IMG/VR virus record: IMGVR_UViG_3300021964_000041
Coordinates: 15,466-79,465 of that record
Source: a virus
Reading direction: 5' to 3' (one strand)
DNA: 64,000 nt
Every line of letters begins with the position of its first letter. Within the stretch, counting starts at the first letter, position 1. The translations under genes were made by a program, and so were the position numbers. The notes under the pieces are model-generated. The model searched no databases and had not been told where the DNA came from. It saw only the letters and a list, made by a program, of their open reading frames with translations. This document shows positions 1 through 64,000 of the stretch, one piece after another.

Positions 1-3000
1 GATAAAACTAATTCAATTTCTTTTGTAGTGGCACCGCTACCAAGACTACCAATTTTTAATGCCCAGTTTTCATTAATGCTTAGGTCTGTACTAGTTCCGT
101 CAATGGTCAAACGATTTAGTTTTTGTAATGCATTTTCTGTACCTTTTTCTTTAATAAAGCCAGTGTAAAACTTATACTGTGCAATATCGTCTCTTATAAG
201 ATTGTCAAGGTATAATCGTTTCTGATATCCTAATAGATGTTGACTTAGTTCAGTTGTTTGCTGATCAAAGTTTTCGCTTTCTAGTGCATAAAAATCTTCA
301 TACGAACTTGCTTTATAATCTAGGTTAGGTAATAATTCTGCAACAGGCTTGTCACCTATAAACACCCAATCGCTAAAATTAAATGTTTTTGTTGCAGGTA
401 AAAATTTACTTGCACTATAATACTTGCTCTTAAATCTTACAACATCACCAAGATTGTAATCACGTCCTTGAACGTAATCTTCTACTACTGCTTCGTCAAA
501 TACAAATCCAGGACTAACATAATCACCGTCCCACTCGCTTGTTTTAAATCCAACTAACTTGATACGTTTTTGTCTGTAACCTGCTTCTTGGTCATATATC
601 ACATCGCCGAATTGACTCTTATCATCAAATACTACAATGTGTTCCCACTGTACTAGATTTAATACAGCAAAGAAAATTCCTTTTTGTGTTCCTTTTGTAG
701 AAAGTAAAAACTTACCATTGCCTCTAACAATGCTTAGAGACTCTTTTTCTAATGGTGCCCCATTAGCACTTAAAATACTATATTCATAAAAACTGTTAAG
801 GACACTGTCTACAGTTGCATACTTGTATTCAAACTCTAAATTGTTTGCAAAAGGACTTAGTGCAATAACACTACCTTCTGCCCAATTTTGTGTTGTCCAG
901 TACAAAAATTCTTTTGCACTTAGATCCCAGTCTTGTATTGATAATGTTTCTCTTTGATACTTGTCAAAAACAAAACCTTGTTCTTTCAACCAGTGTTCAT
1001 AACCAAGAATTACATCATATACTTCTTGTGCTCTTGCATATACAGTTCCATAACTGACTTCGGTTACTTTGTTTTCGAATGATCTTGCTTTAGCAACTTC
1101 TGCTCCGCCAGTTATAGGCAATTCACCTAAAGATGTAAACTTATCATTGTCAAATGTTTCTGTACTTGTATGATTTGTTTTTACTCTAAAGTATTTTCCG
1201 CCAAATTCTACAATTTGCTTTTCACCGTAAAATTTTTCTGAACTCCAAATAACAAACTTTGCTTCTGTACCGCCTACATTGATCCCAATATCATTCTGTC
1301 CATGCTTTGGCTTATAGATATTAAACCACGGACGTAGTGTATCATAACCTCTAATTAAAAATCCTTTGGTTGTTTTTTCAACAATCATACCACTTATTCT
1401 TACACTGTTAATAGGGTTACTTTTTCTTAGTGTAAGTTGATAGTTTTCGCTAGGAAGGAAAACACTGTTGTCAGCAGTATTAGGATTAGAACTTTCTGCT
1501 AATACTCTTAATCTATTTTTGTTTGCAAAGCCGCCTAGTTTATAAGTTAAGTTACTTGATGTATTTCTCAATGTATCATAAAATGTTTCTTTAACGTCTT
1601 TCGAAAAACTCTTGAGGTATTCAACCATAGGTACATGGTACCCTAGTCCTAAGAATCTCTTATTGCTAAACAGCAAGTCTTTAATTTTTGCTTCTTTTAG
1701 ATTGAAAATCTTTCCTGTATCAGCATAAACAACATTTCCACTAGCAGTAATTTGATTTTGATTAGTATCAAACTGACTACCAAAGTATTGTGCAGGTTTT
1801 GTTAGTGCTACTGCATTCTGTAATGCAAAAGGATACCAACTAGATTTTCTCCATGAAGTTTCTGCCGGACCTTCGTCTCCGTACTTCCAATCATTTTTAA
1901 TTTCTGTAACAAATATTGCTTTAACAATATTAATTTTACTAGGATCTATTAAATCACCGTATTCATCAACTGGTAAATTTTTAGATAACCCGAGTCTTGC
2001 AAAGTCTGAATATATTTTATTACCACTCGGATCTCTTACCAACCCTCTTTCAATGTCGTCCCAAAGAATTTTGTTTCCACTAGTGTAAGGTGCTTGGCCA
2101 TAAACTTCGTCCCACCATGTAGGTTTAATTGTAATACCCAACATTTCCCATGGATGTGTATGAGGTCTATCAGTATCAAAGTATGATTTGTAAATTGCTC
2201 TCCAATAACCAGGTAAACGCTGATCATCAACACTGATCATTGTGTTAAAGTTATAAGAAAACGGATTAGCGTCTACTGTAACATTGTTTGTTTCATAATC
2301 AATATCAAACAAACTCTTCCAATAACCAAAATCTGTTCTTAATACTTTGTTAAACTCGTTAGCGGTAAAAGTATTTGTTCTATATTTTCCAGGAACCTGT
2401 TTTAAAATATCAAAAACGTCTCTATTATATTTTACTTTAAGGTTATTATAGATACGCTTTTCTAATTCTAAGATTAATTCATCACGTTCGTCATCAAACG
2501 CTTTTGTAATACTACCGTCGTGTCCTTGAATTACTTTTGTTGCTGTTAGATAACTGTTGTCTACAAATATTTCAGGAACAAATGCAGGATATAAACCAAG
2601 TTTAGTTGGAGTATGAGGGATAACCGAACCAGTAGTATCGTAATCGTTAACTTTGATTATGTCGCCAACTGATAATGTTTTTTTAATTGTAACAGTATTG
2701 TCTACAGCATCAAACTCATAGTCTGTATCGAGATATAACTGTACATCATTCAAGTACACATACACTGCACGGTCGCTTACTTTAGTTGTATCAAACGCAT
2801 TGTTAATTGCAAATACATTTTGCGTTCCATTTTTTACTTCAAACTGTAAGCGTTCAACTTTTTTACCAAAGCCTGCCATGTCTGAATAAAAGTACGGTGC
2901 TTCGCTTGACTTATTAATACTTAATTCATATAAAATTTTATCCACATCAGAAGCAATATTTTCACTTCTTTCAATTTTTCCTGCTTTTTCAATAAACTGA

Positions 3001-5522
3001 TCTTTAAAGAAGTTATAATCTCTACCTGTCTTACGCATAGAGTTAACAAAATTTAAATCTTCTTGAATTAAGAAAAGTATTGCAGGTAAAACACTGCCTT
3101 TGTGCTTAACATATCTACTACCATCTAGGTGAATATTGTACACATCTCTAGCATTATTAGGTCCTACCGACTTTCCTATAATGTTTGTATTAGATTGAAA
3201 TATAGTTTTAAAGTGATCACTAACACTGCCAAGTGTAAATGTACGCAAATCGTTATTTTCACCATTGTTGGTTAGATTGATCGGTGGTTCATAAAACCCG
3301 TTGTCATTAGGTTTTTGATCAGTAAGAACTTTTAGTGTTACTCTTGTGCCACCTTCAATTGGTGTTTTAAATTTTAACTGATAAGATGCTCTATTTTTGT
3401 CAATAATTTTTTCAAAATCAGTTGTTTCCTTATAGGTAACACCGTTGTATTCAGCAATAATATCTAAATCATACTTGTAAGGTTCTTTTATACAATTAAC
3501 AGCAACAGTATCTGCTGTTTGTGCTAGATCAAACACCTGCAAAATTCTCTGTCTTGTAACTTTATCTTTTACAAGTTGCCAGCCACTATAATATTTTTCG
3601 TCATTATAATCATAAACTAACCCACTGGCAGTATCAACAGTTGTCAATATATTATTTTCTTGGTATGTAAACTCGCTATCGTCCCAATTGAATTCAAATG
3701 TAATATCACCTACATTGTTGATATTTTGATAACTGATTGGAAACCCTAGTACAGGATCGTTTGCTCCTACACCACGCTTATAACTTGCAATAGCATTACC
3801 TTGGAAGTTAGATGAAAAGTAATTTGTTGCGTTTGAAAAACTGTTTGCACTACTATCAAACAAGTCAAACAAAGGACTTTGATTTAATTCTGTTTTAACT
3901 TGTGCTTTAACCCACTCTGTACCATTGTAATAATATGACACACCTTGGTTTACTGCACCGTCTGTGGCAACAACACTGTCGTTGACCAAAGGTGTGTATT
4001 TTTCAATTAGATGTAAACGTTCTTGTCCTTCATATTCTACAAAATCAACTTCGTATACTTTACCTTTTACTGTGATATCTGGATCAGCATTAAAAATTAC
4101 ACGCATACCTTTACGTAAAAGAACTTCATCTACGTGGTATCCAAATGACCCTTCAACATCACTCATAGCATCTTTAGTATCTGTATCAATTAAATCAACA
4201 TTACCAATACCTTTTTCACCAAAGTTAAACAGTTTAAGATTAGGGTTGAATTCTAAAATAGGTCTTACTGCTCTATTGTTTTCATCAAGTACAGGAGATG
4301 TATTATTATACTCTGCACTTAGTTCAATTACATCTTTATGAACCCATCTATTATATCTACTCCACGGGTTTTTATCTTTACTTGCACGATTAATTGTAAT
4401 ATATTCTGCTGTTAAAGGACTATTCTCAGTATCATCATATGGTGTATCATCAAATGGGTCAACGTCAAATTCGTATTCAGCATTTTTAGCATATAGTTCA
4501 GGTGTATCTAATTCTGTTTCGTCAATTAGCGTAATTCGATCGCCTACACCTTCAACATACCAATTCTTTTCTCTATACTTTGTAGGTAAAACATCGCCTA
4601 CAAAATTAATTTTCATTCCGTTTGTAAGTTTTACACCATTAGCACTTGTAAAGTTTGCTTTTCCAATAATTTCTTGTTCAACATCAATTGTTAAATCTTG
4701 AGAAGTGTCACGGATTTCTAAGGTACCTTGCATCGATTGATGATACTGACAAGCATAAAATAATCTATCAGGTGCATTTACAGGAACAGTAAATGTAATA
4801 GTTCCACTTTCTGCACCATTATTTTCAACACCGTCATTGTATTGATCGCCTATGCCGATTGTATTTGCTGTTTTGATGTAGAAAGGATGCCCTGTTGCAT
4901 TAACTTTAAACTTGTATGTGCCACCTCTATATAATACAACTGTTGGATTTTCACTAAATCCGTTTGGTGTAAACACAAAACTATTTTGTCCGCTATTTGT
5001 AACTGAATATTCACTTTCAGTATTGCCAGGATTTCCTGAAACACTTACTGGATCTGGACCTTGTGAAAGCCAATAGTACTGTCTATAATTTACAAACTTG
5101 TCAAAATCAAACATCGGATTCCAAGCAAAATATTCTGCTTGAAATAGTTTGTCGTGGTTATCTGTTATGCCGCCAAAAAAATCTAATTGATTAATTAGGT
5201 CGTCATATGTACCTGTCCACTTGTTTGAATTATCAACAGGATTTTTAGTTACTGCTGATGGAAGAAAGTTATATCTTCTTCTATTTGCAGTTGGTTCTGA
5301 AATGTAAACGTCTTTAGGTGATGCATTTTCAGTATTCCTAGCACCAACAAATCCATTTAGCCTATCTAAATTACCTTTGCTGATTAAACTGTCAACTGTT
5401 GCACCAAAAAACTTTCTATTTGCTTCTGTACGAAAGTACATAGGTAACAAGTCGGCACTGTTTCTCAACTTGTCTTTGTTTTCTATGTTTACTGGTGTAC
5501 CTTGTTTGTCGCTATATGCCAT
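1..5522 (-). CDS. Giant baseplate/virion structural protein (>1,840 aa, 3' end outside window)
   Basis: Absent from the ORF track because it has no stop in the window. ATG at 5522 after AGGA; reads MAYSDKQGTPVNIENKDKLRNSADLLPMYFRTEANRKFFGATVDSL. The same frame is open at the window edge (ENWALKIGSLGSGATTKEIELVL). Lies directly downstream of the gp6-like gene and contains a cupredoxin-like module near 4715-5010. Confidence 0.8.
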   Translation of the reverse strand, partial: MAYSDKQGTPVNIENKDKLRNSADLLPMYFRTEANRKFFGATVDSLISKGNLDRLNGFVGARNTENASPKDVYISEPTANRRRYNFLPSAVTKNPVDNSNKWTGTYDDLINQLDFFGGITDNHDKLFQAEYFAWNPMFDFDKFVNYRQYYWLSQGPDPVSVSGNPGNTESEYSVTNSGQNSFVFTPNGFSENPTVVLYRGGTYKFKVNATGHPFYIKTANTIGIGDQYNDGVENNGAESGTITFTVPVNAPDRLFYACQYHQSMQGTLEIRDTSQDLTIDVEQEIIGKANFTSANGVKLTNGMKINFVGDVLPTKYREKNWYVEGVGDRITLIDETELDTPELYAKNAEYEFDVDPFDDTPYDDTENSPLTAEYITINRASKDKNPWSRYNRWVHKDVIELSAEYNNTSPVLDENNRAVRPILEFNPNLKLFNFGEKGIGNVDLIDTDTKDAMSDVEGSFGYHVDEVLLRKGMRVIFNADPDITVKGKVYEVDFVEYEGQERLHLIEKYTPLVNDSVVATDGAVNQGVSYYYNGTEWVKAQVKTELNQSPLFDLFDSSANSFSNATNYFSSNFQGNAIASYKRGVGANDPVLGFPISYQNINNVGDITFEFNWDDSEFTYQENNILTTVDTASGLVYDYNDEKYYSGWQLVKDKVTRQRILQVFDLAQTADTVAVNCIKEPYKYDLDIIAEYNGVTYKETTDFEKIIDKNRASYQLKFKTPIEGGTRVTLKVLTDQKPNDNGFYEPPINLTNNGENNDLRTFTLGSVSDHFKTIFQSNTNIIGKSVGPNNARDVYNIHLDGSRYVKHKGSVLPAILFLIQEDLNFVNSMRKTGRDYNFFKDQFIEKAGKIERSENIASDVDKILYELSINKSSEAPYFYSDMAGFGKKVERLQFEVKNGTQNVFAINNAFDTTKVSDRAVYVYLNDVQLYLDTDYEFDAVDNTVTIKKTLSVGDIIKVNDYDTTGSVIPHTPTKLGLYPAFVPEIFVDNSYLTATKVIQGHDGSITKAFDDERDELILELEKRIYNNLKVKYNRDVFDILKQVPGKYRTNTFTANEFNKVLRTDFGYWKSLFDIDYETNNVTVDANPFSYNFNTMISVDDQRLPGYWRAIYKSYFDTDRPHTHPWEMLGITIKPTWWDEVYGQAPYTSGNKILWDDIERGLVRDPSGNKIYSDFARLGLSKNLPVDEYGDLIDPSKINIVKAIFVTEIKNDWKYGDEGPAETSWRKSSWYPFALQNAVALTKPAQYFGSQFDTNQNQITASGNVVYADTGKIFNLKEAKIKDLLFSNKRFLGLGYHVPMVEYLKSFSKDVKETFYDTLRNTSSNLTYKLGGFANKNRLRVLAESSNPNTADNSVFLPSENYQLTLRKSNPINSVRISGMIVEKTTKGFLIRGYDTLRPWFNIYKPKHGQNDIGINVGGTEAKFVIWSSEKFYGEKQIVEFGGKYFRVKTNHTSTETFDNDKFTSLGELPITGGAEVAKARSFENKVTEVSYGTVYARAQEVYDVILGYEHWLKEQGFVFDKYQRETLSIQDWDLSAKEFLYWTTQNWAEGSVIALSPFANNLEFEYKYATVDSVLNSFYEYSILSANGAPLEKESLSIVRGNGKFLLSTKGTQKGIFFAVLNLVQWEHIVVFDDKSQFGDVIYDQEAGYRQKRIKLVGFKTSEWDGDYVSPGFVFDEAVVEDYVQGRDYNLGDVVRFKSKYYSASKFLPATKTFNFSDWVFIGDKPVAELLPNLDYKASSYEDFYALESENFDQQTTELSQHLLGYQKRLYLDNLIRDDIAQYKFYTGFIKEKGTENALQKLNRLTIDGTSTDLSINENWALKIGSLGSGATTKEIELVL

Positions 5523-5533
5523 TTATAATCCTA

Positions 5534-8500
5534 TTAGTAACCGCTAGATCCACTACTAGTAGTAGTTCCACTATTTGCAGTGGACACTGAAACTGTACCA
5601 CTAGCATCTACAGAAGTAACAACGTTACCATCTGCCTTCAAATTATTTGCTGTAATTTGATCAATTATTTCTACGTTGTCAACTGATGCTGTACTAATAA
5701 AGATTTCATCTGCACGACATTTAATTTGATACAAACTACCAAATGCTTGTGAACCGCTTCTCGGTACAATAACAAAGTTTGCTACATCTGGTGCAGTTTG
5801 CTGTTGTACAAAAGTTGCTAGTTCTGTAAAATAAAATGTTTCGCCAAAGTCCCAATTATCAATAGCAAAGAAATCATTTACTGCTTGAATAATATTACTT
5901 TTAATTTCATTGTCACTTATTGTGCTTCCTGCACTTTTAACAACTTTGAATGTTGCTTGTAGTGTTGGGTCTGCATTAACTCCAAACAATGATCTGTAGT
6001 TTACAGCATGATATATAATTTCATCACTAATTGATTTCACGCCGTTTAGTGTTCCATTAAGTTCAAGTCTTAGCGAAGCACTTGTAGGCTTAGTCGGTTC
6101 TGTACCGCCACTGTTTACAAAAATTCTATAATCTTCATCATATGCTCTTGTTAAAACATACATATCAATAATATTTGTTTTACCAGGATCAAGTCTTCTA
6201 TCATTTTGTGCATTATGATTGTATTGGAATTTTAATTCATCTCTGCCTGGTCTTGCAAAATAAGAAGTGTCTAAAGTAAGTGTACCACTTACACTATCAA
6301 ATACTTTAACAACATCTTCTCTGCTATCATAGAAATAAAATAACTGTCCTGTTTCGTAACCAACTAATGAACTTACATTTGCTTCTTTATCAAAAATTAC
6401 AAACTTAGAACTATCAACTTTTGTTGTGGTTGTTATACCGTTATCAATTGTGCTTTGGAAGAAAACAAATTTGTCTCTATAACCTCTACCGTCAACATTT
6501 GTTGGTTGAACAATTTTTACAAAACTATCCGGATCATCAATCATGCCGTCATCGTCTGAATCATAAAAATTAACTCTTACTTTGTTTACTTCTTCAAATC
6601 CGTCATTGTTTAATACACTACCAATAATTTCCCACTGATAATCTTTTTCTAAAATCTTATCTTCAACAGGATCTTCGTTTATTTTTAAAACCTTAACTTG
6701 ATCTTTAATTACATTTCCAGTTTCGCTGTCGTATTTTTTAATACCTCTGTCAACGAAGAACTGAATTAACTGTTCGCTTTCGAATCTATAATCTAATCCT
6801 CTATAAGTGATTGTATATGTTTCACCGTCTGTTTCAAATAACACAAACCAACTCTTATCTAGTTTAGAACCTGTTGTATCACCTTGGCGTTCTAAACTAA
6901 AATCGTCTTTTGTGTTTAGGTTTGCGTTTACAACAATTTTCCACTCTTTAGCATTTTGATCATAACGAATACCAAATGTCTTGTAGTTAAAAATTAAATC
7001 AACTAATTGTAATTCTAAATCACTTGGGAAGTTTGTTACAATATTAGGAACAATTAAACTTGGAACAGCAAGTGACGGAATGTTTTCGCTGAACACAATA
7101 GGACCAGTACCGTCATCTAAATTGCCTTGGCCGCCATTTGAACCGTCACCACTTACTTGAACAACTTTTGCCCATATATAATTTAGACTGTTTTTAGTTT
7201 TTGTCGAAACTATTGTTCCGTCTGCTAAGAAGTATTTTCCTTCTGGTGGCTCAAATTTTACTAAACTGTCAGGTCCAATAAACTTAAAATTATTTGTTGT
7301 AAATGTGCCTACTGTAATAGGTGAACCATTAATTGTATTTCTAAAGTATCCTGTACTATTTGTACTTGACTCAGTTGATCTTACCCAATCAATATTAATA
7401 TCACTTGTTATAATTCTTGGAAACTTGTCATAATAAAATGCTTTGGTTGGCAAACTGTCAATAATAGGTTCAATAGTATTTCTAATTACACCCAAAATAT
7501 CATTACGTGTTTGGAATGAAAAGTTAAAATCACTTTCATAAGGATTTTTATAAAGTATGCCATCATCTGCCATTAAATTAACAGAACTGTATTTTCCTGT
7601 AGGATCTTGAATTTCAAACTGTCTTGAAATTCCTGAACTAACTCTGTTTACTGATTTAATTTTAATTACATTATTACTTGCTGTTAAAGGATAAGAATTA
7701 TAATCTTCTCCAGTAATCATTCTGTTTTGTGTATAAAAACTTTGTGGTGCATTTACTCTAATATCTGCTGTTGGCTCACTTGCACTTGCATTTGTTAAAC
7801 TTGCTTCTAGTCCAAGTTGAACTGTAAGTGTATGTCCTTGACCATTCTTATTAAAGTAAGGAATAGTTAAAATGATATTTTGCATATCATTAGGTCTAAT
7901 TGTATATGTTAATCCGTTTGACGTTCTGTAGTAAACTCTAAAACTACCTAGCGGTAAGTCTCCAAAACTTCCGTCTGCAAAATTTAAACTAATCTGATCT
8001 TGGTCTCTAGTTGTGACATTGTACAATGTTCTAATATTTTTATTAACACTATTAAAAATTACATTGCTACCATATATGCTGTTTAACTTTGTCCATTCTG
8101 TAGTTGGAGCACCATTTCTATCAAGTTGCCATAACCACACGTCAGTATTGTTAATGTTTGGAATATCAATATTAACAATTTCGTTTGGACTAGGATCAGT
8201 TACCGTAAACGGTGAACTTTGTAGTTCTCCTTGCCTAAAGTGGAAAAAGAATCCTGTATTAGGTGAACTGTTTCCTCTTTTATCATTTCTGTATAACATT
8301 CCAAGACGTCTTCCAGGAAAGGGTGATTCCTCCTGAATGGCACCATCTTCAATTCCGGCGCTAGTAACTTCAAATGTCATAGATCTACCAGTAACTGTTT
8401 TACTAAAAGTGTACAACGGTACATCAGTATTTTGTGTATTAACTTTATATTGTTCTGTTGTAATACCATCAATAACATCACTTTGATCTGGTTTACCAAT

Positions 8501-9007
8501 TACAGTACTACCTTGCAAACTATTATTAATAATCACTTGGAACTGTTCTAACCAGTTGCTGTTAGTATCATCATTCCAGTTAATAAATGTGTTTTCTAAA
8601 CTATTACCTAAACTGTCTTGAACGTTGTCTGTTGTTTGTACACCGATTACTTTCAAAAGTCCATTACTTGGTACGTTACGAGTAGGATTATATCCTACAA
8701 GTCTTGCAAGACGTAAAACACTATCACGTCTTTCTGCTAATTCAATAAAATTTTCTCTGGCGTTTAAATCAAATCTGTAAGATAAACTTTGTCCTAAAAA
8801 GGCAATCATATCAATTAGTGCAAGGTATTCACTAGATTCGATATAATCATTAAAATCTTCAGGATAATTCGCTCTTAGATAAGCGATCATAGTCCTACGT
8901 AGTGTAGGAAAATCATAAGAACTAAAATCAGCATTAGAAAAAGCCTTGTAAACCTTATCCCAATCTTGATTTGCTAACAACGAATTTTGTCTATCTGTAC
9001 TTGCCAT
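5534..9007 (-). CDS. Baseplate wedge subunit, T4 gp6-like
   Basis: N-terminal DFSSYDFPTLRRTMIAYL...ENFIELAERRDSVLRLARLVGYNP and internal APQSFYTQNRMITGEDY are gp6/baseplate-J-like motifs; adjacent to the gp25-like gene. Confidence 0.85.
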   Translation of the reverse strand: MASTDRQNSLLANQDWDKVYKAFSNADFSSYDFPTLRRTMIAYLRANYPEDFNDYIESSEYLALIDMIAFLGQSLSYRFDLNARENFIELAERRDSVLRLARLVGYNPTRNVPSNGLLKVIGVQTTDNVQDSLGNSLENTFINWNDDTNSNWLEQFQVIINNSLQGSTVIGKPDQSDVIDGITTEQYKVNTQNTDVPLYTFSKTVTGRSMTFEVTSAGIEDGAIQEESPFPGRRLGMLYRNDKRGNSSPNTGFFFHFRQGELQSSPFTVTDPSPNEIVNIDIPNINNTDVWLWQLDRNGAPTTEWTKLNSIYGSNVIFNSVNKNIRTLYNVTTRDQDQISLNFADGSFGDLPLGSFRVYYRTSNGLTYTIRPNDMQNIILTIPYFNKNGQGHTLTVQLGLEASLTNASASEPTADIRVNAPQSFYTQNRMITGEDYNSYPLTASNNVIKIKSVNRVSSGISRQFEIQDPTGKYSSVNLMADDGILYKNPYESDFNFSFQTRNDILGVIRNTIEPIIDSLPTKAFYYDKFPRIITSDINIDWVRSTESSTNSTGYFRNTINGSPITVGTFTTNNFKFIGPDSLVKFEPPEGKYFLADGTIVSTKTKNSLNYIWAKVVQVSGDGSNGGQGNLDDGTGPIVFSENIPSLAVPSLIVPNIVTNFPSDLELQLVDLIFNYKTFGIRYDQNAKEWKIVVNANLNTKDDFSLERQGDTTGSKLDKSWFVLFETDGETYTITYRGLDYRFESEQLIQFFVDRGIKKYDSETGNVIKDQVKVLKINEDPVEDKILEKDYQWEIIGSVLNNDGFEEVNKVRVNFYDSDDDGMIDDPDSFVKIVQPTNVDGRGYRDKFVFFQSTIDNGITTTTKVDSSKFVIFDKEANVSSLVGYETGQLFYFYDSREDVVKVFDSVSGTLTLDTSYFARPGRDELKFQYNHNAQNDRRLDPGKTNIIDMYVLTRAYDEDYRIFVNSGGTEPTKPTSASLRLELNGTLNGVKSISDEIIYHAVNYRSLFGVNADPTLQATFKVVKSAGSTISDNEIKSNIIQAVNDFFAIDNWDFGETFYFTELATFVQQQTAPDVANFVIVPRSGSQAFGSLYQIKCRADEIFISTASVDNVEIIDQITANNLKADGNVVTSVDASGTVSVSTANSGTTTSSGSSGY

Positions 9008-9045
9008 AACAATATTTATTACCCTTTTAATGTGCGTAGTTTATT

Positions 9046-9480
9046 TTATGCCAAAGCATTTGCTTTATCAAAAGTAAATTGCAATGCTTCTGAAACATCA
9101 TACTGTTCATAGTACAAAACTGCTTGAATTTGCAATCCGTACTCTTTTTCTACCAATGCTAAACTGTCAATACTAACCCTTGGATCACTATCAACTATTT
9201 CTCTAACATCTTGTAAAATTCTTTCTTTTAGGACATCAGTAAACGGTTCAAACAGTGCGTCCCATATAATTGTACCAAATTGAGGTCTATAAATCTTTTC
9301 ACCCTTACGTATGTTGAAATGATTAATCAAGTCCTGCTTAATTAATTCAATATCATATGACTGAAACGTGGGTGTTTCAGCGTTGACTGTACTAACTCCT
9401 CTATAAACATTCGATCGGCTATTTTGATTGCCTTTGTTGTTAGAATTAGGTTTAATTACAATGTCGGTATACTTTGCCAT
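9046..9480 (-). CDS. Baseplate wedge subunit, gp25/GPW-like
   Basis: DIELIKQDLINHFNIRKGEKIYRPQFGTIIWDALFEP...DPRV is the gp25 family pattern; 144 aa. Confidence 0.9.
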   Translation of the reverse strand: MAKYTDIVIKPNSNNKGNQNSRSNVYRGVSTVNAETPTFQSYDIELIKQDLINHFNIRKGEKIYRPQFGTIIWDALFEPFTDVLKERILQDVREIVDSDPRVSIDSLALVEKEYGLQIQAVLYYEQYDVSEALQFTFDKANALA

Positions 9481-9488
9481 ACTGCTAT

Positions 9489-11348
9489 TTAAGCCTCTCT
9501 ATCCGTCACCGACTTCTTGGATGAATTCGGATTTTGATTTTCATGTTGATCCCATGGTTCGTGAGTTGGAACACGTTTTAATATAGTTTCAAATGTGTCT
9601 GATCTATAGTAATTGTAGCCTTCCCATTTTGCTGTGATCTCTTTTTCCCACAACTGTATAACACCCATATGATCAATAAATCTGCTAGGTTGTGGAGCAG
9701 AATTATATGCACTAATATTAGGTTTAGCACCTGGTCCTGGTAAGTTCAAATGTACTGCTTCAGTACCATCTACATACACAACTTTATCTGTTTCAACATT
9801 AATGTTAGCACCGCTAGTATCAATTGAAATATCATTTTGTGTAGTACTAATATTAATTTGTCCATTGCTGGCGCCTGCTTTATGTTCAGGTCCTGCAAAT
9901 TCTGTCCAATACTCAGTATTGTTAGGATCAATGGCTTCTAGTGAATTGGGATCTTGTGTTCTTTTTAGTGCTTGATAAAATTTTAATTCATCATCTTCGT
10001 TTATAAAAGTAGTTGTATATCCTTTGCTATAAACATCAGTTGCTACAAATGTTTCTGTAATTGCTGTGCTAGAATTTGCTTTGATGTTTACACTAGTTCC
10101 TGCTGTTTGTCTAATACCTAATGTAGTCGCTAAATCAAAGTTACCGCTTTGTATTTTTGTATCAATTCTGTTTGCAATACTTAAATTATTTGTGTTAACT
10201 TGATAATCATTTGTATCTAAACGACTGTTAAGAGTTTTGATATCACTATTACCTTTAACCATCATTCTATGAGAACCATTTACTATTTCTCGTAAATGAT
10301 TGCTTTCGATTTGTATACTATTATTAGATTTAATATTGATATTTCTTTTTGCTTCTAAATTAAAATCTCTATCTGCAAAAAAATTAAAATCTCCTCTAGT
10401 ACGCATACTAATACTGTCCTCACAGAACACATCCATTTTACCGTCACCGGTTAATTCAATCCATGCAGTTCCTTTTGAGTTTGCAATGTAAATTAAATCT
10501 TCAGTGTCATGCAAAAGTATTTGATGTCCGGCTTTAGTTCTTAGTCTAACAAGGTTATTATTGCCGTCACCGTCACCGTCGTCCATAACAAACACATGAC
10601 CACCGGACTGCGTAACTTTTAGTTTTGCTTTTTCTGCGCCAACTAGTTTTGTAACACCTTCATAACGACCTGGAGTGTTAATACCAAATATTTGATTTAC
10701 ACTGTCACGTCTATGACTGCTTGTTGTTAAACCTCTAGTACTATCTGCAAGTAATCCTTGTTCTTTTAATCTATTTGCAAAAGGATGAACAGGGTGTTTA
10801 ATTTTATCTTCTGTTGTTTGTCCGATGAATGCCGCTTTGTTAAAATTACCTACCGGTAAACCATCTTCAGCAGGACTTAGTGCATTGTAAGTGTCATCGT
10901 CGACAGCAATATCAGTTTTTGCCGCATAATCAGGAATACTATGATTCATTTCAGGTTCAATCAAAGCACCTAACCAAATTGCTTCTTCAATATTCTTATT
11001 GACTAGTAATACTAAACCTTTAGTACCTATCTGAGGTGCTGGAAAAATCATTCCCGAACTTTGTTGTGTGTGTTCAAAATTTTGTGGATCTTTTCCTGCA
11101 TTTTTAAAATCCTTAACACTATAATAAGGCAACATGACTCGACAATTAATTCTAGTGCTTACTACATCTCTACTGTCGTCTTGATTACCTAAAATTGTAA
11201 CTGCTAATTGTCCGTGTTTAGTGTAATCACTATTTGATTCAACAACAGCAATATAAGGACCAATGCCTCCTGATGCTTGAGATAGTTTTTCGGCACGGGT
11301 TTCATTCATCTGCCCCCTGTTTTTCATTTGTCTATTATAAATTGCCAT
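9489..11348 (-). CDS. Baseplate central spike, gp5/VgrG-like (OB-fold plus beta-helix, no lysozyme domain seen)
   Basis: OB-fold-like N-terminus (GPYIAVVESNSD...SGMIFPAPQIGTKGLV); beta-helix repeats (GGHVFVMDDG...LVRLRTKAGHQILLHDTEDLIYI); C-terminal RVPTHEPW; position between hub and gp25. Confidence 0.75.
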   Translation of the reverse strand: MAIYNRQMKNRGQMNETRAEKLSQASGGIGPYIAVVESNSDYTKHGQLAVTILGNQDDSRDVVSTRINCRVMLPYYSVKDFKNAGKDPQNFEHTQQSSGMIFPAPQIGTKGLVLLVNKNIEEAIWLGALIEPEMNHSIPDYAAKTDIAVDDDTYNALSPAEDGLPVGNFNKAAFIGQTTEDKIKHPVHPFANRLKEQGLLADSTRGLTTSSHRRDSVNQIFGINTPGRYEGVTKLVGAEKAKLKVTQSGGHVFVMDDGDGDGNNNLVRLRTKAGHQILLHDTEDLIYIANSKGTAWIELTGDGKMDVFCEDSISMRTRGDFNFFADRDFNLEAKRNINIKSNNSIQIESNHLREIVNGSHRMMVKGNSDIKTLNSRLDTNDYQVNTNNLSIANRIDTKIQSGNFDLATTLGIRQTAGTSVNIKANSSTAITETFVATDVYSKGYTTTFINEDDELKFYQALKRTQDPNSLEAIDPNNTEYWTEFAGPEHKAGASNGQINISTTQNDISIDTSGANINVETDKVVYVDGTEAVHLNLPGPGAKPNISAYNSAPQPSRFIDHMGVIQLWEKEITAKWEGYNYYRSDTFETILKRVPTHEPWDQHENQNPNSSKKSVTDREA

Positions 11349-11349
11349 T

Positions 11350-14300
11350 TTACGTTCCTATATCCTGTCTGCCTATTCCAGACCCACCAGTAGTCACAAC
11401 TTCAGTTCCTGCAACCACTTTGCTAGAAACTGCGTTTCCTGTTTCAACCGCTTTTTGTACAGTATCTGGTGTAAACTGACTTGCATCAAATGTTCCTGCG
11501 GCAAGTTGTTTGCTAACTTGTGTTGCTTGAGATACTGATGCAAAAACACTTCCGCCAAATGCACCTGGATTTAATCCAAGCAATTCTGATGGTATTTCTA
11601 CTTGTGCTTGTTGGGTAATGCCGCCTAGTGCACCAGGACCGTGATAATTTAAATTGTCAAGATCGTCTTGAGTTAATTTTTTCTTAGGTGCTTTTTTCAT
11701 TTTTTCTAAGTTCTCTGGACTTGATGGTGCATGTTTAGGATCCTGTGCAGGAGCATTACGTATAATTTTTTGTTCACGCTGTTCTCTATAATCATTTGGT
11801 TGATTAGGTCTTCTGTAGGTATAAAGATTTTGTGTAAACACACCTTGATTAAATGAACTTTCAACCTGTGTAACCTTATATGCACCACTGTAAATGCTTT
11901 CGTCTAATAGCATGGCACTCTGGCCACCTTGCAATTCGTCCCAAGTTGGATAATCTTCTGCCGTTCCAAATCTGAAAATTATGTCACCTTCTCTACTAAA
12001 ACAGTTTATTTCTCCAATATTAGTTTCTACTTCGTCTGCTTCAATTAACGCACGATTAGTAATACCACTGCTTAGGAGATAAACTGGATCGCCTACAATC
12101 TGAATTTCTGCTTGTACTAATGATTTTTCTTGTACTCCGCTATAAAGTGCATCATGTAACATTTTGGCCGTATCACTAGCATTCGTTGCTCTTGGCGAAG
12201 TTTGCGTTGTGCTCGATGATTGATCTACCTGTTGTGTACGCTTTGCTCCTACCATGTTCTGTACTGAGTGTGCATAAATTTCTTTGATAGATGGCGGCTT
12301 TGTGTTTGTTGTTTCTTTAGATGCTGTTCCTTGCGATCCTTCAGCAGTTTGTTGTTTTTTATAGGTAGCAGTTGCTACAAATAAATTATTAAACTCTAAA
12401 TCAAATTTTAATACATCTAAATTTTTACCAGTGTAAATGTAATTGTATTCTCTTACCGCTAATTGTTTTAAAACATCATACAAATAAACATCAGACGGCA
12501 AAGGCATACTGCTATAATGAACTTTAAAAGGTTGGATTATATAATGAAAATCATATACTTCAGTATTCCTATATGTATCAAACCCTCTAAGATGTGCAAT
12601 TTTTTCAATTCTGTACCAAGGAATATAACCAGTTGCTTCGTATTCTGCCGCAAGTTTATCGCCATCTAAATCTGTAGCGTACACACTGTCAAATATTACT
12701 TTGTGAATGTTATCATCTAACCGTGTATCCTTTTTGAATTGCCAACTTTCTGCACCTTTACCATAACGTACATATTTCTTTTCGTATATCTCGCCTTTTT
12801 TATTTGCAAGACCTTCTAGCACTTTTACTGCATCTTCATATTTTTTCTTGGCTTTGTTAGCAAGATCAATTTGTGTCATCCACTCTTGTCTTAGTTTGTT
12901 TAAATCAGCAACTTTAGTTTCGTCAACGTTAGGTTTAACTTTTGTATTGCCTGACTTATCCTCGTCATTAGGATCTAGTTCATTAAAATCATTGTATGTT
13001 AAAGTTTGTTTAATTTCCGGAGCACCTTTGTCTTCATCTTCTTCTTCTGGAAATAGGCTTTTTAAATCTTGTCTACTAAATTTAAAATATGCTTGTGCTT
13101 TTACTTCGAAATCTTTTCTTGCACCAGTGGCTTTTGCTTTTGCAGTTTGCATTTCATCTCTAAAGTCATTAACAATTTTTTGTTGATCTTTGATTACTCC
13201 GTCTGCTTTTTCTACTTCTTGATCTAAAGTATTAACAGCATAAAACCCTGTGTAAGATTGTTTTTCGCCTGATTGCATTCCTGACTTACCTATATGATTG
13301 CTAACAATCAAACTGTCATTAGCGCCAGCATAGTCTTTTGTGTTTAGGCCTTGGTCACGTTTATCGTTTGTTAGAAATGCTTGTGTATTTTGTTCCCACG
13401 ACGTATAAGCGCCGCCTTCTAGTCCAGAAAGAACTGCTTCAAAAATAGTTATATTACTGCCTTCTTTAGATACGTTTGTCATAGGAGTGCCGCCGTTGAT
13501 TGTGAAATCGTTTTTTGCATCGGCTGTCCTTGCTGTTCCATAATTTTTTGGAAACCAAAGCATGTATCTGTTACGCTGATATGGTTTTACTGCATCAGCA
13601 CCTTTAATATCAGTTACTTTTTTTATTCTATCTTTACTTGCTTTTGTGTTTTCTTCTATCTTCTTTTCTTTGTCTTTAGAATCTTCTTCATCTTTTCTAA
13701 TATCTTCAAGCGTGTTGTTCATTTCCTTAAACAAATGTAAAAGCACACTTGCTACTGTTGGCTTTACTTGTTTTGGTCCTGCTAGGTTTGCTGGTAACTT
13801 TGACATTACAGTTTGATTTGATATAGCATTAAGACCAAAGAATGATACATTATAACTCGACCCTGCTTCGGTTACACTCATAGTACTGTTTTGCAAGGCT
13901 ATAGGAAAATATCGAGTAGCACGAGGAACTATTTCTGTTACTAACTGGTCACCATCAAATCTGTGTCCAACAAACTGAAGTGTTAACAAAAACGGTGCTC
14001 CTAGATAATGTTGATGTCCAGCAAATACAGATGCATTATATAATTCTTCATAAAATCCACCAACACCGTAAGGTTCAGTAACTTCAAAACTGCCTGTTGT
14101 TAAATTACTGTTACCGTTTGCACCGAGATCCATTGTGCAATTAAAATTTACATTATCTATAAAAAGATCTTTGTCTTTATGTTTTCCTTTTTTAAATCCA
14201 CTATATCCAGTTAAGCCGCCTTTTTTACTCCCAAAAGTTTCTTCAATGTCTTGTGAGGTAACACCTTCGTCAAACTCTCCAAATTCGTTAAAATATTCTT

Positions 14301-14718
14301 TTGTAAATTGTTCACTGCTTACTGCTCCACTCCTTTTATATCCTCCCGATCTTAAAACAATATAGTTGTCGCGAGTTTCTAGGCCGGCATTAGTTCCGTC
14401 GTTAAAACCGCCGCCACCTACTTCATAATATCGTTGTGGATTTTTTAATTGATCAGTTGTTAAACTTGCTAGTGTAAAAATATAATTGTATGAGTTGTAG
14501 TTGTGTAAAATGTTACCGTTTTTAAACTTTCCATTACCGGCATCGCCATAAAACTGTTTTGCGTTTATTTCAAGTGTAACATCGTTGATTCCTTTTAAAT
14601 CTTCATAGGTAAGTGTATCTTCATACGCTTCGTACTCGTCAGTTGGCTTAGAAACTGCTTCTTTATTTTCTTTAACTGTTGAATTTGTTTGAGTTCTACC
14701 TCGTTCGCCTGGAAACAT
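11350..14718 (-). CDS. Putative baseplate hub protein (gp27/GPD-like) with coiled-coil insertion
   Basis: 1122 aa between gp53-like and gp5-like genes; C-terminal AEIQIVGDPVYL...YSGAYKVTQVESSFNQGVFTQNL resembles hub-protein beta-barrel ends. Confidence 0.6.
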   Translation of the reverse strand: MFPGERGRTQTNSTVKENKEAVSKPTDEYEAYEDTLTYEDLKGINDVTLEINAKQFYGDAGNGKFKNGNILHNYNSYNYIFTLASLTTDQLKNPQRYYEVGGGGFNDGTNAGLETRDNYIVLRSGGYKRSGAVSSEQFTKEYFNEFGEFDEGVTSQDIEETFGSKKGGLTGYSGFKKGKHKDKDLFIDNVNFNCTMDLGANGNSNLTTGSFEVTEPYGVGGFYEELYNASVFAGHQHYLGAPFLLTLQFVGHRFDGDQLVTEIVPRATRYFPIALQNSTMSVTEAGSSYNVSFFGLNAISNQTVMSKLPANLAGPKQVKPTVASVLLHLFKEMNNTLEDIRKDEEDSKDKEKKIEENTKASKDRIKKVTDIKGADAVKPYQRNRYMLWFPKNYGTARTADAKNDFTINGGTPMTNVSKEGSNITIFEAVLSGLEGGAYTSWEQNTQAFLTNDKRDQGLNTKDYAGANDSLIVSNHIGKSGMQSGEKQSYTGFYAVNTLDQEVEKADGVIKDQQKIVNDFRDEMQTAKAKATGARKDFEVKAQAYFKFSRQDLKSLFPEEEDEDKGAPEIKQTLTYNDFNELDPNDEDKSGNTKVKPNVDETKVADLNKLRQEWMTQIDLANKAKKKYEDAVKVLEGLANKKGEIYEKKYVRYGKGAESWQFKKDTRLDDNIHKVIFDSVYATDLDGDKLAAEYEATGYIPWYRIEKIAHLRGFDTYRNTEVYDFHYIIQPFKVHYSSMPLPSDVYLYDVLKQLAVREYNYIYTGKNLDVLKFDLEFNNLFVATATYKKQQTAEGSQGTASKETTNTKPPSIKEIYAHSVQNMVGAKRTQQVDQSSSTTQTSPRATNASDTAKMLHDALYSGVQEKSLVQAEIQIVGDPVYLLSSGITNRALIEADEVETNIGEINCFSREGDIIFRFGTAEDYPTWDELQGGQSAMLLDESIYSGAYKVTQVESSFNQGVFTQNLYTYRRPNQPNDYREQREQKIIRNAPAQDPKHAPSSPENLEKMKKAPKKKLTQDDLDNLNYHGPGALGGITQQAQVEIPSELLGLNPGAFGGSVFASVSQATQVSKQLAAGTFDASQFTPDTVQKAVETGNAVSSKVVAGTEVVTTGGSGIGRQDIGT

Positions 14719-14719
14719 G

Positions 14720-15013
14720 TTAAACTCCTAGTACACGTTTGATAACATCGATAGTTGGAATCTTAATTTCGACGCCTGCTACAAAATCAAAAATTGGATC
14801 TTCAAGTTCGTTGGGATTTCTTGATTTGAACACCCACCATAGATTAGGATCATCGTACAAGTCACTTGCAAGTAGATCAGGACGATAATTGTATTGTGGT
14901 TTGATAACATAAGGAACATCACTAGCAACGTTGGGAATTTTTCTATAATTCAAAATTCCTAATCCGGTTTGATTAAATCCTGTTGTTCCGTACAAACTTG
15001 TTTTTTCGTACAT
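14720..15013 (-). CDS. Baseplate wedge protein, gp53/LysM-like
   Basis: YNYRPDLLASDLYDDPNLWWVF..RNP...IFDFVAGVEIKIP motif; 97 aa. Confidence 0.8.
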   Translation of the reverse strand: MYEKTSLYGTTGFNQTGLGILNYRKIPNVASDVPYVIKPQYNYRPDLLASDLYDDPNLWWVFKSRNPNELEDPIFDFVAGVEIKIPTIDVIKRVLGV

Positions 15014-15813
15014 TAGATCATTCCTTTAAATCGCATATTACCTTGTGCATAATCTTGCATAGAAAACGTTGCTTGGTCTCTTCTTGAGAACGCTGGCATA
15101 CATTCAACTGTAAATTCTGCTCTTGTTGGAACAGTAGTTTTTGCACCCTCTGTTGTGGCTACATCAATATAGTCTACATCTTCGTTTAATGTATAGAAAA
15201 AATTGCCTATAACAACCGGCATATCATTAAACATATATTCACCATAACCCGAAAGTCTTACAACAGGCGGCGGTGCACCAACATTTGCTCCACTACCAAA
15301 GTGCATTTTTGTTATAGTTCTTAGTGCATGAACACTACCAAGAAGCATACGTGCTTCGCCTGTATTTTGTGCAGTAAACGTTCCTACAATAGATAGTGCA
15401 TCCAATTGTGAGTTCTGGTATGCTTGAAACTGATAATTACTGTGTGTAGGATGTACCGGTGTATAATTGGCTCTTGTGGTTACAACTATTTGCGGTGTGA
15501 AAGGAAATACTACTCCGCCTAGTTTTTGTAATTCAGCCGCAGGACCTTGTAGATACTCCTGGTGAATTTTAATTTTGACTCTGTTATCAATAGTTGCTAA
15601 ATGTGTTCCAGGTATGGGTTGGTATGGTTTTGCGCCACCCTTGGCTAGATCAAACCCTAAACGTTTTGTTGCTTCGTCACCAATGATCGACTGTAACCCT
15701 CGTACTGCGCCGGGGTTTTGTCCGATACCTGTTGCTTGTGCGGCGCTCTTACCGAACTTACCGGCGAAACTACCTACTTTGTCTATAAAACTGTTTGGAT
15801 TATTTCCTGCCAT
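15013..15813 (-). CDS. Putative tail tube initiator / baseplate tube protein (gp48/gp54-like)
   Basis: GVVFPFTPQI...YQNSQLDALSIVGTFTAQ...GAPPPVVRLSGYGEYMFNDMPVVI is typical of contractile-tail tube initiators; overlaps the start of the LysM gene. Confidence 0.65.
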   Translation of the reverse strand: MAGNNPNSFIDKVGSFAGKFGKSAAQATGIGQNPGAVRGLQSIIGDEATKRLGFDLAKGGAKPYQPIPGTHLATIDNRVKIKIHQEYLQGPAAELQKLGGVVFPFTPQIVVTTRANYTPVHPTHSNYQFQAYQNSQLDALSIVGTFTAQNTGEARMLLGSVHALRTITKMHFGSGANVGAPPPVVRLSGYGEYMFNDMPVVIGNFFYTLNEDVDYIDVATTEGAKTTVPTRAEFTVECMPAFSRRDQATFSMQDYAQGNMRFKGMI

Positions 15814-15842
15814 ATTTTGGTTCCTTTTTATAACAATATTTA

Positions 15843-15871
15843 TTGCTTTTTTTAACTGCGTAGTTTATAAT
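15843..15871 (+). promoter_or_regulatory. Sigma70-type promoter for the late sigma gene
   Basis: TTGCTT (15843-48), 17-nt spacer, TATAAT (15866-71), then GGAG SD and ATG at 15895. Confidence 0.65.
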
Positions 15872-15894
15872 ACTTATATTAATCGGAGAATCTA

Positions 15895-16746
15895 ATGAAA
15901 AGAACGAAATACTTAACAAATAAAGATCTACTATCAGAGATTCATATCAGCAAGTGTACTTATTGCTCGTTTGTAGACGACGAACATGCACAACATGACA
16001 TAATTTTACCGAGTTTAGAGAAAATTAACAGACTTAGTGTTGCACAGGCAAAACGTAATAGAGCCGATAGAATCGGTAAAGCCGCATATGAAAAAGCAAA
16101 AGAAGAAAAAAGAAAAGTAAAACAAGCAGATGTGCTTCCAGATTGGAAGAAAATTGAAAAAACAGACTTGATTTTTAGAATTATGACGTTTGATCATGTT
16201 CCACTAGAGCCGGGACGTAAACGAAAAACAAAAACTGTGGCTGACGAACATACAAAGGTTAACTTTCCTCCATTCCAGCATTGGAAATATGACGAAAACG
16301 ATAACTTGATTTGTGTGGGTAAAAGCCACTGGCAGGGTGGTATTCACAATGGACACTTTAACAAGGACCACGGCCGTATGACTGAACAACTAGGACGTAT
16401 GTTCTTAAAACTTGCTGATCGTTATGGTACACGAAGCAACTGGCGTGGTTACACTTACAATGATGAGATGAGAGCACAGGCTGTGCTACAACTTTCACAG
16501 ATTGGATTACAGTTTGACGAAAGCAAAAGTTTAAATCCATTTGCTTATTACACCGCCGCAGTTACAAATTCATTTACTAGGGTATTGAACATTGAAAAGA
16601 AAAATCAAAACATTCGTGATGATATCTTACAAGAAAACGGTTTGAACCCATCATTCACTAGACAGAATGAGGAAGTGTTTAAAGAAGACAAAGAAAAACT
16701 TGCAGAGTTCTACAAAAATATGAGACGCCCAAAAGCGGACTATTAA
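15895..16746 (+). CDS. Sigma factor for late transcription, T4 gp55-like
   Basis: YLTNKDLL at the N-terminus; LGRMFLKLADRYGTRSNWRGYTYNDEM...FDESKSLNPFAYYT...NSFTRVLNIEKKNQ matches gp55; upstream of gp47/gp46 as in T4-like phages. Confidence 0.8.
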   Translation: MKRTKYLTNKDLLSEIHISKCTYCSFVDDEHAQHDIILPSLEKINRLSVAQAKRNRADRIGKAAYEKAKEEKRKVKQADVLPDWKKIEKTDLIFRIMTFDHVPLEPGRKRKTKTVADEHTKVNFPPFQHWKYDENDNLICVGKSHWQGGIHNGHFNKDHGRMTEQLGRMFLKLADRYGTRSNWRGYTYNDEMRAQAVLQLSQIGLQFDESKSLNPFAYYTAAVTNSFTRVLNIEKKNQNIRDDILQENGLNPSFTRQNEEVFKEDKEKLAEFYKNMRRPKADY

Positions 16747-16748
16747 GG

Positions 16749-16777
16749 TTGACAAAACTTTTTTAATTTCGTATAAT
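16749..16777 (+). promoter_or_regulatory. Consensus sigma70 promoter for the gp47-gp46 operon
   Basis: TTGACA (16749-54), 17-nt spacer, TATAAT (16772-77): perfect consensus. Confidence 0.85.
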
Positions 16778-16802
16778 GTTGTAGATCAGTATAAGGAAAG
16801 GC

Positions 16803-17825
16803 ATGACACAATTATTTAAAAAGGCCGCTGTGTTTACAGATATTCACTTTGGTCTTAAATCGAATTCAAAAATACACAATGACGATTGCGAACGTTTTGT
16901 AGATTGGTACATCGAAACAGCCAAAGCAAATGGCTGTGATGTGGGCCTATTTACAGGCGACTGGCATCATAATAGAAGTGCATTAAATTTAACCACAATG
17001 GACGCTAGTTTACGTTCACTGGAAAAACTAGGTGCGGCTTTTGATAAGTTTTACTTCTTCCCAGGCAATCATGATTTGTATTACAAAGACAAAAGAGAAA
17101 TTCATTCTGTAGTATTTGGTAAACACGTACCAGGTGTTACTGTGGTTAATGAACCAATGATTATAGACAATGTTGGTTTAGTTCCATGGTTGGTTGGAGA
17201 AGAGTGGAAAAATGTTGTAAAAATGAAGTGCAAATATATGTTTGGTCACTTTGAACTTCCGCACTTTAAAATGAATGCTATGGTAGAAATGCCAGATACA
17301 GGTGAAGTTAAAGCCTCAGACTTTAAGAATCAAGAACTAGTTTTTAGTGGTCATTTCCATAAACGTCAAACACAAAATAATATCCATTACATCGGCAACG
17401 CCTTTCCACACAATTATGCTGATGCTTGGGATGACGAACGTGGTATGATGATACTTGAATGGGACGGTCAGCCAAAATATGTTGATTGGCCAGACTGTCC
17501 TAAGTATCGAACTGTAAAACTTTCACAGTTACTAGATAATACAGAAAGCATTTTATCGCCTAATAATTTATATCTACGTGTTACACTTGATATTGATATT
17601 AGTTACGAAGAAGCAAATTTTATTAAAGAAAACTTTACTGCACAATATGATGTACGTGAAATTAGTTTGCTACCAAACACAGAAGAAAATGACGAAGCAC
17701 TAACACTTGAACGTGGAGAAATTGAATTTGAAAGTGTAGATCAAATTGTTACTGATCAAATTACAAAAATACAAAGCGAGCAGTACAGACCAAATACACT
17801 TTTAGATATCTATAGGAATTTATAA
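16803..17825 (+). CDS. Recombination endonuclease subunit, gp47/SbcD/Mre11-like metallophosphoesterase
   Basis: Motifs FTDIHFG, TGDWHH, GNHD, FGHFE, SGHFH. Confidence 0.92.
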   Translation: MTQLFKKAAVFTDIHFGLKSNSKIHNDDCERFVDWYIETAKANGCDVGLFTGDWHHNRSALNLTTMDASLRSLEKLGAAFDKFYFFPGNHDLYYKDKREIHSVVFGKHVPGVTVVNEPMIIDNVGLVPWLVGEEWKNVVKMKCKYMFGHFELPHFKMNAMVEMPDTGEVKASDFKNQELVFSGHFHKRQTQNNIHYIGNAFPHNYADAWDDERGMMILEWDGQPKYVDWPDCPKYRTVKLSQLLDNTESILSPNNLYLRVTLDIDISYEEANFIKENFTAQYDVREISLLPNTEENDEALTLERGEIEFESVDQIVTDQITKIQSEQYRPNTLLDIYRNL

Positions 17826-19606
17826 TGTTTAAAATTAAAACTTTAACAGTTAAAAACTTCATGAGTGTTGGAAACACAACACAAGCAGTTGATTTTTATA
17901 AAAACTTCTTGACCCTTGTGCTAGGTGAAAATATGGACCTAGGCGGTGATGATGCAGGGTCACGTAATGGTACAGGTAAGACTACTATTATTAATGCACT
18001 AAGTTATGCACTGTACGGTGAAGCACTTACAAAAATTCGTAAAGAAAATCTAATTAACAAAACCAACGGCAAAGACATGTTGGTTACTGTTGAATTTGAA
18101 AAAGAAGGACGTTCATATCGTATTGAGCGTGGTAGAAGAAAAAACGTATTGAAATTTTATATCAACGATGTTGATTCGACTGCTGATGATATAGATGAAT
18201 CACAAGGCGATTCACGTAAAACGCAGGAAGAAATAGAACGACTTTTGAACATGAGTCATGGTATGTTCAAACACTTGGTGGCACTTAATACCTATACAGA
18301 GCCTTTCCTATCTCTCAGTAATAACGCACAACGCGAAATTATTGAACAGTTGTTAGGTATCACCATTCTGTCTGAAAAAGCGGAGAACCTCAAGGAGCAA
18401 CAGAAACAGGTCCGTGACAATATTACTGAAGAAGATGCTCGCATTAGAGGAGTCGAAAGTGCAAACAAGGCTGTACAGGAATCCATTAATGCCCTTGAAA
18501 TTAAAAGCAAGGCTTGGGACGCTTCACAGGCAGAAGAAATTTCACGACTGAGCAAAGCAATTATGCAACTGATTCAAGTCGATATTGATGCTGAAATTGA
18601 TGCATTTACAAAGTTAAGTGATTGGGAAACTAAAAATAACGAACTGTCAAACTTGCAAAAAGAAAAAGCAAGTTTAGAAGCATCACTACAACGTGCAGAA
18701 AGACAGCACAAAAAATATGAACAAGAATTAAAAGACATCAAAAGCAAAAAATGTTTTACTTGCGGTCAAGAATTACATGACGAATCACATGCGGATTTGT
18801 TAAAAGAAAAAGAAAATGATCATAAAGAAAGCGAAACATACATACAAGGCGTTGCACTGCAACTTGAAGAATGTTTAGGAAAAATAGATGCTATTGGTGA
18901 TCTAGATAGCAAACCGCAAACATTTTATGAAACTGCGGAAGAAGCATACAATCATAAAAACAATCTTGCAACACTAGAAGATAGAAAAAAAGAAAAAGAA
19001 GAAGAAACTAATCCTTACACAGAACAAATGAATGAATTGCAAGATACAGCAATTAAAGAGATTTCGTGGGATTATATGAACGATCTGCAGAACATGAAAG
19101 CACACATGGACTTTTTATATAAACTGCTTACAAGCAAAGATTCATTTATTCGTAAACGTATTATTGATCAAAACCTTGCTGTATTAAATAAGCGTCTAGC
19201 GTACTATTTAGAAAAGACAGGATTGCCACATCAAGTACGATTCCAGAACGATTTAACGGTAGAAATTACAGAACTAGGACGCGACTTAGACTTTGATAAC
19301 CTCAGTAGAGGAGAACGAAATAGACTCATCTTAAGCATGAGTTGGTCGTTCCGTGATGTTTGGGAAAGTCTATATCAAAGCATTAATTTGCTGTTTATTG
19401 ATGAACTTATTGATAGTGGTATGGATGCCGCTGGTGTAGAAAGTTCTATAGGAATATTGAAAAAAATGGCTCGTGAACGTAACAAAAACATCTATCTTAT
19501 TTCACACAAAGATGAACTAAGTTCAAGGGTCAACAACATATTAAAAGTAGTCAAAGAAAACGGCTTTACAAGTTATGCTACTGATACTGAGGTAGTAGAT
19601 GTCTAA
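17825..19606 (+). CDS. Recombination ATPase subunit, gp46/SbcC/Rad50-like
   Basis: KNFMSVG; Walker A RNGTGKT; coiled coil with zinc-hook CFTC; signature LSRGE; Walker B LLFIDE; ISH. Confidence 0.93.
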   Translation: MFKIKTLTVKNFMSVGNTTQAVDFYKNFLTLVLGENMDLGGDDAGSRNGTGKTTIINALSYALYGEALTKIRKENLINKTNGKDMLVTVEFEKEGRSYRIERGRRKNVLKFYINDVDSTADDIDESQGDSRKTQEEIERLLNMSHGMFKHLVALNTYTEPFLSLSNNAQREIIEQLLGITILSEKAENLKEQQKQVRDNITEEDARIRGVESANKAVQESINALEIKSKAWDASQAEEISRLSKAIMQLIQVDIDAEIDAFTKLSDWETKNNELSNLQKEKASLEASLQRAERQHKKYEQELKDIKSKKCFTCGQELHDESHADLLKEKENDHKESETYIQGVALQLEECLGKIDAIGDLDSKPQTFYETAEEAYNHKNNLATLEDRKKEKEEETNPYTEQMNELQDTAIKEISWDYMNDLQNMKAHMDFLYKLLTSKDSFIRKRIIDQNLAVLNKRLAYYLEKTGLPHQVRFQNDLTVEITELGRDLDFDNLSRGERNRLILSMSWSFRDVWESLYQSINLLFIDELIDSGMDAAGVESSIGILKKMARERNKNIYLISHKDELSSRVNNILKVVKENGFTSYATDTEVVDV

Positions 19607-19829
19607 AGGCCCAACAACACATGAACTATTAATCCAAGCAATTATGGATTACTATAACATGAATGAACGTTGGGAAGCAAAAGGCTTTGATGAAAACGGT
19701 CGTAAAGTACGTTCTATACTAAGCGATATTAGAAGGCTATGCACACAAAGGCGATACGAAGTACAGGATAGGCGCAAGGATCTTAAGGCAAAAAAGAAGC
19801 AAAATCAGAATCAAGACACTGAAAATTAG
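19599..19829 (+). CDS. Small basic protein, Hc1-like phage family (tentative)
   Basis: 76 aa, Lys/Arg-rich helical (GRKVRSILSDIRRLCTQRRYEVQDRRK); overlaps the gp46 stop. Confidence 0.5.
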   Translation: MSKGPTTHELLIQAIMDYYNMNERWEAKGFDENGRKVRSILSDIRRLCTQRRYEVQDRRKDLKAKKKQNQNQDTEN

Positions 19830-19847
19830 GCATCGGTAAGTATCACT

Positions 19848-20279
19848 ATGGAGTGGACTTATCAGGGCAAAAAAGTACAAGAACTTCCCGCAGATTGCGA
19901 AGGATTTGTATACCTGATTACTAACACTACCAACAATCGCAAGTACGTAGGCAAAAAACTCGCAAAATTCAAAACCACTAAGCCACCTCTCAAAGGCAAG
20001 AAAAACAAACGACGAGGCACAAAGGAATCAGATTGGAGAGACTATTGGGGATCTTCAGATCATCTAAATGCTGATGTTAAAAAATTAGGGCCAGAAAACT
20101 TCACAAGAGAAATTTTATACTATTGCAACAGCAGAGGCATAATGAGTTACCTTGAGGCTAGAGAACAATTTGAACGCCGTGTGTTAGAGACGGATGAGTA
20201 TTACAATGGAATTATTAATGTTAGAGTTGGCAGTTCAAAAATTCTCAAAGAAGCACTAGAAAATCTAAAGGCAATATAA
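19848..20279 (+). CDS. Short GIY-YIG (Seg-like) endonuclease domain protein
   Basis: GFVYLITNTTNNRKYVGKK (GIY-YIG), YWGSS, FTREIL, LEAREQF (Glu), YYNG (Asn); 143 aa; preceded by TAAGTA-N5-ATG. Confidence 0.8.
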   Translation: MEWTYQGKKVQELPADCEGFVYLITNTTNNRKYVGKKLAKFKTTKPPLKGKKNKRRGTKESDWRDYWGSSDHLNADVKKLGPENFTREILYYCNSRGIMSYLEAREQFERRVLETDEYYNGIINVRVGSSKILKEALENLKAI

Positions 20280-20280
20280 C

Positions 20281-20701
20281 AGCACATAAGGTTGGCGGGC
20301 CAGTTTGCAAATACCGCTGAGTAAAAGGTCCCCTGAGAAGGACACTCGTACACATTGATCGACCCCCCATGGGAGGAAGCCAACAAACAAATTGGGCTCA
20401 CTGGTTAATGTAGATTGAATGCTGTCAGTCGAAAACACATGTGTTTGAAAAAACTCCACGCAACGGAACGAGGCGGGAGGTAGCGTAGAAGACCGCGAAG
20501 CGGTTTGCGGTAGCAAAGCGATTTGTAAAGCAGTTTTTTACGTGATGTCGACGTAGGTAGGGGAAAGGTCAGAGCCCCACAAACAGGTGTATAAACAAAA
20601 TACCTACTTCCAAGTCTTGGCTGTGACGAACTCACATGATGTTCAAGATTAGATGGAACCATAAACAGGTTCCGTCTGACTGAAACAATCTACATGATGC
20701 T
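20281..20701 (+). ncRNA. Candidate large structured non-coding RNA (family unassigned)
   Basis: Intergenic, ~47% GC by hand count against AT-rich flanks. Many nested helices, including 10-bp long-range 20408-17/20686-95 and 6-bp 20425-30/20678-83. G-U pairs favour the + strand. Confidence 0.65.
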
Positions 20702-20791
20702 AAATTGCTTCGCAATTATCTTTCATATATAAAGGAATAAATGTGTTCGAGCGATAGCGATAACACAGATGAACGTAGTTCATCTACTAAC

Positions 20792-20986
20792 TTAATAAAT
20801 TGCTTTTCCTGTTTTTTTAGATAGTTCAGAATTCTCTTTGATTAATTCGAATATGTATTTGCGTTGATCCCATGTAAGGTTGTAAGCATCGTTAAGATTG
20901 ATACCACCTCTCATGTACCATAATATTTCCATTAGATTCTTTTCGATGGCTTCTGACTCGTCTTCTAGTTTTTTGACGATCTCCAT
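20792..20986 (-). CDS. gp51-like baseplate hub/tail assembly chaperone C-terminal part (probably expressed by -1 frameshift from the upstream ORF)
   Basis: LMEILWYMRGGINLNDAYNLTWDQRKYIFELIKEN; no clear SD; the frame stays open upstream to the slippery site at 21025-21031. Confidence 0.65.
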   Translation of the reverse strand: MEIVKKLEDESEAIEKNLMEILWYMRGGINLNDAYNLTWDQRKYIFELIKENSELSKKTGKAIY

Positions 20987-21018
20987 TACTTGGTCAGAGT
21001 CCGTGCATTGGCTTACGG

Positions 21019-21870
21019 TTATACGAAAAAATTTACGTTATTCAAAAATACTGGAACACTTATAGTAGTTGGTGCTCCTTGATCCACTAAAGGTTGTGGC
21101 ACTGTGACTTTTTGTACAGGAATATCAAACTTGCTTCGATTGCTTATTAAAAAGTCTCTAATAGCATTAAACAGTTCGCGATCTGAATCTGCTAGGAACT
21201 GCGTGATATTTGTAGGATTTGTTTCTTCACCTTCAGGTGTTGTTATTTTAACTATTTGTTTTGCTACAACATCAATGTTATTCATGCTGGCTTTATCGAG
21301 TATTTCCTGCATTACTTGTTTTCTTTTATCTTGAGGTAGTGTTTTATCGCTTAGTATATTGATAAAACGCTGTGTTTCAAACGTTTCGATATCAAAAAAG
21401 TTTTGATGCTTTAGTTTAAGTGGTAATAGATGAAAAGTAAGTTCATCATATGTAAATGTATCCTGCCATACTTGCGATTTTATACCGTCTAGCACTTCTG
21501 GAAGGCTTATTTCTACTTTTAGTTCTTCGTCCTCTACTTTTGGAACTTTAACATCCATTTCCAGTTTTTCGCCGGTGGTTGCAATTCTAATAGCAATTAG
21601 TATTGCGTCCATATCAATGCTTGGAATATCCCATGGATCATCAATTAAAGGCACACAACTTTTAATAACTTCCGCTACTGCGTCTCCATTCATCAGTGCG
21701 TCAGGAGTTCTAAAGATCAATTCATCCTTAGCGGTCATGCTTAAAATAGGAATTTCACCCGTGCCTGAGCGTTCACAAGGATTATTCTTGTAAAATTTAC
21801 CACCGCTAGGCAAAGTAAGGTAGATTTTTGGTGTTCTACTGTACTTGCTTAATATATTGTTTTGGTCCAT
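21019..21870 (-). CDS. Baseplate hub assembly protein, T4 gp26-like
   Basis: PKIYLTLPSGG...MTAKDEL...IPSIDMDAILIAIRIATTGE and C-terminal NFFV resemble the gp26 family. Confidence 0.75.
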   Translation of the reverse strand: MDQNNILSKYSRTPKIYLTLPSGGKFYKNNPCERSGTGEIPILSMTAKDELIFRTPDALMNGDAVAEVIKSCVPLIDDPWDIPSIDMDAILIAIRIATTGEKLEMDVKVPKVEDEELKVEISLPEVLDGIKSQVWQDTFTYDELTFHLLPLKLKHQNFFDIETFETQRFINILSDKTLPQDKRKQVMQEILDKASMNNIDVVAKQIVKITTPEGEETNPTNITQFLADSDRELFNAIRDFLISNRSKFDIPVQKVTVPQPLVDQGAPTTISVPVFLNNVNFFV

Positions 21871-21882
21871 ATTTTTCTCAAA

Positions 21883-21921
21883 TAAATAAAACTACAATAA
21901 TATGTAGCAATAGTATTTATA
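21883..21921. promoter_or_regulatory. Opposed late-promoter boxes between gp26-like and tape measure genes
   Basis: TAAATA on + at 21883-88 and a full T4-type TATAAATA on - at 21914-21, with a small CTACA/TGTAG inverted repeat between them. Confidence 0.55.
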
Positions 21922-21950
21922 TACGTACTTTATAGAGGATTTAAAAAAGA

Positions 21951-24275
21951 ATGGGTAGAGTTAGATTTGATGCGCCGGGCACGGAATTTGATAATATTAT
22001 CCTAAACAATGCGGCATCTGAAGATACCTTGAAAGATCTTATTGCGGCTGTAGAAGGTAAAAGCAGGCGTGACAACAACAACAATAATAATCTGGATAAT
22101 AGCAGTGGAAAAGCCAGTAGTGCATTGGCAAAAGTTGCCAAAGTTGGTGCATTAGTAGGACAAGCATTCGATGCCGTTGTAACTGGAGCGGCTGGTGTTG
22201 TAGCAGGATTAGCAACTTATACCAAAGAACAGAAAAAAACTTCTGCGGCTTTGCGAGATATGGCTGATCTATTACCAGGTTCAACAAGCAAACTAGCAAG
22301 ATCTTTTGCTGATACAGCAGAGTTATTTCAAGACAACTTCCTTGCTTTTAGAAAACTAAGCGGAACTGGTCTTACACTAGGCGACAGAATAATTGATTTA
22401 ACCACTGATTTTACTACCCTAGGCATCGACCTTGATAAACTGACAACACAACTTGCGGCAAACTCAGAAGGTATTGTAAGGATAGGTAGTGGAGCAAGAG
22501 GAGTAGGACTTGCTTTAGACGAATCAAAGCGTTTTATAAATGAGTATGGTACTGATCTACAGAGATTTGGTTATGGTTTTGATGAAGCAAACGAAAAGTT
22601 CTTTACATTCCTAACACTAAACAGTCTAGCACTAAGAAAAAATGCAAGTGAAATGACAACACTAAGTCAACGTGGTGCAGAATATGCAAAATATCTAAGG
22701 CAGTACAGTGACCTAACAGGACAACAAGCAGACCAACTAGAAGATCAAATGAAGAAACAGCAGTTGGATGCTATATTTGATAACTTTATTAGCAGTATTA
22801 ATGATCCTCAAGAACGCGATAGAATTAGAAATGCTGTTGCCGCGGCCGGCGCACTAATGGCAGATGGAGGTAGAGAACTTGCCATGGCAACCGCAATGGG
22901 TATCCAACCTCAAACAGAGGCTAGTAGAAGTCTTGCAGGTGTTAACCTAGGCTTTGCAGACCAAATTACTAACAGTGTAAACATGGCTAGAACGTTTAAT
23001 GGTAGCATAAGCGATTATAATAAAGCAGTGCTAACTGGATATGTAAACACTAACAATGCAAATCAAGATTTCTTACAAAGATTTAACCAAACAGGGTTTG
23101 CAATATCACAACAAGGCGGACCACTTGCTGATACGTTTATGGGAATTTACAGAGCAAATCAGTTGTTAGGTAAAAGCCAAGGCGACCTCGAGGAAGTGTT
23201 TCGAGCAGGAGAAGAAAGAGTAGGTGATGCGGCTGAAGGTTTTATTCAACTAGATGATTCAATGAGACTGTTAAGAATGGGTATGTCGGATCTGTATGAT
23301 AATGTTTTTGGAGATCCTGCATTCCAAGAAGGATTTAAAAATTTTGCAAACGAAGTTAAAGGGTTTGCAAGAAAAGCAGGATCCGGAGCATTTAGTGGTA
23401 GTGAGTCTGACGATATAGCAAGTAGCGGTGCTACTGATGTAAACAGTGGCGTAATAGATACAATAGTAAGTGACTTTCTTGAAGGATTTAGTAAATCAAT
23501 CGGAGGTGGTGAATTACCTAGCGGTGGTGAACTAATGGACCTTATAGAAAACGGAATCCTTTCTGATAGTGGCGGTGGTGCACAATTTATTAAAAGCATA
23601 AAAGAAGGATTAAAAAAGAAAGCACTTGCGTCAGGCACAGAATTAAGCAATGAACAACTTTCACAAGCAACTCTTCAAGCATTAAAAGAATATCTTGCAG
23701 ATCCTAATGTAAGAGATGTAATATTTGATAGTGCTCGAAAACTAGGAAAACCTATTATAAATCAACAAATTGACGGTGTTACTAAGAACGAACAAGTAAT
23801 AGGAAAAATTAAAGAATATAATAAAGGTACTTTAGGATTTGGAAAACTGTTTGAAAACTTTGGCGATGGTACACTAGCAAAATTACACGGTGAGGAAGCA
23901 GTTATTCCTAAAAAATCTCCACTAGGTGGAATGCTAGACATGATGCAGGGAGATTTAGGAAATCTTAAACAGAATATGTTTACTGCTGACGGTAAAATGA
24001 ATGTTTCTGGAATGATGGAAGCAGGACAAGCAATGGGTGCCAAGTATGATGCCTATGCAAAAGAAAATCAAGGTGCTATCAAGGAACAAGGTCGCGGTTT
24101 GGTAAAATCCATGACCAATTTGACTGATGCAGATCTTGACAAGATGGAACAATCTAGTGTAAAATCAAATACAACTGCGAAATCTAGTACATCGGTAAAT
24201 ACTATGTCTGGCAATAAAATGGATGAATTAATAAGAATTAACAAACAAATGCTACAAGAATTACGTAGTATGTAA
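21951..24275 (+). CDS. Putative tape measure protein
   Basis: 774 aa, Ala/Gly/Leu-rich and helical; C-terminal GTLAKLHGEEAVIP motif common in tape measure proteins; next to the chaperone-like frameshift pair. Confidence 0.65.
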   Translation: MGRVRFDAPGTEFDNIILNNAASEDTLKDLIAAVEGKSRRDNNNNNNLDNSSGKASSALAKVAKVGALVGQAFDAVVTGAAGVVAGLATYTKEQKKTSAALRDMADLLPGSTSKLARSFADTAELFQDNFLAFRKLSGTGLTLGDRIIDLTTDFTTLGIDLDKLTTQLAANSEGIVRIGSGARGVGLALDESKRFINEYGTDLQRFGYGFDEANEKFFTFLTLNSLALRKNASEMTTLSQRGAEYAKYLRQYSDLTGQQADQLEDQMKKQQLDAIFDNFISSINDPQERDRIRNAVAAAGALMADGGRELAMATAMGIQPQTEASRSLAGVNLGFADQITNSVNMARTFNGSISDYNKAVLTGYVNTNNANQDFLQRFNQTGFAISQQGGPLADTFMGIYRANQLLGKSQGDLEEVFRAGEERVGDAAEGFIQLDDSMRLLRMGMSDLYDNVFGDPAFQEGFKNFANEVKGFARKAGSGAFSGSESDDIASSGATDVNSGVIDTIVSDFLEGFSKSIGGGELPSGGELMDLIENGILSDSGGGAQFIKSIKEGLKKKALASGTELSNEQLSQATLQALKEYLADPNVRDVIFDSARKLGKPIINQQIDGVTKNEQVIGKIKEYNKGTLGFGKLFENFGDGTLAKLHGEEAVIPKKSPLGGMLDMMQGDLGNLKQNMFTADGKMNVSGMMEAGQAMGAKYDAYAKENQGAIKEQGRGLVKSMTNLTDADLDKMEQSSVKSNTTAKSSTSVNTMSGNKMDELIRINKQMLQELRSM

Positions 24276-24285
24276 GGAATTTTAA

Positions 24286-26025
24286 ATGAGTTGGAAAAGA
24301 TACTTTCAAGAATACACACCTAAAGACACATCAGGACAGTCTAGTCCTGTTCCAGGCACCGGTGCAGGTCCTGCACGTACTAACTATTCAAGTTATTTGC
24401 CAGATGTGTATACAGGTCACCCAAATCGTATTGAACGTTATGGTCAATATGAAACAATGGATATGGATTCGGAAGTAAATGCCGCTCTTGATATCCTTGC
24501 AGAATTTTGTTCACAGAAAAATGCAGAAAACAAAACACCATTTACAATTACATATAAAAAGCAAGGTACTAGCACAGAAACAAAAGTTTTAAAACAGTAT
24601 TTGCAACAATGGTGCGACCTAAACAGGTTTGAAAGACGTATTTTTAAAATTGTGCGTAACGTATTCAAATACGGTGATGCATTTTTTGTAAGAGATCCTG
24701 AAACATTTAAGTGGATGCATGTTGATCCATCTAAGATGGACAAGATTATTGTTAATGAAAGTGAAGGCAAAGAGCCAGAACAGTATGTTGTAAGAGATAT
24801 TAATCCTAACTTTCAAAATTTATCAGTAACACAGATTGATTCTAGAAGTTCTTCTTCACAAAGTGAGTATACAACAAGTGGCGGAGCACTAGGACGTGGT
24901 TATGTTGGCGGTGTAAACAGTGCAACCGGTACACGTTTTGAAAACAATCTAAATCAATATGCAATTGATGCCGCACATTTTGTACATTTAAGTTTAAGTG
25001 AAGGCCTAGACAGAAACTTTCCATTTGGTAATTCACTGTTAGAGTCAGTTTTTAAAGTTTACAAACAAAAAGAATTATTAGAAGATGCGATTATTATCTA
25101 CCGTGTGCAAAGAGCACCAGAGCGTAGAGTATTTTATATTGATGTAGGTAATATGCCTACCCACCTTGCTATGGGATTTGTTGAAAGAGTTAAAAACGAA
25201 ATTCATCAAAGACGTATTCCAAGTTCAACAGGCGGCGGAACTAATGTTATTGATGCTAGTTTTAATCCATTATCAATTAATGAAGATTACTTTTTCCCAC
25301 AAACAGCAGAAGGACGTGGATCTAAAGTTGAAACGTTACCAGGCGGTACTAATTTAGGTGAAATTGATGATTTGAAATTCTTTACTAACAAGTTATTCCG
25401 TGGTTTACGTATTCCAAGTTCATACTTGCCAACAGGTGCAGATGATTCAGCCGCACAATATAATGATGGTAGAGTTGGCACAGCATATATTCAGGAACTA
25501 AGATTCAACAAATATTGTGAAAGATTACAAAGTCTTGTAGCACACGTATTTGATAAAGAGTTTAAAATGTATCTAAACGCCAAAGGCGTAAACATTGACA
25601 ACGATTTATTTGATCTAATGTTTCAACCACCACAAAACTTTGCCGCTTATAGACAAAGTGAAATGGATAATGCTCGTGTTAACACATTTGCTTCCTTACA
25701 AGAAATTCCATATATGAGTAAACGCTTTGCACTTAAACGTTTCTTAGGACTAAGTCCAGAAGAAATGGCAGAAAACGAAACTATGTGGCGTGAAGAAAAT
25801 ACAGATGATAACATTTCTAATCCAGCCGCAGGTGTTGAGATGCGTGGAGCAGGTGTAACACCTGGAGGAATGCAAAGTGATCTAGACAATCTTGGTGATG
25901 CAACACCAGATGCAGATGCACCACCGCCAGCAGAAGAAGGCGGAAACACTACACCAGCAGGTGGCGGCGGCGGAGGAGCAACACCTACTCCTGGCGCAGG
26001 TGGTGGCGGTGACACAGGATTATAA
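24286..26025 (+). CDS. Portal protein, T4 gp20-like
   Basis: LLEDAIIIYRVQRAPERRVFYIDVGNMP, EDYFFP, GRGSKVETLPGG, IDDLKFFTNKLFRGLRIP; Gly/Pro-rich C-terminal tail. Confidence 0.95.
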   Translation: MSWKRYFQEYTPKDTSGQSSPVPGTGAGPARTNYSSYLPDVYTGHPNRIERYGQYETMDMDSEVNAALDILAEFCSQKNAENKTPFTITYKKQGTSTETKVLKQYLQQWCDLNRFERRIFKIVRNVFKYGDAFFVRDPETFKWMHVDPSKMDKIIVNESEGKEPEQYVVRDINPNFQNLSVTQIDSRSSSSQSEYTTSGGALGRGYVGGVNSATGTRFENNLNQYAIDAAHFVHLSLSEGLDRNFPFGNSLLESVFKVYKQKELLEDAIIIYRVQRAPERRVFYIDVGNMPTHLAMGFVERVKNEIHQRRIPSSTGGGTNVIDASFNPLSINEDYFFPQTAEGRGSKVETLPGGTNLGEIDDLKFFTNKLFRGLRIPSSYLPTGADDSAAQYNDGRVGTAYIQELRFNKYCERLQSLVAHVFDKEFKMYLNAKGVNIDNDLFDLMFQPPQNFAAYRQSEMDNARVNTFASLQEIPYMSKRFALKRFLGLSPEEMAENETMWREENTDDNISNPAAGVEMRGAGVTPGGMQSDLDNLGDATPDADAPPPAEEGGNTTPAGGGGGGATPTPGAGGGGDTGL

Positions 26026-26027
26026 GG

Positions 26028-26041
26028 TAAATAAAAACATG
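26028..26041 (+). promoter_or_regulatory. Late promoter box TAAATA, representative of a window-wide set
   Basis: TAAATA (core of T4 gp55 TATAAATA) precedes late genes at 9013(-), 9486(-), 15837(-), 21883, 26028, 26301, 26956, 30859, 31143, 31756, 33601, 38085, 44711, 51599, 53770, 56180, 59225 and 59673. Confidence 0.75.
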
Positions 26042-26287
26042 TTGTTAAAAGAATTCTTTTATTTTGATAAAGATGGAAATAGTTTCGGTCAAGACAATCG
26101 TTATGACGCTGAAAGAGATATTTCTGTGGTTAAACAGGATGATACTAGAAAAACTAGATTAACTCTTAGTCAAATTAATACTATTCGCAAAACAGCAGAG
26201 GCTAGAGAATTAGAACAAGCCAAAGACCTAGAGTTTGTAAAAACTATGTACGGTCAACCACCAGCGGACCAGGCTGGAACACTTTAA
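26039..26287 (+). CDS. Small head-module protein (82 aa)
   Basis: Start re-called at ATG 26039 (MLLKEFFYFDK...DDTRKTRLTLSQIN), 5 nt after TAAATA; the track start at 25892 overlaps the portal gene. Confidence 0.7.
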   Translation: MLLKEFFYFDKDGNSFGQDNRYDAERDISVVKQDDTRKTRLTLSQINTIRKTAEARELEQAKDLEFVKTMYGQPPADQAGTL

Positions 26288-26311
26288 TAAATTATTTCCG
26301 TAAATAAAAAC

Positions 26312-26899
26312 ATGCGTAGAGTTGGGTATGTATTAGGTAACGGAACCTCTAGAAAGAAGTTCGACCTTAACAAATTAAAAGATAAAGAAATAGTTTATGC
26401 CTGTAATGCAGTGTATAGAGAGTTTCTTCCCAATAAACTTATCGCTGTAGATCCTAAAATGGTTCATGAAATAGTTGCCTCAAGGGCACACTTTGAAACA
26501 GAAGTATGGACCAACTATAATAAAGCATACGATGAATACGTCGGATTAAACTACTTTAGTCCAAGCAAAGGATGGAGTAGTGGACCTACTGCACTGCTTA
26601 GAGCCTGTTTAGATGGCTGTCAAACCATCTATATTTTAGGGTTTGACTATGTAGGATTGCAGGGCGGACGTAAAGTAAACAACATATATGCAGGCACACC
26701 TAACTATAAACAGGCACACGAACCAGCAACCTACTATGGAAACTGGCTAAGACAAACAGAAACCATACTTAGAGACCACTCAGACCGCGAATTTATACGT
26801 GTTGTAGGCAAAAAAGACTACAATCCTAACAATTTTAATAACTTTAATAACTATAAAACCATCAGTTATAAAGAGTTTGAGGAGTATCTTGATAAGTAA
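26312..26899 (+). CDS. Maf/DUF115 (MptE-like, sialyltransferase-fold) putative glycosyltransferase
   Basis: VLGNGTSR, YACNAVY, LIAVD, SSGPTAL, IYILGFDY motifs. Confidence 0.6.
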   Translation: MRRVGYVLGNGTSRKKFDLNKLKDKEIVYACNAVYREFLPNKLIAVDPKMVHEIVASRAHFETEVWTNYNKAYDEYVGLNYFSPSKGWSSGPTALLRACLDGCQTIYILGFDYVGLQGGRKVNNIYAGTPNYKQAHEPATYYGNWLRQTETILRDHSDREFIRVVGKKDYNPNNFNNFNNYKTISYKEFEEYLDK

Positions 26900-27005
26900 A
26901 GATATAAAAAACCGCGATTTTACCACCATTTGGACCGGTAAAACTGGTTTTTTTGTAAATATATTATGACAGCCTTGCCAATTAACAAAATGAAGGAGAA
27001 ATAAG

Positions 27006-27863
27006 ATGTCTGACAATACAAAGTTTGAACAATTATTAGACCTTCTCGTAAACGAAGAAAAGGATAAAGCAGAATCTTTATTCCACGATATCGTTGTTGA
27101 GAAGTCAAAAGAGATTTATCAAGGATTAATTGAATCTGATGAATCAGAAAAAGAAGATGAAGTTGAAGAAACTTCAGAAAAAGATGAAGATGCTGTAGAA
27201 GAAGCAACTGATACAGAAGAAGAAAAAACAGATGAGTCATTTGATGACGAGTCAGTAGAAGAAGTTGGTGGCGATGCCGCTGACGATATGGTTTCAGATG
27301 TTGAAGCACCAGACGCTGAAGGCGATATGGACTTTGACGGAGACGGCGAAATGGACGATCATGAAGATTCACATGATGACATTGAAGACCGTGTTGTTGA
27401 CCTAGAAGATGCTTTAGACGAACTAAAAGCAGAGTTTGAAGAAATGATGGGCGACAAAGAAGGCGGAGAGGGCGAAGAAGAAATGCCTGCCGCTGATGAA
27501 GAAGAATCAGAAGAAGCCGAAGAAGAAGCAATCCAATCACCGTTTGAAGCAACAGAAGAAGACGGTGAAGAAGTTGAAGAAGGTGCAAAAAGAGAAAAAT
27601 CCGTTGGCGAGACTATGAGAGAATATGTCGAAAAAGTCTCTGCACCTAATAATTCAGAAGGCGCTGATAACACTGCGAGTCCAGTAGCATCGAAAGGTGG
27701 CAAAGACTCAGGTGCTGATGGTAAAAACATTGCACAAAGCGGTGAAGAAAAGGGCGGTAGTGCCGTTAAAGCCAAGGACATGGGAAAATCTTTCGAGAAT
27801 GAACCAGGTTCAAAAGCAGGCGACACTTTTAAGAAAGCATCTGCACCAAAGAGTGCTGAATAA
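27006..27863 (+). CDS. Acidic prohead core/scaffold-like protein
   Basis: Strong AAGGAG SD; very Asp/Glu-rich; between portal and prohead protease, where T4 has gp67/gp68. Confidence 0.6.
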   Translation: MSDNTKFEQLLDLLVNEEKDKAESLFHDIVVEKSKEIYQGLIESDESEKEDEVEETSEKDEDAVEEATDTEEEKTDESFDDESVEEVGGDAADDMVSDVEAPDAEGDMDFDGDGEMDDHEDSHDDIEDRVVDLEDALDELKAEFEEMMGDKEGGEGEEEMPAADEEESEEAEEEAIQSPFEATEEDGEEVEEGAKREKSVGETMREYVEKVSAPNNSEGADNTASPVASKGGKDSGADGKNIAQSGEEKGGSAVKAKDMGKSFENEPGSKAGDTFKKASAPKSAE

Positions 27864-27882
27864 TTGTTAAGGAGAAAGCCAA

Positions 27883-28509
27883 ATGGCTTACTTACGTGAG
27901 AATTTGACATTTGACCAAGCACAGGTCACCCTAGAGTCTAAAGGAGAAGGAGATTCCAAGGATCTTTATCTCAAAGGCATCTGTATTCAGGGTGGTGTCA
28001 AAAACGCTAATCAGCGTGTTTACCCTGTTTCCGAAATAGGCAACGCTGTTAAGACTCTAAAAGATCAAATTCATGGCGGTTATTCTGTACTAGGTGAAGT
28101 AGATCACCCAGATGATTTGAAAGTAAACTTGGACCGTGTATCGCATATGATTACTGATATGTGGATGGACGGACCGAACGGATTTGGCAAGATGAAAATC
28201 TTGCCGACTCCAATGGGTAATCTAGTTAAAACAATGCTGGAAAGCGGAGTTAAACTAGGAGTATCCAGTAGGGGTAGTGGAAATGTTAGCGAATCCAATG
28301 GTGAAGTTAGCGATTTCGAAATTATCACGGTTGACGTGGTAGCACAACCTAGTGCCCCGGGTGCATATCCAACACCAATCTATGAACATTTTATGAATAC
28401 AAAAGGTGGTTATAGTGCGTTAAGGACTGCGTCAGAGGTACAACAAGATGCTAGAGCACAAAAGCATCTTAAGGAAGCAATGCTAAGAGTCATAAAAGGC
28501 TTAAAGTAA
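27883..28509 (+). CDS. Prohead core protease, T4 gp21-like
   Basis: KNANQRVYP, LGEVDHP, LGVSSRGSG, DVVAQPSAPGA. Confidence 0.93.
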   Translation: MAYLRENLTFDQAQVTLESKGEGDSKDLYLKGICIQGGVKNANQRVYPVSEIGNAVKTLKDQIHGGYSVLGEVDHPDDLKVNLDRVSHMITDMWMDGPNGFGKMKILPTPMGNLVKTMLESGVKLGVSSRGSGNVSESNGEVSDFEIITVDVVAQPSAPGAYPTPIYEHFMNTKGGYSALRTASEVQQDARAQKHLKEAMLRVIKGLK

Positions 28510-28525
28510 CAATAGGAGAAACACG

Positions 28526-29611
28526 ATGAGTGATGTTTTTAATAAACTTTTTGAAACAGGTATTATCAGTGAAGAGGTCAAAGACCAAATTACTGGTGCT
28601 TGGGACGAAAAGATTAAAGAACACCGTGATAGTGTGACTGCTGAACTCCGTGAAGAATTTGCGAATCGCTACGAACATGACAAACAAAACATGGTCGAAG
28701 CAATTGATCGCATGGTCTCCGAGCGTTTGGAATCAGAAGTTGCTGAATTTGCTGAAGATAAGAAATCACTTGCAGAAGCAAGGGTTGAATATAAGAAGAA
28801 AGTCAGTGAGCATTCTGAGAAATTGCAAGAGTTTATGCTCAAGCAATTAACCAAAGAAATTGCAGAGTTGAATGAGGACCGTCAAAAAGTCACTGAAAAC
28901 TTTGCTAAACTTGAAGACTTTGTCGTGAAAGCACTCGCAAAAGAAATCAACGAGTTTGCAGAAGACAAAAAAGATCTTGCAGAAACCAAGGTTAAACTTG
29001 TAAAAGAAGCAAAATCAAAATTCAATGAACTTAGATCTAAGTTTGTTGAAAAATCCGCTAAAGTGGTTGAGTCTGCTGTTAATGAAAAATTAGCAACAGA
29101 AATCAAACAACTCAAAGAAGATATCACGGCTTCAAGAGAAAACTACTTTGGTAGAAAAATATTCGAAGCATTTGCTAACGAGTATGGTTCTTCTTACTTA
29201 AACGAAAAATCAGAAACTTCTAAGTTGATGAAAATCGTTGCTGAGAAAGAAGAAGCATTAGCAGAGGCTAAGAAACAAGTCACAGAGAAGGCTACACTTG
29301 TTGAGTCTAAGGAAGCAGAAATTGCTAAAGCCAAAGACGAAGCAGAGAGAGTTGCAGTGATGAACGAGTTGCTATCTCCATTAGGCACAGACAAAAAAGA
29401 AATAATGTCTGAATTACTGGAGTCAGTGCAAACGAACAAGTTGCACTCAGCATTTGAGAAGTATCTACCAGCAGTAATGGAAGATAAGGCTCCAAGAGTA
29501 AAAAAGGCATTAAATGAAGGCGTAGAAGTAACAGGCAACAAAGAACACACAATTAAGGAAGATACTGATTCAAACTTAATTGAACTCCGCAGATTAGCGG
29601 GATTAAACTAA
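28526..29611 (+). CDS. Prohead scaffolding protein, T4 gp22-like
   Basis: Long charged coiled coil between the protease and the major capsid gene. Confidence 0.8.
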   Translation: MSDVFNKLFETGIISEEVKDQITGAWDEKIKEHRDSVTAELREEFANRYEHDKQNMVEAIDRMVSERLESEVAEFAEDKKSLAEARVEYKKKVSEHSEKLQEFMLKQLTKEIAELNEDRQKVTENFAKLEDFVVKALAKEINEFAEDKKDLAETKVKLVKEAKSKFNELRSKFVEKSAKVVESAVNEKLATEIKQLKEDITASRENYFGRKIFEAFANEYGSSYLNEKSETSKLMKIVAEKEEALAEAKKQVTEKATLVESKEAEIAKAKDEAERVAVMNELLSPLGTDKKEIMSELLESVQTNKLHSAFEKYLPAVMEDKAPRVKKALNEGVEVTGNKEHTIKEDTDSNLIELRRLAGLN

Positions 29612-29627
29612 AAAGGAGAGACAAAAA

Positions 29628-30800
29628 ATGTCAGATAATATCAACAACAACTGGCAGGAAACCAAAGAAGCACTTTTAGAAGGCCTAAATGGTTCGAAAA
29701 AAGGTGTAATGGACGTCACTCTCGAGAACACTCGTAAGTATCTCGCTGAGGCGGCATCTTCTGGGGCAACTTCCGCAGGGAACGTAGCAACTCTTAACAG
29801 AGTTATCCTTCCAGTAATTAGACGTGTAATGCCAACTACAATCGCAAATGAGATTGTTGGTGTTCAACCAATGACTGGACCTGTAGCACAGATCCATACA
29901 TTACGTGTCCGTTATGCAGACACAGCAGACACAGCAACAGCGGGTGAAGAAGCACTTTCTCCATTCAAAATTGCTGAAGGTTATTCAGGTAACGCATCTA
30001 CTAATGGCGCAGACGCAACTGCAACGTTAGAAGGTACACCTGGTAACAAGTTGTCAATTCAAATCTTAAAACAAGCAGTAGAAGCGAAAACTCGTAAACT
30101 ATCTGCACGTTGGACATTTGAAGCGGCACAAGATGCACAAGCACAACAAGGCATCGACGTAGAGGCTGAAATTATGGCGGCTTTAGCACAAGAAATTACT
30201 GCTGAAATCGACCAAGAGATCATCCAATCACTTCGTTCATTAGCATCAGTTGAAGAAACTTACAACCAAGCAGGTGTAAGTGGTACAGCAACTTTCGTTG
30301 GTGACGAACATGCGGCGTTAGCAGTTCTAATTAACAGAACTTCTAACAAGATCGCTCAGCGTACACGTAGAGGCGCAGGTAACTTTGCAGTGGTTTCAAA
30401 CCAAGCATTAACTATCCTACAGTCTGCTACAACTTCAGCGTTCGCAAGAACTACAGAAGGTACATTTGAAGGACCAACAAATACTAAATTTGTAGGAACT
30501 TTAAACAACTCTATGAGAGTTTACGTTGACGCTTATCTTGCTGATTCAGGTCAAGATGACAACCAAGTGTTAGTTGGTTACAAAGGCTCATCAGAAGCAG
30601 ATGCGGCGGCATTCTATTGCCCATACATTCCGCTAATGTCTTCAGGTGTTGTACTAGATCCAGCAACATTTGAACCAGTTGTTTCTTTCATGACACGTTA
30701 CGGTTATGTAGAATTAACAAACACTGCATCTTCACTTGGTAACGCGGCTGACTACTTAGGCAGAGTATCAATTACTTCTGCTAACGTATCATTCTCGTAA
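29628..30800 (+). CDS. Major capsid protein, T4 gp23-like
   Basis: LPVIRRVMP..IANEIVGVQPMTGP, AKTRKLSARWTFEAAQD, AAAFYCPYIPL, FEPVVSFMTRYG. Confidence 0.96.
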   Translation: MSDNINNNWQETKEALLEGLNGSKKGVMDVTLENTRKYLAEAASSGATSAGNVATLNRVILPVIRRVMPTTIANEIVGVQPMTGPVAQIHTLRVRYADTADTATAGEEALSPFKIAEGYSGNASTNGADATATLEGTPGNKLSIQILKQAVEAKTRKLSARWTFEAAQDAQAQQGIDVEAEIMAALAQEITAEIDQEIIQSLRSLASVEETYNQAGVSGTATFVGDEHAALAVLINRTSNKIAQRTRRGAGNFAVVSNQALTILQSATTSAFARTTEGTFEGPTNTKFVGTLNNSMRVYVDAYLADSGQDDNQVLVGYKGSSEADAAAFYCPYIPLMSSGVVLDPATFEPVVSFMTRYGYVELTNTASSLGNAADYLGRVSITSANVSFS

Positions 30801-30822
30801 TCCATAGAAGATAACGTAATCC

Positions 30823-30854
30823 AAATAGGGCGGCTTAGGTCGCCCTATTTTTTT
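30823..30854 (+). terminator. Rho-independent terminator after the major capsid gene
   Basis: AAATAGGGCGGC-TTAG-GTCGCCCTATTT followed by a T tract. Confidence 0.9.
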
Positions 30855-30869
30855 GGCTTAAATACAGTT

Positions 30870-31145
30870 ATGAAAGAATTAGAAACATCACTGGATTGGC
30901 AAGCCATTGAACAAGAACTCAGAGAGATGGGAAAAACTGCTCCTGAGTTTAGATTTAATATTATAAAATTTTGTTCATCAATACAAAGCGAAGTACGAAA
31001 ACTTTCAGATATTGAAATAGATATTAGAAGAAGACCAAGCGATAGTTTATTAGTAAAGCATAAAGATCAATCTAAAAAGATCAATGATGCAATAAAATTG
31101 TTCTCACAAACACACTTATTACACCTGTTTAGCAGGGTTGACTAA
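30870..31145 (+). CDS. Hypothetical protein (91 aa)
   Basis: Fills the gap after the terminator; TAAATA-N5-ATG start. Confidence 0.6.
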   Translation: MKELETSLDWQAIEQELREMGKTAPEFRFNIIKFCSSIQSEVRKLSDIEIDIRRRPSDSLLVKHKDQSKKINDAIKLFSQTHLLHLFSRVD

Positions 31146-31152
31146 ATACATT

Positions 31153-31230
31153 GTCAGATATGTTCCATTCGAAGTAATGGACTTATGCAGTACTAAACCC
31201 ACTGCGTACCGGCTAGAACCCGGATCGGAC
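31153..31230 (+). ncRNA. Cloverleaf-like four-way-junction 5' leader (candidate cis-regulatory RNA)
   Basis: Closing stem GTCAGAT/ATCGGAC encloses TCCATT/AATGGA, TATGCAGT/ACTGCGTA and CCGG/CCGG arms; begins 5 nt downstream of the TAAATA box (31143-48). Confidence 0.5.
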
Positions 31231-31251
31231 TTCTAAAAAAGGAGAAAACAA

Positions 31252-31698
31252 ATGGGTAGACCACTTAATAAAAGATACTTCGGCGAACCTACTGCGGGTG
31301 GAAATGAAATCAAAGTTGATTTTCACAACGGTACAAGTGTAGTTGAAGGACACATTGTAAGACAAAAAGGTAGCAAGAAGTTTGTAGTATCAGAAATTGG
31401 TGCTTCAGACACCGAATATACTTGCACATTAACAACTGGTAAACTAATGTCAGCACTAGCGGCTGGTGAAATGGGTATCACGTTTAAAATGGACGATGCA
31501 GAAACTTACCAAGTTTCTAAAATTTCAGGTCGTAAAGCAACACTAGTTGCTCCAGATGCTACAGGTACTAACGCATATGACGGAAAGTCAGTGCCATGGA
31601 ACTTTAACACATCTGTTGTAGACGGTGCGGCACAAGTTGAAGAGGCTGGTGACGACGATGTTGCTGGCGTTGATGACGACGATTTCGTTAACGCATAA
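31252..31698 (+). CDS. Putative virion structural protein
   Basis: Strong AAGGAG SD, own late box and own terminator; MGRPLNKRYFG...HIVRQKGSKKFVV. Confidence 0.6.
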   Translation: MGRPLNKRYFGEPTAGGNEIKVDFHNGTSVVEGHIVRQKGSKKFVVSEIGASDTEYTCTLTTGKLMSALAAGEMGITFKMDDAETYQVSKISGRKATLVAPDATGTNAYDGKSVPWNFNTSVVDGAAQVEEAGDDDVAGVDDDDFVNA

Positions 31699-31718
31699 TC
31701 GTAGTTTTACTAAACTTG

Positions 31719-31752
31719 AGAAGAGGGCAAATTTACTTTGCCCTTTTCTTTT
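31719..31752 (+). terminator. Rho-independent terminator
   Basis: AGAAGAGGGCAAA...TTTGCCCTTTTCTTTT. Confidence 0.8.
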
Positions 31753-31786
31753 GACTAAATAATAGCATACGATAGGATCCTAATGC

Positions 31787-32716
31787 ATGGCAACTGATAT
31801 TTTAAAATTAACCGGTGATTACAAGATTGTAACTGCTAGTGGTGGCGAAGTTACCCTTAATACAGGTACGAGAAGAGGAACTACTAGAGTTACAGGAAAT
31901 TTAATTGTAGAAGGTACTACTACAACTGTTGACACTGAAGAACTTGCTATTGAAGATGCAATTATTACCCTTAATAAAAATGAAACAGGTAATGGTGTAT
32001 CTCTAGGACAAAGTGGTATTGACATTGAAAGAGGTACTGCTGATAATGCTACTATACTTTGGGACGATACATTAAGTTATACTAGACCAAATGGCGGTAC
32101 TGGCGAAGGTATTTTTACATTTAAAGTTGGATCAGGATTAGCCGCAATTAGAACTAATCATATCAGTACTACAGGCGATGATATTGTTTTCTTAGGAACT
32201 AATGCACCTAATGCTAAACTAAGTGTTAGAGGTACAACAAACTACGAAACTGGTTTACAAGATGACGATATTCCAAATGTAAGATATGTAAACCAAGCAT
32301 TCCAAACAATTAACATTCCTCAAATTCAAGCAGATAATACTATCATGAAAGCAGAAGATACAGCAGAGGGTGATGCAGTATCAAGATTGCTTGGAAAAGT
32401 AGATAATGTTATTAGAGTTGATATTAGATCAGATATTATGACTTTTGGTAGTTTAGAATTTGATGATACTATTATTAGACCAACAAATACAAACGATGAA
32501 CTAGTTTTACAAGCAAATGGATCAGGTGAAGTAGTAATTGATGAAATATTAAGTTTGCCTACAGTAAGCACAACACCTTCAGGTACTGATGGGCGTTTAA
32601 AAGTATATAAAGATTCAGAAGGGTTCGGCGGAACTGGTCTCTTTTTTGTAAATAACACTACTAACGGAGAGATAACTAGCAAAAGAAAAGCCATGCTCAT
32701 GAGCATGATATTTTAG
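31787..32716 (+). CDS. Fibre/appendage-like structural protein
   Basis: VTGNLIVEGTTTTVDTEELAIEDAIITLN...SGIDIERGT...ILWDD is a fibre-shaft pattern; hydrophobic C-terminal AMLMSMIF. Confidence 0.6.
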   Translation: MATDILKLTGDYKIVTASGGEVTLNTGTRRGTTRVTGNLIVEGTTTTVDTEELAIEDAIITLNKNETGNGVSLGQSGIDIERGTADNATILWDDTLSYTRPNGGTGEGIFTFKVGSGLAAIRTNHISTTGDDIVFLGTNAPNAKLSVRGTTNYETGLQDDDIPNVRYVNQAFQTINIPQIQADNTIMKAEDTAEGDAVSRLLGKVDNVIRVDIRSDIMTFGSLEFDDTIIRPTNTNDELVLQANGSGEVVIDEILSLPTVSTTPSGTDGRLKVYKDSEGFGGTGLFFVNNTTNGEITSKRKAMLMSMIF

Positions 32717-32725
32717 GATAAAGAT

Positions 32726-33070
32726 ATGGCAATAACAAATAGTTTTATAGATGCAACACTTACAACTGTGTACACTTCATCAGGTGAGAATGCTGTAACA
32801 AGCATGATTTTCTGTAACTACGCAGATGCGGATAATATTCCTGGTGATAATATCTTGACTGATGCTGATACGTTTCTTGATTTACATATTGTAAGATCAG
32901 GTGAAAGTGCAACAGATGTAAACAAAATCTTACATCAATTAAAAATTCCTGCAGGAGAAACTTTTATTATGGATACTGAAAAGTTTGTTCTTGAAACTGG
33001 AGATAAAGTTATTGCACAGACTACGTCACCAGCAACTATTTCAGTTACGATTTCAACAATAGCGGTGTAA
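32726..33070 (+). CDS. Small beta-sandwich virion protein (paralogue 1 of 3)
   Basis: TTVYT...SMIFCN...IPAGETF..DTEKFVLETGDKVIA pattern shared with 37398 and 51277. Confidence 0.6.
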   Translation: MAITNSFIDATLTTVYTSSGENAVTSMIFCNYADADNIPGDNILTDADTFLDLHIVRSGESATDVNKILHQLKIPAGETFIMDTEKFVLETGDKVIAQTTSPATISVTISTIAV

Positions 33071-33074
33071 TAAT

Positions 33075-33563
33075 ATGCGTTTTGTAAAACAACAACAGAT
33101 TAACAGAAAAATGATAGTCGACAAATCAGTGTTTGTTGACATTGACGGGTCAGTAAGTTTCCAAGGTGCTGTTGGTGGATTGCAATTAGGTACAGGTGAT
33201 ACAAGCCAACGTAGTGGTGCGCCTGTTAACGGAACTATTCGTTATAATAATCAAATAAATGAAATTGAAGCATACATTAACAATGCATGGGAAACCATTA
33301 GATCAGATCGTCCTGGTAACATTGTTGTACAAAACTTAGGTACAGGTGATGCTTCTGAAACACAGTTTGGTACATTAGAACCTAAACCAGCCGCGGCTGA
33401 GAATGTACTTGTACTTGTTGAAAACGTTGTGCAGATTGCAGGTGTAAACTACACAATGACAGTAGACAACAACGGAGACAAATATATTAAATTTGATTCT
33501 CCAGTTCCTTTAGGCAAAGACGTCACCGTTATACACGGCTTCGACGGTAGCATTGTAGGTTAA
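33075..33563 (+). CDS. Virion structural protein
   Basis: GDTSQRSGAPVNGTIRYNNQINEIEAYINNAW module (also twice in 33711) and a VLVLVENVVQ...YTM...IKFDSP module. Confidence 0.6.
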   Translation: MRFVKQQQINRKMIVDKSVFVDIDGSVSFQGAVGGLQLGTGDTSQRSGAPVNGTIRYNNQINEIEAYINNAWETIRSDRPGNIVVQNLGTGDASETQFGTLEPKPAAAENVLVLVENVVQIAGVNYTMTVDNNGDKYIKFDSPVPLGKDVTVIHGFDGSIVG

Positions 33564-33613
33564 TTTTTAACTACTAACTTACGGTTTTTCCAATTAAGAC
33601 TAAATACTATTAA

Positions 33614-33697
33614 TGCAGACTTGACCGTTTAGGTTTGCAGGACAAACAGTGGTTAACCCGCTATGTAAGGTGGTTAGAGGCACAGGATGCCCGGTTT
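33614..33697 (+). promoter_or_regulatory. Structured 5' leader with a CAGGAUG hairpin
   Basis: After TAAATA (33601-06): TGCAGACTT/AGGTTTGCA, TTAACC/GGTTAG and GGCA-CAGGA-TGCC stems, ending just before the AGGAG SD. Confidence 0.45.
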
Positions 33698-33710
33698 ATA
33701 GGAGAACACA

Positions 33711-36700
33711 ATGGCCGTCGGTCGTATTTCGGGTCCGTTGTTAAAGGCAAACCTACTTCGTAATGGAGTGGATTTAGCATTTGAAACGGATTTATTATAT
33801 TTGGATGTTAACAATGGTCGCATTGGCGTAAAGAAGACCAATCCTTCCTATGAACTAGATGTAAACGGTACAGTACAAACAACAGACTGGATTGCTACAA
33901 ATTCAGCAACAACAGGTAATTTAACTTTTCAAGGAAACACAATCAGCAGTACACTAGGTACTATTGAATTGACACCTAGTGGTGGTGATCCTGTAATTTA
34001 TCATTCAAGAATTCAAGTCGATTCATTAGAAATGAACGACAACACTATTAGCACAATAGATTCAAATGCATCAATTGAACTTGCTCCTAACGGTACAGGT
34101 ACTATCGAACTATTAGGAAACACAAACGTCACAGGAAACTTATATGCGACTGGCAATATTACTGCTGGCGGAAATATTAATTTAGGTGATGCTGATACTG
34201 ACACTGTTAATTTCAAAGCAGATGTTGTTTCAAATATTATTCCAGACGTTGATCAAATTTACACACTAGGTACTCCTAGCAAACGTTGGAAAACACTAAA
34301 CTCTAGACAAGCAAACATTGACAATATTCAAATTACTGATAGTTTGATCGAAACTATTGACAGTAATGCAGATTTAACTATTCGTGCAAACGGAACAGGT
34401 AAAGTAAGAATTGAAAACTTGCTTTTGAATGAAGCAGGAAATACATATCATGTTACTACTAACGGTGATGACACAGAAGAAGGTACTAGTGTCGACAATG
34501 CTTTTGCTACAATAAAACATGCTCTAAGTGTTGCTACATCAGGCGACAATATTAAAATTAGTGCAGGAACATACACTGAAGCATTTCCACTAGTGGTACC
34601 AGCGGGTGTTACTGTAGGTGGTGAAGGACTAAGAGCAACAGTTATAAAACCTACAGCAGGAACAAATAATAAAGACTGTTTTCATTTAAACAGTGGCACA
34701 ACAGTACAACATATTTCGATTAAAGATATGTTTTACGATTCGGTAAATGATACAGGATATGCTTTTGCTTTTAATCCTGCAGGTGTTACGGTTCCATTAC
34801 AATCTCCATACATTATTAATTGTACGGTTTTAAACAAAGGTACTGTAACGAGTGCTAGTGATCCATATGGGTTTGATTCAGGTAACGCAGGACGCGGTGC
34901 TAAAATTGATGGCAGTTTAGTTACTACAAGTTCAATCGAAGCGGCAATGTTGTTTAATGATTCTACTTTCTTTGTACCAAACTCAGTTGGTTTATATATG
35001 ACTAACGGTGCAAGATGTGAATGGTTAAACAGTTTCATTTACTTTGCTGACAAAGGTATTATTGGTGAATCAGGTACTGCTGGTAGAGGCGGCGACGGAA
35101 AAACTATTGTTGATCTTACAAACCAAGTAGGTACATTCAATGTTGCTGACACAGTAACATTAACATCTGAAGATGGCTCTACAGTACTTGCACAAGGAAC
35201 TATTGAAGCAAAAGAAATAGTTGATGGTAGATTAAGATTAACATTTGATGGCAAAACTACAGGTTGGGTAACCAATCTTGATAGAGAATCAAAAACAATT
35301 TCACTTTCAGGTAACAGTCAATTAAGTACAGCACAAAAGAAATTTGGTACAGCAAGTTTATACCTAGATGGTACTGGTGATTATGCAAGTATTTCAAGTA
35401 CTAAAGACTTTGGGTTTGGTGATGGAAACTTTACAGTTGAAGGATTTTTTAGATTTGACGATGTAACAGGTACAAAATATCTGTTTGATATGAGAGATGA
35501 TTCAAGCACAACTGCAATAGCAGTTTATGCCGATGGAGCCAATGTAAAAGTTTCTGTTGCAGGTAGCGACATTATTACAGGTACAGATACACTATTAGCA
35601 AATACATTTTATCATATTGCTGTTGCAAGATCAAATGACGGAACAAAATTATTCATTAACGGATCTCAAGACGGGTCAACATATTCAGACTCCAACAACT
35701 ACGGTACATCAAAACCGTTCTACATTGGCGGAGAATATGATAACACAAACTTGTTTAAAGGATACATTGATGAAGTAAGAGTAACAAATGGTTTACCAAG
35801 ATACTTAGGATCATACACAACACCAACAGCAGAGTTTGTTGGAGATCCTACGACAGTATTTTTAACACACTTTAACGGAACAAATGCAAGTACAACTGTT
35901 ACTGAAGATGTTGAAGTTGCATTAGACATTGAAAGTTCAAGTGGCGGTACTGCAACAGGTATTGCATTTATTGATCTAAAACAATTTGGTGCTGAATTGA
36001 GAGCAATTGGTTCAGCAAACGTTTATGGTAACCAGGGTGTTGTTGCAGACGGCGACGGAGTTTTACTAAGACTTATTAATCATAACTTTGGATATATGGG
36101 TGTAGGTAAAGCACTTGAAAATGATGTATCAAAAGTTATACAAGCAAACGAAATTACACAAACCAACAATGGTAAAGTACTGTTTAGTTCAATTGACCAA
36201 AGCGGTGACTTTAGGGTTGGTAATGCATTTACAGTTGATCAAGAAACAGGTAACGTAACATTTGAAGCACAGAGTTTTGATATTAGTTCATTAAGTGGAC
36301 TTACATTTACAGATGGCGGCAGTACTACTATTGTAGATCCTAGTAGATTAGAAACAGGCAATATTAGAATTAGTGGTAACCAAATTATTACAACAACAGG
36401 AGATTTAACTCTTAATCCAGATGGTGGAAACAATGTTGTAATTGATGGTAACTTAGATATTACTGGCGGATTTATTCAACTACGTGATGCTGATGGTGAT
36501 ACTAAAGTAACTGTTGAAAGCGACTTTGGCGCTGACGAAGATACAATTAATTTCCAAGTTGCAGGAGCAACCATTGCTTATGTTGATGCTGATGGATTGC
36601 AAACTACTTCATTTATATCAGACGAAGTTAAATTAATTAACAACTCTGTACAAACATTTAGAAATGATACAAACTTAGAAATTTTTGCTGACGGTGCTGG

Positions 36701-37391
36701 CTATGTTGACTTTAACAGTGACGATGCTATTAAATTACCGTCTGGTACAACTGCACAAAGACCAGCAACACCTGTAAATGGTATGTTCAGATATAATACA
36801 AGTTCAAATGTTTTTGAATTGTATGCTAACGGCTTCTGGAACGCTGTTGGTGGTAGTGTTAGTGGTGTTGTTGACCAAGATTTGGACACATATATTACTG
36901 CTGAATTATCACAAGGTAATGACGATGACACATTTAGATTTTACAATGCAAGTACGTTATCAGCAGATTTAAATTCTACTAGATTTAATGTTGATACAAT
37001 ACATGCAAATACCATTAGTACAGAGGCTGTAGATGCAGATCTTACCCTTGCTCCAAACGGCACAGGTAAGGTAATAGTTGGTGATATTGAGATTGATCAA
37101 ATCACAAATACGATAACTAATACTGTAGCAGATAGTGTTTCGAGTTTTAGTAGTACTAATGAAGGTTATTGGGACTTTACTGGTACAAACGGATTTAAAG
37201 TTCCGGTTGGTGACAACAATGATAGACCACAAACAAATGTTGCTACAGGGTTATTAAGATATAATACTCAAGGTGGTAAATTAGAAATTTGGAATGGTGT
37301 TACTTGGTCGTCAGTAGTTGGATCAAGTGGTGGTATTACTTTTGCAGAAGCAGAAGATTTATCATTTATTAACGCATTATTATTTGGATAG
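33711..37391 (+). CDS. Large fibre/spike protein with beta-helix-like and LamG/ConA-like domains
   Basis: Fibre-shaft repeats; YHVTTNGDD...AFATIKHAL...GTYTE...GEGLRAT beta-helix entry; LamG-like FTVEGFF...FYHIAVAR...FKGYIDEVRV; SIDQSGDFRVG motif. Confidence 0.7.
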   Translation: MAVGRISGPLLKANLLRNGVDLAFETDLLYLDVNNGRIGVKKTNPSYELDVNGTVQTTDWIATNSATTGNLTFQGNTISSTLGTIELTPSGGDPVIYHSRIQVDSLEMNDNTISTIDSNASIELAPNGTGTIELLGNTNVTGNLYATGNITAGGNINLGDADTDTVNFKADVVSNIIPDVDQIYTLGTPSKRWKTLNSRQANIDNIQITDSLIETIDSNADLTIRANGTGKVRIENLLLNEAGNTYHVTTNGDDTEEGTSVDNAFATIKHALSVATSGDNIKISAGTYTEAFPLVVPAGVTVGGEGLRATVIKPTAGTNNKDCFHLNSGTTVQHISIKDMFYDSVNDTGYAFAFNPAGVTVPLQSPYIINCTVLNKGTVTSASDPYGFDSGNAGRGAKIDGSLVTTSSIEAAMLFNDSTFFVPNSVGLYMTNGARCEWLNSFIYFADKGIIGESGTAGRGGDGKTIVDLTNQVGTFNVADTVTLTSEDGSTVLAQGTIEAKEIVDGRLRLTFDGKTTGWVTNLDRESKTISLSGNSQLSTAQKKFGTASLYLDGTGDYASISSTKDFGFGDGNFTVEGFFRFDDVTGTKYLFDMRDDSSTTAIAVYADGANVKVSVAGSDIITGTDTLLANTFYHIAVARSNDGTKLFINGSQDGSTYSDSNNYGTSKPFYIGGEYDNTNLFKGYIDEVRVTNGLPRYLGSYTTPTAEFVGDPTTVFLTHFNGTNASTTVTEDVEVALDIESSSGGTATGIAFIDLKQFGAELRAIGSANVYGNQGVVADGDGVLLRLINHNFGYMGVGKALENDVSKVIQANEITQTNNGKVLFSSIDQSGDFRVGNAFTVDQETGNVTFEAQSFDISSLSGLTFTDGGSTTIVDPSRLETGNIRISGNQIITTTGDLTLNPDGGNNVVIDGNLDITGGFIQLRDADGDTKVTVESDFGADEDTINFQVAGATIAYVDADGLQTTSFISDEVKLINNSVQTFRNDTNLEIFADGAGYVDFNSDDAIKLPSGTTAQRPATPVNGMFRYNTSSNVFELYANGFWNAVGGSVSGVVDQDLDTYITAELSQGNDDDTFRFYNASTLSADLNSTRFNVDTIHANTISTEAVDADLTLAPNGTGKVIVGDIEIDQITNTITNTVADSVSSFSSTNEGYWDFTGTNGFKVPVGDNNDRPQTNVATGLLRYNTQGGKLEIWNGVTWSSVVGSSGGITFAEAEDLSFINALLFG

Positions 37392-37397
37392 GAAAAC

Positions 37398-37727
37398 ATG
37401 GCAAACTTATTAAAAACAGCAGTAATAGCAGACGTAGGAAAACTACCAATTGATGTTGCAACCGTGGCGGCGGGAAGAAAAATTATTGTAATTGGAATGA
37501 CTATGACAAATAAAAAAGATTCAACAGTGCTTGGCAATGTATTTGTTAAGGATCCAGGAAGTGTTACTGCGTATTATGCAAAAGATATTCCACTTCCACC
37601 GAATGGTTCTGCAAGAATTGTTAATGGCGGTGAAAAATTAGTATTAGACCAAGATCACACGTTACAAGTATCATCAAGTTATCCTGATAGTGTAGATGTA
37701 ATTGTAAGTTATGCGGAGCAATCTTAA
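37398..37727 (+). CDS. Small beta-sandwich virion protein (paralogue 2 of 3)
   Basis: IVIGMTMTN...IPLPPNGSARIVNGGEKLVLDQDHTLQV. Confidence 0.6.
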   Translation: MANLLKTAVIADVGKLPIDVATVAAGRKIIVIGMTMTNKKDSTVLGNVFVKDPGSVTAYYAKDIPLPPNGSARIVNGGEKLVLDQDHTLQVSSSYPDSVDVIVSYAEQS

Positions 37728-37739
37728 TAGGAGAATAAA

Positions 37740-38087
37740 ATGGCTGATTATGTAGGAGCAAATGTAAACCAAGTTATAGACGGAATGGGAACACGTTATT
37801 TCTATGGTTTAAGAAAACAAGATGATGGATCAATATATCTTGCAACAGTTGATCAACTTAACCCTAATGACCAAATTGAAATTAACGTTCCAGGTGATAT
37901 TACACAGAACTATAATGATTTTGACATTGGACAGGACTTTTTTGAAGGTAGAGATGTAAACCATGAAAAGGTTTATGAAAATCTAAAATACGAACAGTAC
38001 AGATGGGACTACCAAAAAATTAATTATTATATCAACGAGGATGGTAACTTAGTCGCAAGAGTAAACGACCCATACGATTACAGTTAA
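37740..38087 (+). CDS. Hypothetical virion-associated protein
   Basis: AGGAG SD; within the structural operon; YFYGLRK...YEQYRWD...YYINEDGNLVARVN. Confidence 0.6.
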   Translation: MADYVGANVNQVIDGMGTRYFYGLRKQDDGSIYLATVDQLNPNDQIEINVPGDITQNYNDFDIGQDFFEGRDVNHEKVYENLKYEQYRWDYQKINYYINEDGNLVARVNDPYDYS

Positions 38088-38105
38088 ATACAGGTGAAGT
38101 AAAAA

Positions 38106-41100
38106 ATGGCACAATTTAAACTAGATAGATTTACATACAAATACAGAAATGATTGGACTTCTGGTGTGGCTTATGCACTAGATGATATTGTAACTGTAAA
38201 TGGTAATGTTTATTATTGTACAAAAGCACACACATCTAACGAAGACTTTTACTTTGATTTCCTATACGATTTTACATATCCGGCTCCATACAGTGCTTCG
38301 GATAATATTAACGCGGCATTTGACTTTAGTGCTAATGTAGGTGGAGAAAATACTACTGTTGACGGCACTGGAATACAATTTCAAATTGTAAGACGTGGCG
38401 ACAAATATTCAGTTACCTTAACAGATGGTGGTAGAAACTATGTATCCAAAGAGTATTTTAAAGTTCCAGGTGATCAATTAGGTGGTGTTAGAGGCGTTAA
38501 TGATGCAATAGTAACTGTTGCAACAGTTGATAACGTTACACAAAACAATCTAGTTGTTCCGGGTGTAGTACAAAGTTTAACAGTAACAGGAACTGCGGCA
38601 ATAACCAAGTGGGAATTGATGTCAGAAGGTTACAGTTGGAAAGGTGCTTGGCAACCTAGTACATCAGTAACTAAGCAAGATGAAAATGGCAATGACGTAA
38701 TTACAATTACACCAAATTTATATTATATCAACGATCTAGTTGAGCGTGAAGGTAACATTTATAGATGTACACAAGGACACCAAGCACTAGTTGATGCTGA
38801 TTTTGGTCTAAGTCAAAATTTACAATATTGGACACTGCATGTTTTTGGAAGCCATTGGGAAGGTAATTGGACAGGACTAAATGCATATCAAGTAGGTGAT
38901 GTAGTAAGAGCCGGCGGCACTGTTTGGAGATGTACAACAGCACACACGAGTGGAACTAATGTTTCTGGTCTAGCAGGAGATCAAGGTAACTGGCAACAAG
39001 TTACTACATCAAATGACTGGTTGAATGAATGGCTACCGACACAGAATTACAGACCAAATGATGTTGTAAGATACGGTGGGTATCTATATCGTTGTAATTC
39101 GCAACACACTTCAACTAATAATTTTGAAAATGAATTAGACACTGAAGGCTGGTGGGATCTAGTTGTTCCTGGCATTGAATATAAAGGTACATGGACAGCA
39201 CCAACTGCACACGCCGTTGACGGAGTAGCAAATACTACTAAGTGGAAATTAGGTGATCTAATTAGATACAGTCAAGAAGTTTATGTTTGTACACAAACAC
39301 ATACCGTAACAGGTACAGATGTAGAAGCAGATGATCCTTTATTCAAAGATTATACTTCAAACTGGCAACTGTATGTTGCTGGAATGGCTTATGAAGATCA
39401 ATGGGACGAAACTGTAAACTATCAGCCAGGCGATATTGTTATGTACGGTGGTTACACATACTACTGTAAGACATTTAATTTTTCAGCAAACCCAAGCACA
39501 GAAATAAATGATTGGGAAATTTTAAGCGAATGGTACAACTTTAAAAATGACTGGAGTGAAATTACAGTATATAAAGTAGGTGATGTTGTACGTAACAATG
39601 GTTATTTGTATTGGGCAGTTACAGATAATACAGGTGAAAAACCAGATAGCGGCCAAGTTGATACTATTAAAGTTACTGTAGGTAATCCAGGATCCGGTAA
39701 TAGATATTATTGGGACGGAAATTTACATCCTAATCAAACATTTATTAGAGGTAACACCTATGTATTTGATCAGTCTCACCCAACAAATGACGGTCATCCA
39801 ATTTATCCAGCAGACGCAGAAAACGGTTTCTTAAACACAGCAGTCGGCGGTAATGAATTATTTACAGGTGTGCAGACAACCTATATTTTAGATGATCAAA
39901 TAATTGATACACTAGAAAATTACAATGCAGGATTTAATGCGGCAACTGTTAGACAGGTACGTGTTAAGATTGAGCCAGATGCTCCTGCAACTTTTTACTT
40001 TGCATGTTATAATCATTTAAACATGAGCGGCAGTCAAATTATTTCAGTAGGTGGAAGCACTTATTGGGATTTATTAATGCCTGGTGTAAGTTTTAGAGGT
40101 CCATGGGACGATTTCAATGCAGATTCAAGTATTAACTTATATGAATTAGGTGATGTTGCTCTTTGGGCAGGAACTGCTTATCAGTGTATTAGAAGTCATA
40201 GATCAGATGCAACTGACAGCCGACCAGATGTAGATGCTAGAAAAGATATTCCTGTATATTGGAAAGTTTATGTACAAGGTATTAGAACGAACGTACTTGC
40301 AAGACCAGGTGATATCAAATCGTTTAGTGCAGATTCAAATATACGTATTCCAATTGGAGACTTAGGTACTGTACTTAAAGGTCTACCTCAAACAAATGCA
40401 GATTCAAGTTTAGGTCAAGGACCACAATGGCAATTACTAGGTGCTTCAACAAAAAATTACTATGTAAGTTTAAGTGGTGTTGATGCTACAGACAAAGGAG
40501 CGTCAAAAGAAAATCCTTTTAGAACTGTTAAGTATGCATTAGATTACATTCTTGCAGATGAAGCAAATAGAGCACCAGCAACTGTATTTGTTGCAACAGG
40601 TGAATACGAAGAACAGTTACCTTTAAAGATACCAAGCAATGTTGCTGTGGTAGGCGACGAACTGCGTTCAACAAGAATCAAACCAAGACCCGGTAAAGAA
40701 GGCGTGGATATGTTCCATGTACGTAACGGTTGTGGTATTAGAAACATGACACTATCAGGATTGGTAGGAACACTAGGATCACCAAATGAGTTTGGAACAA
40801 AACGACCAGTTGGTGGTGGACCGAGTTTTGTTAGTTTAGATCCTGGAACAGGACCAACCGACGAAACAGTTTGGGTAACAAACAAATCAACATACGTACA
40901 AAACGTATCTACATTTGGTACAGCCTGTGTGGGTATGAAAGTAGACGGCGGATTACATCAAGGCGGTAATAAATCTATTGTTGCAAACGACTTTACACAA
41001 GTTATCAGCGGCGGTATTGGTATGTGGATTGCTAACGGTGGCTTATCAGAACTTGTATCGGTGTTTACATACTATTGTCATATTGGTTATTTGAGTGAAT

Positions 41101-44100
41101 CAGGTGGTAAGATTCGTGCTACAAACGGTAACAACTCTTATGGTGACTTTGGGTCTGTTGCAGAAGGTTACGATTTATTAGAAACCCCAATTACAGCAAG
41201 TGTAAACAACAGAGATAATGAAGCATCAGTAGCAAATGTTTTAACTGATTTAGATAATGAAATTTATTTCTTTGGTTACTCACATGCTGGTCAAAGTTAC
41301 ACAACAGCAGATATTGATGCTTTTTCAGGAACAGGTTCAAATCTAGAAGCAGAATTTAAAGAATTTAGAAATAAAGCACTATCGCAAGTTCGTGTGCTTG
41401 ATCCAGGTGATTCAACAACTCCTGGAGGTAGAGGATTTAGTATTACTACAGGACAAGCACAAGGCGGAACTAGTTCTGGAATAATTACTTTAAGTGCTAC
41501 AGATACTGTAGAAGATAGTAGTGGTGTATATGATGGCAAACGTATCTTTATTACACAAGGTAAAGGTAAAGGACAGTATGGTTATATTCAATCATATGAT
41601 CCTTCTACAAAAATTGCATACGTACTAAGAGAAAGTGACGGATTACCTGGATGGGATCATTGGATTCCAGGAACACCGATTGAAGCAAATCTAGGCGATA
41701 CAGCATTTTATCAAATTGAACCAAGGGTTGAATTTAATAAACCACCTTTTGCAACACAATCAATTAACGTTAACACACCATTAGATTATAGTAGTGTTGT
41801 ATATGGTGGCGGAAGATATGTTGCTGTTGCACAAAGTAGTTTTGGATCACCAGGTACGCCACAATTTATTTACAGTACAGACGGAACTTCGTGGAGTTCA
41901 GGAAATATTGATGGACAGAATCTACCACAAAATTCAGGAACATGGTCATGGCAGGACATCGACTACGGCGGCGGCAAATTTGTTGCTGTTGCTAGAGAAG
42001 GTATTGTTGCAGTATCCAGTGATGGCGAAAACTGGACTTGTTATGAAGTAACAAATGACAGTTCTACAGTTACAACAAGGCACATTGCATACGGTGATAA
42101 CCCAACTATTGAACAAACATTTAAAGTTACAGTTTCTGTGCCAGGCGATAATCCACTTTACCACTTTGATAGTGCTGTTAATACTGCACCAGATATTTCT
42201 GTTGTTGAAGGTAACACATATACTTTCCAACAAAATGACACTTCAAACACAGGTTGTCCGATATATTTCAGTACAACACCTGAAGGAATAAACGGTGGCG
42301 GCAGTGCATTTACAGAAGGCGTAAAATATTTCTTAAACAATGTTCAAGTTTCAGACTTACAAGCCTATGCCGCTGGTTTTAATACAGCAAACACTAGAAA
42401 AGTTACTTGGACAGTGCCAAATTCATTGGTAGGAACAAATTTATATTATGTAAACTACAACAGCACAGGATCAGGTGTACAAACAGATAGTTCATATGCT
42501 GTTGTTAGAGTTGACGGACGTAGTGAATGGCTAGTTACAGCAGACGGTTCTCCAGAATATTTTCAAAGTTTAGATGGAGGTAATACATGGACACTGGGTA
42601 ATTTACCTTCGTATCAATCATATGACGGTGGTGTTAAAGCAATGGCATATGGTGCTGGTAAATTTGTTGCAGTATCCGGCGACTGGGATTCAAGTAAACA
42701 GAGAATTTATACTAAAACTCCTGGTAACACTGATTGGCTAGAAAATTTTGAACAAACTACAAACATGTCTAACATGACTAGTTTAGAATTCGGTAACAAT
42801 ATTTTTATTGGTACTGTTGCAGGAAGTGACAGTGTATGGATAAATCCAAAAGCCGGCAACGGAGCATTCTATGAACAAACTAATGTATTACCTACAACAG
42901 GTAATTGGACAGTAGGTTATGGTCAAGGTGTTTATGTAGCATTTAAACCAAACACTAATGAATTTGCAATAAGTGAAAATGGTATAGTATGGGAAGCAAA
43001 AACATTACCAACAAGTGCTAACTGGACAACAATTGGTATTGGTACTCCTAATAATTCTTGTAAATTTGTATTACTAGGTAGTGGTAATCCTTTACAAGGT
43101 AGTGGCGAAGTAAATGCTGTTGTGGTTCAAGCAGGACGTAGACCATTTGCTAGAATGTTTGTAAGAAATACAAGAGCAAGTGAATTTTGGATTTATGATC
43201 CAGGTTCAGGATACGAACAGGATCTTGCAAACTCAGTAAACAATGCTGTAATTACATTTGGCAGAAATACTGCCGATGATGCAGATGTTTATACAATTGA
43301 CGGTGTAGAAAATCCTGCACTTACTTTAACTGAAGGTAGAAAATACGTTTATGATCTAAGCGACACATCATTAACAAACTATGGCGGCGCAGTTGTAGAA
43401 GGCGAAGTAGAAGACAATCCACATCCGTTCTTGTTCTATAGTGATGCGGCAAAAACAACAGTGTATGAAGACAATGTAATTTATAGATTAGGATCAACAA
43501 TAGTTTCAAGAGCAACTTATCTTGCAGACTTCGCGGCCACTTTAACACGCTCAATTGAAATTGAAATTCAGTATGATGCTCCAAGCACATTGTACTATGG
43601 AAGTTCAGAAGATGCCGGCGTACAAACAATTACTATTGAAGAAACAGACGATCTAAGTATGACAGTGAGTGATCCATTAGCGACAGCAGATCCTTATGTT
43701 AAACTAAGAATTGCTAATGGTGTTTTACCTCAACCATCATTTAGAAACAGAGGTACTAAATTTAGAAGTGCAACAGCAAGTGTTACAGGTGATGGATTTG
43801 CTGATTCTTTCCAAATTGGTAACAAAATCAAAGTAACAGACTTAACTAGAGAACCTGGACCAGGTGCTAACTTACAGGTTACAGGAATTGATGGTGTAAT
43901 TTATCTAGTAACTAAAGTAACAAATATTACTGGAACAGAACCAAATCTTTCTGCAACAATACAAATTAGTCCAACAATGGGAGTTGATGAATCACCAACA
44001 CATGATACTTCAATTACTATTCGTGAATCATACAGTCAGGTACGTTTAACATTCCATGACTTCCTAGATATTGGTACTGGTAATAAAAATTCAACACGTT

Positions 44101-44705
44101 ATCCTTTAAGATACCTAGAAGGTTACACTGATGCTGATGCTAATACTGTAAAACAAAATCAAGAAACAGACTTCAGTGATGGTGGTAGAGTGTTCTACTC
44201 AAGTACAGACCAAGATGGTAACTTTAGGGTGGGTGAACTATTTGAAGTTGAGCAGGCATCGGGTATTATTACTATTAATGCTGATCAGTTTGACTTATCA
44301 GGATTAACAGAATTATCATTAGGTGGAGTAACACTTGGTGGTACAGGTGCTGTTATTAGAGAATTTAGTATTGACCCACTGTTTACTGCAAACAGTGATA
44401 GCATTGTTCCAACACAAAAAGCAGTAGCGGCATACGTTAAATCACGTATTACTGGTGGTGGTTCTAGTGTTAATGTTAACAAAGTAACTGCTGGTGTTAT
44501 TACATCGGGTGATAGCGGACAAGGACTTGAAACAACTGATGGTAGTACAATACAAATGAAAGCAAAAGTATCATTTGAAGGCGGAGTAGGCGGGGATATG
44601 GCGGCTAGAGCGTTCTTTGCATTTGGTACAGATGTTGCTATATCAGACGATTTTGGCGGTACAGACGAAGGTGGAGGAGACTATCAAGATGGCTTTGGCG
44701 GATAA
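38106..44705 (+). CDS. Giant multidomain fibre/appendage protein A (2199 aa)
   Basis: N-terminal CBM5/12-like repeats (W-x-Y-x-D-V-V-x-Y-G-G-x-Y-x-C-x-H-T-S), three cupredoxin-like modules, beta-helix, propeller-like YGGG-x-FVAV repeats, C-terminal SQVRLTFHDFLDIGTG...STDQDGNFRVG. Confidence 0.75.
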   Translation: MAQFKLDRFTYKYRNDWTSGVAYALDDIVTVNGNVYYCTKAHTSNEDFYFDFLYDFTYPAPYSASDNINAAFDFSANVGGENTTVDGTGIQFQIVRRGDKYSVTLTDGGRNYVSKEYFKVPGDQLGGVRGVNDAIVTVATVDNVTQNNLVVPGVVQSLTVTGTAAITKWELMSEGYSWKGAWQPSTSVTKQDENGNDVITITPNLYYINDLVEREGNIYRCTQGHQALVDADFGLSQNLQYWTLHVFGSHWEGNWTGLNAYQVGDVVRAGGTVWRCTTAHTSGTNVSGLAGDQGNWQQVTTSNDWLNEWLPTQNYRPNDVVRYGGYLYRCNSQHTSTNNFENELDTEGWWDLVVPGIEYKGTWTAPTAHAVDGVANTTKWKLGDLIRYSQEVYVCTQTHTVTGTDVEADDPLFKDYTSNWQLYVAGMAYEDQWDETVNYQPGDIVMYGGYTYYCKTFNFSANPSTEINDWEILSEWYNFKNDWSEITVYKVGDVVRNNGYLYWAVTDNTGEKPDSGQVDTIKVTVGNPGSGNRYYWDGNLHPNQTFIRGNTYVFDQSHPTNDGHPIYPADAENGFLNTAVGGNELFTGVQTTYILDDQIIDTLENYNAGFNAATVRQVRVKIEPDAPATFYFACYNHLNMSGSQIISVGGSTYWDLLMPGVSFRGPWDDFNADSSINLYELGDVALWAGTAYQCIRSHRSDATDSRPDVDARKDIPVYWKVYVQGIRTNVLARPGDIKSFSADSNIRIPIGDLGTVLKGLPQTNADSSLGQGPQWQLLGASTKNYYVSLSGVDATDKGASKENPFRTVKYALDYILADEANRAPATVFVATGEYEEQLPLKIPSNVAVVGDELRSTRIKPRPGKEGVDMFHVRNGCGIRNMTLSGLVGTLGSPNEFGTKRPVGGGPSFVSLDPGTGPTDETVWVTNKSTYVQNVSTFGTACVGMKVDGGLHQGGNKSIVANDFTQVISGGIGMWIANGGLSELVSVFTYYCHIGYLSESGGKIRATNGNNSYGDFGSVAEGYDLLETPITASVNNRDNEASVANVLTDLDNEIYFFGYSHAGQSYTTADIDAFSGTGSNLEAEFKEFRNKALSQVRVLDPGDSTTPGGRGFSITTGQAQGGTSSGIITLSATDTVEDSSGVYDGKRIFITQGKGKGQYGYIQSYDPSTKIAYVLRESDGLPGWDHWIPGTPIEANLGDTAFYQIEPRVEFNKPPFATQSINVNTPLDYSSVVYGGGRYVAVAQSSFGSPGTPQFIYSTDGTSWSSGNIDGQNLPQNSGTWSWQDIDYGGGKFVAVAREGIVAVSSDGENWTCYEVTNDSSTVTTRHIAYGDNPTIEQTFKVTVSVPGDNPLYHFDSAVNTAPDISVVEGNTYTFQQNDTSNTGCPIYFSTTPEGINGGGSAFTEGVKYFLNNVQVSDLQAYAAGFNTANTRKVTWTVPNSLVGTNLYYVNYNSTGSGVQTDSSYAVVRVDGRSEWLVTADGSPEYFQSLDGGNTWTLGNLPSYQSYDGGVKAMAYGAGKFVAVSGDWDSSKQRIYTKTPGNTDWLENFEQTTNMSNMTSLEFGNNIFIGTVAGSDSVWINPKAGNGAFYEQTNVLPTTGNWTVGYGQGVYVAFKPNTNEFAISENGIVWEAKTLPTSANWTTIGIGTPNNSCKFVLLGSGNPLQGSGEVNAVVVQAGRRPFARMFVRNTRASEFWIYDPGSGYEQDLANSVNNAVITFGRNTADDADVYTIDGVENPALTLTEGRKYVYDLSDTSLTNYGGAVVEGEVEDNPHPFLFYSDAAKTTVYEDNVIYRLGSTIVSRATYLADFAATLTRSIEIEIQYDAPSTLYYGSSEDAGVQTITIEETDDLSMTVSDPLATADPYVKLRIANGVLPQPSFRNRGTKFRSATASVTGDGFADSFQIGNKIKVTDLTREPGPGANLQVTGIDGVIYLVTKVTNITGTEPNLSATIQISPTMGVDESPTHDTSITIRESYSQVRLTFHDFLDIGTGNKNSTRYPLRYLEGYTDADANTVKQNQETDFSDGGRVFYSSTDQDGNFRVGELFEVEQASGIITINADQFDLSGLTELSLGGVTLGGTGAVIREFSIDPLFTANSDSIVPTQKAVAAYVKSRITGGGSSVNVNKVTAGVITSGDSGQGLETTDGSTIQMKAKVSFEGGVGGDMAARAFFAFGTDVAISDDFGGTDEGGGDYQDGFGG

Positions 44706-44737
44706 TATAATAAATAACTACAATATCGGAGCAAAAC

Positions 44738-47700
44738 ATGGCTGAATTTCTATTAGGAAGAATTAAATTTGTCTGGAAAGGTAACTGGACTACTGGTACT
44801 GCATACGTTAAAGATGACGTTGTAAGGCACGGTGGTAAGGTATACATTTGTATTGCGGCACACACTGCGGATGCAGATTTTTACACTGATCTAGAAAATC
44901 AAACACCAAGATGGAACATCTTTGCAGACGGCCAAGAATGGAAGGGTGACTGGGCAATCAACACTGTTTACAAAGCAGGTGATGTTGTCAAATACGGTGG
45001 TTACTTATATATTGCAAACAACGGCCATACTTCAGCAGATACAATCACAAAAGGTTTAGAATTTAATCAAGGTGATTGGGATACATATTCAGAATTTTTT
45101 GATTACAAAAGTGACTGGGCAATTAGCACACGTTACAAAGTAAACGATATTGTAAAATACGGTGGTACAGTTTATGTTTGTACCGACGATCATACATCAG
45201 CATCAACTGCTACAAGCGACGATGATGGATTAGAATCAGACAACGACGGTAAAGCACTTACAATTGATTCGATTTCAAATGCAGATGCTAGTCGTTCACA
45301 AGGAACTTACAATAATATTATTCCTACAGGCGGTACTGGTACAGGATTAATTGTAAATGTTGTTGTTGACAACATTGGCGGACTTGCTATATCAATTACA
45401 GATAACGGTAGTGGTTATAGAGTAGGTGATACATTGAGTATTCCAGATGCAAGCCTAGGCGGTGGTGGCGCGGCAAACGTAAGTTTTGCTATTGCTTCTG
45501 TTGCAGATAGATGGAATATTTTTAGTGAAGGCTTTGAATGGAAAAACAACTGGCAAGTAAGCACAAGATATAAATTAAATGATCTAGTAAAATACGGCGG
45601 ACAAATTTACGTTTGTATTCAAGGACATAAATCCTCTGTTGATTTAGCAGGCGGGTTAGAAGAAGATCAAGCAAAATGGCAACACTTCCACAAAGGTATT
45701 GAATATAGACAAACCTGGCAAACAGGTGTAAGATATAGAGTAAATGACATTGTAAAATATGGTGCAAATATTTGGATTTGTACAGGCGCTCATACAGCGA
45801 CAAATAGTTTTGCAACAGACGAATCAAACTGGTCAATCTTTGTACCAGGTTTAGAATACGAAGATAATTGGAATAACGGAACAGTATATCAACCTGGTGA
45901 CATTGTAACTTACGGTGGCTATTCTTATATAGCATTAACCAATCACAGTGGTCGCCCGCCATACGCAAATGCATCAGATTGGAAACTGTACTTAAAAGGA
46001 TATAACTTTAGAGGCGACTATGCAGATGATTCGACCCTACAAGACTATCTAGTAGGCGATGTTGTTAGACTAGGTGGATACACTTATATGTGTATTCAAG
46101 ATCATCAAGGTGTTGCAAAAAATCCTGCAAGTGAAACTACTTTCTGGACAAGACTAAATGAAGGTTTTGCTTGGAAAGGTGACTGGACAAACATTACAGA
46201 TTATGTATTAGGTGATGTTGTATACTATGGCGTAAACTCATACGTAGTAATTCAAGCACACCAATCAAACCAAGCAATTGGTCAAAAGCGTCCTGACTTA
46301 GATGTTTCAGGTACCTACTATAAATTGTTAGCAGGTGGTGCTGAAGGTTCTAACTTAACAACAGACGGTGACATATTAATTTATAATGGTGCAGGTCCTG
46401 CACGTTTACCAATTGGTGAAGAAGGACAAATACTAACAGTTGACACAACTGGATTACCAGCATGGAAATACTGGGGTAGAACAGACCATGTTTATTATGT
46501 TGGTCCTGATGGTGTTGACGGGACATATCCAAGTTATGGTTCAACACTAGACAGACCATTTAAATCTGTAAGATATGCTTGTGACGCAATTGAAAAAGGT
46601 GTACTAAGACCTAACGCAACAAACTTATTAAAAGAAAATAGACAGTTTATTCAACGTGAAGCAGTTGAATGGGTTGACTATCAAATAGCAAATACCATTG
46701 CTCCATTTACTGGATCATTCAGTTACGATAAAGACAAGTGTTACCGTGATGTAGGTATTATGGTTGACGCTATTATCTGGGATTTATCACATGGTGGTAA
46801 TACAGAATCAAGAAAAGCGGCGTTTGCTTACTTTACAAAAGCAGGCGTAAGTTATGTAGCAGGACAAGAAGATGAAACTGTTGCGGCACTTAACTATGCT
46901 AAAACTGTAATTGATGCAATTATTAGTAATTTAGATCCTGCAACAAATTATCAAACTGAAAACAGTTATACACCTGCTGTTACACAAAGAAAAAACAGCA
47001 AAGTTGAGGAAGCAGAAGCACAAAGTATTATTGATAGTCTAGTTGCAATAGTAACAGATGCTATCACAGCAGGAGCAGATACTAGTATTCCTGTAGAAGA
47101 ACAAGTACAAAAAACAGTATTTGTTAAAACAGGTGAATATAAAGAAGTACTTCCAATTAGAGTACCGGCTAACACTGCTGTTGTTGGTGACGAACTACGT
47201 TCAACAAGAATTAAACCAAGCACAGCAGATGATTACACTCAAAGATCAGATGTAGAATATAGTGTAGCAGGTATTACAAGAGTAAAAGATCTATTAAGCA
47301 ATATTATTATAGGTAGTGCGGTTACAAAAACTGGCACAAACACACAATCACAGGTACAAGCATTACCATACGGTTCAGCAACTGAAGGTACTGCGGCAGT
47401 AGCAAAACTACAACATGTTATTGATTATATCAATTACTATGCAGGCAATGACTCACAAGATTCAACTGCACCTACAATGACAACAGGGCAGACAACTGCA
47501 AGTGTTATTAGTGCAACTAAAGCAAATCCAGTTATAATCGAAACAAGTACAGCACATGGTCTATATGATAGAGCATTAGTAAACATTAAAAATATTAATG
47601 GTATGATCGAATTAAACGATCGAATGTATTATGTTGATGTATTAACAACAACTACTTTTGCACTTTACGAAGATTATAAAATGACAGTAGGTGTAGATGG

Positions 47701-50700
47701 AACAGGATACGAAGCATACACAAGCGGCGGTACTGCATACTGGAATGGTAACGTAAGAAGTTCAGATCAGAATGCACACAATGCGGCTAGACAGTTGTTA
47801 TTAAACAAAGAATTTTTAGCAGAAGAAGCAACTGCTTATATTACAGCAACTTATCCAAGTTACACTTACAGTGTAGCAAGTTGTAAAGACGATGTAAGAG
47901 ATTATATCGATGCTGTAATTTATGATTTAGTTTACGGCGGAACTTATGCTTCACACTTTGCGGCAAGATTTTATTCAAATGCTGTTGAAGGTTCAGTTAC
48001 AGAAGATATGTTCTACTTGAGAAATGGTTGTGGATTACGTAACTGTTCACTAAATGGATTGACTGGCGTATTAGGAAGTGCAAATGCATATGGCACTAAA
48101 CGTCCAACAGCAGGTGCATTTACATCACTAGATCCAGGTTGGGGTCCAGCAGATGATAGAACATGGATTATTAACAAATCACCTTACATTCAAAACGTAT
48201 CAAACTTTGGTACTGCGGCAGTAGGTTGTAAAATTGATGGTGCATTACATGATAGCGGTAATGACTCAATTGTATCCAACGACTTTACACAAATTATTTC
48301 CGATGGTATTGGTGTATGGTGTACTAACTTAGGTAGAACAGAACTTGTTTCTGTGTTCTCATACTATGGACACATTGGTTACCTTGCAGAAAACGGCGGT
48401 AAGATTCGTGCTACAAACGGTAACTCATCTTACGGTACATTTGGTTGTGTTGCTGAAGGTGTTGATGCAACAGAAACAGTTATTGATGGTACAGTTAACA
48501 ACAGATATTCAGAAGCATTAATTGGCGAAGTACTAACAGACCAAGAACAAGTATTGGTTATGTTCTTTGATAATGCTGGTATTAATTATGAAGATGTTAC
48601 GTATACAGTATCAGGTGATGGTGCTGGCGTAAGTGTGCTAGGTGACGAATTTAGAGATCAAGCATTATTTGATGTAAGAATGCTTAACACAGACCAGGAT
48701 GCAGACGGCACAGGAGACTTTGGCGGTGCTGATTACGGTTATGCAAATAATACTGCACAGTTCGGTGACACTACAAGCATAAGATTATCAAACACAGATA
48801 CTGCAAACACAGGTGACTATGATGGTATGAGAATTATCATTACAAGTGGGTTGGGTGTTGGACAATACGCTTACCTTGGACAATTTAATGCAGGTAATAA
48901 AGATGCAACAGTATTTAGAGAATCAGATGATCAACCAGGTTGGGATCATTTTATTCCAGGTACTCCTATTTCGGAGTTAATGGACGGAACAACAAAATAT
49001 GTTGTTGAACCTAGAGTTACTATTAGTGAACCACCATTCTCAAGCACACAACAAGATTATGGTGTAAGTTTACAAAGTAAACGAAATAACATTGCATATG
49101 GTAATGACAGATTTATTATTGCAGGGTACAATACTAACCAAACAATTTATTCACAAGATGGAGCAACTTGGCAAAGTGGCGGTGCATTACCTGCTACAGG
49201 TAAATGGACAGGTTTAAGTTATGGTGCCGGCGAAGATAGCACAATGACTTGGGTTGTTCTTAAAGAAGATTCAACAGATGCGGCATATTCAACAGATGAC
49301 GGTGCTACTTGGACAAGTTCAACGTTGCCTTCAACTGTTACATGGTCTGCAAGTTTATACGCTAAAAACACTTATGTTGCTGTTGCTTCAGGCACAACCG
49401 AGGCGGCTTACAGTGCAGACGGTGTCACTTGGTTAGCAACTACATTACCAAGTTCACAAAACTGGAAGAAGATTATTTTTGGTAGAAACGAGTTTGTTGC
49501 AATCGGTGACGGTGCGGCTTTTGCACAATCACTAGATGGTATTACATGGAACTCAAAAGCATTTCCAGTATTTACTGATACAAATACAAAAGTAAAAGAC
49601 ATTGCATATGGTAATGGACGTTACTTAATGATTGGTGATAAAGGAACACAAGGGTTCTACAGTTTAGATGGTACTAACTGGGTAGAAACTATAATTGATA
49701 CAACTGCTGATAGTTCAATCGGTGGCGGCGACGGATTGTTAGAATACGGACAAGGTGTATTCCTTTGGTTCTCTAGCAGAAACGGCCAAATTAAAAACGT
49801 TGATACAATTGGTATCGCAGATGCTTTAAGAACAGAAGGTACATATGAAATTGCAGATACAGACTACACAACAAGTGGTTCTGGACAAGGTGCAACATTT
49901 ACTGTGGTAGTTGATGGTACAGGTGCCGCAACAGTTACAATAAAAACTGAAGGACAACTGTTTATTGATGATGAAGTAATTACTATTACAGATGCTAATT
50001 TAGGTGGCGGCGGTGCCGCAGACTTAACTTTCCAAGTTGACGGGGTTAGAGATACTTCACAATCATCAATTACAAAAGATGGCATATACTGGAAAGGTAA
50101 AACAAACGGTAAAACAAACGGTAACTATTCTGCACTAGCATTTGGTAACCCGGGGCGTAGACCAACATGGTTTGCAATACAAAGTGGTTCAGGAAACGGT
50201 GCATTAACAAGAGCCGGTGCTCAAGCATTTATAAGAGCAAGAGTAGCAACTGGTAAGATTCCAGGAATGAGAATTTTTGAACCAGGCTCAGGTTATAGTT
50301 CACCACCGAATATTACAATTACTGATCCTTCAAATACTATTGAAGCACCAGTACAATTAAGAATTGGTGACGGTGCACTAGGTAATCCAACATTTATTAA
50401 TAGAGGTAGTGCATACGAAACTGCAAGTGCAACTGTAACAGGTGATGGTACTATTGACAAGTTCCAAAACGGTTCAAATATTTTCGTAGAGAATTTAAGT
50501 GAATCACCTAAAGCAGGTTCGAACGTAACATTTAGTAATTTACCAGGAAGTTATTTCAAACTGGTTGTTGTTAGAGAACTAAGCGGACCTAATGCACAAG
50601 GGAAATACAGTGCAAAACTTCAAGTATCTCCAGATATTCCTGTAGATACAGCACCTCCACATGCTGATTCTGTGGAAATGCGTATTAGATATTCTCAAGT

Positions 50701-51259
50701 ACGTCTAACTGGTCATGACTTCCTAGATATTGGTACAGGTAATTTTGCTGATACTAACTATCCAGGAATTCCGGTAAACACTCCAGTACCAGCAAGTGAA
50801 ACAGTTGTTGGTGGCGGCGGTAGGGTGTTCTTTACATCTACTGACCAAGATGGTAACTTTAGAGTAGGTGACTTGTTCAGTGTTGAACAGTCAACTGGTG
50901 TTGCAACACTAGATGCTGATGCATTTAACGTTGCTGGACTAAACGAACTTTCATTGGGTTCAGTTGAACTAGGTGGAACAGGTGCAGTTATTACAGAATT
51001 CAGTACTGACGGCACTTTTGCGGCAGATTCGGACAATATTGTACCAACACAGAAAGCAATTAGAACATTTATTAATGCTCAAATTGGTGGTGGTAACTCC
51101 GAATTGAACGTAAATATCTTGACAGCAGGTGTTATCGAAATTAAAGAAGATCAAATCGATACTACAACTGGTGTTGAGATCAAAGTCAAAGCCAAAATGA
51201 ACTTTACAGGCGGCATTGACGGTGATGCAGTAGCATTACAAAGATTTTTATTAAGTTAA
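44738..51259 (+). CDS. Giant multidomain fibre/appendage protein B (2173 aa), paralogue of A
   Basis: Same backbone as 38106 (AVVGDELRSTRIKP, GGKIRATNGN, SQVRLTGHDFLDIGTG, STDQDGNFRVG), with different inserts including helical YDKDKCYRDV/YSVASCKDDV repeats. Confidence 0.75.
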   Translation: MAEFLLGRIKFVWKGNWTTGTAYVKDDVVRHGGKVYICIAAHTADADFYTDLENQTPRWNIFADGQEWKGDWAINTVYKAGDVVKYGGYLYIANNGHTSADTITKGLEFNQGDWDTYSEFFDYKSDWAISTRYKVNDIVKYGGTVYVCTDDHTSASTATSDDDGLESDNDGKALTIDSISNADASRSQGTYNNIIPTGGTGTGLIVNVVVDNIGGLAISITDNGSGYRVGDTLSIPDASLGGGGAANVSFAIASVADRWNIFSEGFEWKNNWQVSTRYKLNDLVKYGGQIYVCIQGHKSSVDLAGGLEEDQAKWQHFHKGIEYRQTWQTGVRYRVNDIVKYGANIWICTGAHTATNSFATDESNWSIFVPGLEYEDNWNNGTVYQPGDIVTYGGYSYIALTNHSGRPPYANASDWKLYLKGYNFRGDYADDSTLQDYLVGDVVRLGGYTYMCIQDHQGVAKNPASETTFWTRLNEGFAWKGDWTNITDYVLGDVVYYGVNSYVVIQAHQSNQAIGQKRPDLDVSGTYYKLLAGGAEGSNLTTDGDILIYNGAGPARLPIGEEGQILTVDTTGLPAWKYWGRTDHVYYVGPDGVDGTYPSYGSTLDRPFKSVRYACDAIEKGVLRPNATNLLKENRQFIQREAVEWVDYQIANTIAPFTGSFSYDKDKCYRDVGIMVDAIIWDLSHGGNTESRKAAFAYFTKAGVSYVAGQEDETVAALNYAKTVIDAIISNLDPATNYQTENSYTPAVTQRKNSKVEEAEAQSIIDSLVAIVTDAITAGADTSIPVEEQVQKTVFVKTGEYKEVLPIRVPANTAVVGDELRSTRIKPSTADDYTQRSDVEYSVAGITRVKDLLSNIIIGSAVTKTGTNTQSQVQALPYGSATEGTAAVAKLQHVIDYINYYAGNDSQDSTAPTMTTGQTTASVISATKANPVIIETSTAHGLYDRALVNIKNINGMIELNDRMYYVDVLTTTTFALYEDYKMTVGVDGTGYEAYTSGGTAYWNGNVRSSDQNAHNAARQLLLNKEFLAEEATAYITATYPSYTYSVASCKDDVRDYIDAVIYDLVYGGTYASHFAARFYSNAVEGSVTEDMFYLRNGCGLRNCSLNGLTGVLGSANAYGTKRPTAGAFTSLDPGWGPADDRTWIINKSPYIQNVSNFGTAAVGCKIDGALHDSGNDSIVSNDFTQIISDGIGVWCTNLGRTELVSVFSYYGHIGYLAENGGKIRATNGNSSYGTFGCVAEGVDATETVIDGTVNNRYSEALIGEVLTDQEQVLVMFFDNAGINYEDVTYTVSGDGAGVSVLGDEFRDQALFDVRMLNTDQDADGTGDFGGADYGYANNTAQFGDTTSIRLSNTDTANTGDYDGMRIIITSGLGVGQYAYLGQFNAGNKDATVFRESDDQPGWDHFIPGTPISELMDGTTKYVVEPRVTISEPPFSSTQQDYGVSLQSKRNNIAYGNDRFIIAGYNTNQTIYSQDGATWQSGGALPATGKWTGLSYGAGEDSTMTWVVLKEDSTDAAYSTDDGATWTSSTLPSTVTWSASLYAKNTYVAVASGTTEAAYSADGVTWLATTLPSSQNWKKIIFGRNEFVAIGDGAAFAQSLDGITWNSKAFPVFTDTNTKVKDIAYGNGRYLMIGDKGTQGFYSLDGTNWVETIIDTTADSSIGGGDGLLEYGQGVFLWFSSRNGQIKNVDTIGIADALRTEGTYEIADTDYTTSGSGQGATFTVVVDGTGAATVTIKTEGQLFIDDEVITITDANLGGGGAADLTFQVDGVRDTSQSSITKDGIYWKGKTNGKTNGNYSALAFGNPGRRPTWFAIQSGSGNGALTRAGAQAFIRARVATGKIPGMRIFEPGSGYSSPPNITITDPSNTIEAPVQLRIGDGALGNPTFINRGSAYETASATVTGDGTIDKFQNGSNIFVENLSESPKAGSNVTFSNLPGSYFKLVVVRELSGPNAQGKYSAKLQVSPDIPVDTAPPHADSVEMRIRYSQVRLTGHDFLDIGTGNFADTNYPGIPVNTPVPASETVVGGGGRVFFTSTDQDGNFRVGDLFSVEQSTGVATLDADAFNVAGLNELSLGSVELGGTGAVITEFSTDGTFAADSDNIVPTQKAIRTFINAQIGGGNSELNVNILTAGVIEIKEDQIDTTTGVEIKVKAKMNFTGGIDGDAVALQRFLLS

Positions 51260-51276
51260 CAAAGGAGAAATAAACA

Positions 51277-51594
51277 ATGGCGACAGGAAGATTAGGTGCA
51301 AGTGATGTTACAGCGGGTGCAAATACCGTAGTATACACAGTTCCTGCCAGCACATACGCTGTTGTCACTGTATCTTTTTGTAATAGATCCAACACTGCCG
51401 CATCTTTAAGACTTGCGGTTGCATCGGCTGATACACCAACCAATGCTGAGTATGTGGAATATGACACAGAGATCATGGCAAAAGGGGTTCTAGAAAGAAC
51501 AGGGTTAGTGCTAGATGCAGGCAAAAGAATAGTTGCTTATTCATCATCGGATGCGACATCCGTTGTTGTAATGGGTATTGAAACAGCGGCGTAA
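51277..51594 (+). CDS. Small beta-sandwich virion protein (paralogue 3 of 3)
   Basis: TVVYTVPASTYAVVTVSFCNRS...LERTGLVLDAGKRIVA. Confidence 0.6.
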   Translation: MATGRLGASDVTAGANTVVYTVPASTYAVVTVSFCNRSNTAASLRLAVASADTPTNAEYVEYDTEIMAKGVLERTGLVLDAGKRIVAYSSSDATSVVVMGIETAA

Positions 51595-51626
51595 TGGCTA
51601 AATATAATTAGAAAAAGGATATAACA

Positions 51627-51959
51627 ATGGGAAGATATATTACTACAACTGGTACAAGTGGCGCAGTAATTACTGAACAAAGTTCCGCTTATAATGCTAA
51701 AGTCAATGATAGAGTTTTAGCAGATTCAAGTGGTGCCGCGTTTACAATTACTTTGCCAGCAAACGCTAGTCTAGTTAAAGGTGACACAATCCAGATCGTA
51801 GATGTTACAGGATCGTTTGGAACAAACAATGTTACACTTGCAAGAAATGGTTCAAAAGTTCAGAATTTAACTGAAGATTTAGTATTGAACATTAACAATG
51901 CTGTTGTAACAATTTTGTATTCAGGTCCAACATACGGATGGGTACTACTAAGTAGTTAA
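51627..51959 (+). CDS. Stand-alone fibre domain resembling T4 gp34 proximal repeats
   Basis: ADSSGAAFTITLPA...GDTIQIVD..GSFGTNNVTLARNG...DLVL...TILYSGPTYGW. Confidence 0.55.
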   Translation: MGRYITTTGTSGAVITEQSSAYNAKVNDRVLADSSGAAFTITLPANASLVKGDTIQIVDVTGSFGTNNVTLARNGSKVQNLTEDLVLNINNAVVTILYSGPTYGWVLLSS

Positions 51960-51993
51960 TAAGTGTTGCAATTAATTTAGATAGGGGATATAA

Positions 51994-52893
51994 ATGGCAA
52001 ATTTAAAAAGTTTATTAGATAAAGCATTATCCGAGGATTTTGATCCAGATAATCCTTCAATGCCAAAGTACAAATATGATGATTGTACTATTGCATTTGC
52101 CACAACTTGTGGTATCACTCATGCTAGAGACGAATGTAAACATGAGTTTTGCTGGACCCCTGAACCAGACATCAATTTTTTAAGAATTGAAATGTGGGGC
52201 GGCGGAGGCGGCGGTGCCGGCGTATGCTGTTGTATGTGGGGATTTGGTGCTGGTGCTGGTGCGTATGCTAGATTAGATTGTATCGACGTTCGAACTTGTA
52301 AAACAGAATATAGAATTTGTATTGCTCCTCCTGCATGTTGTTCACCTAACAGAGATTGCGGATACAGAGGATGTAAAACTTACATTAACAATGGTTACCT
52401 AAGAAAATCAGACGGAACTACATGTGCTGGAAATTTCTGTGCTGAAGGTGGTCAACCAGGTGATGCAAAATGCTTTATGTTTGAATGTCTAGACAGTCAA
52501 TGTGGTGCTGGAACAAACGGTTGTGGTACATTTATGGATCCACGTTACGATAGTTGCTGTGCTTGTTACTTTGACGCTGATTTCGGCTTCCCAGGAAAAT
52601 TAGGCGGTATTCAAACACATCAAAAAGACAACTCCTCATGTTGGTATAAGCACTTAAACATTCTACCAGGTATGCTTGATGAGTGCGGATACAGATACGA
52701 CTTTATTAGATTCTGTGCATACAACCACCATGGTTCATTTGCAGGTTGTGCAACTGGACGTGGTTTGATTGGTGCAGGTGATGATCACCATGCGGCACCA
52801 GGTAAAGGTGGATCATCGGCTTCGGCACTTGGTGGAAACTGCTACTGTGGTGGCCCAGGCGGACCTGGTTTTGTAAGGATTAACTTAACTTAG
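51994..52893 (+). CDS. Cys-rich glycine-rich-domain protein 1 (putative fibre tip/adhesin)
   Basis: IEMWGGGGGGAGVCCC...GAGAYA...GGPGFVRINL; about 29 Cys in 299 aa. Confidence 0.65.
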   Translation: MANLKSLLDKALSEDFDPDNPSMPKYKYDDCTIAFATTCGITHARDECKHEFCWTPEPDINFLRIEMWGGGGGGAGVCCCMWGFGAGAGAYARLDCIDVRTCKTEYRICIAPPACCSPNRDCGYRGCKTYINNGYLRKSDGTTCAGNFCAEGGQPGDAKCFMFECLDSQCGAGTNGCGTFMDPRYDSCCACYFDADFGFPGKLGGIQTHQKDNSSCWYKHLNILPGMLDECGYRYDFIRFCAYNHHGSFAGCATGRGLIGAGDDHHAAPGKGGSSASALGGNCYCGGPGGPGFVRINLT

Positions 52894-52904
52894 GAAGGAA
52901 TGAA

Positions 52905-53765
52905 ATGGCAAATCTAAGATCACTTATTGGTTCAGTTAGCGTAACAGACCTACAGCCTATTACTAAAAACTGTACTATGACATTCAGACCTTTCTGTACT
53001 TGTTATTGTAACAGTTCATTCGGCGACAACTGTATGTTGTACTGGTGTGTACCAAACGGCGTTAACTGTATGAAGGTAGAAGTATGGGGCGGTGGCGGCT
53101 CTGGCGGCGGCGCATGTGGATGTTCAGCAGGACCTCCAGGTGGTTCAGGTGCTTGGGCAGTAAAATGCTTAACAGCGGCGGCTGGCGACTTCTCCGTAGG
53201 TGACTGTTATGATCTATATCCAGGACCTGCAACTTGTTGTGCCCAATGTTGTTGTGGTATTTTAGGTTGTAAAGGTTGGGTTACAGGTAATGGTTTAACG
53301 AATTTTTGTGCAGACGGTGGTAATGCGGGACAGGCATGTTGTTTCGTTCACTGGGGTGCATTTAACTGTTTAGGTAATAACTGTGGATACTACTACACAG
53401 ATAGAATGTGTTGTTTGTGTTGCAGATGTTACTACGGTGCAGACTTAGGGTCTCCAGGAAGACCTAGTGCTACATGGGCACAATGTACTTGTGGATCATG
53501 TTGGTGGAAAATTTTATATCACTATCCAGGTGGATTAAACAACCAAACAGGTGGATTTACAAGCACACAGAATAATGGTAATGCTTGTAACCAAGAATGG
53601 GCAAGATGTAATCCGGTTATTGGACAGTGGACAACAGGTAATACTACTGGTTGGACACCAGGATTAGGTGGACCAACTGCTACATCATGTGGTGACGGAT
53701 GCTGTTATGGATTCCCAGGTACTGCTGGTATGGTAAGAATAACTTATAATGATTGTACAACGTAA
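52905..53765 (+). CDS. Cys-rich glycine-rich-domain protein 2
   Basis: VEVWGGGGSGGGACGC...GGSGAWA...GTAGMVRITY; about 36 Cys in 286 aa. Confidence 0.65.
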   Translation: MANLRSLIGSVSVTDLQPITKNCTMTFRPFCTCYCNSSFGDNCMLYWCVPNGVNCMKVEVWGGGGSGGGACGCSAGPPGGSGAWAVKCLTAAAGDFSVGDCYDLYPGPATCCAQCCCGILGCKGWVTGNGLTNFCADGGNAGQACCFVHWGAFNCLGNNCGYYYTDRMCCLCCRCYYGADLGSPGRPSATWAQCTCGSCWWKILYHYPGGLNNQTGGFTSTQNNGNACNQEWARCNPVIGQWTTGNTTGWTPGLGGPTATSCGDGCCYGFPGTAGMVRITYNDCTT

Positions 53766-53780
53766 GGGGTAAATATTAAC

Positions 53781-54629
53781 ATGGCAACACTGAGTTCATA
53801 CGTAAGCGAATTAAAATTAAACCCAGGACAGTCGGTAACTGACTTACCATCGGGTTGTACATTTATCTACAAAAGACACTGCTTTAACGGTGATAATGCA
53901 CACGGCAATTATCAATTTGACTGTTGTTTTGCATTTATTGTACCTGCAGATGCAGTAAGAGCAACATTTGAAACCTTCGGAGGCGGAGGTGGCGGCGGTG
54001 TATCTTGCTGTTGTATGAATGGTGCACCAGGTGGTTCAGGTGCTTATGCACGTAAAACTATTCCTGTATCACAGGGTTGGTGCTATGACTTATGTTTAGG
54101 ACAGCAAAGTTGTTGTCATAATGGTAGAAACGGATTTAGAGGATGCCGTTCAACTATCGGCGGGTGTAATGTTAGTATGTGTGCGGCAGGCGGAAAAGAA
54201 GGATGTTCATTCTGTTTTCCAGGTTGCGGATGTTATGTAACAGGATATTGCTGTTGTCGTGCTTGGAACTGTAACTGTTGTATTAACAACAATACAGCAG
54301 AAGCAAGTGGCGGTGACTTTATGGTATGTGGTGTGCGTGGATGGATGCAACACAGAGCCTGTGGCGGACATTGCTGTCACAAAATTCACTTTCCATATCC
54401 AGGCGGATTGTTTAACAAGTGCGGTGGTACAGTTGGTGTACAAGGTGGCGATAGAGGCTTTAGTACATTTGTTAACTGTGCGGCGGCAGACTATACAGGT
54501 TTTGCTAGACTACACTCACAGTATGTTCCAGGACAAGGTGGAGCAACTTACGTAAGATGGTCAGGTGGATGTCACTGTGGTTCATATGGAACTCCAGGTA
54601 TGGTTAGAATTACATGGTACACAACATAA
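53781..54629 (+). CDS. Cys-rich glycine-rich-domain protein 3
   Basis: FETFGGGGGGGVSCCC...GGSGAYA...GTPGMVRITW; about 32 Cys in 282 aa. Confidence 0.65.
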   Translation: MATLSSYVSELKLNPGQSVTDLPSGCTFIYKRHCFNGDNAHGNYQFDCCFAFIVPADAVRATFETFGGGGGGGVSCCCMNGAPGGSGAYARKTIPVSQGWCYDLCLGQQSCCHNGRNGFRGCRSTIGGCNVSMCAAGGKEGCSFCFPGCGCYVTGYCCCRAWNCNCCINNNTAEASGGDFMVCGVRGWMQHRACGGHCCHKIHFPYPGGLFNKCGGTVGVQGGDRGFSTFVNCAAADYTGFARLHSQYVPGQGGATYVRWSGGCHCGSYGTPGMVRITWYTT

Positions 54630-54649
54630 TTAAAGATATAGGATAAAAA

Positions 54650-55381
54650 ATGGCAGTTAGAGAAATAGAATTTACATTTGAATACGACATTCCAGACAAG
54701 TATTTGTATCTTACAAACGATCTTGGGTTGACTACTACTTTTACCTATAGAGGTCCAACAAAAATATGGATTGTTGTTGATAAAGAAACAAGAAAAATTT
54801 TACCATCGTATGGTTGGGTAGCAGATGACGGTGATCCAAATACACAAGAACAACAAGAATTACAAGCAGGCCTAGACTGCTATGCTGTATTAGTTGACGC
54901 AAAAACAGATCCTGTTATTGCTTCTGCTTTTGCTATGAACATTGATCAAGCAGATTATCCACAGGTTGAATTTACTAGAGAACAACAAGATCCAACTGAT
55001 ACAACCGTTTATTATTCTAGAGCGGCTAATCCTACTCCAGATCATACATATGAAATTGCTGGCATTCAGTATAATCCTGACACTAAACAATTTGATAAAC
55101 CATATCCATGGAAACAACCACACATGACATGGGATGAATTATGGGAAGGCCGAGATAGTGTCATTGCTAATGCTACAGACAGTATTGCTGATTTAAAAGC
55201 AGATAATGATGATGGCGAATTTACTGATCTTATTGCAGATCTAGAAGATTTTGTCGATGAGTTGAATGCACTAGAAACTAAATTTCCAAGAACACATTGG
55301 GATCCATGGATGGTTCCATTTCCAGATGATCCAAGAGTTGATACAACAGAAAACAGCGTTGTACCTGAGGAGGACAGATAA
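54650..55381 (+). CDS. Putative tail fibre assembly chaperone-like protein 1
   Basis: C-terminal RD...ELNALETKFP...WDPWMVPFPDDP resembles phage tail assembly chaperone ends; paralogue of 55381. Confidence 0.5.
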   Translation: MAVREIEFTFEYDIPDKYLYLTNDLGLTTTFTYRGPTKIWIVVDKETRKILPSYGWVADDGDPNTQEQQELQAGLDCYAVLVDAKTDPVIASAFAMNIDQADYPQVEFTREQQDPTDTTVYYSRAANPTPDHTYEIAGIQYNPDTKQFDKPYPWKQPHMTWDELWEGRDSVIANATDSIADLKADNDDGEFTDLIADLEDFVDELNALETKFPRTHWDPWMVPFPDDPRVDTTENSVVPEEDR

Positions 55382-56142
55382 TGAGTGAACTACCTAGATG
55401 GCTACCACATGTTGAAATTGAATTTGAATATGATGTACCTGATAAATTCTGTCATCAAACAAACGACTTAGGCAAAACAGGAAAGTTTACATATAACGGT
55501 CCTGAAAAAATTTATGTATTTGTTAACAAAGAAACAAAATTACTAGAAGTAGGCATGGACGCTATTGCTGTTGATCCTGAAGATCCAGATCAAGAAGCAC
55601 AAGTTAAAATGAAAGCAGGGTTAGGACACGAAGCAATAGTTGTTGATCCGGCAAAAGAGCCATTAATTGCCACACTTGCATGGATGGACACAGAAGAAGA
55701 ACAAAATTATCCTTGTAAAACTTGGAAACTTGACGGTGATGACACTGTTTATTATTGGAAGTCAGAACCATTAATTCCAAACGAAGCATACGCACAAGAC
55801 GAAATTCAATATGATTTTGATAAAAAAGAATGGGTTAAACCTTTTCCTTGGGAAAAGCCAACTATGGACGAAGCACTGTTTACAGAAACACGTGATAACT
55901 TAGTTTGGCATTGTGAACAAGAGTTAATAAACGACCCAACACTATCTGATCCTGCAAATGCAGAATACAGACAAAAAGTAGTTGACCATATTGCAGAACT
56001 TAAAAATTTACGCAATAAGTTTCCTGCTCCAGAATGGGATCCATGGATGATCAAATTTCCAGATAATCCTAGAGGTGATATTTTGGAAGGTAATCCTTTT
56101 GAGCGTGACGAAGCAAACGATCCAGAACGCAAGTTCGATTAA
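55381..56142 (+). CDS. Putative tail fibre assembly chaperone-like protein 2
   Basis: FEYDVPDK...TNDLG...FTYNGP shared with 54650; YRQKVVDHIAELKNLRNKFPAPEWDPWMIKFPDNP. Confidence 0.5.
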   Translation: MSELPRWLPHVEIEFEYDVPDKFCHQTNDLGKTGKFTYNGPEKIYVFVNKETKLLEVGMDAIAVDPEDPDQEAQVKMKAGLGHEAIVVDPAKEPLIATLAWMDTEEEQNYPCKTWKLDGDDTVYYWKSEPLIPNEAYAQDEIQYDFDKKEWVKPFPWEKPTMDEALFTETRDNLVWHCEQELINDPTLSDPANAEYRQKVVDHIAELKNLRNKFPAPEWDPWMIKFPDNPRGDILEGNPFERDEANDPERKFD

Positions 56143-56222
56143 CATAACCACTTTCTAATCCAGTCAAAAAACTACCCGGTAAATATTCTTACATAAAGAA
56201 ATACAATTTACAAGGGGCTTAA

Positions 56223-57410
56223 ATGACTACTAGATCAACAGCATTTTTTATTAACGGCGGTGCTGGCCGCGTTATTGCTAGTATTCCTGCACTAGAACTG
56301 TTCAGGAAACAAAATCCAGACGATGATTTTATTATCGTTTGCGAAGGTGGCACAGAATTTTATAAAGGACATCCAGACTTAGACAAACGTGCATACGATT
56401 TGTGGCACAAACATCTATTCAACGACAAGATTAAGGATAGAAATTGTGTAAGTCCAGAACCATATAGAAATTGGTTTTACTACAATCAAAAAGCAAGTTT
56501 AGCACAAGCATTTGATTTAGAAATTAACAAAGAAGTTACAGAACCAAGAGACTTACATTTACCTACTATTAAGTTGAATAGAGAAGAAGTACTTAATGGT
56601 GAAATTACACTTAACGAAGTAAGACAAATTACTGGAAAAGAAAAGGTAATAGTAATTCAACCTTTTGGTAGAGGTGTAAGTTATAGAGATGGGGTGTTTA
56701 ATGACAGCACATCAAGAAGTATTGAATACGAAGATCTAGTAAATTTAATTAAGAAATTACAGAAGAAAAATCATGCTGTGATGGTTATGGCCGAAATGCC
56801 CATTGACTTTAGTGTCGCGAATATTGAAGTCCCTGTTCCAATTCCGCAAGGAATTACTCTAAGACAATGGGCAGGTCTAATCAAAGGTTGTGATTATTTC
56901 ATTGGCTGTGATAGTGTAGGGCAACATATTGCTTATGCATTAGGTACTCCTGCAACTGTGATTACAGGTAGTACGTTTCCCATTAACACAACACACATCA
57001 GTCATAAAAAGTTTGACATTATTGATCTAGGTGAAAAACATAGAGAATATGCTCCTATTAGAATTACTCCAGACGAAGTTTGTGATAGAATGAATGACGG
57101 TGTAATGAAAATGAGAGAGGTTGATGTTGAGTCAGTTGTAAAAAGTGTACAAAACGGATTAAAAAAATATCCACAACCTAATACTGAAATTAAAATGAAG
57201 GCAAAGTTGCAAGGTGAAGGACAACAACAGCAAGGTGAAGTTTGTCCAGTACACGGTGTAGCCCACGAACACGGTCATACACATCAACACCAAGCACCTG
57301 CACAGGCACCACAAATGCCTTTTGCACCGCAAATGGCACAAACTGCAATGAGTTCACAGTTTGGAGTTGTTCCGCCAGTATTTAAACCCGAAGGATCCAA
57401 GGAGAAATAA
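56223..57410 (+). CDS. GT9-like (heptosyltransferase-fold, GT-B) glycosyltransferase with His-rich tail
   Basis: INGGAGRVIASIPAL, IVIQPFG, LRQWAGLIKGCDYFIGCDSVGQHIAYALGTPATVITGST (GT9-type D-S-x-x-x-H-x-A-x-A-L-G). Confidence 0.7.
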   Translation: MTTRSTAFFINGGAGRVIASIPALELFRKQNPDDDFIIVCEGGTEFYKGHPDLDKRAYDLWHKHLFNDKIKDRNCVSPEPYRNWFYYNQKASLAQAFDLEINKEVTEPRDLHLPTIKLNREEVLNGEITLNEVRQITGKEKVIVIQPFGRGVSYRDGVFNDSTSRSIEYEDLVNLIKKLQKKNHAVMVMAEMPIDFSVANIEVPVPIPQGITLRQWAGLIKGCDYFIGCDSVGQHIAYALGTPATVITGSTFPINTTHISHKKFDIIDLGEKHREYAPIRITPDEVCDRMNDGVMKMREVDVESVVKSVQNGLKKYPQPNTEIKMKAKLQGEGQQQQGEVCPVHGVAHEHGHTHQHQAPAQAPQMPFAPQMAQTAMSSQFGVVPPVFKPEGSKEK

Positions 57411-59227
57411 TGAGTAAGAAACCAGTATGGATTGCAGGTATTGCCAGAGGTCATAATTCTGGTGTATGCTTGTTAAAAGACGGCGAAGTTGTTTTTTCTG
57501 TTGAAGAAGAAAGACTATCAAGACAAAAATACGATGGAGGTCCTTTTGCCTCTATGGTTAAAATTTTAGAATACACAGATAAAATTGATTATCTTGTAGT
57601 AGCACATACGCAAAGTTTGAAAGAAACAGCACCTAAAGTTGATTACACAGGTGACGATGTTTACACAGGTCTTGCACGTAAACTAGGATTAATTAATAGA
57701 AAAGATAATCCGTACGAACACAGTCAAGTAATTGATATGAGTTTTGTGCATCATAAACTACATGCCGCACTTGCATTTTATCGTTCTGGGTTTGAAAAAG
57801 CAACAGCAGTAGTTGTTGATGGTGCAGGAACTTTTATTCCGTTAAACTTTAACGGTGAAATGATTATAGGTTGGGAAACCGAAACAATTTTCAGTTGTGA
57901 TTATCCAGGAAACTTTAAAACACTATGGAAACATATTGGTGTACAACAACCAAGTGTTCATCTAGTGAATCCTAATTTTGATAGTTCAATGTACAATGAA
58001 GATGGCACCCATACTTGTGTTATTACAGATGGCGCAGGTATTACTAAAGTCTATGAAGCAGTAACAGAATACTGTGGCTTTAGTAGCATTGAAGCAGGAA
58101 AAACTATGGGACTATTTCCATATGGTAAAGAAAATGATAAAATCCCGCCATTGTTTAGTAATGAAGGTAAACACCCAACTACTAATAGACAGTTAATTAT
58201 TCCTAACTATCCAAACGGTGCAATGGTAAACAGATTAGCATATGATTTCTTAGAAGAAGATGTTGACACACAACAACTACAACAGAAACAAGCGGATAGA
58301 ACACAGTTAACTAACCGTAGAGATCTTGCTTATGCTTGTCAAACACAAACACAAGATCAAGTTACAAACTTGATTAGACGTGCAGTCGAAATGACAGGAG
58401 AGAAAAACATTGTTGTTTCAGGGGGATATGCACTAAACTGTGTTGCTAACTATCATTATCTAGAAGCACTAAAAGATGAAGGTATTAATCTTTATGTTGA
58501 ACCTGTTTCTAATGATGCCGGTACTGCAATGGGTGCGGCTATGTTTATTCATAGAAGCATTACACAAGATAATACTGTTGCTCCTATTCAACATAAGTTA
58601 TATCTTGGCCCAACATACAACTACAAAGTAGATGATGTAGAAAAACTTGCAGAAGAATACGAAGCAGAAATTAAAGATGCAACTTATCAAGATGTAGTAG
58701 ACTTAATTGATAATAAAAATATTGTTGCTATGTGGCAAGGACAAAGTGAAAACGGTCCTAGAGCACTTGGTAATAGAAGTATTCTTTATGATCCAAGAGA
58801 TCCGGAAGGAAAAGATCACGTTAATACTGTAAAACATAGAGAATATTTTCGTCCGTTTGCAGGTACAATTCTTGAAAAAGATACTCATGAATGGTTTGAT
58901 TTGCGTGGTATGGAATCGTCACCTAGTATGATGTATGCTGTAAACTGTCAACCAGGTATTGAACAAAAAATTCCTGCAATTATTCATGTTGACGGTACAT
59001 GTCGTATTCAAACAGTTAACAAAGAACAGAATGAACATTTTTATAATTTGATTTCTGCTTTTAAAGAAAAAACTGGAGTACCAATTTTGTTTAATACAAG
59101 TTTTAATCTAGGTGGAGAACCGTTAGTTGAAGATCTAGTAGATGCGTTTGACACTATTAAGAATAGTGACATTGAATACTTGTATTTGCCAGAACACAAT
59201 AAACTAATAACTATGACGAATGAATAA
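57410..59227 (+). CDS. Carbamoyltransferase, NodU/CmcH/TobZ family
   Basis: HNSGVCLLKDG..EEERLSRQK, HHKLHA, VVDGAG, GKTMGL.PYG, SGGYALNCVAN, DAGTAMGAA, GPRALGNRSIL, KHREYFRPFAG, HVDGTCRIQTV, NTSFNLGGEPLV. Confidence 0.93.
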   Translation: MSKKPVWIAGIARGHNSGVCLLKDGEVVFSVEEERLSRQKYDGGPFASMVKILEYTDKIDYLVVAHTQSLKETAPKVDYTGDDVYTGLARKLGLINRKDNPYEHSQVIDMSFVHHKLHAALAFYRSGFEKATAVVVDGAGTFIPLNFNGEMIIGWETETIFSCDYPGNFKTLWKHIGVQQPSVHLVNPNFDSSMYNEDGTHTCVITDGAGITKVYEAVTEYCGFSSIEAGKTMGLFPYGKENDKIPPLFSNEGKHPTTNRQLIIPNYPNGAMVNRLAYDFLEEDVDTQQLQQKQADRTQLTNRRDLAYACQTQTQDQVTNLIRRAVEMTGEKNIVVSGGYALNCVANYHYLEALKDEGINLYVEPVSNDAGTAMGAAMFIHRSITQDNTVAPIQHKLYLGPTYNYKVDDVEKLAEEYEAEIKDATYQDVVDLIDNKNIVAMWQGQSENGPRALGNRSILYDPRDPEGKDHVNTVKHREYFRPFAGTILEKDTHEWFDLRGMESSPSMMYAVNCQPGIEQKIPAIIHVDGTCRIQTVNKEQNEHFYNLISAFKEKTGVPILFNTSFNLGGEPLVEDLVDAFDTIKNSDIEYLYLPEHNKLITMTNE

Positions 59228-59235
59228 ATATCGTT

Positions 59236-59655
59236 ATGGATTGGTTAAAATACTTTTTTAGCAAAGGTGCAAAAAACACAATTTCGCTTAAAGGCGGAAC
59301 AAATTTTTCATATGTAGGGCCGTGGGTAAAACTTGCGGCGTTACCTATTGAAACAAGGCTAGATCGCTGGCATTTGGGTGAATTTTGTGCAGTAGAGTAC
59401 AGCATTGTTGCTGATTATGACACCTTTAACAGAGAAATTATCAAGTGTATTGTAACAGCAGGTAAAGATATTGCAGACGTTACCATATACGGTCGAAGTA
59501 ATTTAGGTGCTCCGATACTAGATATTACTGCAACTGTTAATGCTTCGTATGTAGATATTATTGCTAAGCCGTCACAAGAAGATAGTACAGAATTATCTGG
59601 AGCAAAAGTGCTTTATCAAGCCACATATTTCAAGACAATTAACCCACCTGTATAA
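59236..59655 (+). CDS. Hypothetical beta-rich protein, likely virion-associated
   Basis: 139-aa ORF with TAAATA-N5-ATG start. Confidence 0.55.
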   Translation: MDWLKYFFSKGAKNTISLKGGTNFSYVGPWVKLAALPIETRLDRWHLGEFCAVEYSIVADYDTFNREIIKCIVTAGKDIADVTIYGRSNLGAPILDITATVNASYVDIIAKPSQEDSTELSGAKVLYQATYFKTINPPV

Positions 59656-59697
59656 CAGTTTACTGTTTTTGGTAAATATGTGTATAGGAGATTTTAA

Positions 59698-60693
59698 ATG
59701 GCTGTCACATTAAACCCGTTATACAGTAAATATGGCTTTAAAGGCCCTGGCTTCACAGTCGACAGTGAAGGTAATGTACAAGTAAAATCACTCTCAAGTG
59801 AAGTACTAATTACAGATATTGCTGTTACACAAGACGATACAAGCACAGTAAAAAGTTATGATATTACTGAATCAGCAGGACAGTTTGCTGTTGACGGTGT
59901 ATCACCTAATCCTGCAATCACGGTTGTAAAAGGTAGAACATACAGGTTCAATATTGATCTTACAATACTATCATGGAACATTAGAGACGGTTTAAATGTT
60001 GATGTTTCAACTGGAATTTCACATACAGTTGACGGTACAACTACATCTGGTACTGGAGCAAATAATGTTCAAGACGGATATGTAGAATGGACTGTACCTG
60101 CAAGTGGAACAGGATTTTATTATTCAGACATTGATGGCGATCCATTTAAATTATTTGTACTAGAAGAACCACAAGTAACTGGTACTGGTACATTCACATC
60201 ATTAATTGTAACAGGTACTTCAGAACTTAGAGGTGAAGTAACAATAAACGACGATGTTAATCTAAATGATTTATTAAAAGTACATAATACTACAAACTCT
60301 AATTCAAGTTCCACAGGAGCAGTAGTTATTAAAGGTGGTCTTGGCGTAGAAAAAGATGTTCACATTGCCGGCGACCTTATAGCAAAAAGTTTTAAATCAA
60401 ACGACGTTGGTGTACCAACATTATCTAGTAATACTAATTTACAATTTGAAGCAGATAATGCAGTAGTATTCAAAGTCGAGGGTGTAGAACGAGGAAGAAT
60501 TACAAGTTTAGGAAGTGATTTAAGAATTATAAACACAACAATCAATGATACAGTTATTGGTAATTCAGGACCAGCAGAAGGAACATTTACTAACGCAAAT
60601 ATAAAAAATACACCAACTAATGCAGACCATGCCGCTACTAAACAGTATGTTGATTCTGCAGACATTGTTTTTAGTATAGCGTTTGGAGCATAG
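59698..60693 (+). CDS. Fibre-like structural protein
   Basis: Degenerate cupredoxin-like module (PAITVVKGRTYRF), STGAVVIKGGLGVEKDVHIAG repeat, PTNADHAATKQYVD, hydrophobic C-terminal IVFSIAFGA. Confidence 0.6.
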   Translation: MAVTLNPLYSKYGFKGPGFTVDSEGNVQVKSLSSEVLITDIAVTQDDTSTVKSYDITESAGQFAVDGVSPNPAITVVKGRTYRFNIDLTILSWNIRDGLNVDVSTGISHTVDGTTTSGTGANNVQDGYVEWTVPASGTGFYYSDIDGDPFKLFVLEEPQVTGTGTFTSLIVTGTSELRGEVTINDDVNLNDLLKVHNTTNSNSSSTGAVVIKGGLGVEKDVHIAGDLIAKSFKSNDVGVPTLSSNTNLQFEADNAVVFKVEGVERGRITSLGSDLRIINTTINDTVIGNSGPAEGTFTNANIKNTPTNADHAATKQYVDSADIVFSIAFGA

Positions 60694-60694
60694 T

Positions 60695-63600
60695 ATGAGT
60701 CAAGAGAAAGAATATATTGTAGGACTAAAAAAAGGAATAGACTTTAAAAAATTTGACAACGAAATGATTATTGCAACAGGCAATGGTTATATTCCCCAAC
60801 GTTCTGTTACAGTAGCAAACCAAAGACCGCTTTCACAAAGACTTACTCATTACATGCTTACTGACGAAGAAGCAGAAAATTTAAGACACGATAACAGGGT
60901 TGAGTGTGTTGAGATTCCACCGGATCAGCGTGAAGATATAATGATTACACCTCTTGCTAGTCAACCTAGTAACTTTAGTAAAACTACTTCTGATTCAGGA
61001 CCTTATGTTAATTGGGGATTGAGAAGAGTAAATGAAAAATCAAATGTATACGGCGGATCAACTATTGTATCAGGTGACTACAACTATACACTAGATGGAA
61101 GTGGTATTGACTTTGTTGTACATGATAGCGGAATACAAAAAGATCATCCAGAGTTTCAAGATGCTAACGGTGTTAGCCGAGTAAAAGAAATAAATTGGTA
61201 TACAGAAAGTGGACTAACTGGTACACAGAATGCTAATCATTACAGAGATACAGATGGTCATGGTACTCACGTTGCTGGAATTGCCGCAGGTAAAACATAT
61301 GGTTGGGCAAAGAATGCTGACATATATGCACTAAAAGTTAGCGGACTAGAAGGTACAGGTGATAGTGGTACAGGTATTGGTATTTCAGATTGTTTTGATG
61401 TTTTGAAAGAATGGCATCGTAGAAAAGTTTCAGGTACATTTACACCTACTGATGCAAGTTATACTCCTGCAACCGGAATATTGATTTTGACATTAGGAAA
61501 TCATAATTTTGAATCAGGTGAAAAAATAAGAATAGCACCCGGTAGTTTAACATTTACTTGTGGTAAAGATAATTTTGCAAGTAATCACAGTTATCCAAGA
61601 AGTTCAGGCGCTCCAAATGCGGCTGGAACTGATCCATTTTACAATAAAGATATTACAATTACCGGAGTAACTAGCACAACTATCACAGTTAATATTGGTA
61701 TTAGTTCAGATACTACTGAACATAGATTTGTAAGTGCATTAACAGGTGCAGTAGAAGCAACAGGAGATAAAAGATTATTAACAAAGCGTCCAACTGTGGT
61801 AAACATGAGTTGGGGATATACTACATTTTTTGTAGGAATCAGTGGCGGCGTTTATAGAGGCACTTCATGGACTGGTAGTACGGCTAGAACAGACTACGGT
61901 ATGGTAGGTAGAGGTGGTAGACATCCTGTTCGTATAAGTAGTGTTGATATTGATATGGAAGAGTTAATTGACGCAGGAGTACATGTTACAGTAAGTGCAG
62001 GTAATTATAAACAAAAAATTGATGTAGAAGGCGGAGACGATTACGATAATCTTTACTATCAATATGGTCTTACAAGATATTATCATCGAGGCGGTTCTCC
62101 GTTCAGTGCTAACGCACACATAGTTGGAAATGTTGATAGTGTAGTCCATACTTCTAGCGGAACTATTTTAGAACAAAAATCAGACAGTTCAGAAACAGGT
62201 CCAGGAGTAACTGTGTGGGCGCCTGGTACAGATATAATGAGTGCTGTGTCGAACACAAACAATAAAAACGGCCAATCATATTATTTAGATAGTGACTTTA
62301 AACAATGTAATATTAGCGGAACAAGTATGGCGGCTCCTCAAGTAGCAGGATTAATTGCATTGTACTTACAAATTAATCCAGATGCAAGTGTAAAAGAAGT
62401 TAAGGATTGGATTAGTGATAATGCAGAATTAGATGATTTGTATCAACCTGGTGACGGAACGTCTTATATAAATGATCGATCATTGCTAGGAAGTTCACCA
62501 AAGTTTTTATTCAATCCTTATAATTCAAAATTTGGTTTAACTTTATATAGTTCTAGATCAGGCGAGTCTAGTGTTAGTTTAAGTGGTCCTACTTACACAA
62601 TGACTGCAAGTGCCGCGGTTGTAAATGAAGGTAGCAGTGTTGTTATTACATTATCAACAACAAATGTTGCAGATAGTACAAGCATACCGTATACAATTAC
62701 AGGCATTGGTTCTAGTGATCTAGTAAGTGGATCACTTACAGGAACTTTTATTGTTGGAACTAGAGATACTATTACATTAGAATTTGCAGAAGATAGTGTA
62801 ACAGAAGGTAACGAAACTGCAACAATAAGTTTAGATAACGGTCAAGCAAGTGTATCAGTACTTGTAAACGACAGCAGTGTTGCGACACCAACATACTCAT
62901 TAACAAGCAATGTTAGTGAAGTCGATGAAGGTGGTACAGTTGTTATAACACTAGCAACAACAAACGTTGTAACAGGAACAAATTTACCTTATACTGTTAC
63001 AGGCATTAATGCCGCAGATTTAAGCAGTGGTTCTTTAACTGGAATTTTTGTAGTTGGTGCTACAAATACTGCTACACTAGAACTTGCTAATGATTTAACC
63101 ACTGAGGGTGAAGAAACATTAACACTTGCACTAGATAACGGTCTTGCTGATGTTGCAGTTACAGTTAACGATACTAGTGAAAATCCTCCAACACCTACTT
63201 ATTCATTACAAACAAGTACTGCATCTGTAGACGAAGGTGGCACATTTACGATTACATTAAACACAACAAATCTAGCAAACGGAGTAAGTGTTCCTTATAC
63301 TATTACAGGCGTAAACAGTGCTGATATCGGTGGTGCTAGTCTGACAGGAAACTTTGTTGTCGGAACAACACCATCAAGAACTTTTAATGTTACAGCAGAT
63401 TTAACAACTGAAGGAACCGAAACGTTTGCACTTGCACTTGATAACGGTGACGCAAGTATTAATGTAACTATTAGCGATACGAGTTTAACACCAAGTGGAT
63501 CAAGTTATAATTTAACAAGCAATGTTAGTGAAGTCGATGAAGGCGAAACACTTACATTTACGCTTACAGGTACTAACATTCAAGATGGTACAACAGTTGG

Positions 63601-64000
63601 CTATACAGTAAGCGGTGTAACAACCGGCGATATCAGTGGTGCATCACTAACTGGTAATATAACAATGTCTAGTTCAGGATCAGATGCAGAATACAACAAT
63701 GGTGCATTAATTTCCGAGAACAATGGTACAGTGTTTAACAGAGCCCTAACTGTAAACGGATTGAAACTGGTTGTTGCAGGAGCAGTAGGCGGACAACTTG
63801 CAGTACCAGATGAATGGGCAAAGAAAACTGCAAGAACATTTGAATTAATGACTAACCCTAACGGCGCTGGCATTAACACTACACATCAACGCAATTTTAT
63901 TAAAACACTAAAAGGTGATACTGGAACAAAACACGCAGGAATACCTACAGTACAAAGAGTTGGCTATGGCGGCGGAAGTACATATACACCTAACTGGTTA
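60695..64000 (+). CDS. Subtilisin-like S8 serine protease with Calx-beta/Ig-like repeats (truncated by window end)
   Basis: Absent from the ORF track (no stop in window). Own translation: prodomain, VVHDSG (Asp 61124), DGHGTHVAG (His 61259), VVNMSWG, SAGN, ISGTSMAAPQVAG (Ser 62324), then ~97-aa repeats. Confidence 0.88.
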   Translation, partial: MSQEKEYIVGLKKGIDFKKFDNEMIIATGNGYIPQRSVTVANQRPLSQRLTHYMLTDEEAENLRHDNRVECVEIPPDQREDIMITPLASQPSNFSKTTSDSGPYVNWGLRRVNEKSNVYGGSTIVSGDYNYTLDGSGIDFVVHDSGIQKDHPEFQDANGVSRVKEINWYTESGLTGTQNANHYRDTDGHGTHVAGIAAGKTYGWAKNADIYALKVSGLEGTGDSGTGIGISDCFDVLKEWHRRKVSGTFTPTDASYTPATGILILTLGNHNFESGEKIRIAPGSLTFTCGKDNFASNHSYPRSSGAPNAAGTDPFYNKDITITGVTSTTITVNIGISSDTTEHRFVSALTGAVEATGDKRLLTKRPTVVNMSWGYTTFFVGISGGVYRGTSWTGSTARTDYGMVGRGGRHPVRISSVDIDMEELIDAGVHVTVSAGNYKQKIDVEGGDDYDNLYYQYGLTRYYHRGGSPFSANAHIVGNVDSVVHTSSGTILEQKSDSSETGPGVTVWAPGTDIMSAVSNTNNKNGQSYYLDSDFKQCNISGTSMAAPQVAGLIALYLQINPDASVKEVKDWISDNAELDDLYQPGDGTSYINDRSLLGSSPKFLFNPYNSKFGLTLYSSRSGESSVSLSGPTYTMTASAAVVNEGSSVVITLSTTNVADSTSIPYTITGIGSSDLVSGSLTGTFIVGTRDTITLEFAEDSVTEGNETATISLDNGQASVSVLVNDSSVATPTYSLTSNVSEVDEGGTVVITLATTNVVTGTNLPYTVTGINAADLSSGSLTGIFVVGATNTATLELANDLTTEGEETLTLALDNGLADVAVTVNDTSENPPTPTYSLQTSTASVDEGGTFTITLNTTNLANGVSVPYTITGVNSADIGGASLTGNFVVGTTPSRTFNVTADLTTEGTETFALALDNGDASINVTISDTSLTPSGSSYNLTSNVSEVDEGETLTFTLTGTNIQDGTTVGYTVSGVTTGDISGASLTGNITMSSSGSDAEYNNGALISENNGTVFNRALTVNGLKLVVAGAVGGQLAVPDEWAKKTARTFELMTNPNGAGINTTHQRNFIKTLKGDTGTKHAGIPTVQRVGYGGGSTYTPNWL
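62587..63665 (+). repeat. Three and a half tandem Calx-beta/Ig-like coding repeats
   Basis: Repeated TYSLT...VDEG..V.ITL.TTN.....PYT.TG....D....LTG.F.VG......D..TEG.ET..L.LDNG...V.V.NDTS; a 32-nt exact DNA repeat at 62900-31 and 63512-43. Confidence 0.8.

What the first reader, a model, noticed from the sequence alone, without database searches (positions are those of the whole stretch)
19837..20701. Minimal GIY-YIG nuclease followed directly by a ~420-nt ornate structured RNA: candidate nuclease-RNA system
Seen: the largest intergenic gap in an otherwise packed window begins 1-2 nt after the nuclease stop and is ~47% GC. Helices found by eye: ATGTAGATTG/CAATCTACAT (20408-17/20686-95), TCAGTC/GACTGA (20425-30/20678-83), GTTGGC/GCCAAC (20291-96/20379-84), GGCCAGT/ACTGGTT (20298-304/20400-06, crossing the previous helix, so a possible pseudoknot), GAGT-GTCC/GGAC-ACTC (20319-47), CTCC/GGAG (20454-79), GCGTAGAAGA/TTTTTTACGT (20483-92/20534-43), GTAGGTA/TACCTAC (20553-59/20601-07), GGGG/CCCC (20560-78), TCTTG-TGTGA/TCACA-CAAGA (20615-48), AGATGGAACC/GGTTCCGTCT (20651-77). 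G-U wobbles fit the + strand, the same strand as the nuclease. The protein is only a catalytic domain (143 aa) with a very basic insert (KKLAKFKTTKPPLKGKKNKRRGTK) and no C-terminal DNA-recognition domain. Known: Seg homing endonucleases normally carry such a domain; HEARO/omegaRNA-IscB are nuclease-plus-RNA pairs; GOLLD and ROOL are large phage-associated RNAs. Inference: a co-transcribed ribonucleoprotein, possibly RNA-guided or RNA-scaffolded, or an independent new large phage ncRNA.
Basis: partly seen in the sequence, partly recalled or inferred. Interest (0 to 1): 0.88.

Follow-up and report, generated by a model that had tools for sequence, protein, structure and literature searches.

The report
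Twin-box phage RNA behind nuclease gene
The gene-free stretch after a small nuclease gene of this uncultured marine T4-like phage encodes a real, large, knotted non-coding RNA shared by hundreds of related phages; nothing shows that it guides the nuclease, and its job is still unknown.

Summary
Window 20279-20699 (+) encodes a real ~420-nt structured RNA, followed by three more hairpins up to 20784. On 65 diverse homologues, 94.5% of cells pair against 86.7% in shuffles. 38 of 82 pairs show compensatory changes. New features: a pseudoknot that starts at the last base of the nuclease stop codon; two 7-nt boxes (20634-40, 20692-98) that co-vary as identical copies; and AGGCA repeats upstream of the RNA, inside the nuclease ORF.

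The RNA-guided nuclease reading is not supported. The RNA also occurs with its own sigma-70 promoter and no nuclease nearby. In one sister phage it follows an unrelated PD-(D/E)XK nuclease. Near-identical nucleases sit next to three different RNA scaffolds or none. The boxes take only about ten forms.

This window matches no Rfam family. A sister RNA type at the same locus has the Polynucleobacter-1 motif (RF01718, function unknown) as its 5' domain.

Best reading: an autonomous phage ncRNA that acts in trans; the mechanism is inferred, not shown. This scan found the same family before on other genomes, with the same verdict.

The parts
19786..20273 (+). Leader with seven AGGCA repeats (19786, 19828, 19949, 19994, 20015, 20135, 20269), five of them inside the nuclease ORF
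   Evidence: Seven copies in 488 nt against 0.8 per kb in the window. RNA-linked nuclease ORFs carry a mean of 3.68 AGGCA against 0.71 in RNA-less ones, and GGC makes up 54% against 28% of Gly codons. The same repeats fill the non-coding leaders of promoter-driven copies and the unrelated PDDEXK ORF of L144.
19848..20279 (+). 143-aa SegE-type GIY-YIG nuclease gene (phrog_447 family)
   Evidence: Pfam PF19835, E 3.7e-35. PHROG 447 matches at full length. Catalytic-type residues Y22, Y33, G35, E88 and N120 are conserved. The AF2 model has pLDDT 89 and its best PDB fold is the I-TevI catalytic domain.
20279..20430 (+). 5' domain of the RNA. Pseudoknot 20279-84 with 20420-25 (loop of hairpin 20413-17/20426-30). 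Helices 20294-98/20314-18, 20319-21/20345-47, 20328-31/20340-43, 20352-61/20402-11, 20363-66/20371-75 and 20378-81/20395-98
   Evidence: RNAalifold and pair counts on A1. The pseudoknot helix shows CG43/AU19/GC3, CG57/UA8 and AU45/GC19, with 0 broken in 65 sequences. Helix 20352-61/20402-11 has six pairs with double changes.
20452..20479 (+). Hairpin with a covarying stem and a near-invariant loop (A)GGAACGA(G/A)
   Evidence: CG45/GC13, UA28/CG19. The loop residues GGAACGA are invariant in A1.
20483..20543 (+). Variable-length peripheral hairpin (0-120 nt in relatives; the short forms are capped by GNRA tetraloops)
   Evidence: Alignments.
20545..20610 (+). Core: invariant GAUGUCGAC, helix 20553-58/20602-07, helix 20560-63/20575-78 with conserved loop GAAAGGUCAGAG
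   Evidence: helices 13 and 14 (UA51/GC8/AU3; UA63/CG2).
20608..20641 (+). Twin module 1: UUCC-AA-GUCUU-GGCUGUGACGAACUC plus box X1 (ACAUGAU, 20634-40), held in a loop closed by 20614-18/20645-49
20651..20677 (+). 10-bp hairpin AGAUGGAACC/GGUUCCGUCU between the two modules
   Evidence: helix 16 (98.6% paired).
20669..20699 (+). Twin module 2: an invariant 25-nt tract (A1 invariant columns 408-432, window 20669-93) plus box X2 (ACAUGAU, 20692-98)
   Evidence: Invariant columns in A1. The 22-mer CCGTCTGACTGAAACAATCTAC within it has an exact match in at least 119 IMG/VR contigs. X2 is identical to X1 in all but one locus over the six core positions.
20703..20717 (+). UUCG-capped hairpin after box 2 (possible 3' end or terminator)
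   Evidence: Covarying stem AAUUGC/GCAAUU to AAUUAC/GUAAUU to AAAUGC/GCAUUU.
20742..20784 (+). Two further covarying hairpins (20742-65 with a GNRA-type mini-hairpin; 20766-84) at the point where + and - strand genes converge
   Evidence: Compensatory changes GTGTT/AACAC to ATGTT/AACAT to GTATT/AATAC, and GATGAAC/GTTCATC to AGTGAAC/GTTCACT. Conserved even in phages that carry other RNA types.

Best explanation
Window 20279-20699 (+), with its AGGCA-repeat leader and 3' hairpins, is a gene for an autonomous structured non-coding RNA, here called type A of a 'twin-box' RNA superfamily. It is carried by uncultured marine and estuarine phages.

In this phage it is most likely transcribed as the 3' part of the nuclease mRNA. 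In other phages it has its own sigma-70 promoter.

A pseudoknotted multi-helix scaffold holds a nearly invariant 3' domain. That domain presents two quasi-duplicated ~32-nt modules, each ending in the same unpaired 7-nt box. I infer that the RNA works in trans as a scaffold or decoy. The two identical boxes, and probably the AGGCA repeats, would bind two copies, or two sites, of one host or phage partner, either nucleic acid or protein.

The neighbouring small nuclease is a separate module and does not depend on this RNA.

Shown: the RNA is real, its fold, its distribution, its separability from the nuclease, the box identity, and the AGGCA enrichment. Inferred: action in trans, what the boxes and repeats do, and the exact transcript ends.
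For: Structure:
- 82 pairs in 16 helices; 94.5% paired against 86.7% in shuffles (0/500).
- 38 pairs with double-sided changes against 24.1 (0/500).
- Slid controls give 32-40% paired.
- The + strand folds better than shuffles, z = -3.15.

Distribution:
- blastn and nhmmer find it in about 170 of 278 fetched IMG/VR loci; 101 sequences are unique.
- An invariant 22-mer is present in at least 119 viral contigs.
- In 185,579 species genomes it occurs only in two phage-like contigs of one MAG.

Autonomy:
- L173, L269, L163/L275, L191, L273 and L249 carry the RNA behind TTGACA-N17-TATAAT-type promoters in a podovirus-like context. There the GIY-YIG gene is downstream, 1.5 kb away or absent.
- L144 has a PD-(D/E)XK nuclease in place of GIY-YIG.
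- The Melnitz nuclease, 79% identical, has no RNA downstream.
- Nuclease clades interleave with RNA types A, B, C and none.

Boxes:
- Every variable position of X1 has the same position of X2 as its best covarying partner.
- Ten box variants occur across three scaffold types, always identical within a molecule.
- No cis complement was found.

Leader: AGGCA enrichment tracks 'upstream of the RNA', not the protein.

Presence in RNA libraries: contigs of four metatranscriptome runs lie on 19084-20763. Single contigs bridge the nuclease ORF and the RNA 5' domain.
Against: - No partner for the boxes or the AGGCA repeats has been identified.
- The long invariant single-stranded tract would equally suit a ribozyme core.
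- The RNA is adjacent to a nuclease gene in nearly all T4-like loci. It is adjacent again, in the reverse order, in a second phage group. A purely independent RNA does not explain this.
- The RNA fold begins inside the nuclease stop codon, so translation and folding must interfere on the same transcript.
- The metatranscriptome evidence consists of assembled contigs only. It shows neither strand, nor ends, nor that the material was RNA rather than carried-over DNA.
Confidence: 0.5

Rival explanations
1. Nuclease-RNA ribonucleoprotein. The small GIY-YIG protein lacks a DNA-recognition domain, so it binds the RNA, perhaps through the conserved 3' twin modules. The two identical boxes would aim two nuclease monomers at a nucleic-acid target.
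For: The adjacency is nearly universal in T4-like loci and recurs in the reverse order in a podovirus-like group. The protein is a bare catalytic domain with a basic beta-hairpin insert. The RNA starts at the stop codon. Two boxes would suit an enzyme that nicks one strand at a time (inference).
Against: - The RNA occurs without any GIY-YIG gene in the locus (L269, L273, L249), and with a PD-(D/E)XK nuclease instead (L144).
- Nucleases 79-84% identical occur without the RNA.
- Scaffold type and nuclease clade do not co-diverge.
- The boxes take only about ten forms with fixed positions, unlike programmable guides.
- The box complement is not enriched or specially placed in the phage's own 79-kb contig.
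- The 143-aa architecture is the norm for a large phage family, phrog_447. Relatives turn up in 795 isolate phage records, while none of the three RNA types has a match in that same collection.
Confidence: 0.1
2. Homing or mobile-nuclease neighbourhood. The GIY-YIG and PD-(D/E)XK genes are free-standing selfish endonucleases. They have lodged in the leader of a highly conserved RNA gene, which would make an ideal homing target, and they spread it by co-conversion. The RNA has its own unrelated function.
For: - The nuclease belongs to the Seg family and its best structural match is I-TevI.
- Two unrelated nuclease folds occupy the same site.
- Copies sit on either side of the RNA in different phage groups.
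- Phages with 99%-identical gp46 and p76 have only 90%-identical nuclease, while the best nuclease matches lie in phages with 86% gp46. This places a recombination breakpoint before the nuclease.
- AGGCA leader repeats are kept inside the inserted ORFs.
Against: - No nuclease-free 'empty site' was seen among about 200 T4-like loci.
- The protein has no DNA-binding domain.
- Nuclease divergence (55-92%) is of the same order as that of gp46 (59-99%), as expected for a resident gene.
- The L144 replacement is annotated as a RusA-like resolvase. Together with the position next to gp46/gp47, this fits a recombination role rather than homing.
Confidence: 0.2
3. Ribozyme. The invariant single-stranded core is a catalytic centre. 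The two identical boxes mark two equivalent processing (cleavage or ligation) sites, one internal and one at the 3' end.
For: There is a 25-nt invariant tract, further invariant junction residues, and peripheral GNRA hairpins of variable length, as in large ribozymes. The boxes are preceded by similar contexts, AACUC and AAUCU.
Against: No hit to any ribozyme or intron family in Rfam even at E<=10. There are no flanking exons. RNA-library contigs run through both boxes (records 16, 24 and 32), although contigs cannot exclude partial processing.
Confidence: 0.08
4. Cis-acting element of the nuclease operon. A structured 3' UTR or terminator that stabilises or regulates the upstream early mRNA, or a DNA-level element (origin, iterons) at the point where transcription converges.
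For: It lies at the junction of convergent + and - strand genes. Hairpins continue to 20784. The direct repeats resemble iterons. The RNA fold overlaps the stop codon.
Against: The G-U pattern and covariation are strand-specific and typical of RNA. The same RNA sits at the start of early operons behind its own promoter in other phages. A ~420-nt pseudoknotted scaffold with an invariant core is far more than a terminator needs. Box spacing varies from 49 to 67 nt.
Confidence: 0.07

Closest known systems
Polynucleobacter-1 RNA motif (Rfam RF01718; Weinberg et al. 2010, PMC2864571, Additional file 1)
   Same: It is the 5' domain of the sister 'type B' RNAs, which occupy the same locus (directly after the same GIY-YIG gene family) in related T4-like phages: L134 118 bits, L146 87 bits. 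Those RNAs end in the same twin-box module and UUCG hairpin as this window's RNA. Its function is unknown. The original authors already noted that it lies downstream of one gene family with a cyanophage homologue.
   Different: The window's RNA does not match RF01718 even at E<=10. A type-A 5'-domain HMM finds nothing in type B or C RNAs. RF01718 covers 141 nt and does not include the twin-box 3' domain, the pseudoknot described here, or the AGGCA leader.
GOLLD and ROOL RNAs (large ornate RNAs of phages and prophages; Rfam; cryo-EM in PMC12286853)
   Same: Large, intricately folded, phage-borne non-coding RNAs without a known function. Variable peripheral hairpins surround a conserved core.
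   Different: No sequence or structure match. This RNA is smaller (~420-500 nt). It is not next to tRNA genes. Oligomerisation was not tested.
OMEGA/HEARO-type guide RNAs (IscB and TnpB omega RNAs)
   Same: A structured RNA encoded next to a small nuclease gene on the same strand.
   Different: The nuclease has another fold (GIY-YIG or PD-(D/E)XK). There are no transposon ends. There is no hypervariable guide; the boxes have about ten forms and come as two identical copies. The RNA occurs without the nuclease and the nuclease without the RNA.
Free-standing Seg homing endonucleases of T4, such as SegB in the tRNA gene cluster (established knowledge, not tested here)
   Same: A GIY-YIG gene of the Seg family sits beside highly conserved RNA genes. 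Different nuclease families are found at one locus.
   Different: This protein has no DNA-binding domain. No empty sites were seen. Homing was not tested.

Membership tests
Polynucleobacter-1 RNA (RF01718) | Score at or above the Rfam gathering threshold (37 bits) against the covariance model | tested here: not met
   No match in window 19800-21000 even at E<=10, nor in the whole window at gathering. The sister loci L134 and L146 do match (118 and 87 bits).
Polynucleobacter-1 RNA (RF01718) | Genomic position downstream of the GOS11034 / P-SSM2_218-like gene family | tested here: inconclusive
   The window's RNA lies downstream of a GIY-YIG gene of the same family as the one that precedes the RF01718 hits in L134 and L146. 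I did not verify that this family is identical to GOS11034.
Twin-box RNA superfamily (defined in this scan, not in the literature) | 3' domain ...CUC-X ... hairpin ... (A/U)UCU-X with identical 7-nt X, followed by a UUCG-type hairpin | tested here: met
   Window X1 20634-40 equals X2 20692-98, and the hairpin is at 20703-17. The same layout occurs in types A, B and C.
Group I / group II introns, RNase P, tmRNA, known small ribozymes, GOLLD, ROOL, HEARO | Match to the Rfam covariance model. For introns, also flanking exons. For tmRNA, a tRNA-like domain and a tag ORF | tested here: not met
   cmscan at gathering on the window and at E<=10 on 19800-21000 gave nothing in the tract. ARAGORN found no tRNA or tmRNA. 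No ORF is interrupted.
RNA-guided nuclease systems (OMEGA / CRISPR-like) | Obligate co-occurrence and co-divergence of the nuclease and its RNA scaffold | tested here: not met
   RNA without nuclease, nuclease without RNA, an unrelated nuclease at the same site, and interleaved clades.
RNA-guided nuclease systems (OMEGA / CRISPR-like) | A hypervariable guide segment adjoining a conserved scaffold | tested here: not met
   Only about ten box variants. Position 6 is always A. The variants are shared between scaffold types.
RNA-guided nuclease systems (OMEGA / CRISPR-like) | Physical binding of RNA and nuclease, and RNA-dependent cleavage | not testable with these tools
   Needs biochemistry.
GIY-YIG nucleases, SegE-type (PF19835 / phrog_447) | Profile match, conserved GIY and YIG tyrosines, Glu and Asn, and the GIY-YIG fold | tested here: met
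   PF19835 E 3.7e-35. phrog_447 E 2e-38. Y22, Y33, G35, E88 and N120 are conserved. The AF2 model's best PDB hit is the I-TevI catalytic domain, probability 0.97 but E 0.098.
Homing endonuclease (functional class) | DNA-recognition domain; presence/absence polymorphism; cleavage of nuclease-free alleles | tested here: inconclusive
   There is no extra domain (143 aa). No empty site was seen among about 200 loci. The locus is mosaic and two nuclease folds occur at it. Cleavage is not testable here.

The most novel reading that the evidence does not exclude
The two boxes are a paired recognition device. They are identical in sequence and kept identical through at least ten sequence states in three different scaffolds. 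They would read a short sequence in a trans nucleic acid. One candidate is a tRNA anticodon loop: positions 3-5 of the box read AUG, AUA, AGA, AUC or GUG and are always followed by A, as in T-box specifier loops. Another is the two half-sites of a DNA or RNA target, positioning two copies of a bare-domain nuclease. Either would be a new kind of RNA-based targeting or tRNA-handling device in phages.
Probability: 0.1. Interest if true: 0.9.

Novelty: new variant of a known kind. Interest (0 to 1): 0.62.

Why it matters
Large, highly conserved structured RNAs with no known function are rare, and past examples have often turned out to have new biochemistry. This one is abundant in uncultured marine and estuarine phages.

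It shows three unusual features:
- A 25-nt core that is invariant across phages whose flanking gp46 protein is only about 60% identical.
- Two boxes that evolve in lockstep as identical rather than complementary copies.
- A short repeat, AGGCA, written into the synonymous sites of whichever gene lies upstream.

It also links the orphan Rfam motif Polynucleobacter-1 to a wider, modular RNA superfamily, and it gives that motif a defined genomic home. Identifying the partner of the boxes would tell what an apparently common phage function is.

Tried and rejected
- Rfam at gathering and at E<=10: no family in the tract. ARAGORN: no tRNA or tmRNA. [quoted passage not shown]
- blastn of RNA types A, B and C against 50,697 isolate phage records: no match.
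- Search for a cis complement of the box (at least 6 of 7 positions, G-U allowed, from 560 nt upstream to 120 nt downstream) in ten lineages with different boxes: no consistent site.
- Box complement in the phage's own 79-kb contig: chance-level numbers, none at gene starts.
- Translational bypass or a small ORF between the boxes: a 15-codon ATG...TGA frame exists in this window only and is lost in relatives whose boxes lack ATG. Box spacings are not multiples of three.
- K-turn or box C/D reading of AUGAUG plus CUGA: several box variants lack GA.
- Palindromic box-box pairing: works only for CAUG and ACGU variants.
- Sigma-70 promoter and intrinsic terminator scans of 19400-21100: at chance level.
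- Type-A 5'-domain HMM against types B and C: no hit. Homology of the 5' domains therefore rests only on a similar layout seen by eye.
- PDB sequence search with the nuclease: nothing.
- Metatranscriptome contigs leave 20764-21500 uncovered in all four runs. Contig depth cannot rank RNA against mRNA.
- The two genome-contig hits sit in a Marinimicrobia MAG. They are phage-like contigs, so they are not evidence for a host.
- MI analysis on the MAFFT alignment was noisy in the variable hairpin. The hairpin 20452-79 is partly misaligned in A1, which lowers its paired percentage.
Full report
**1. What is there**

The window is part of a 79-kb contig of a T4-like phage. The local gene order is:
- gp47-like, 16803-17825
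- gp46-like, 17825-19606
- a 76-aa basic ORF, 19599-19829
- a 143-aa GIY-YIG ORF, 19848-20279
- a 512-nt tract without a credible ORF
- the minus-strand genes 20792-20986 and 21019-21870, the latter baseplate-like

The tract has 46.9% G+C against 36.8% for the window. As RNA, the + strand folds better than shuffled controls (z = -3.15); the - strand does not (z = -1.78). Rfam 15 finds nothing in the tract, either at gathering thresholds or at E<=10. ARAGORN finds no tRNA or tmRNA.

**2. The RNA is real**

I fetched IMG/VR loci in three ways: through the nuclease, through gp46, and, independently of any protein, through an invariant 22-mer of the tract (at least 119 contigs). About 170 of the 278 loci carry a recognisable homologue, and 101 sequences are distinct.

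I made a 65-sequence alignment (A1) and wrote a 16-helix, 82-pair structure from RNAalifold and inspection. The counts are:
- 94.5% of cells paired, against 86.7% in column shuffles (0 of 500 reach it)
- 38 pairs with changes on both sides, against 24.1 (0 of 500)
- covariation score 0.249, against 0.119
- sliding the 3' partners by 1-3 columns drops pairing to 32-40% and the score to 0.035-0.072

Many conserved G-U pairs fix the strand as +.

**3.

Confirmed:
- 20319-47 (two nested helices)
- 20454-79
- 20553-58/20602-07
- 20560-63/20575-78
- 20651-60/20668-77
- the outer part of 20614-18/20645-49

The long hairpin 20483-543 is real but is a variable peripheral arm. Relatives shrink it to GNRA-capped mini-hairpins.

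Refuted: ATGTAGATTG/CAATCTACAT, TCAGTC/GACTGA, GTTGGC/GCCAAC and GGCCAGT/ACTGGTT. Their 5' strands pair elsewhere with strong covariation:
- 20352-61 with 20402-11 (UA35/CG30, AU34/GC30)
- 20413-17 with 20426-30
- 20294-98 with 20314-18
- 20378-81 with 20395-98

New: a pseudoknot between 20279-84 (ACAGCA, whose first base is the last A of the nuclease stop codon) and 20420-25, which is the loop of hairpin 20413-30. It shows CG43/AU19/GC3, CG57/UA8 and AU45/GC19, and no broken pair in 65 sequences.

Two possible closing helices cannot be tested because both strands are invariant: 20289-93/20687-91 and 20547-49/20678-80.

**4. Twin boxes**

The 3' domain holds two quasi-duplicated modules:
- 20608-41: UUCC..GUCU..GGCUG..GAACUC-ACAUGAUG
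- 20669-99: UUCC-GUCU-GACUG-AAACAAUCU-ACAUGAUG

Each variable position of box X1 (20634-40) has the same position of box X2 (20692-98) as its best covarying partner. Over about 150 loci the six core positions are identical in all but one.

Across all loci, ten box variants occur: ACAUGAA, ACAUGAU, AGAUAAU, ACAUAAA, ACAGAAA, ACGUGAA, GGAUAAU, ACAUCAA, GAAUAAU and GCAUAAU. Position 6 is always A. Spacing is 49-67 nt.

The boxes co-vary as identical copies, not as complements. No complementary segment exists in cis. None is specially placed in the phage contig. The most economical reading is that both boxes contact the same kind of partner in trans. This is inference.

**5. A modular superfamily**

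T4-like relatives that lack the type-A sequence still have a structured tract after the nuclease gene. It ends in the same layout: CUC-X, a hairpin, (A/U)UCU-X and a UUCG hairpin. Clustering gives three scaffold types: A with 90 distinct sequences, B with 20 and C with 19.

The 5' domain of type B is the Rfam family Polynucleobacter-1 (RF01718): L134 scores 118 bits and L146 scores 87 bits. I took this lead from earlier reports of this scan and checked it myself.

Weinberg et al. 2010 described that motif as an RNA of unknown function. They noted that it lies mostly downstream of one gene family with a cyanophage P-SSM2 homologue, and that it was absent from sequenced phages.

The window's RNA does not match RF01718. 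A type-A 5'-domain HMM finds nothing in types B or C. Two phage-like contigs binned in a Marinimicrobia MAG carry a hybrid with a type-C-like 5' end and a type-A core. This shows that domains are exchanged.

**6. Relation to the nuclease**

The protein is a bare GIY-YIG domain.
- It matches PF19835 and phrog_447 at full length.
- The tyrosines, Glu and Asn are conserved.
- The AF2 model is confident (pLDDT 89) and places a basic beta-hairpin insert at about residues 40-60.
- The best PDB fold is the I-TevI catalytic domain, at weak significance.

For a link:
- In nearly every T4-like locus with enough upstream DNA the order is gp46, p76, nuclease, RNA.
- In a podovirus-like group the RNA is followed by a 47-52% identical GIY-YIG gene (L163/L275, L191).

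Against a functional dependence:
- L173 has the nuclease 1.5 kb away. L269, L273 and L249 have none in the locus. All of these drive the RNA from a consensus sigma-70 promoter.
- L144 has a PD-(D/E)XK / RusA-like nuclease at the same place.
- Melnitz-like nucleases, 78-84% identical, have no RNA downstream.
- On the nuclease tree the RNA types and the RNA-less genes are interleaved. Well-supported branches force at least three or four switches for each RNA type (quick tree).

So nuclease and RNA are separable modules. Two unrelated nuclease folds at one site, and a breakpoint between p76 (99%) and the nuclease (90%) in the nearest relatives, fit either selfish nucleases parked beside a conserved RNA gene or interchangeable recombination nucleases next to gp46/gp47. 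The data do not decide between these.

**7. AGGCA leader**

Seven AGGCA lie in 19786-20273, about nine times the window's density. The reverse complement does not occur in the ORF.

| Measure | Nuclease ORFs followed by the RNA | ORFs not followed by the RNA | Test |
|---|---|---|---|
| Mean AGGCA per ORF | 3.68 | 0.71 | Mann-Whitney 2e-10 |
| GGC as share of Gly codons | 54% | 28% | Fisher 3e-12 |

These tests are not phylogenetically independent.

Nuclease genes placed downstream of the RNA have 0-1 copies. The non-coding leaders of promoter-driven RNAs have two to four (A/U)GGC(A/U) copies. The unrelated PDDEXK ORF of L144 has six. The last repeat sits at a fixed distance before the pseudoknot strand.

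The repeats therefore belong to the RNA element, whatever sequence they are embedded in. Their role is unknown.

**8. Expression**

Twenty-four metatranscriptome runs from 21 studies hold part of the stretch. Contigs of four of these runs (salt marsh and marine) lie on 19084-20763. Single contigs bridge the nuclease ORF and the RNA 5' domain. This is compatible with co-transcription. It proves neither strand, nor ends, nor RNA origin.

**9. Verdict**

This is a real, large, pseudoknotted phage ncRNA that is not in Rfam. It belongs to a modular superfamily whose sister type contains the orphan Polynucleobacter-1 motif. The RNA-guided-nuclease idea is not supported. Function is unknown. I favour a trans-acting scaffold or decoy that uses the twin boxes and the AGGCA repeats. 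The same family was reported earlier in this scan on other genomes with the same conclusion.

Noticed in passing
window 31164-31254 (+): Match to the Rfam family freshwater-2 RNA (RF02980): 73 bits against a gathering score of 49.9. It is the only Rfam hit in the window.
   Followed up: no
window 2234-3963, 60694-61638, 62150-63600: Stretches of 0.9-1.7 kb without any ORF of 55 aa or more in a crude ORF map. They could hold small early genes or further non-coding elements, so the studied tract is not obviously the largest gap.
   Followed up: no
L279:1-1000 and L280 (reverse strand) around 3600-4300: Two contigs (335 kb and 153 kb) binned in a Candidatus Neomarinimicrobiota MAG carry the phage locus gp46-p76-nuclease-RNA. 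Their RNA is a hybrid with a type-C-like 5' end and a type-A core. This is either mis-binned phage DNA or a hint at the host.
   Followed up: partly
L082-L086 versus window 17825-20279: Phages with 98-99% identical gp46 and 99% identical p76 have a nuclease only 90% identical. The best nuclease matches (92-94%) lie in phages with 86% gp46. This points to a recombination breakpoint between p76 and the nuclease gene.
   Followed up: partly
window 19599-19829 (+): The 76-aa basic protein before the nuclease has a sub-threshold Pfam hit to the C-terminal domain of phage G1 gp67 (E 0.009, 16.9 bits against a cut-off of 27). It diverges much faster than gp46.
   Followed up: no
window 20547-20552: The palindrome GUCGAC is nearly invariant in T4-like members but not in the podovirus-like ones. 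It could be a helix strand or a dimerisation site.
   Followed up: no
window 20567-20572 versus 20616-21 and 20676-81: The conserved hairpin loop GGUCAG is complementary to both twin modules (UUGGCU with wobbles, CUGACU perfectly). Likewise, GGAAC of the 20452-79 loop equals the 5' strand of hairpin 20651-77. These may be alternative pairings, but they cannot be tested because all partners are invariant.
   Followed up: partly
L144:6963-7493: In one sister phage the GIY-YIG gene is replaced by a PF24608 PDDEXK / phrog_244 'RusA-like resolvase' gene whose last 250 nt carry seven AGGC(A) repeats.
   Followed up: yes
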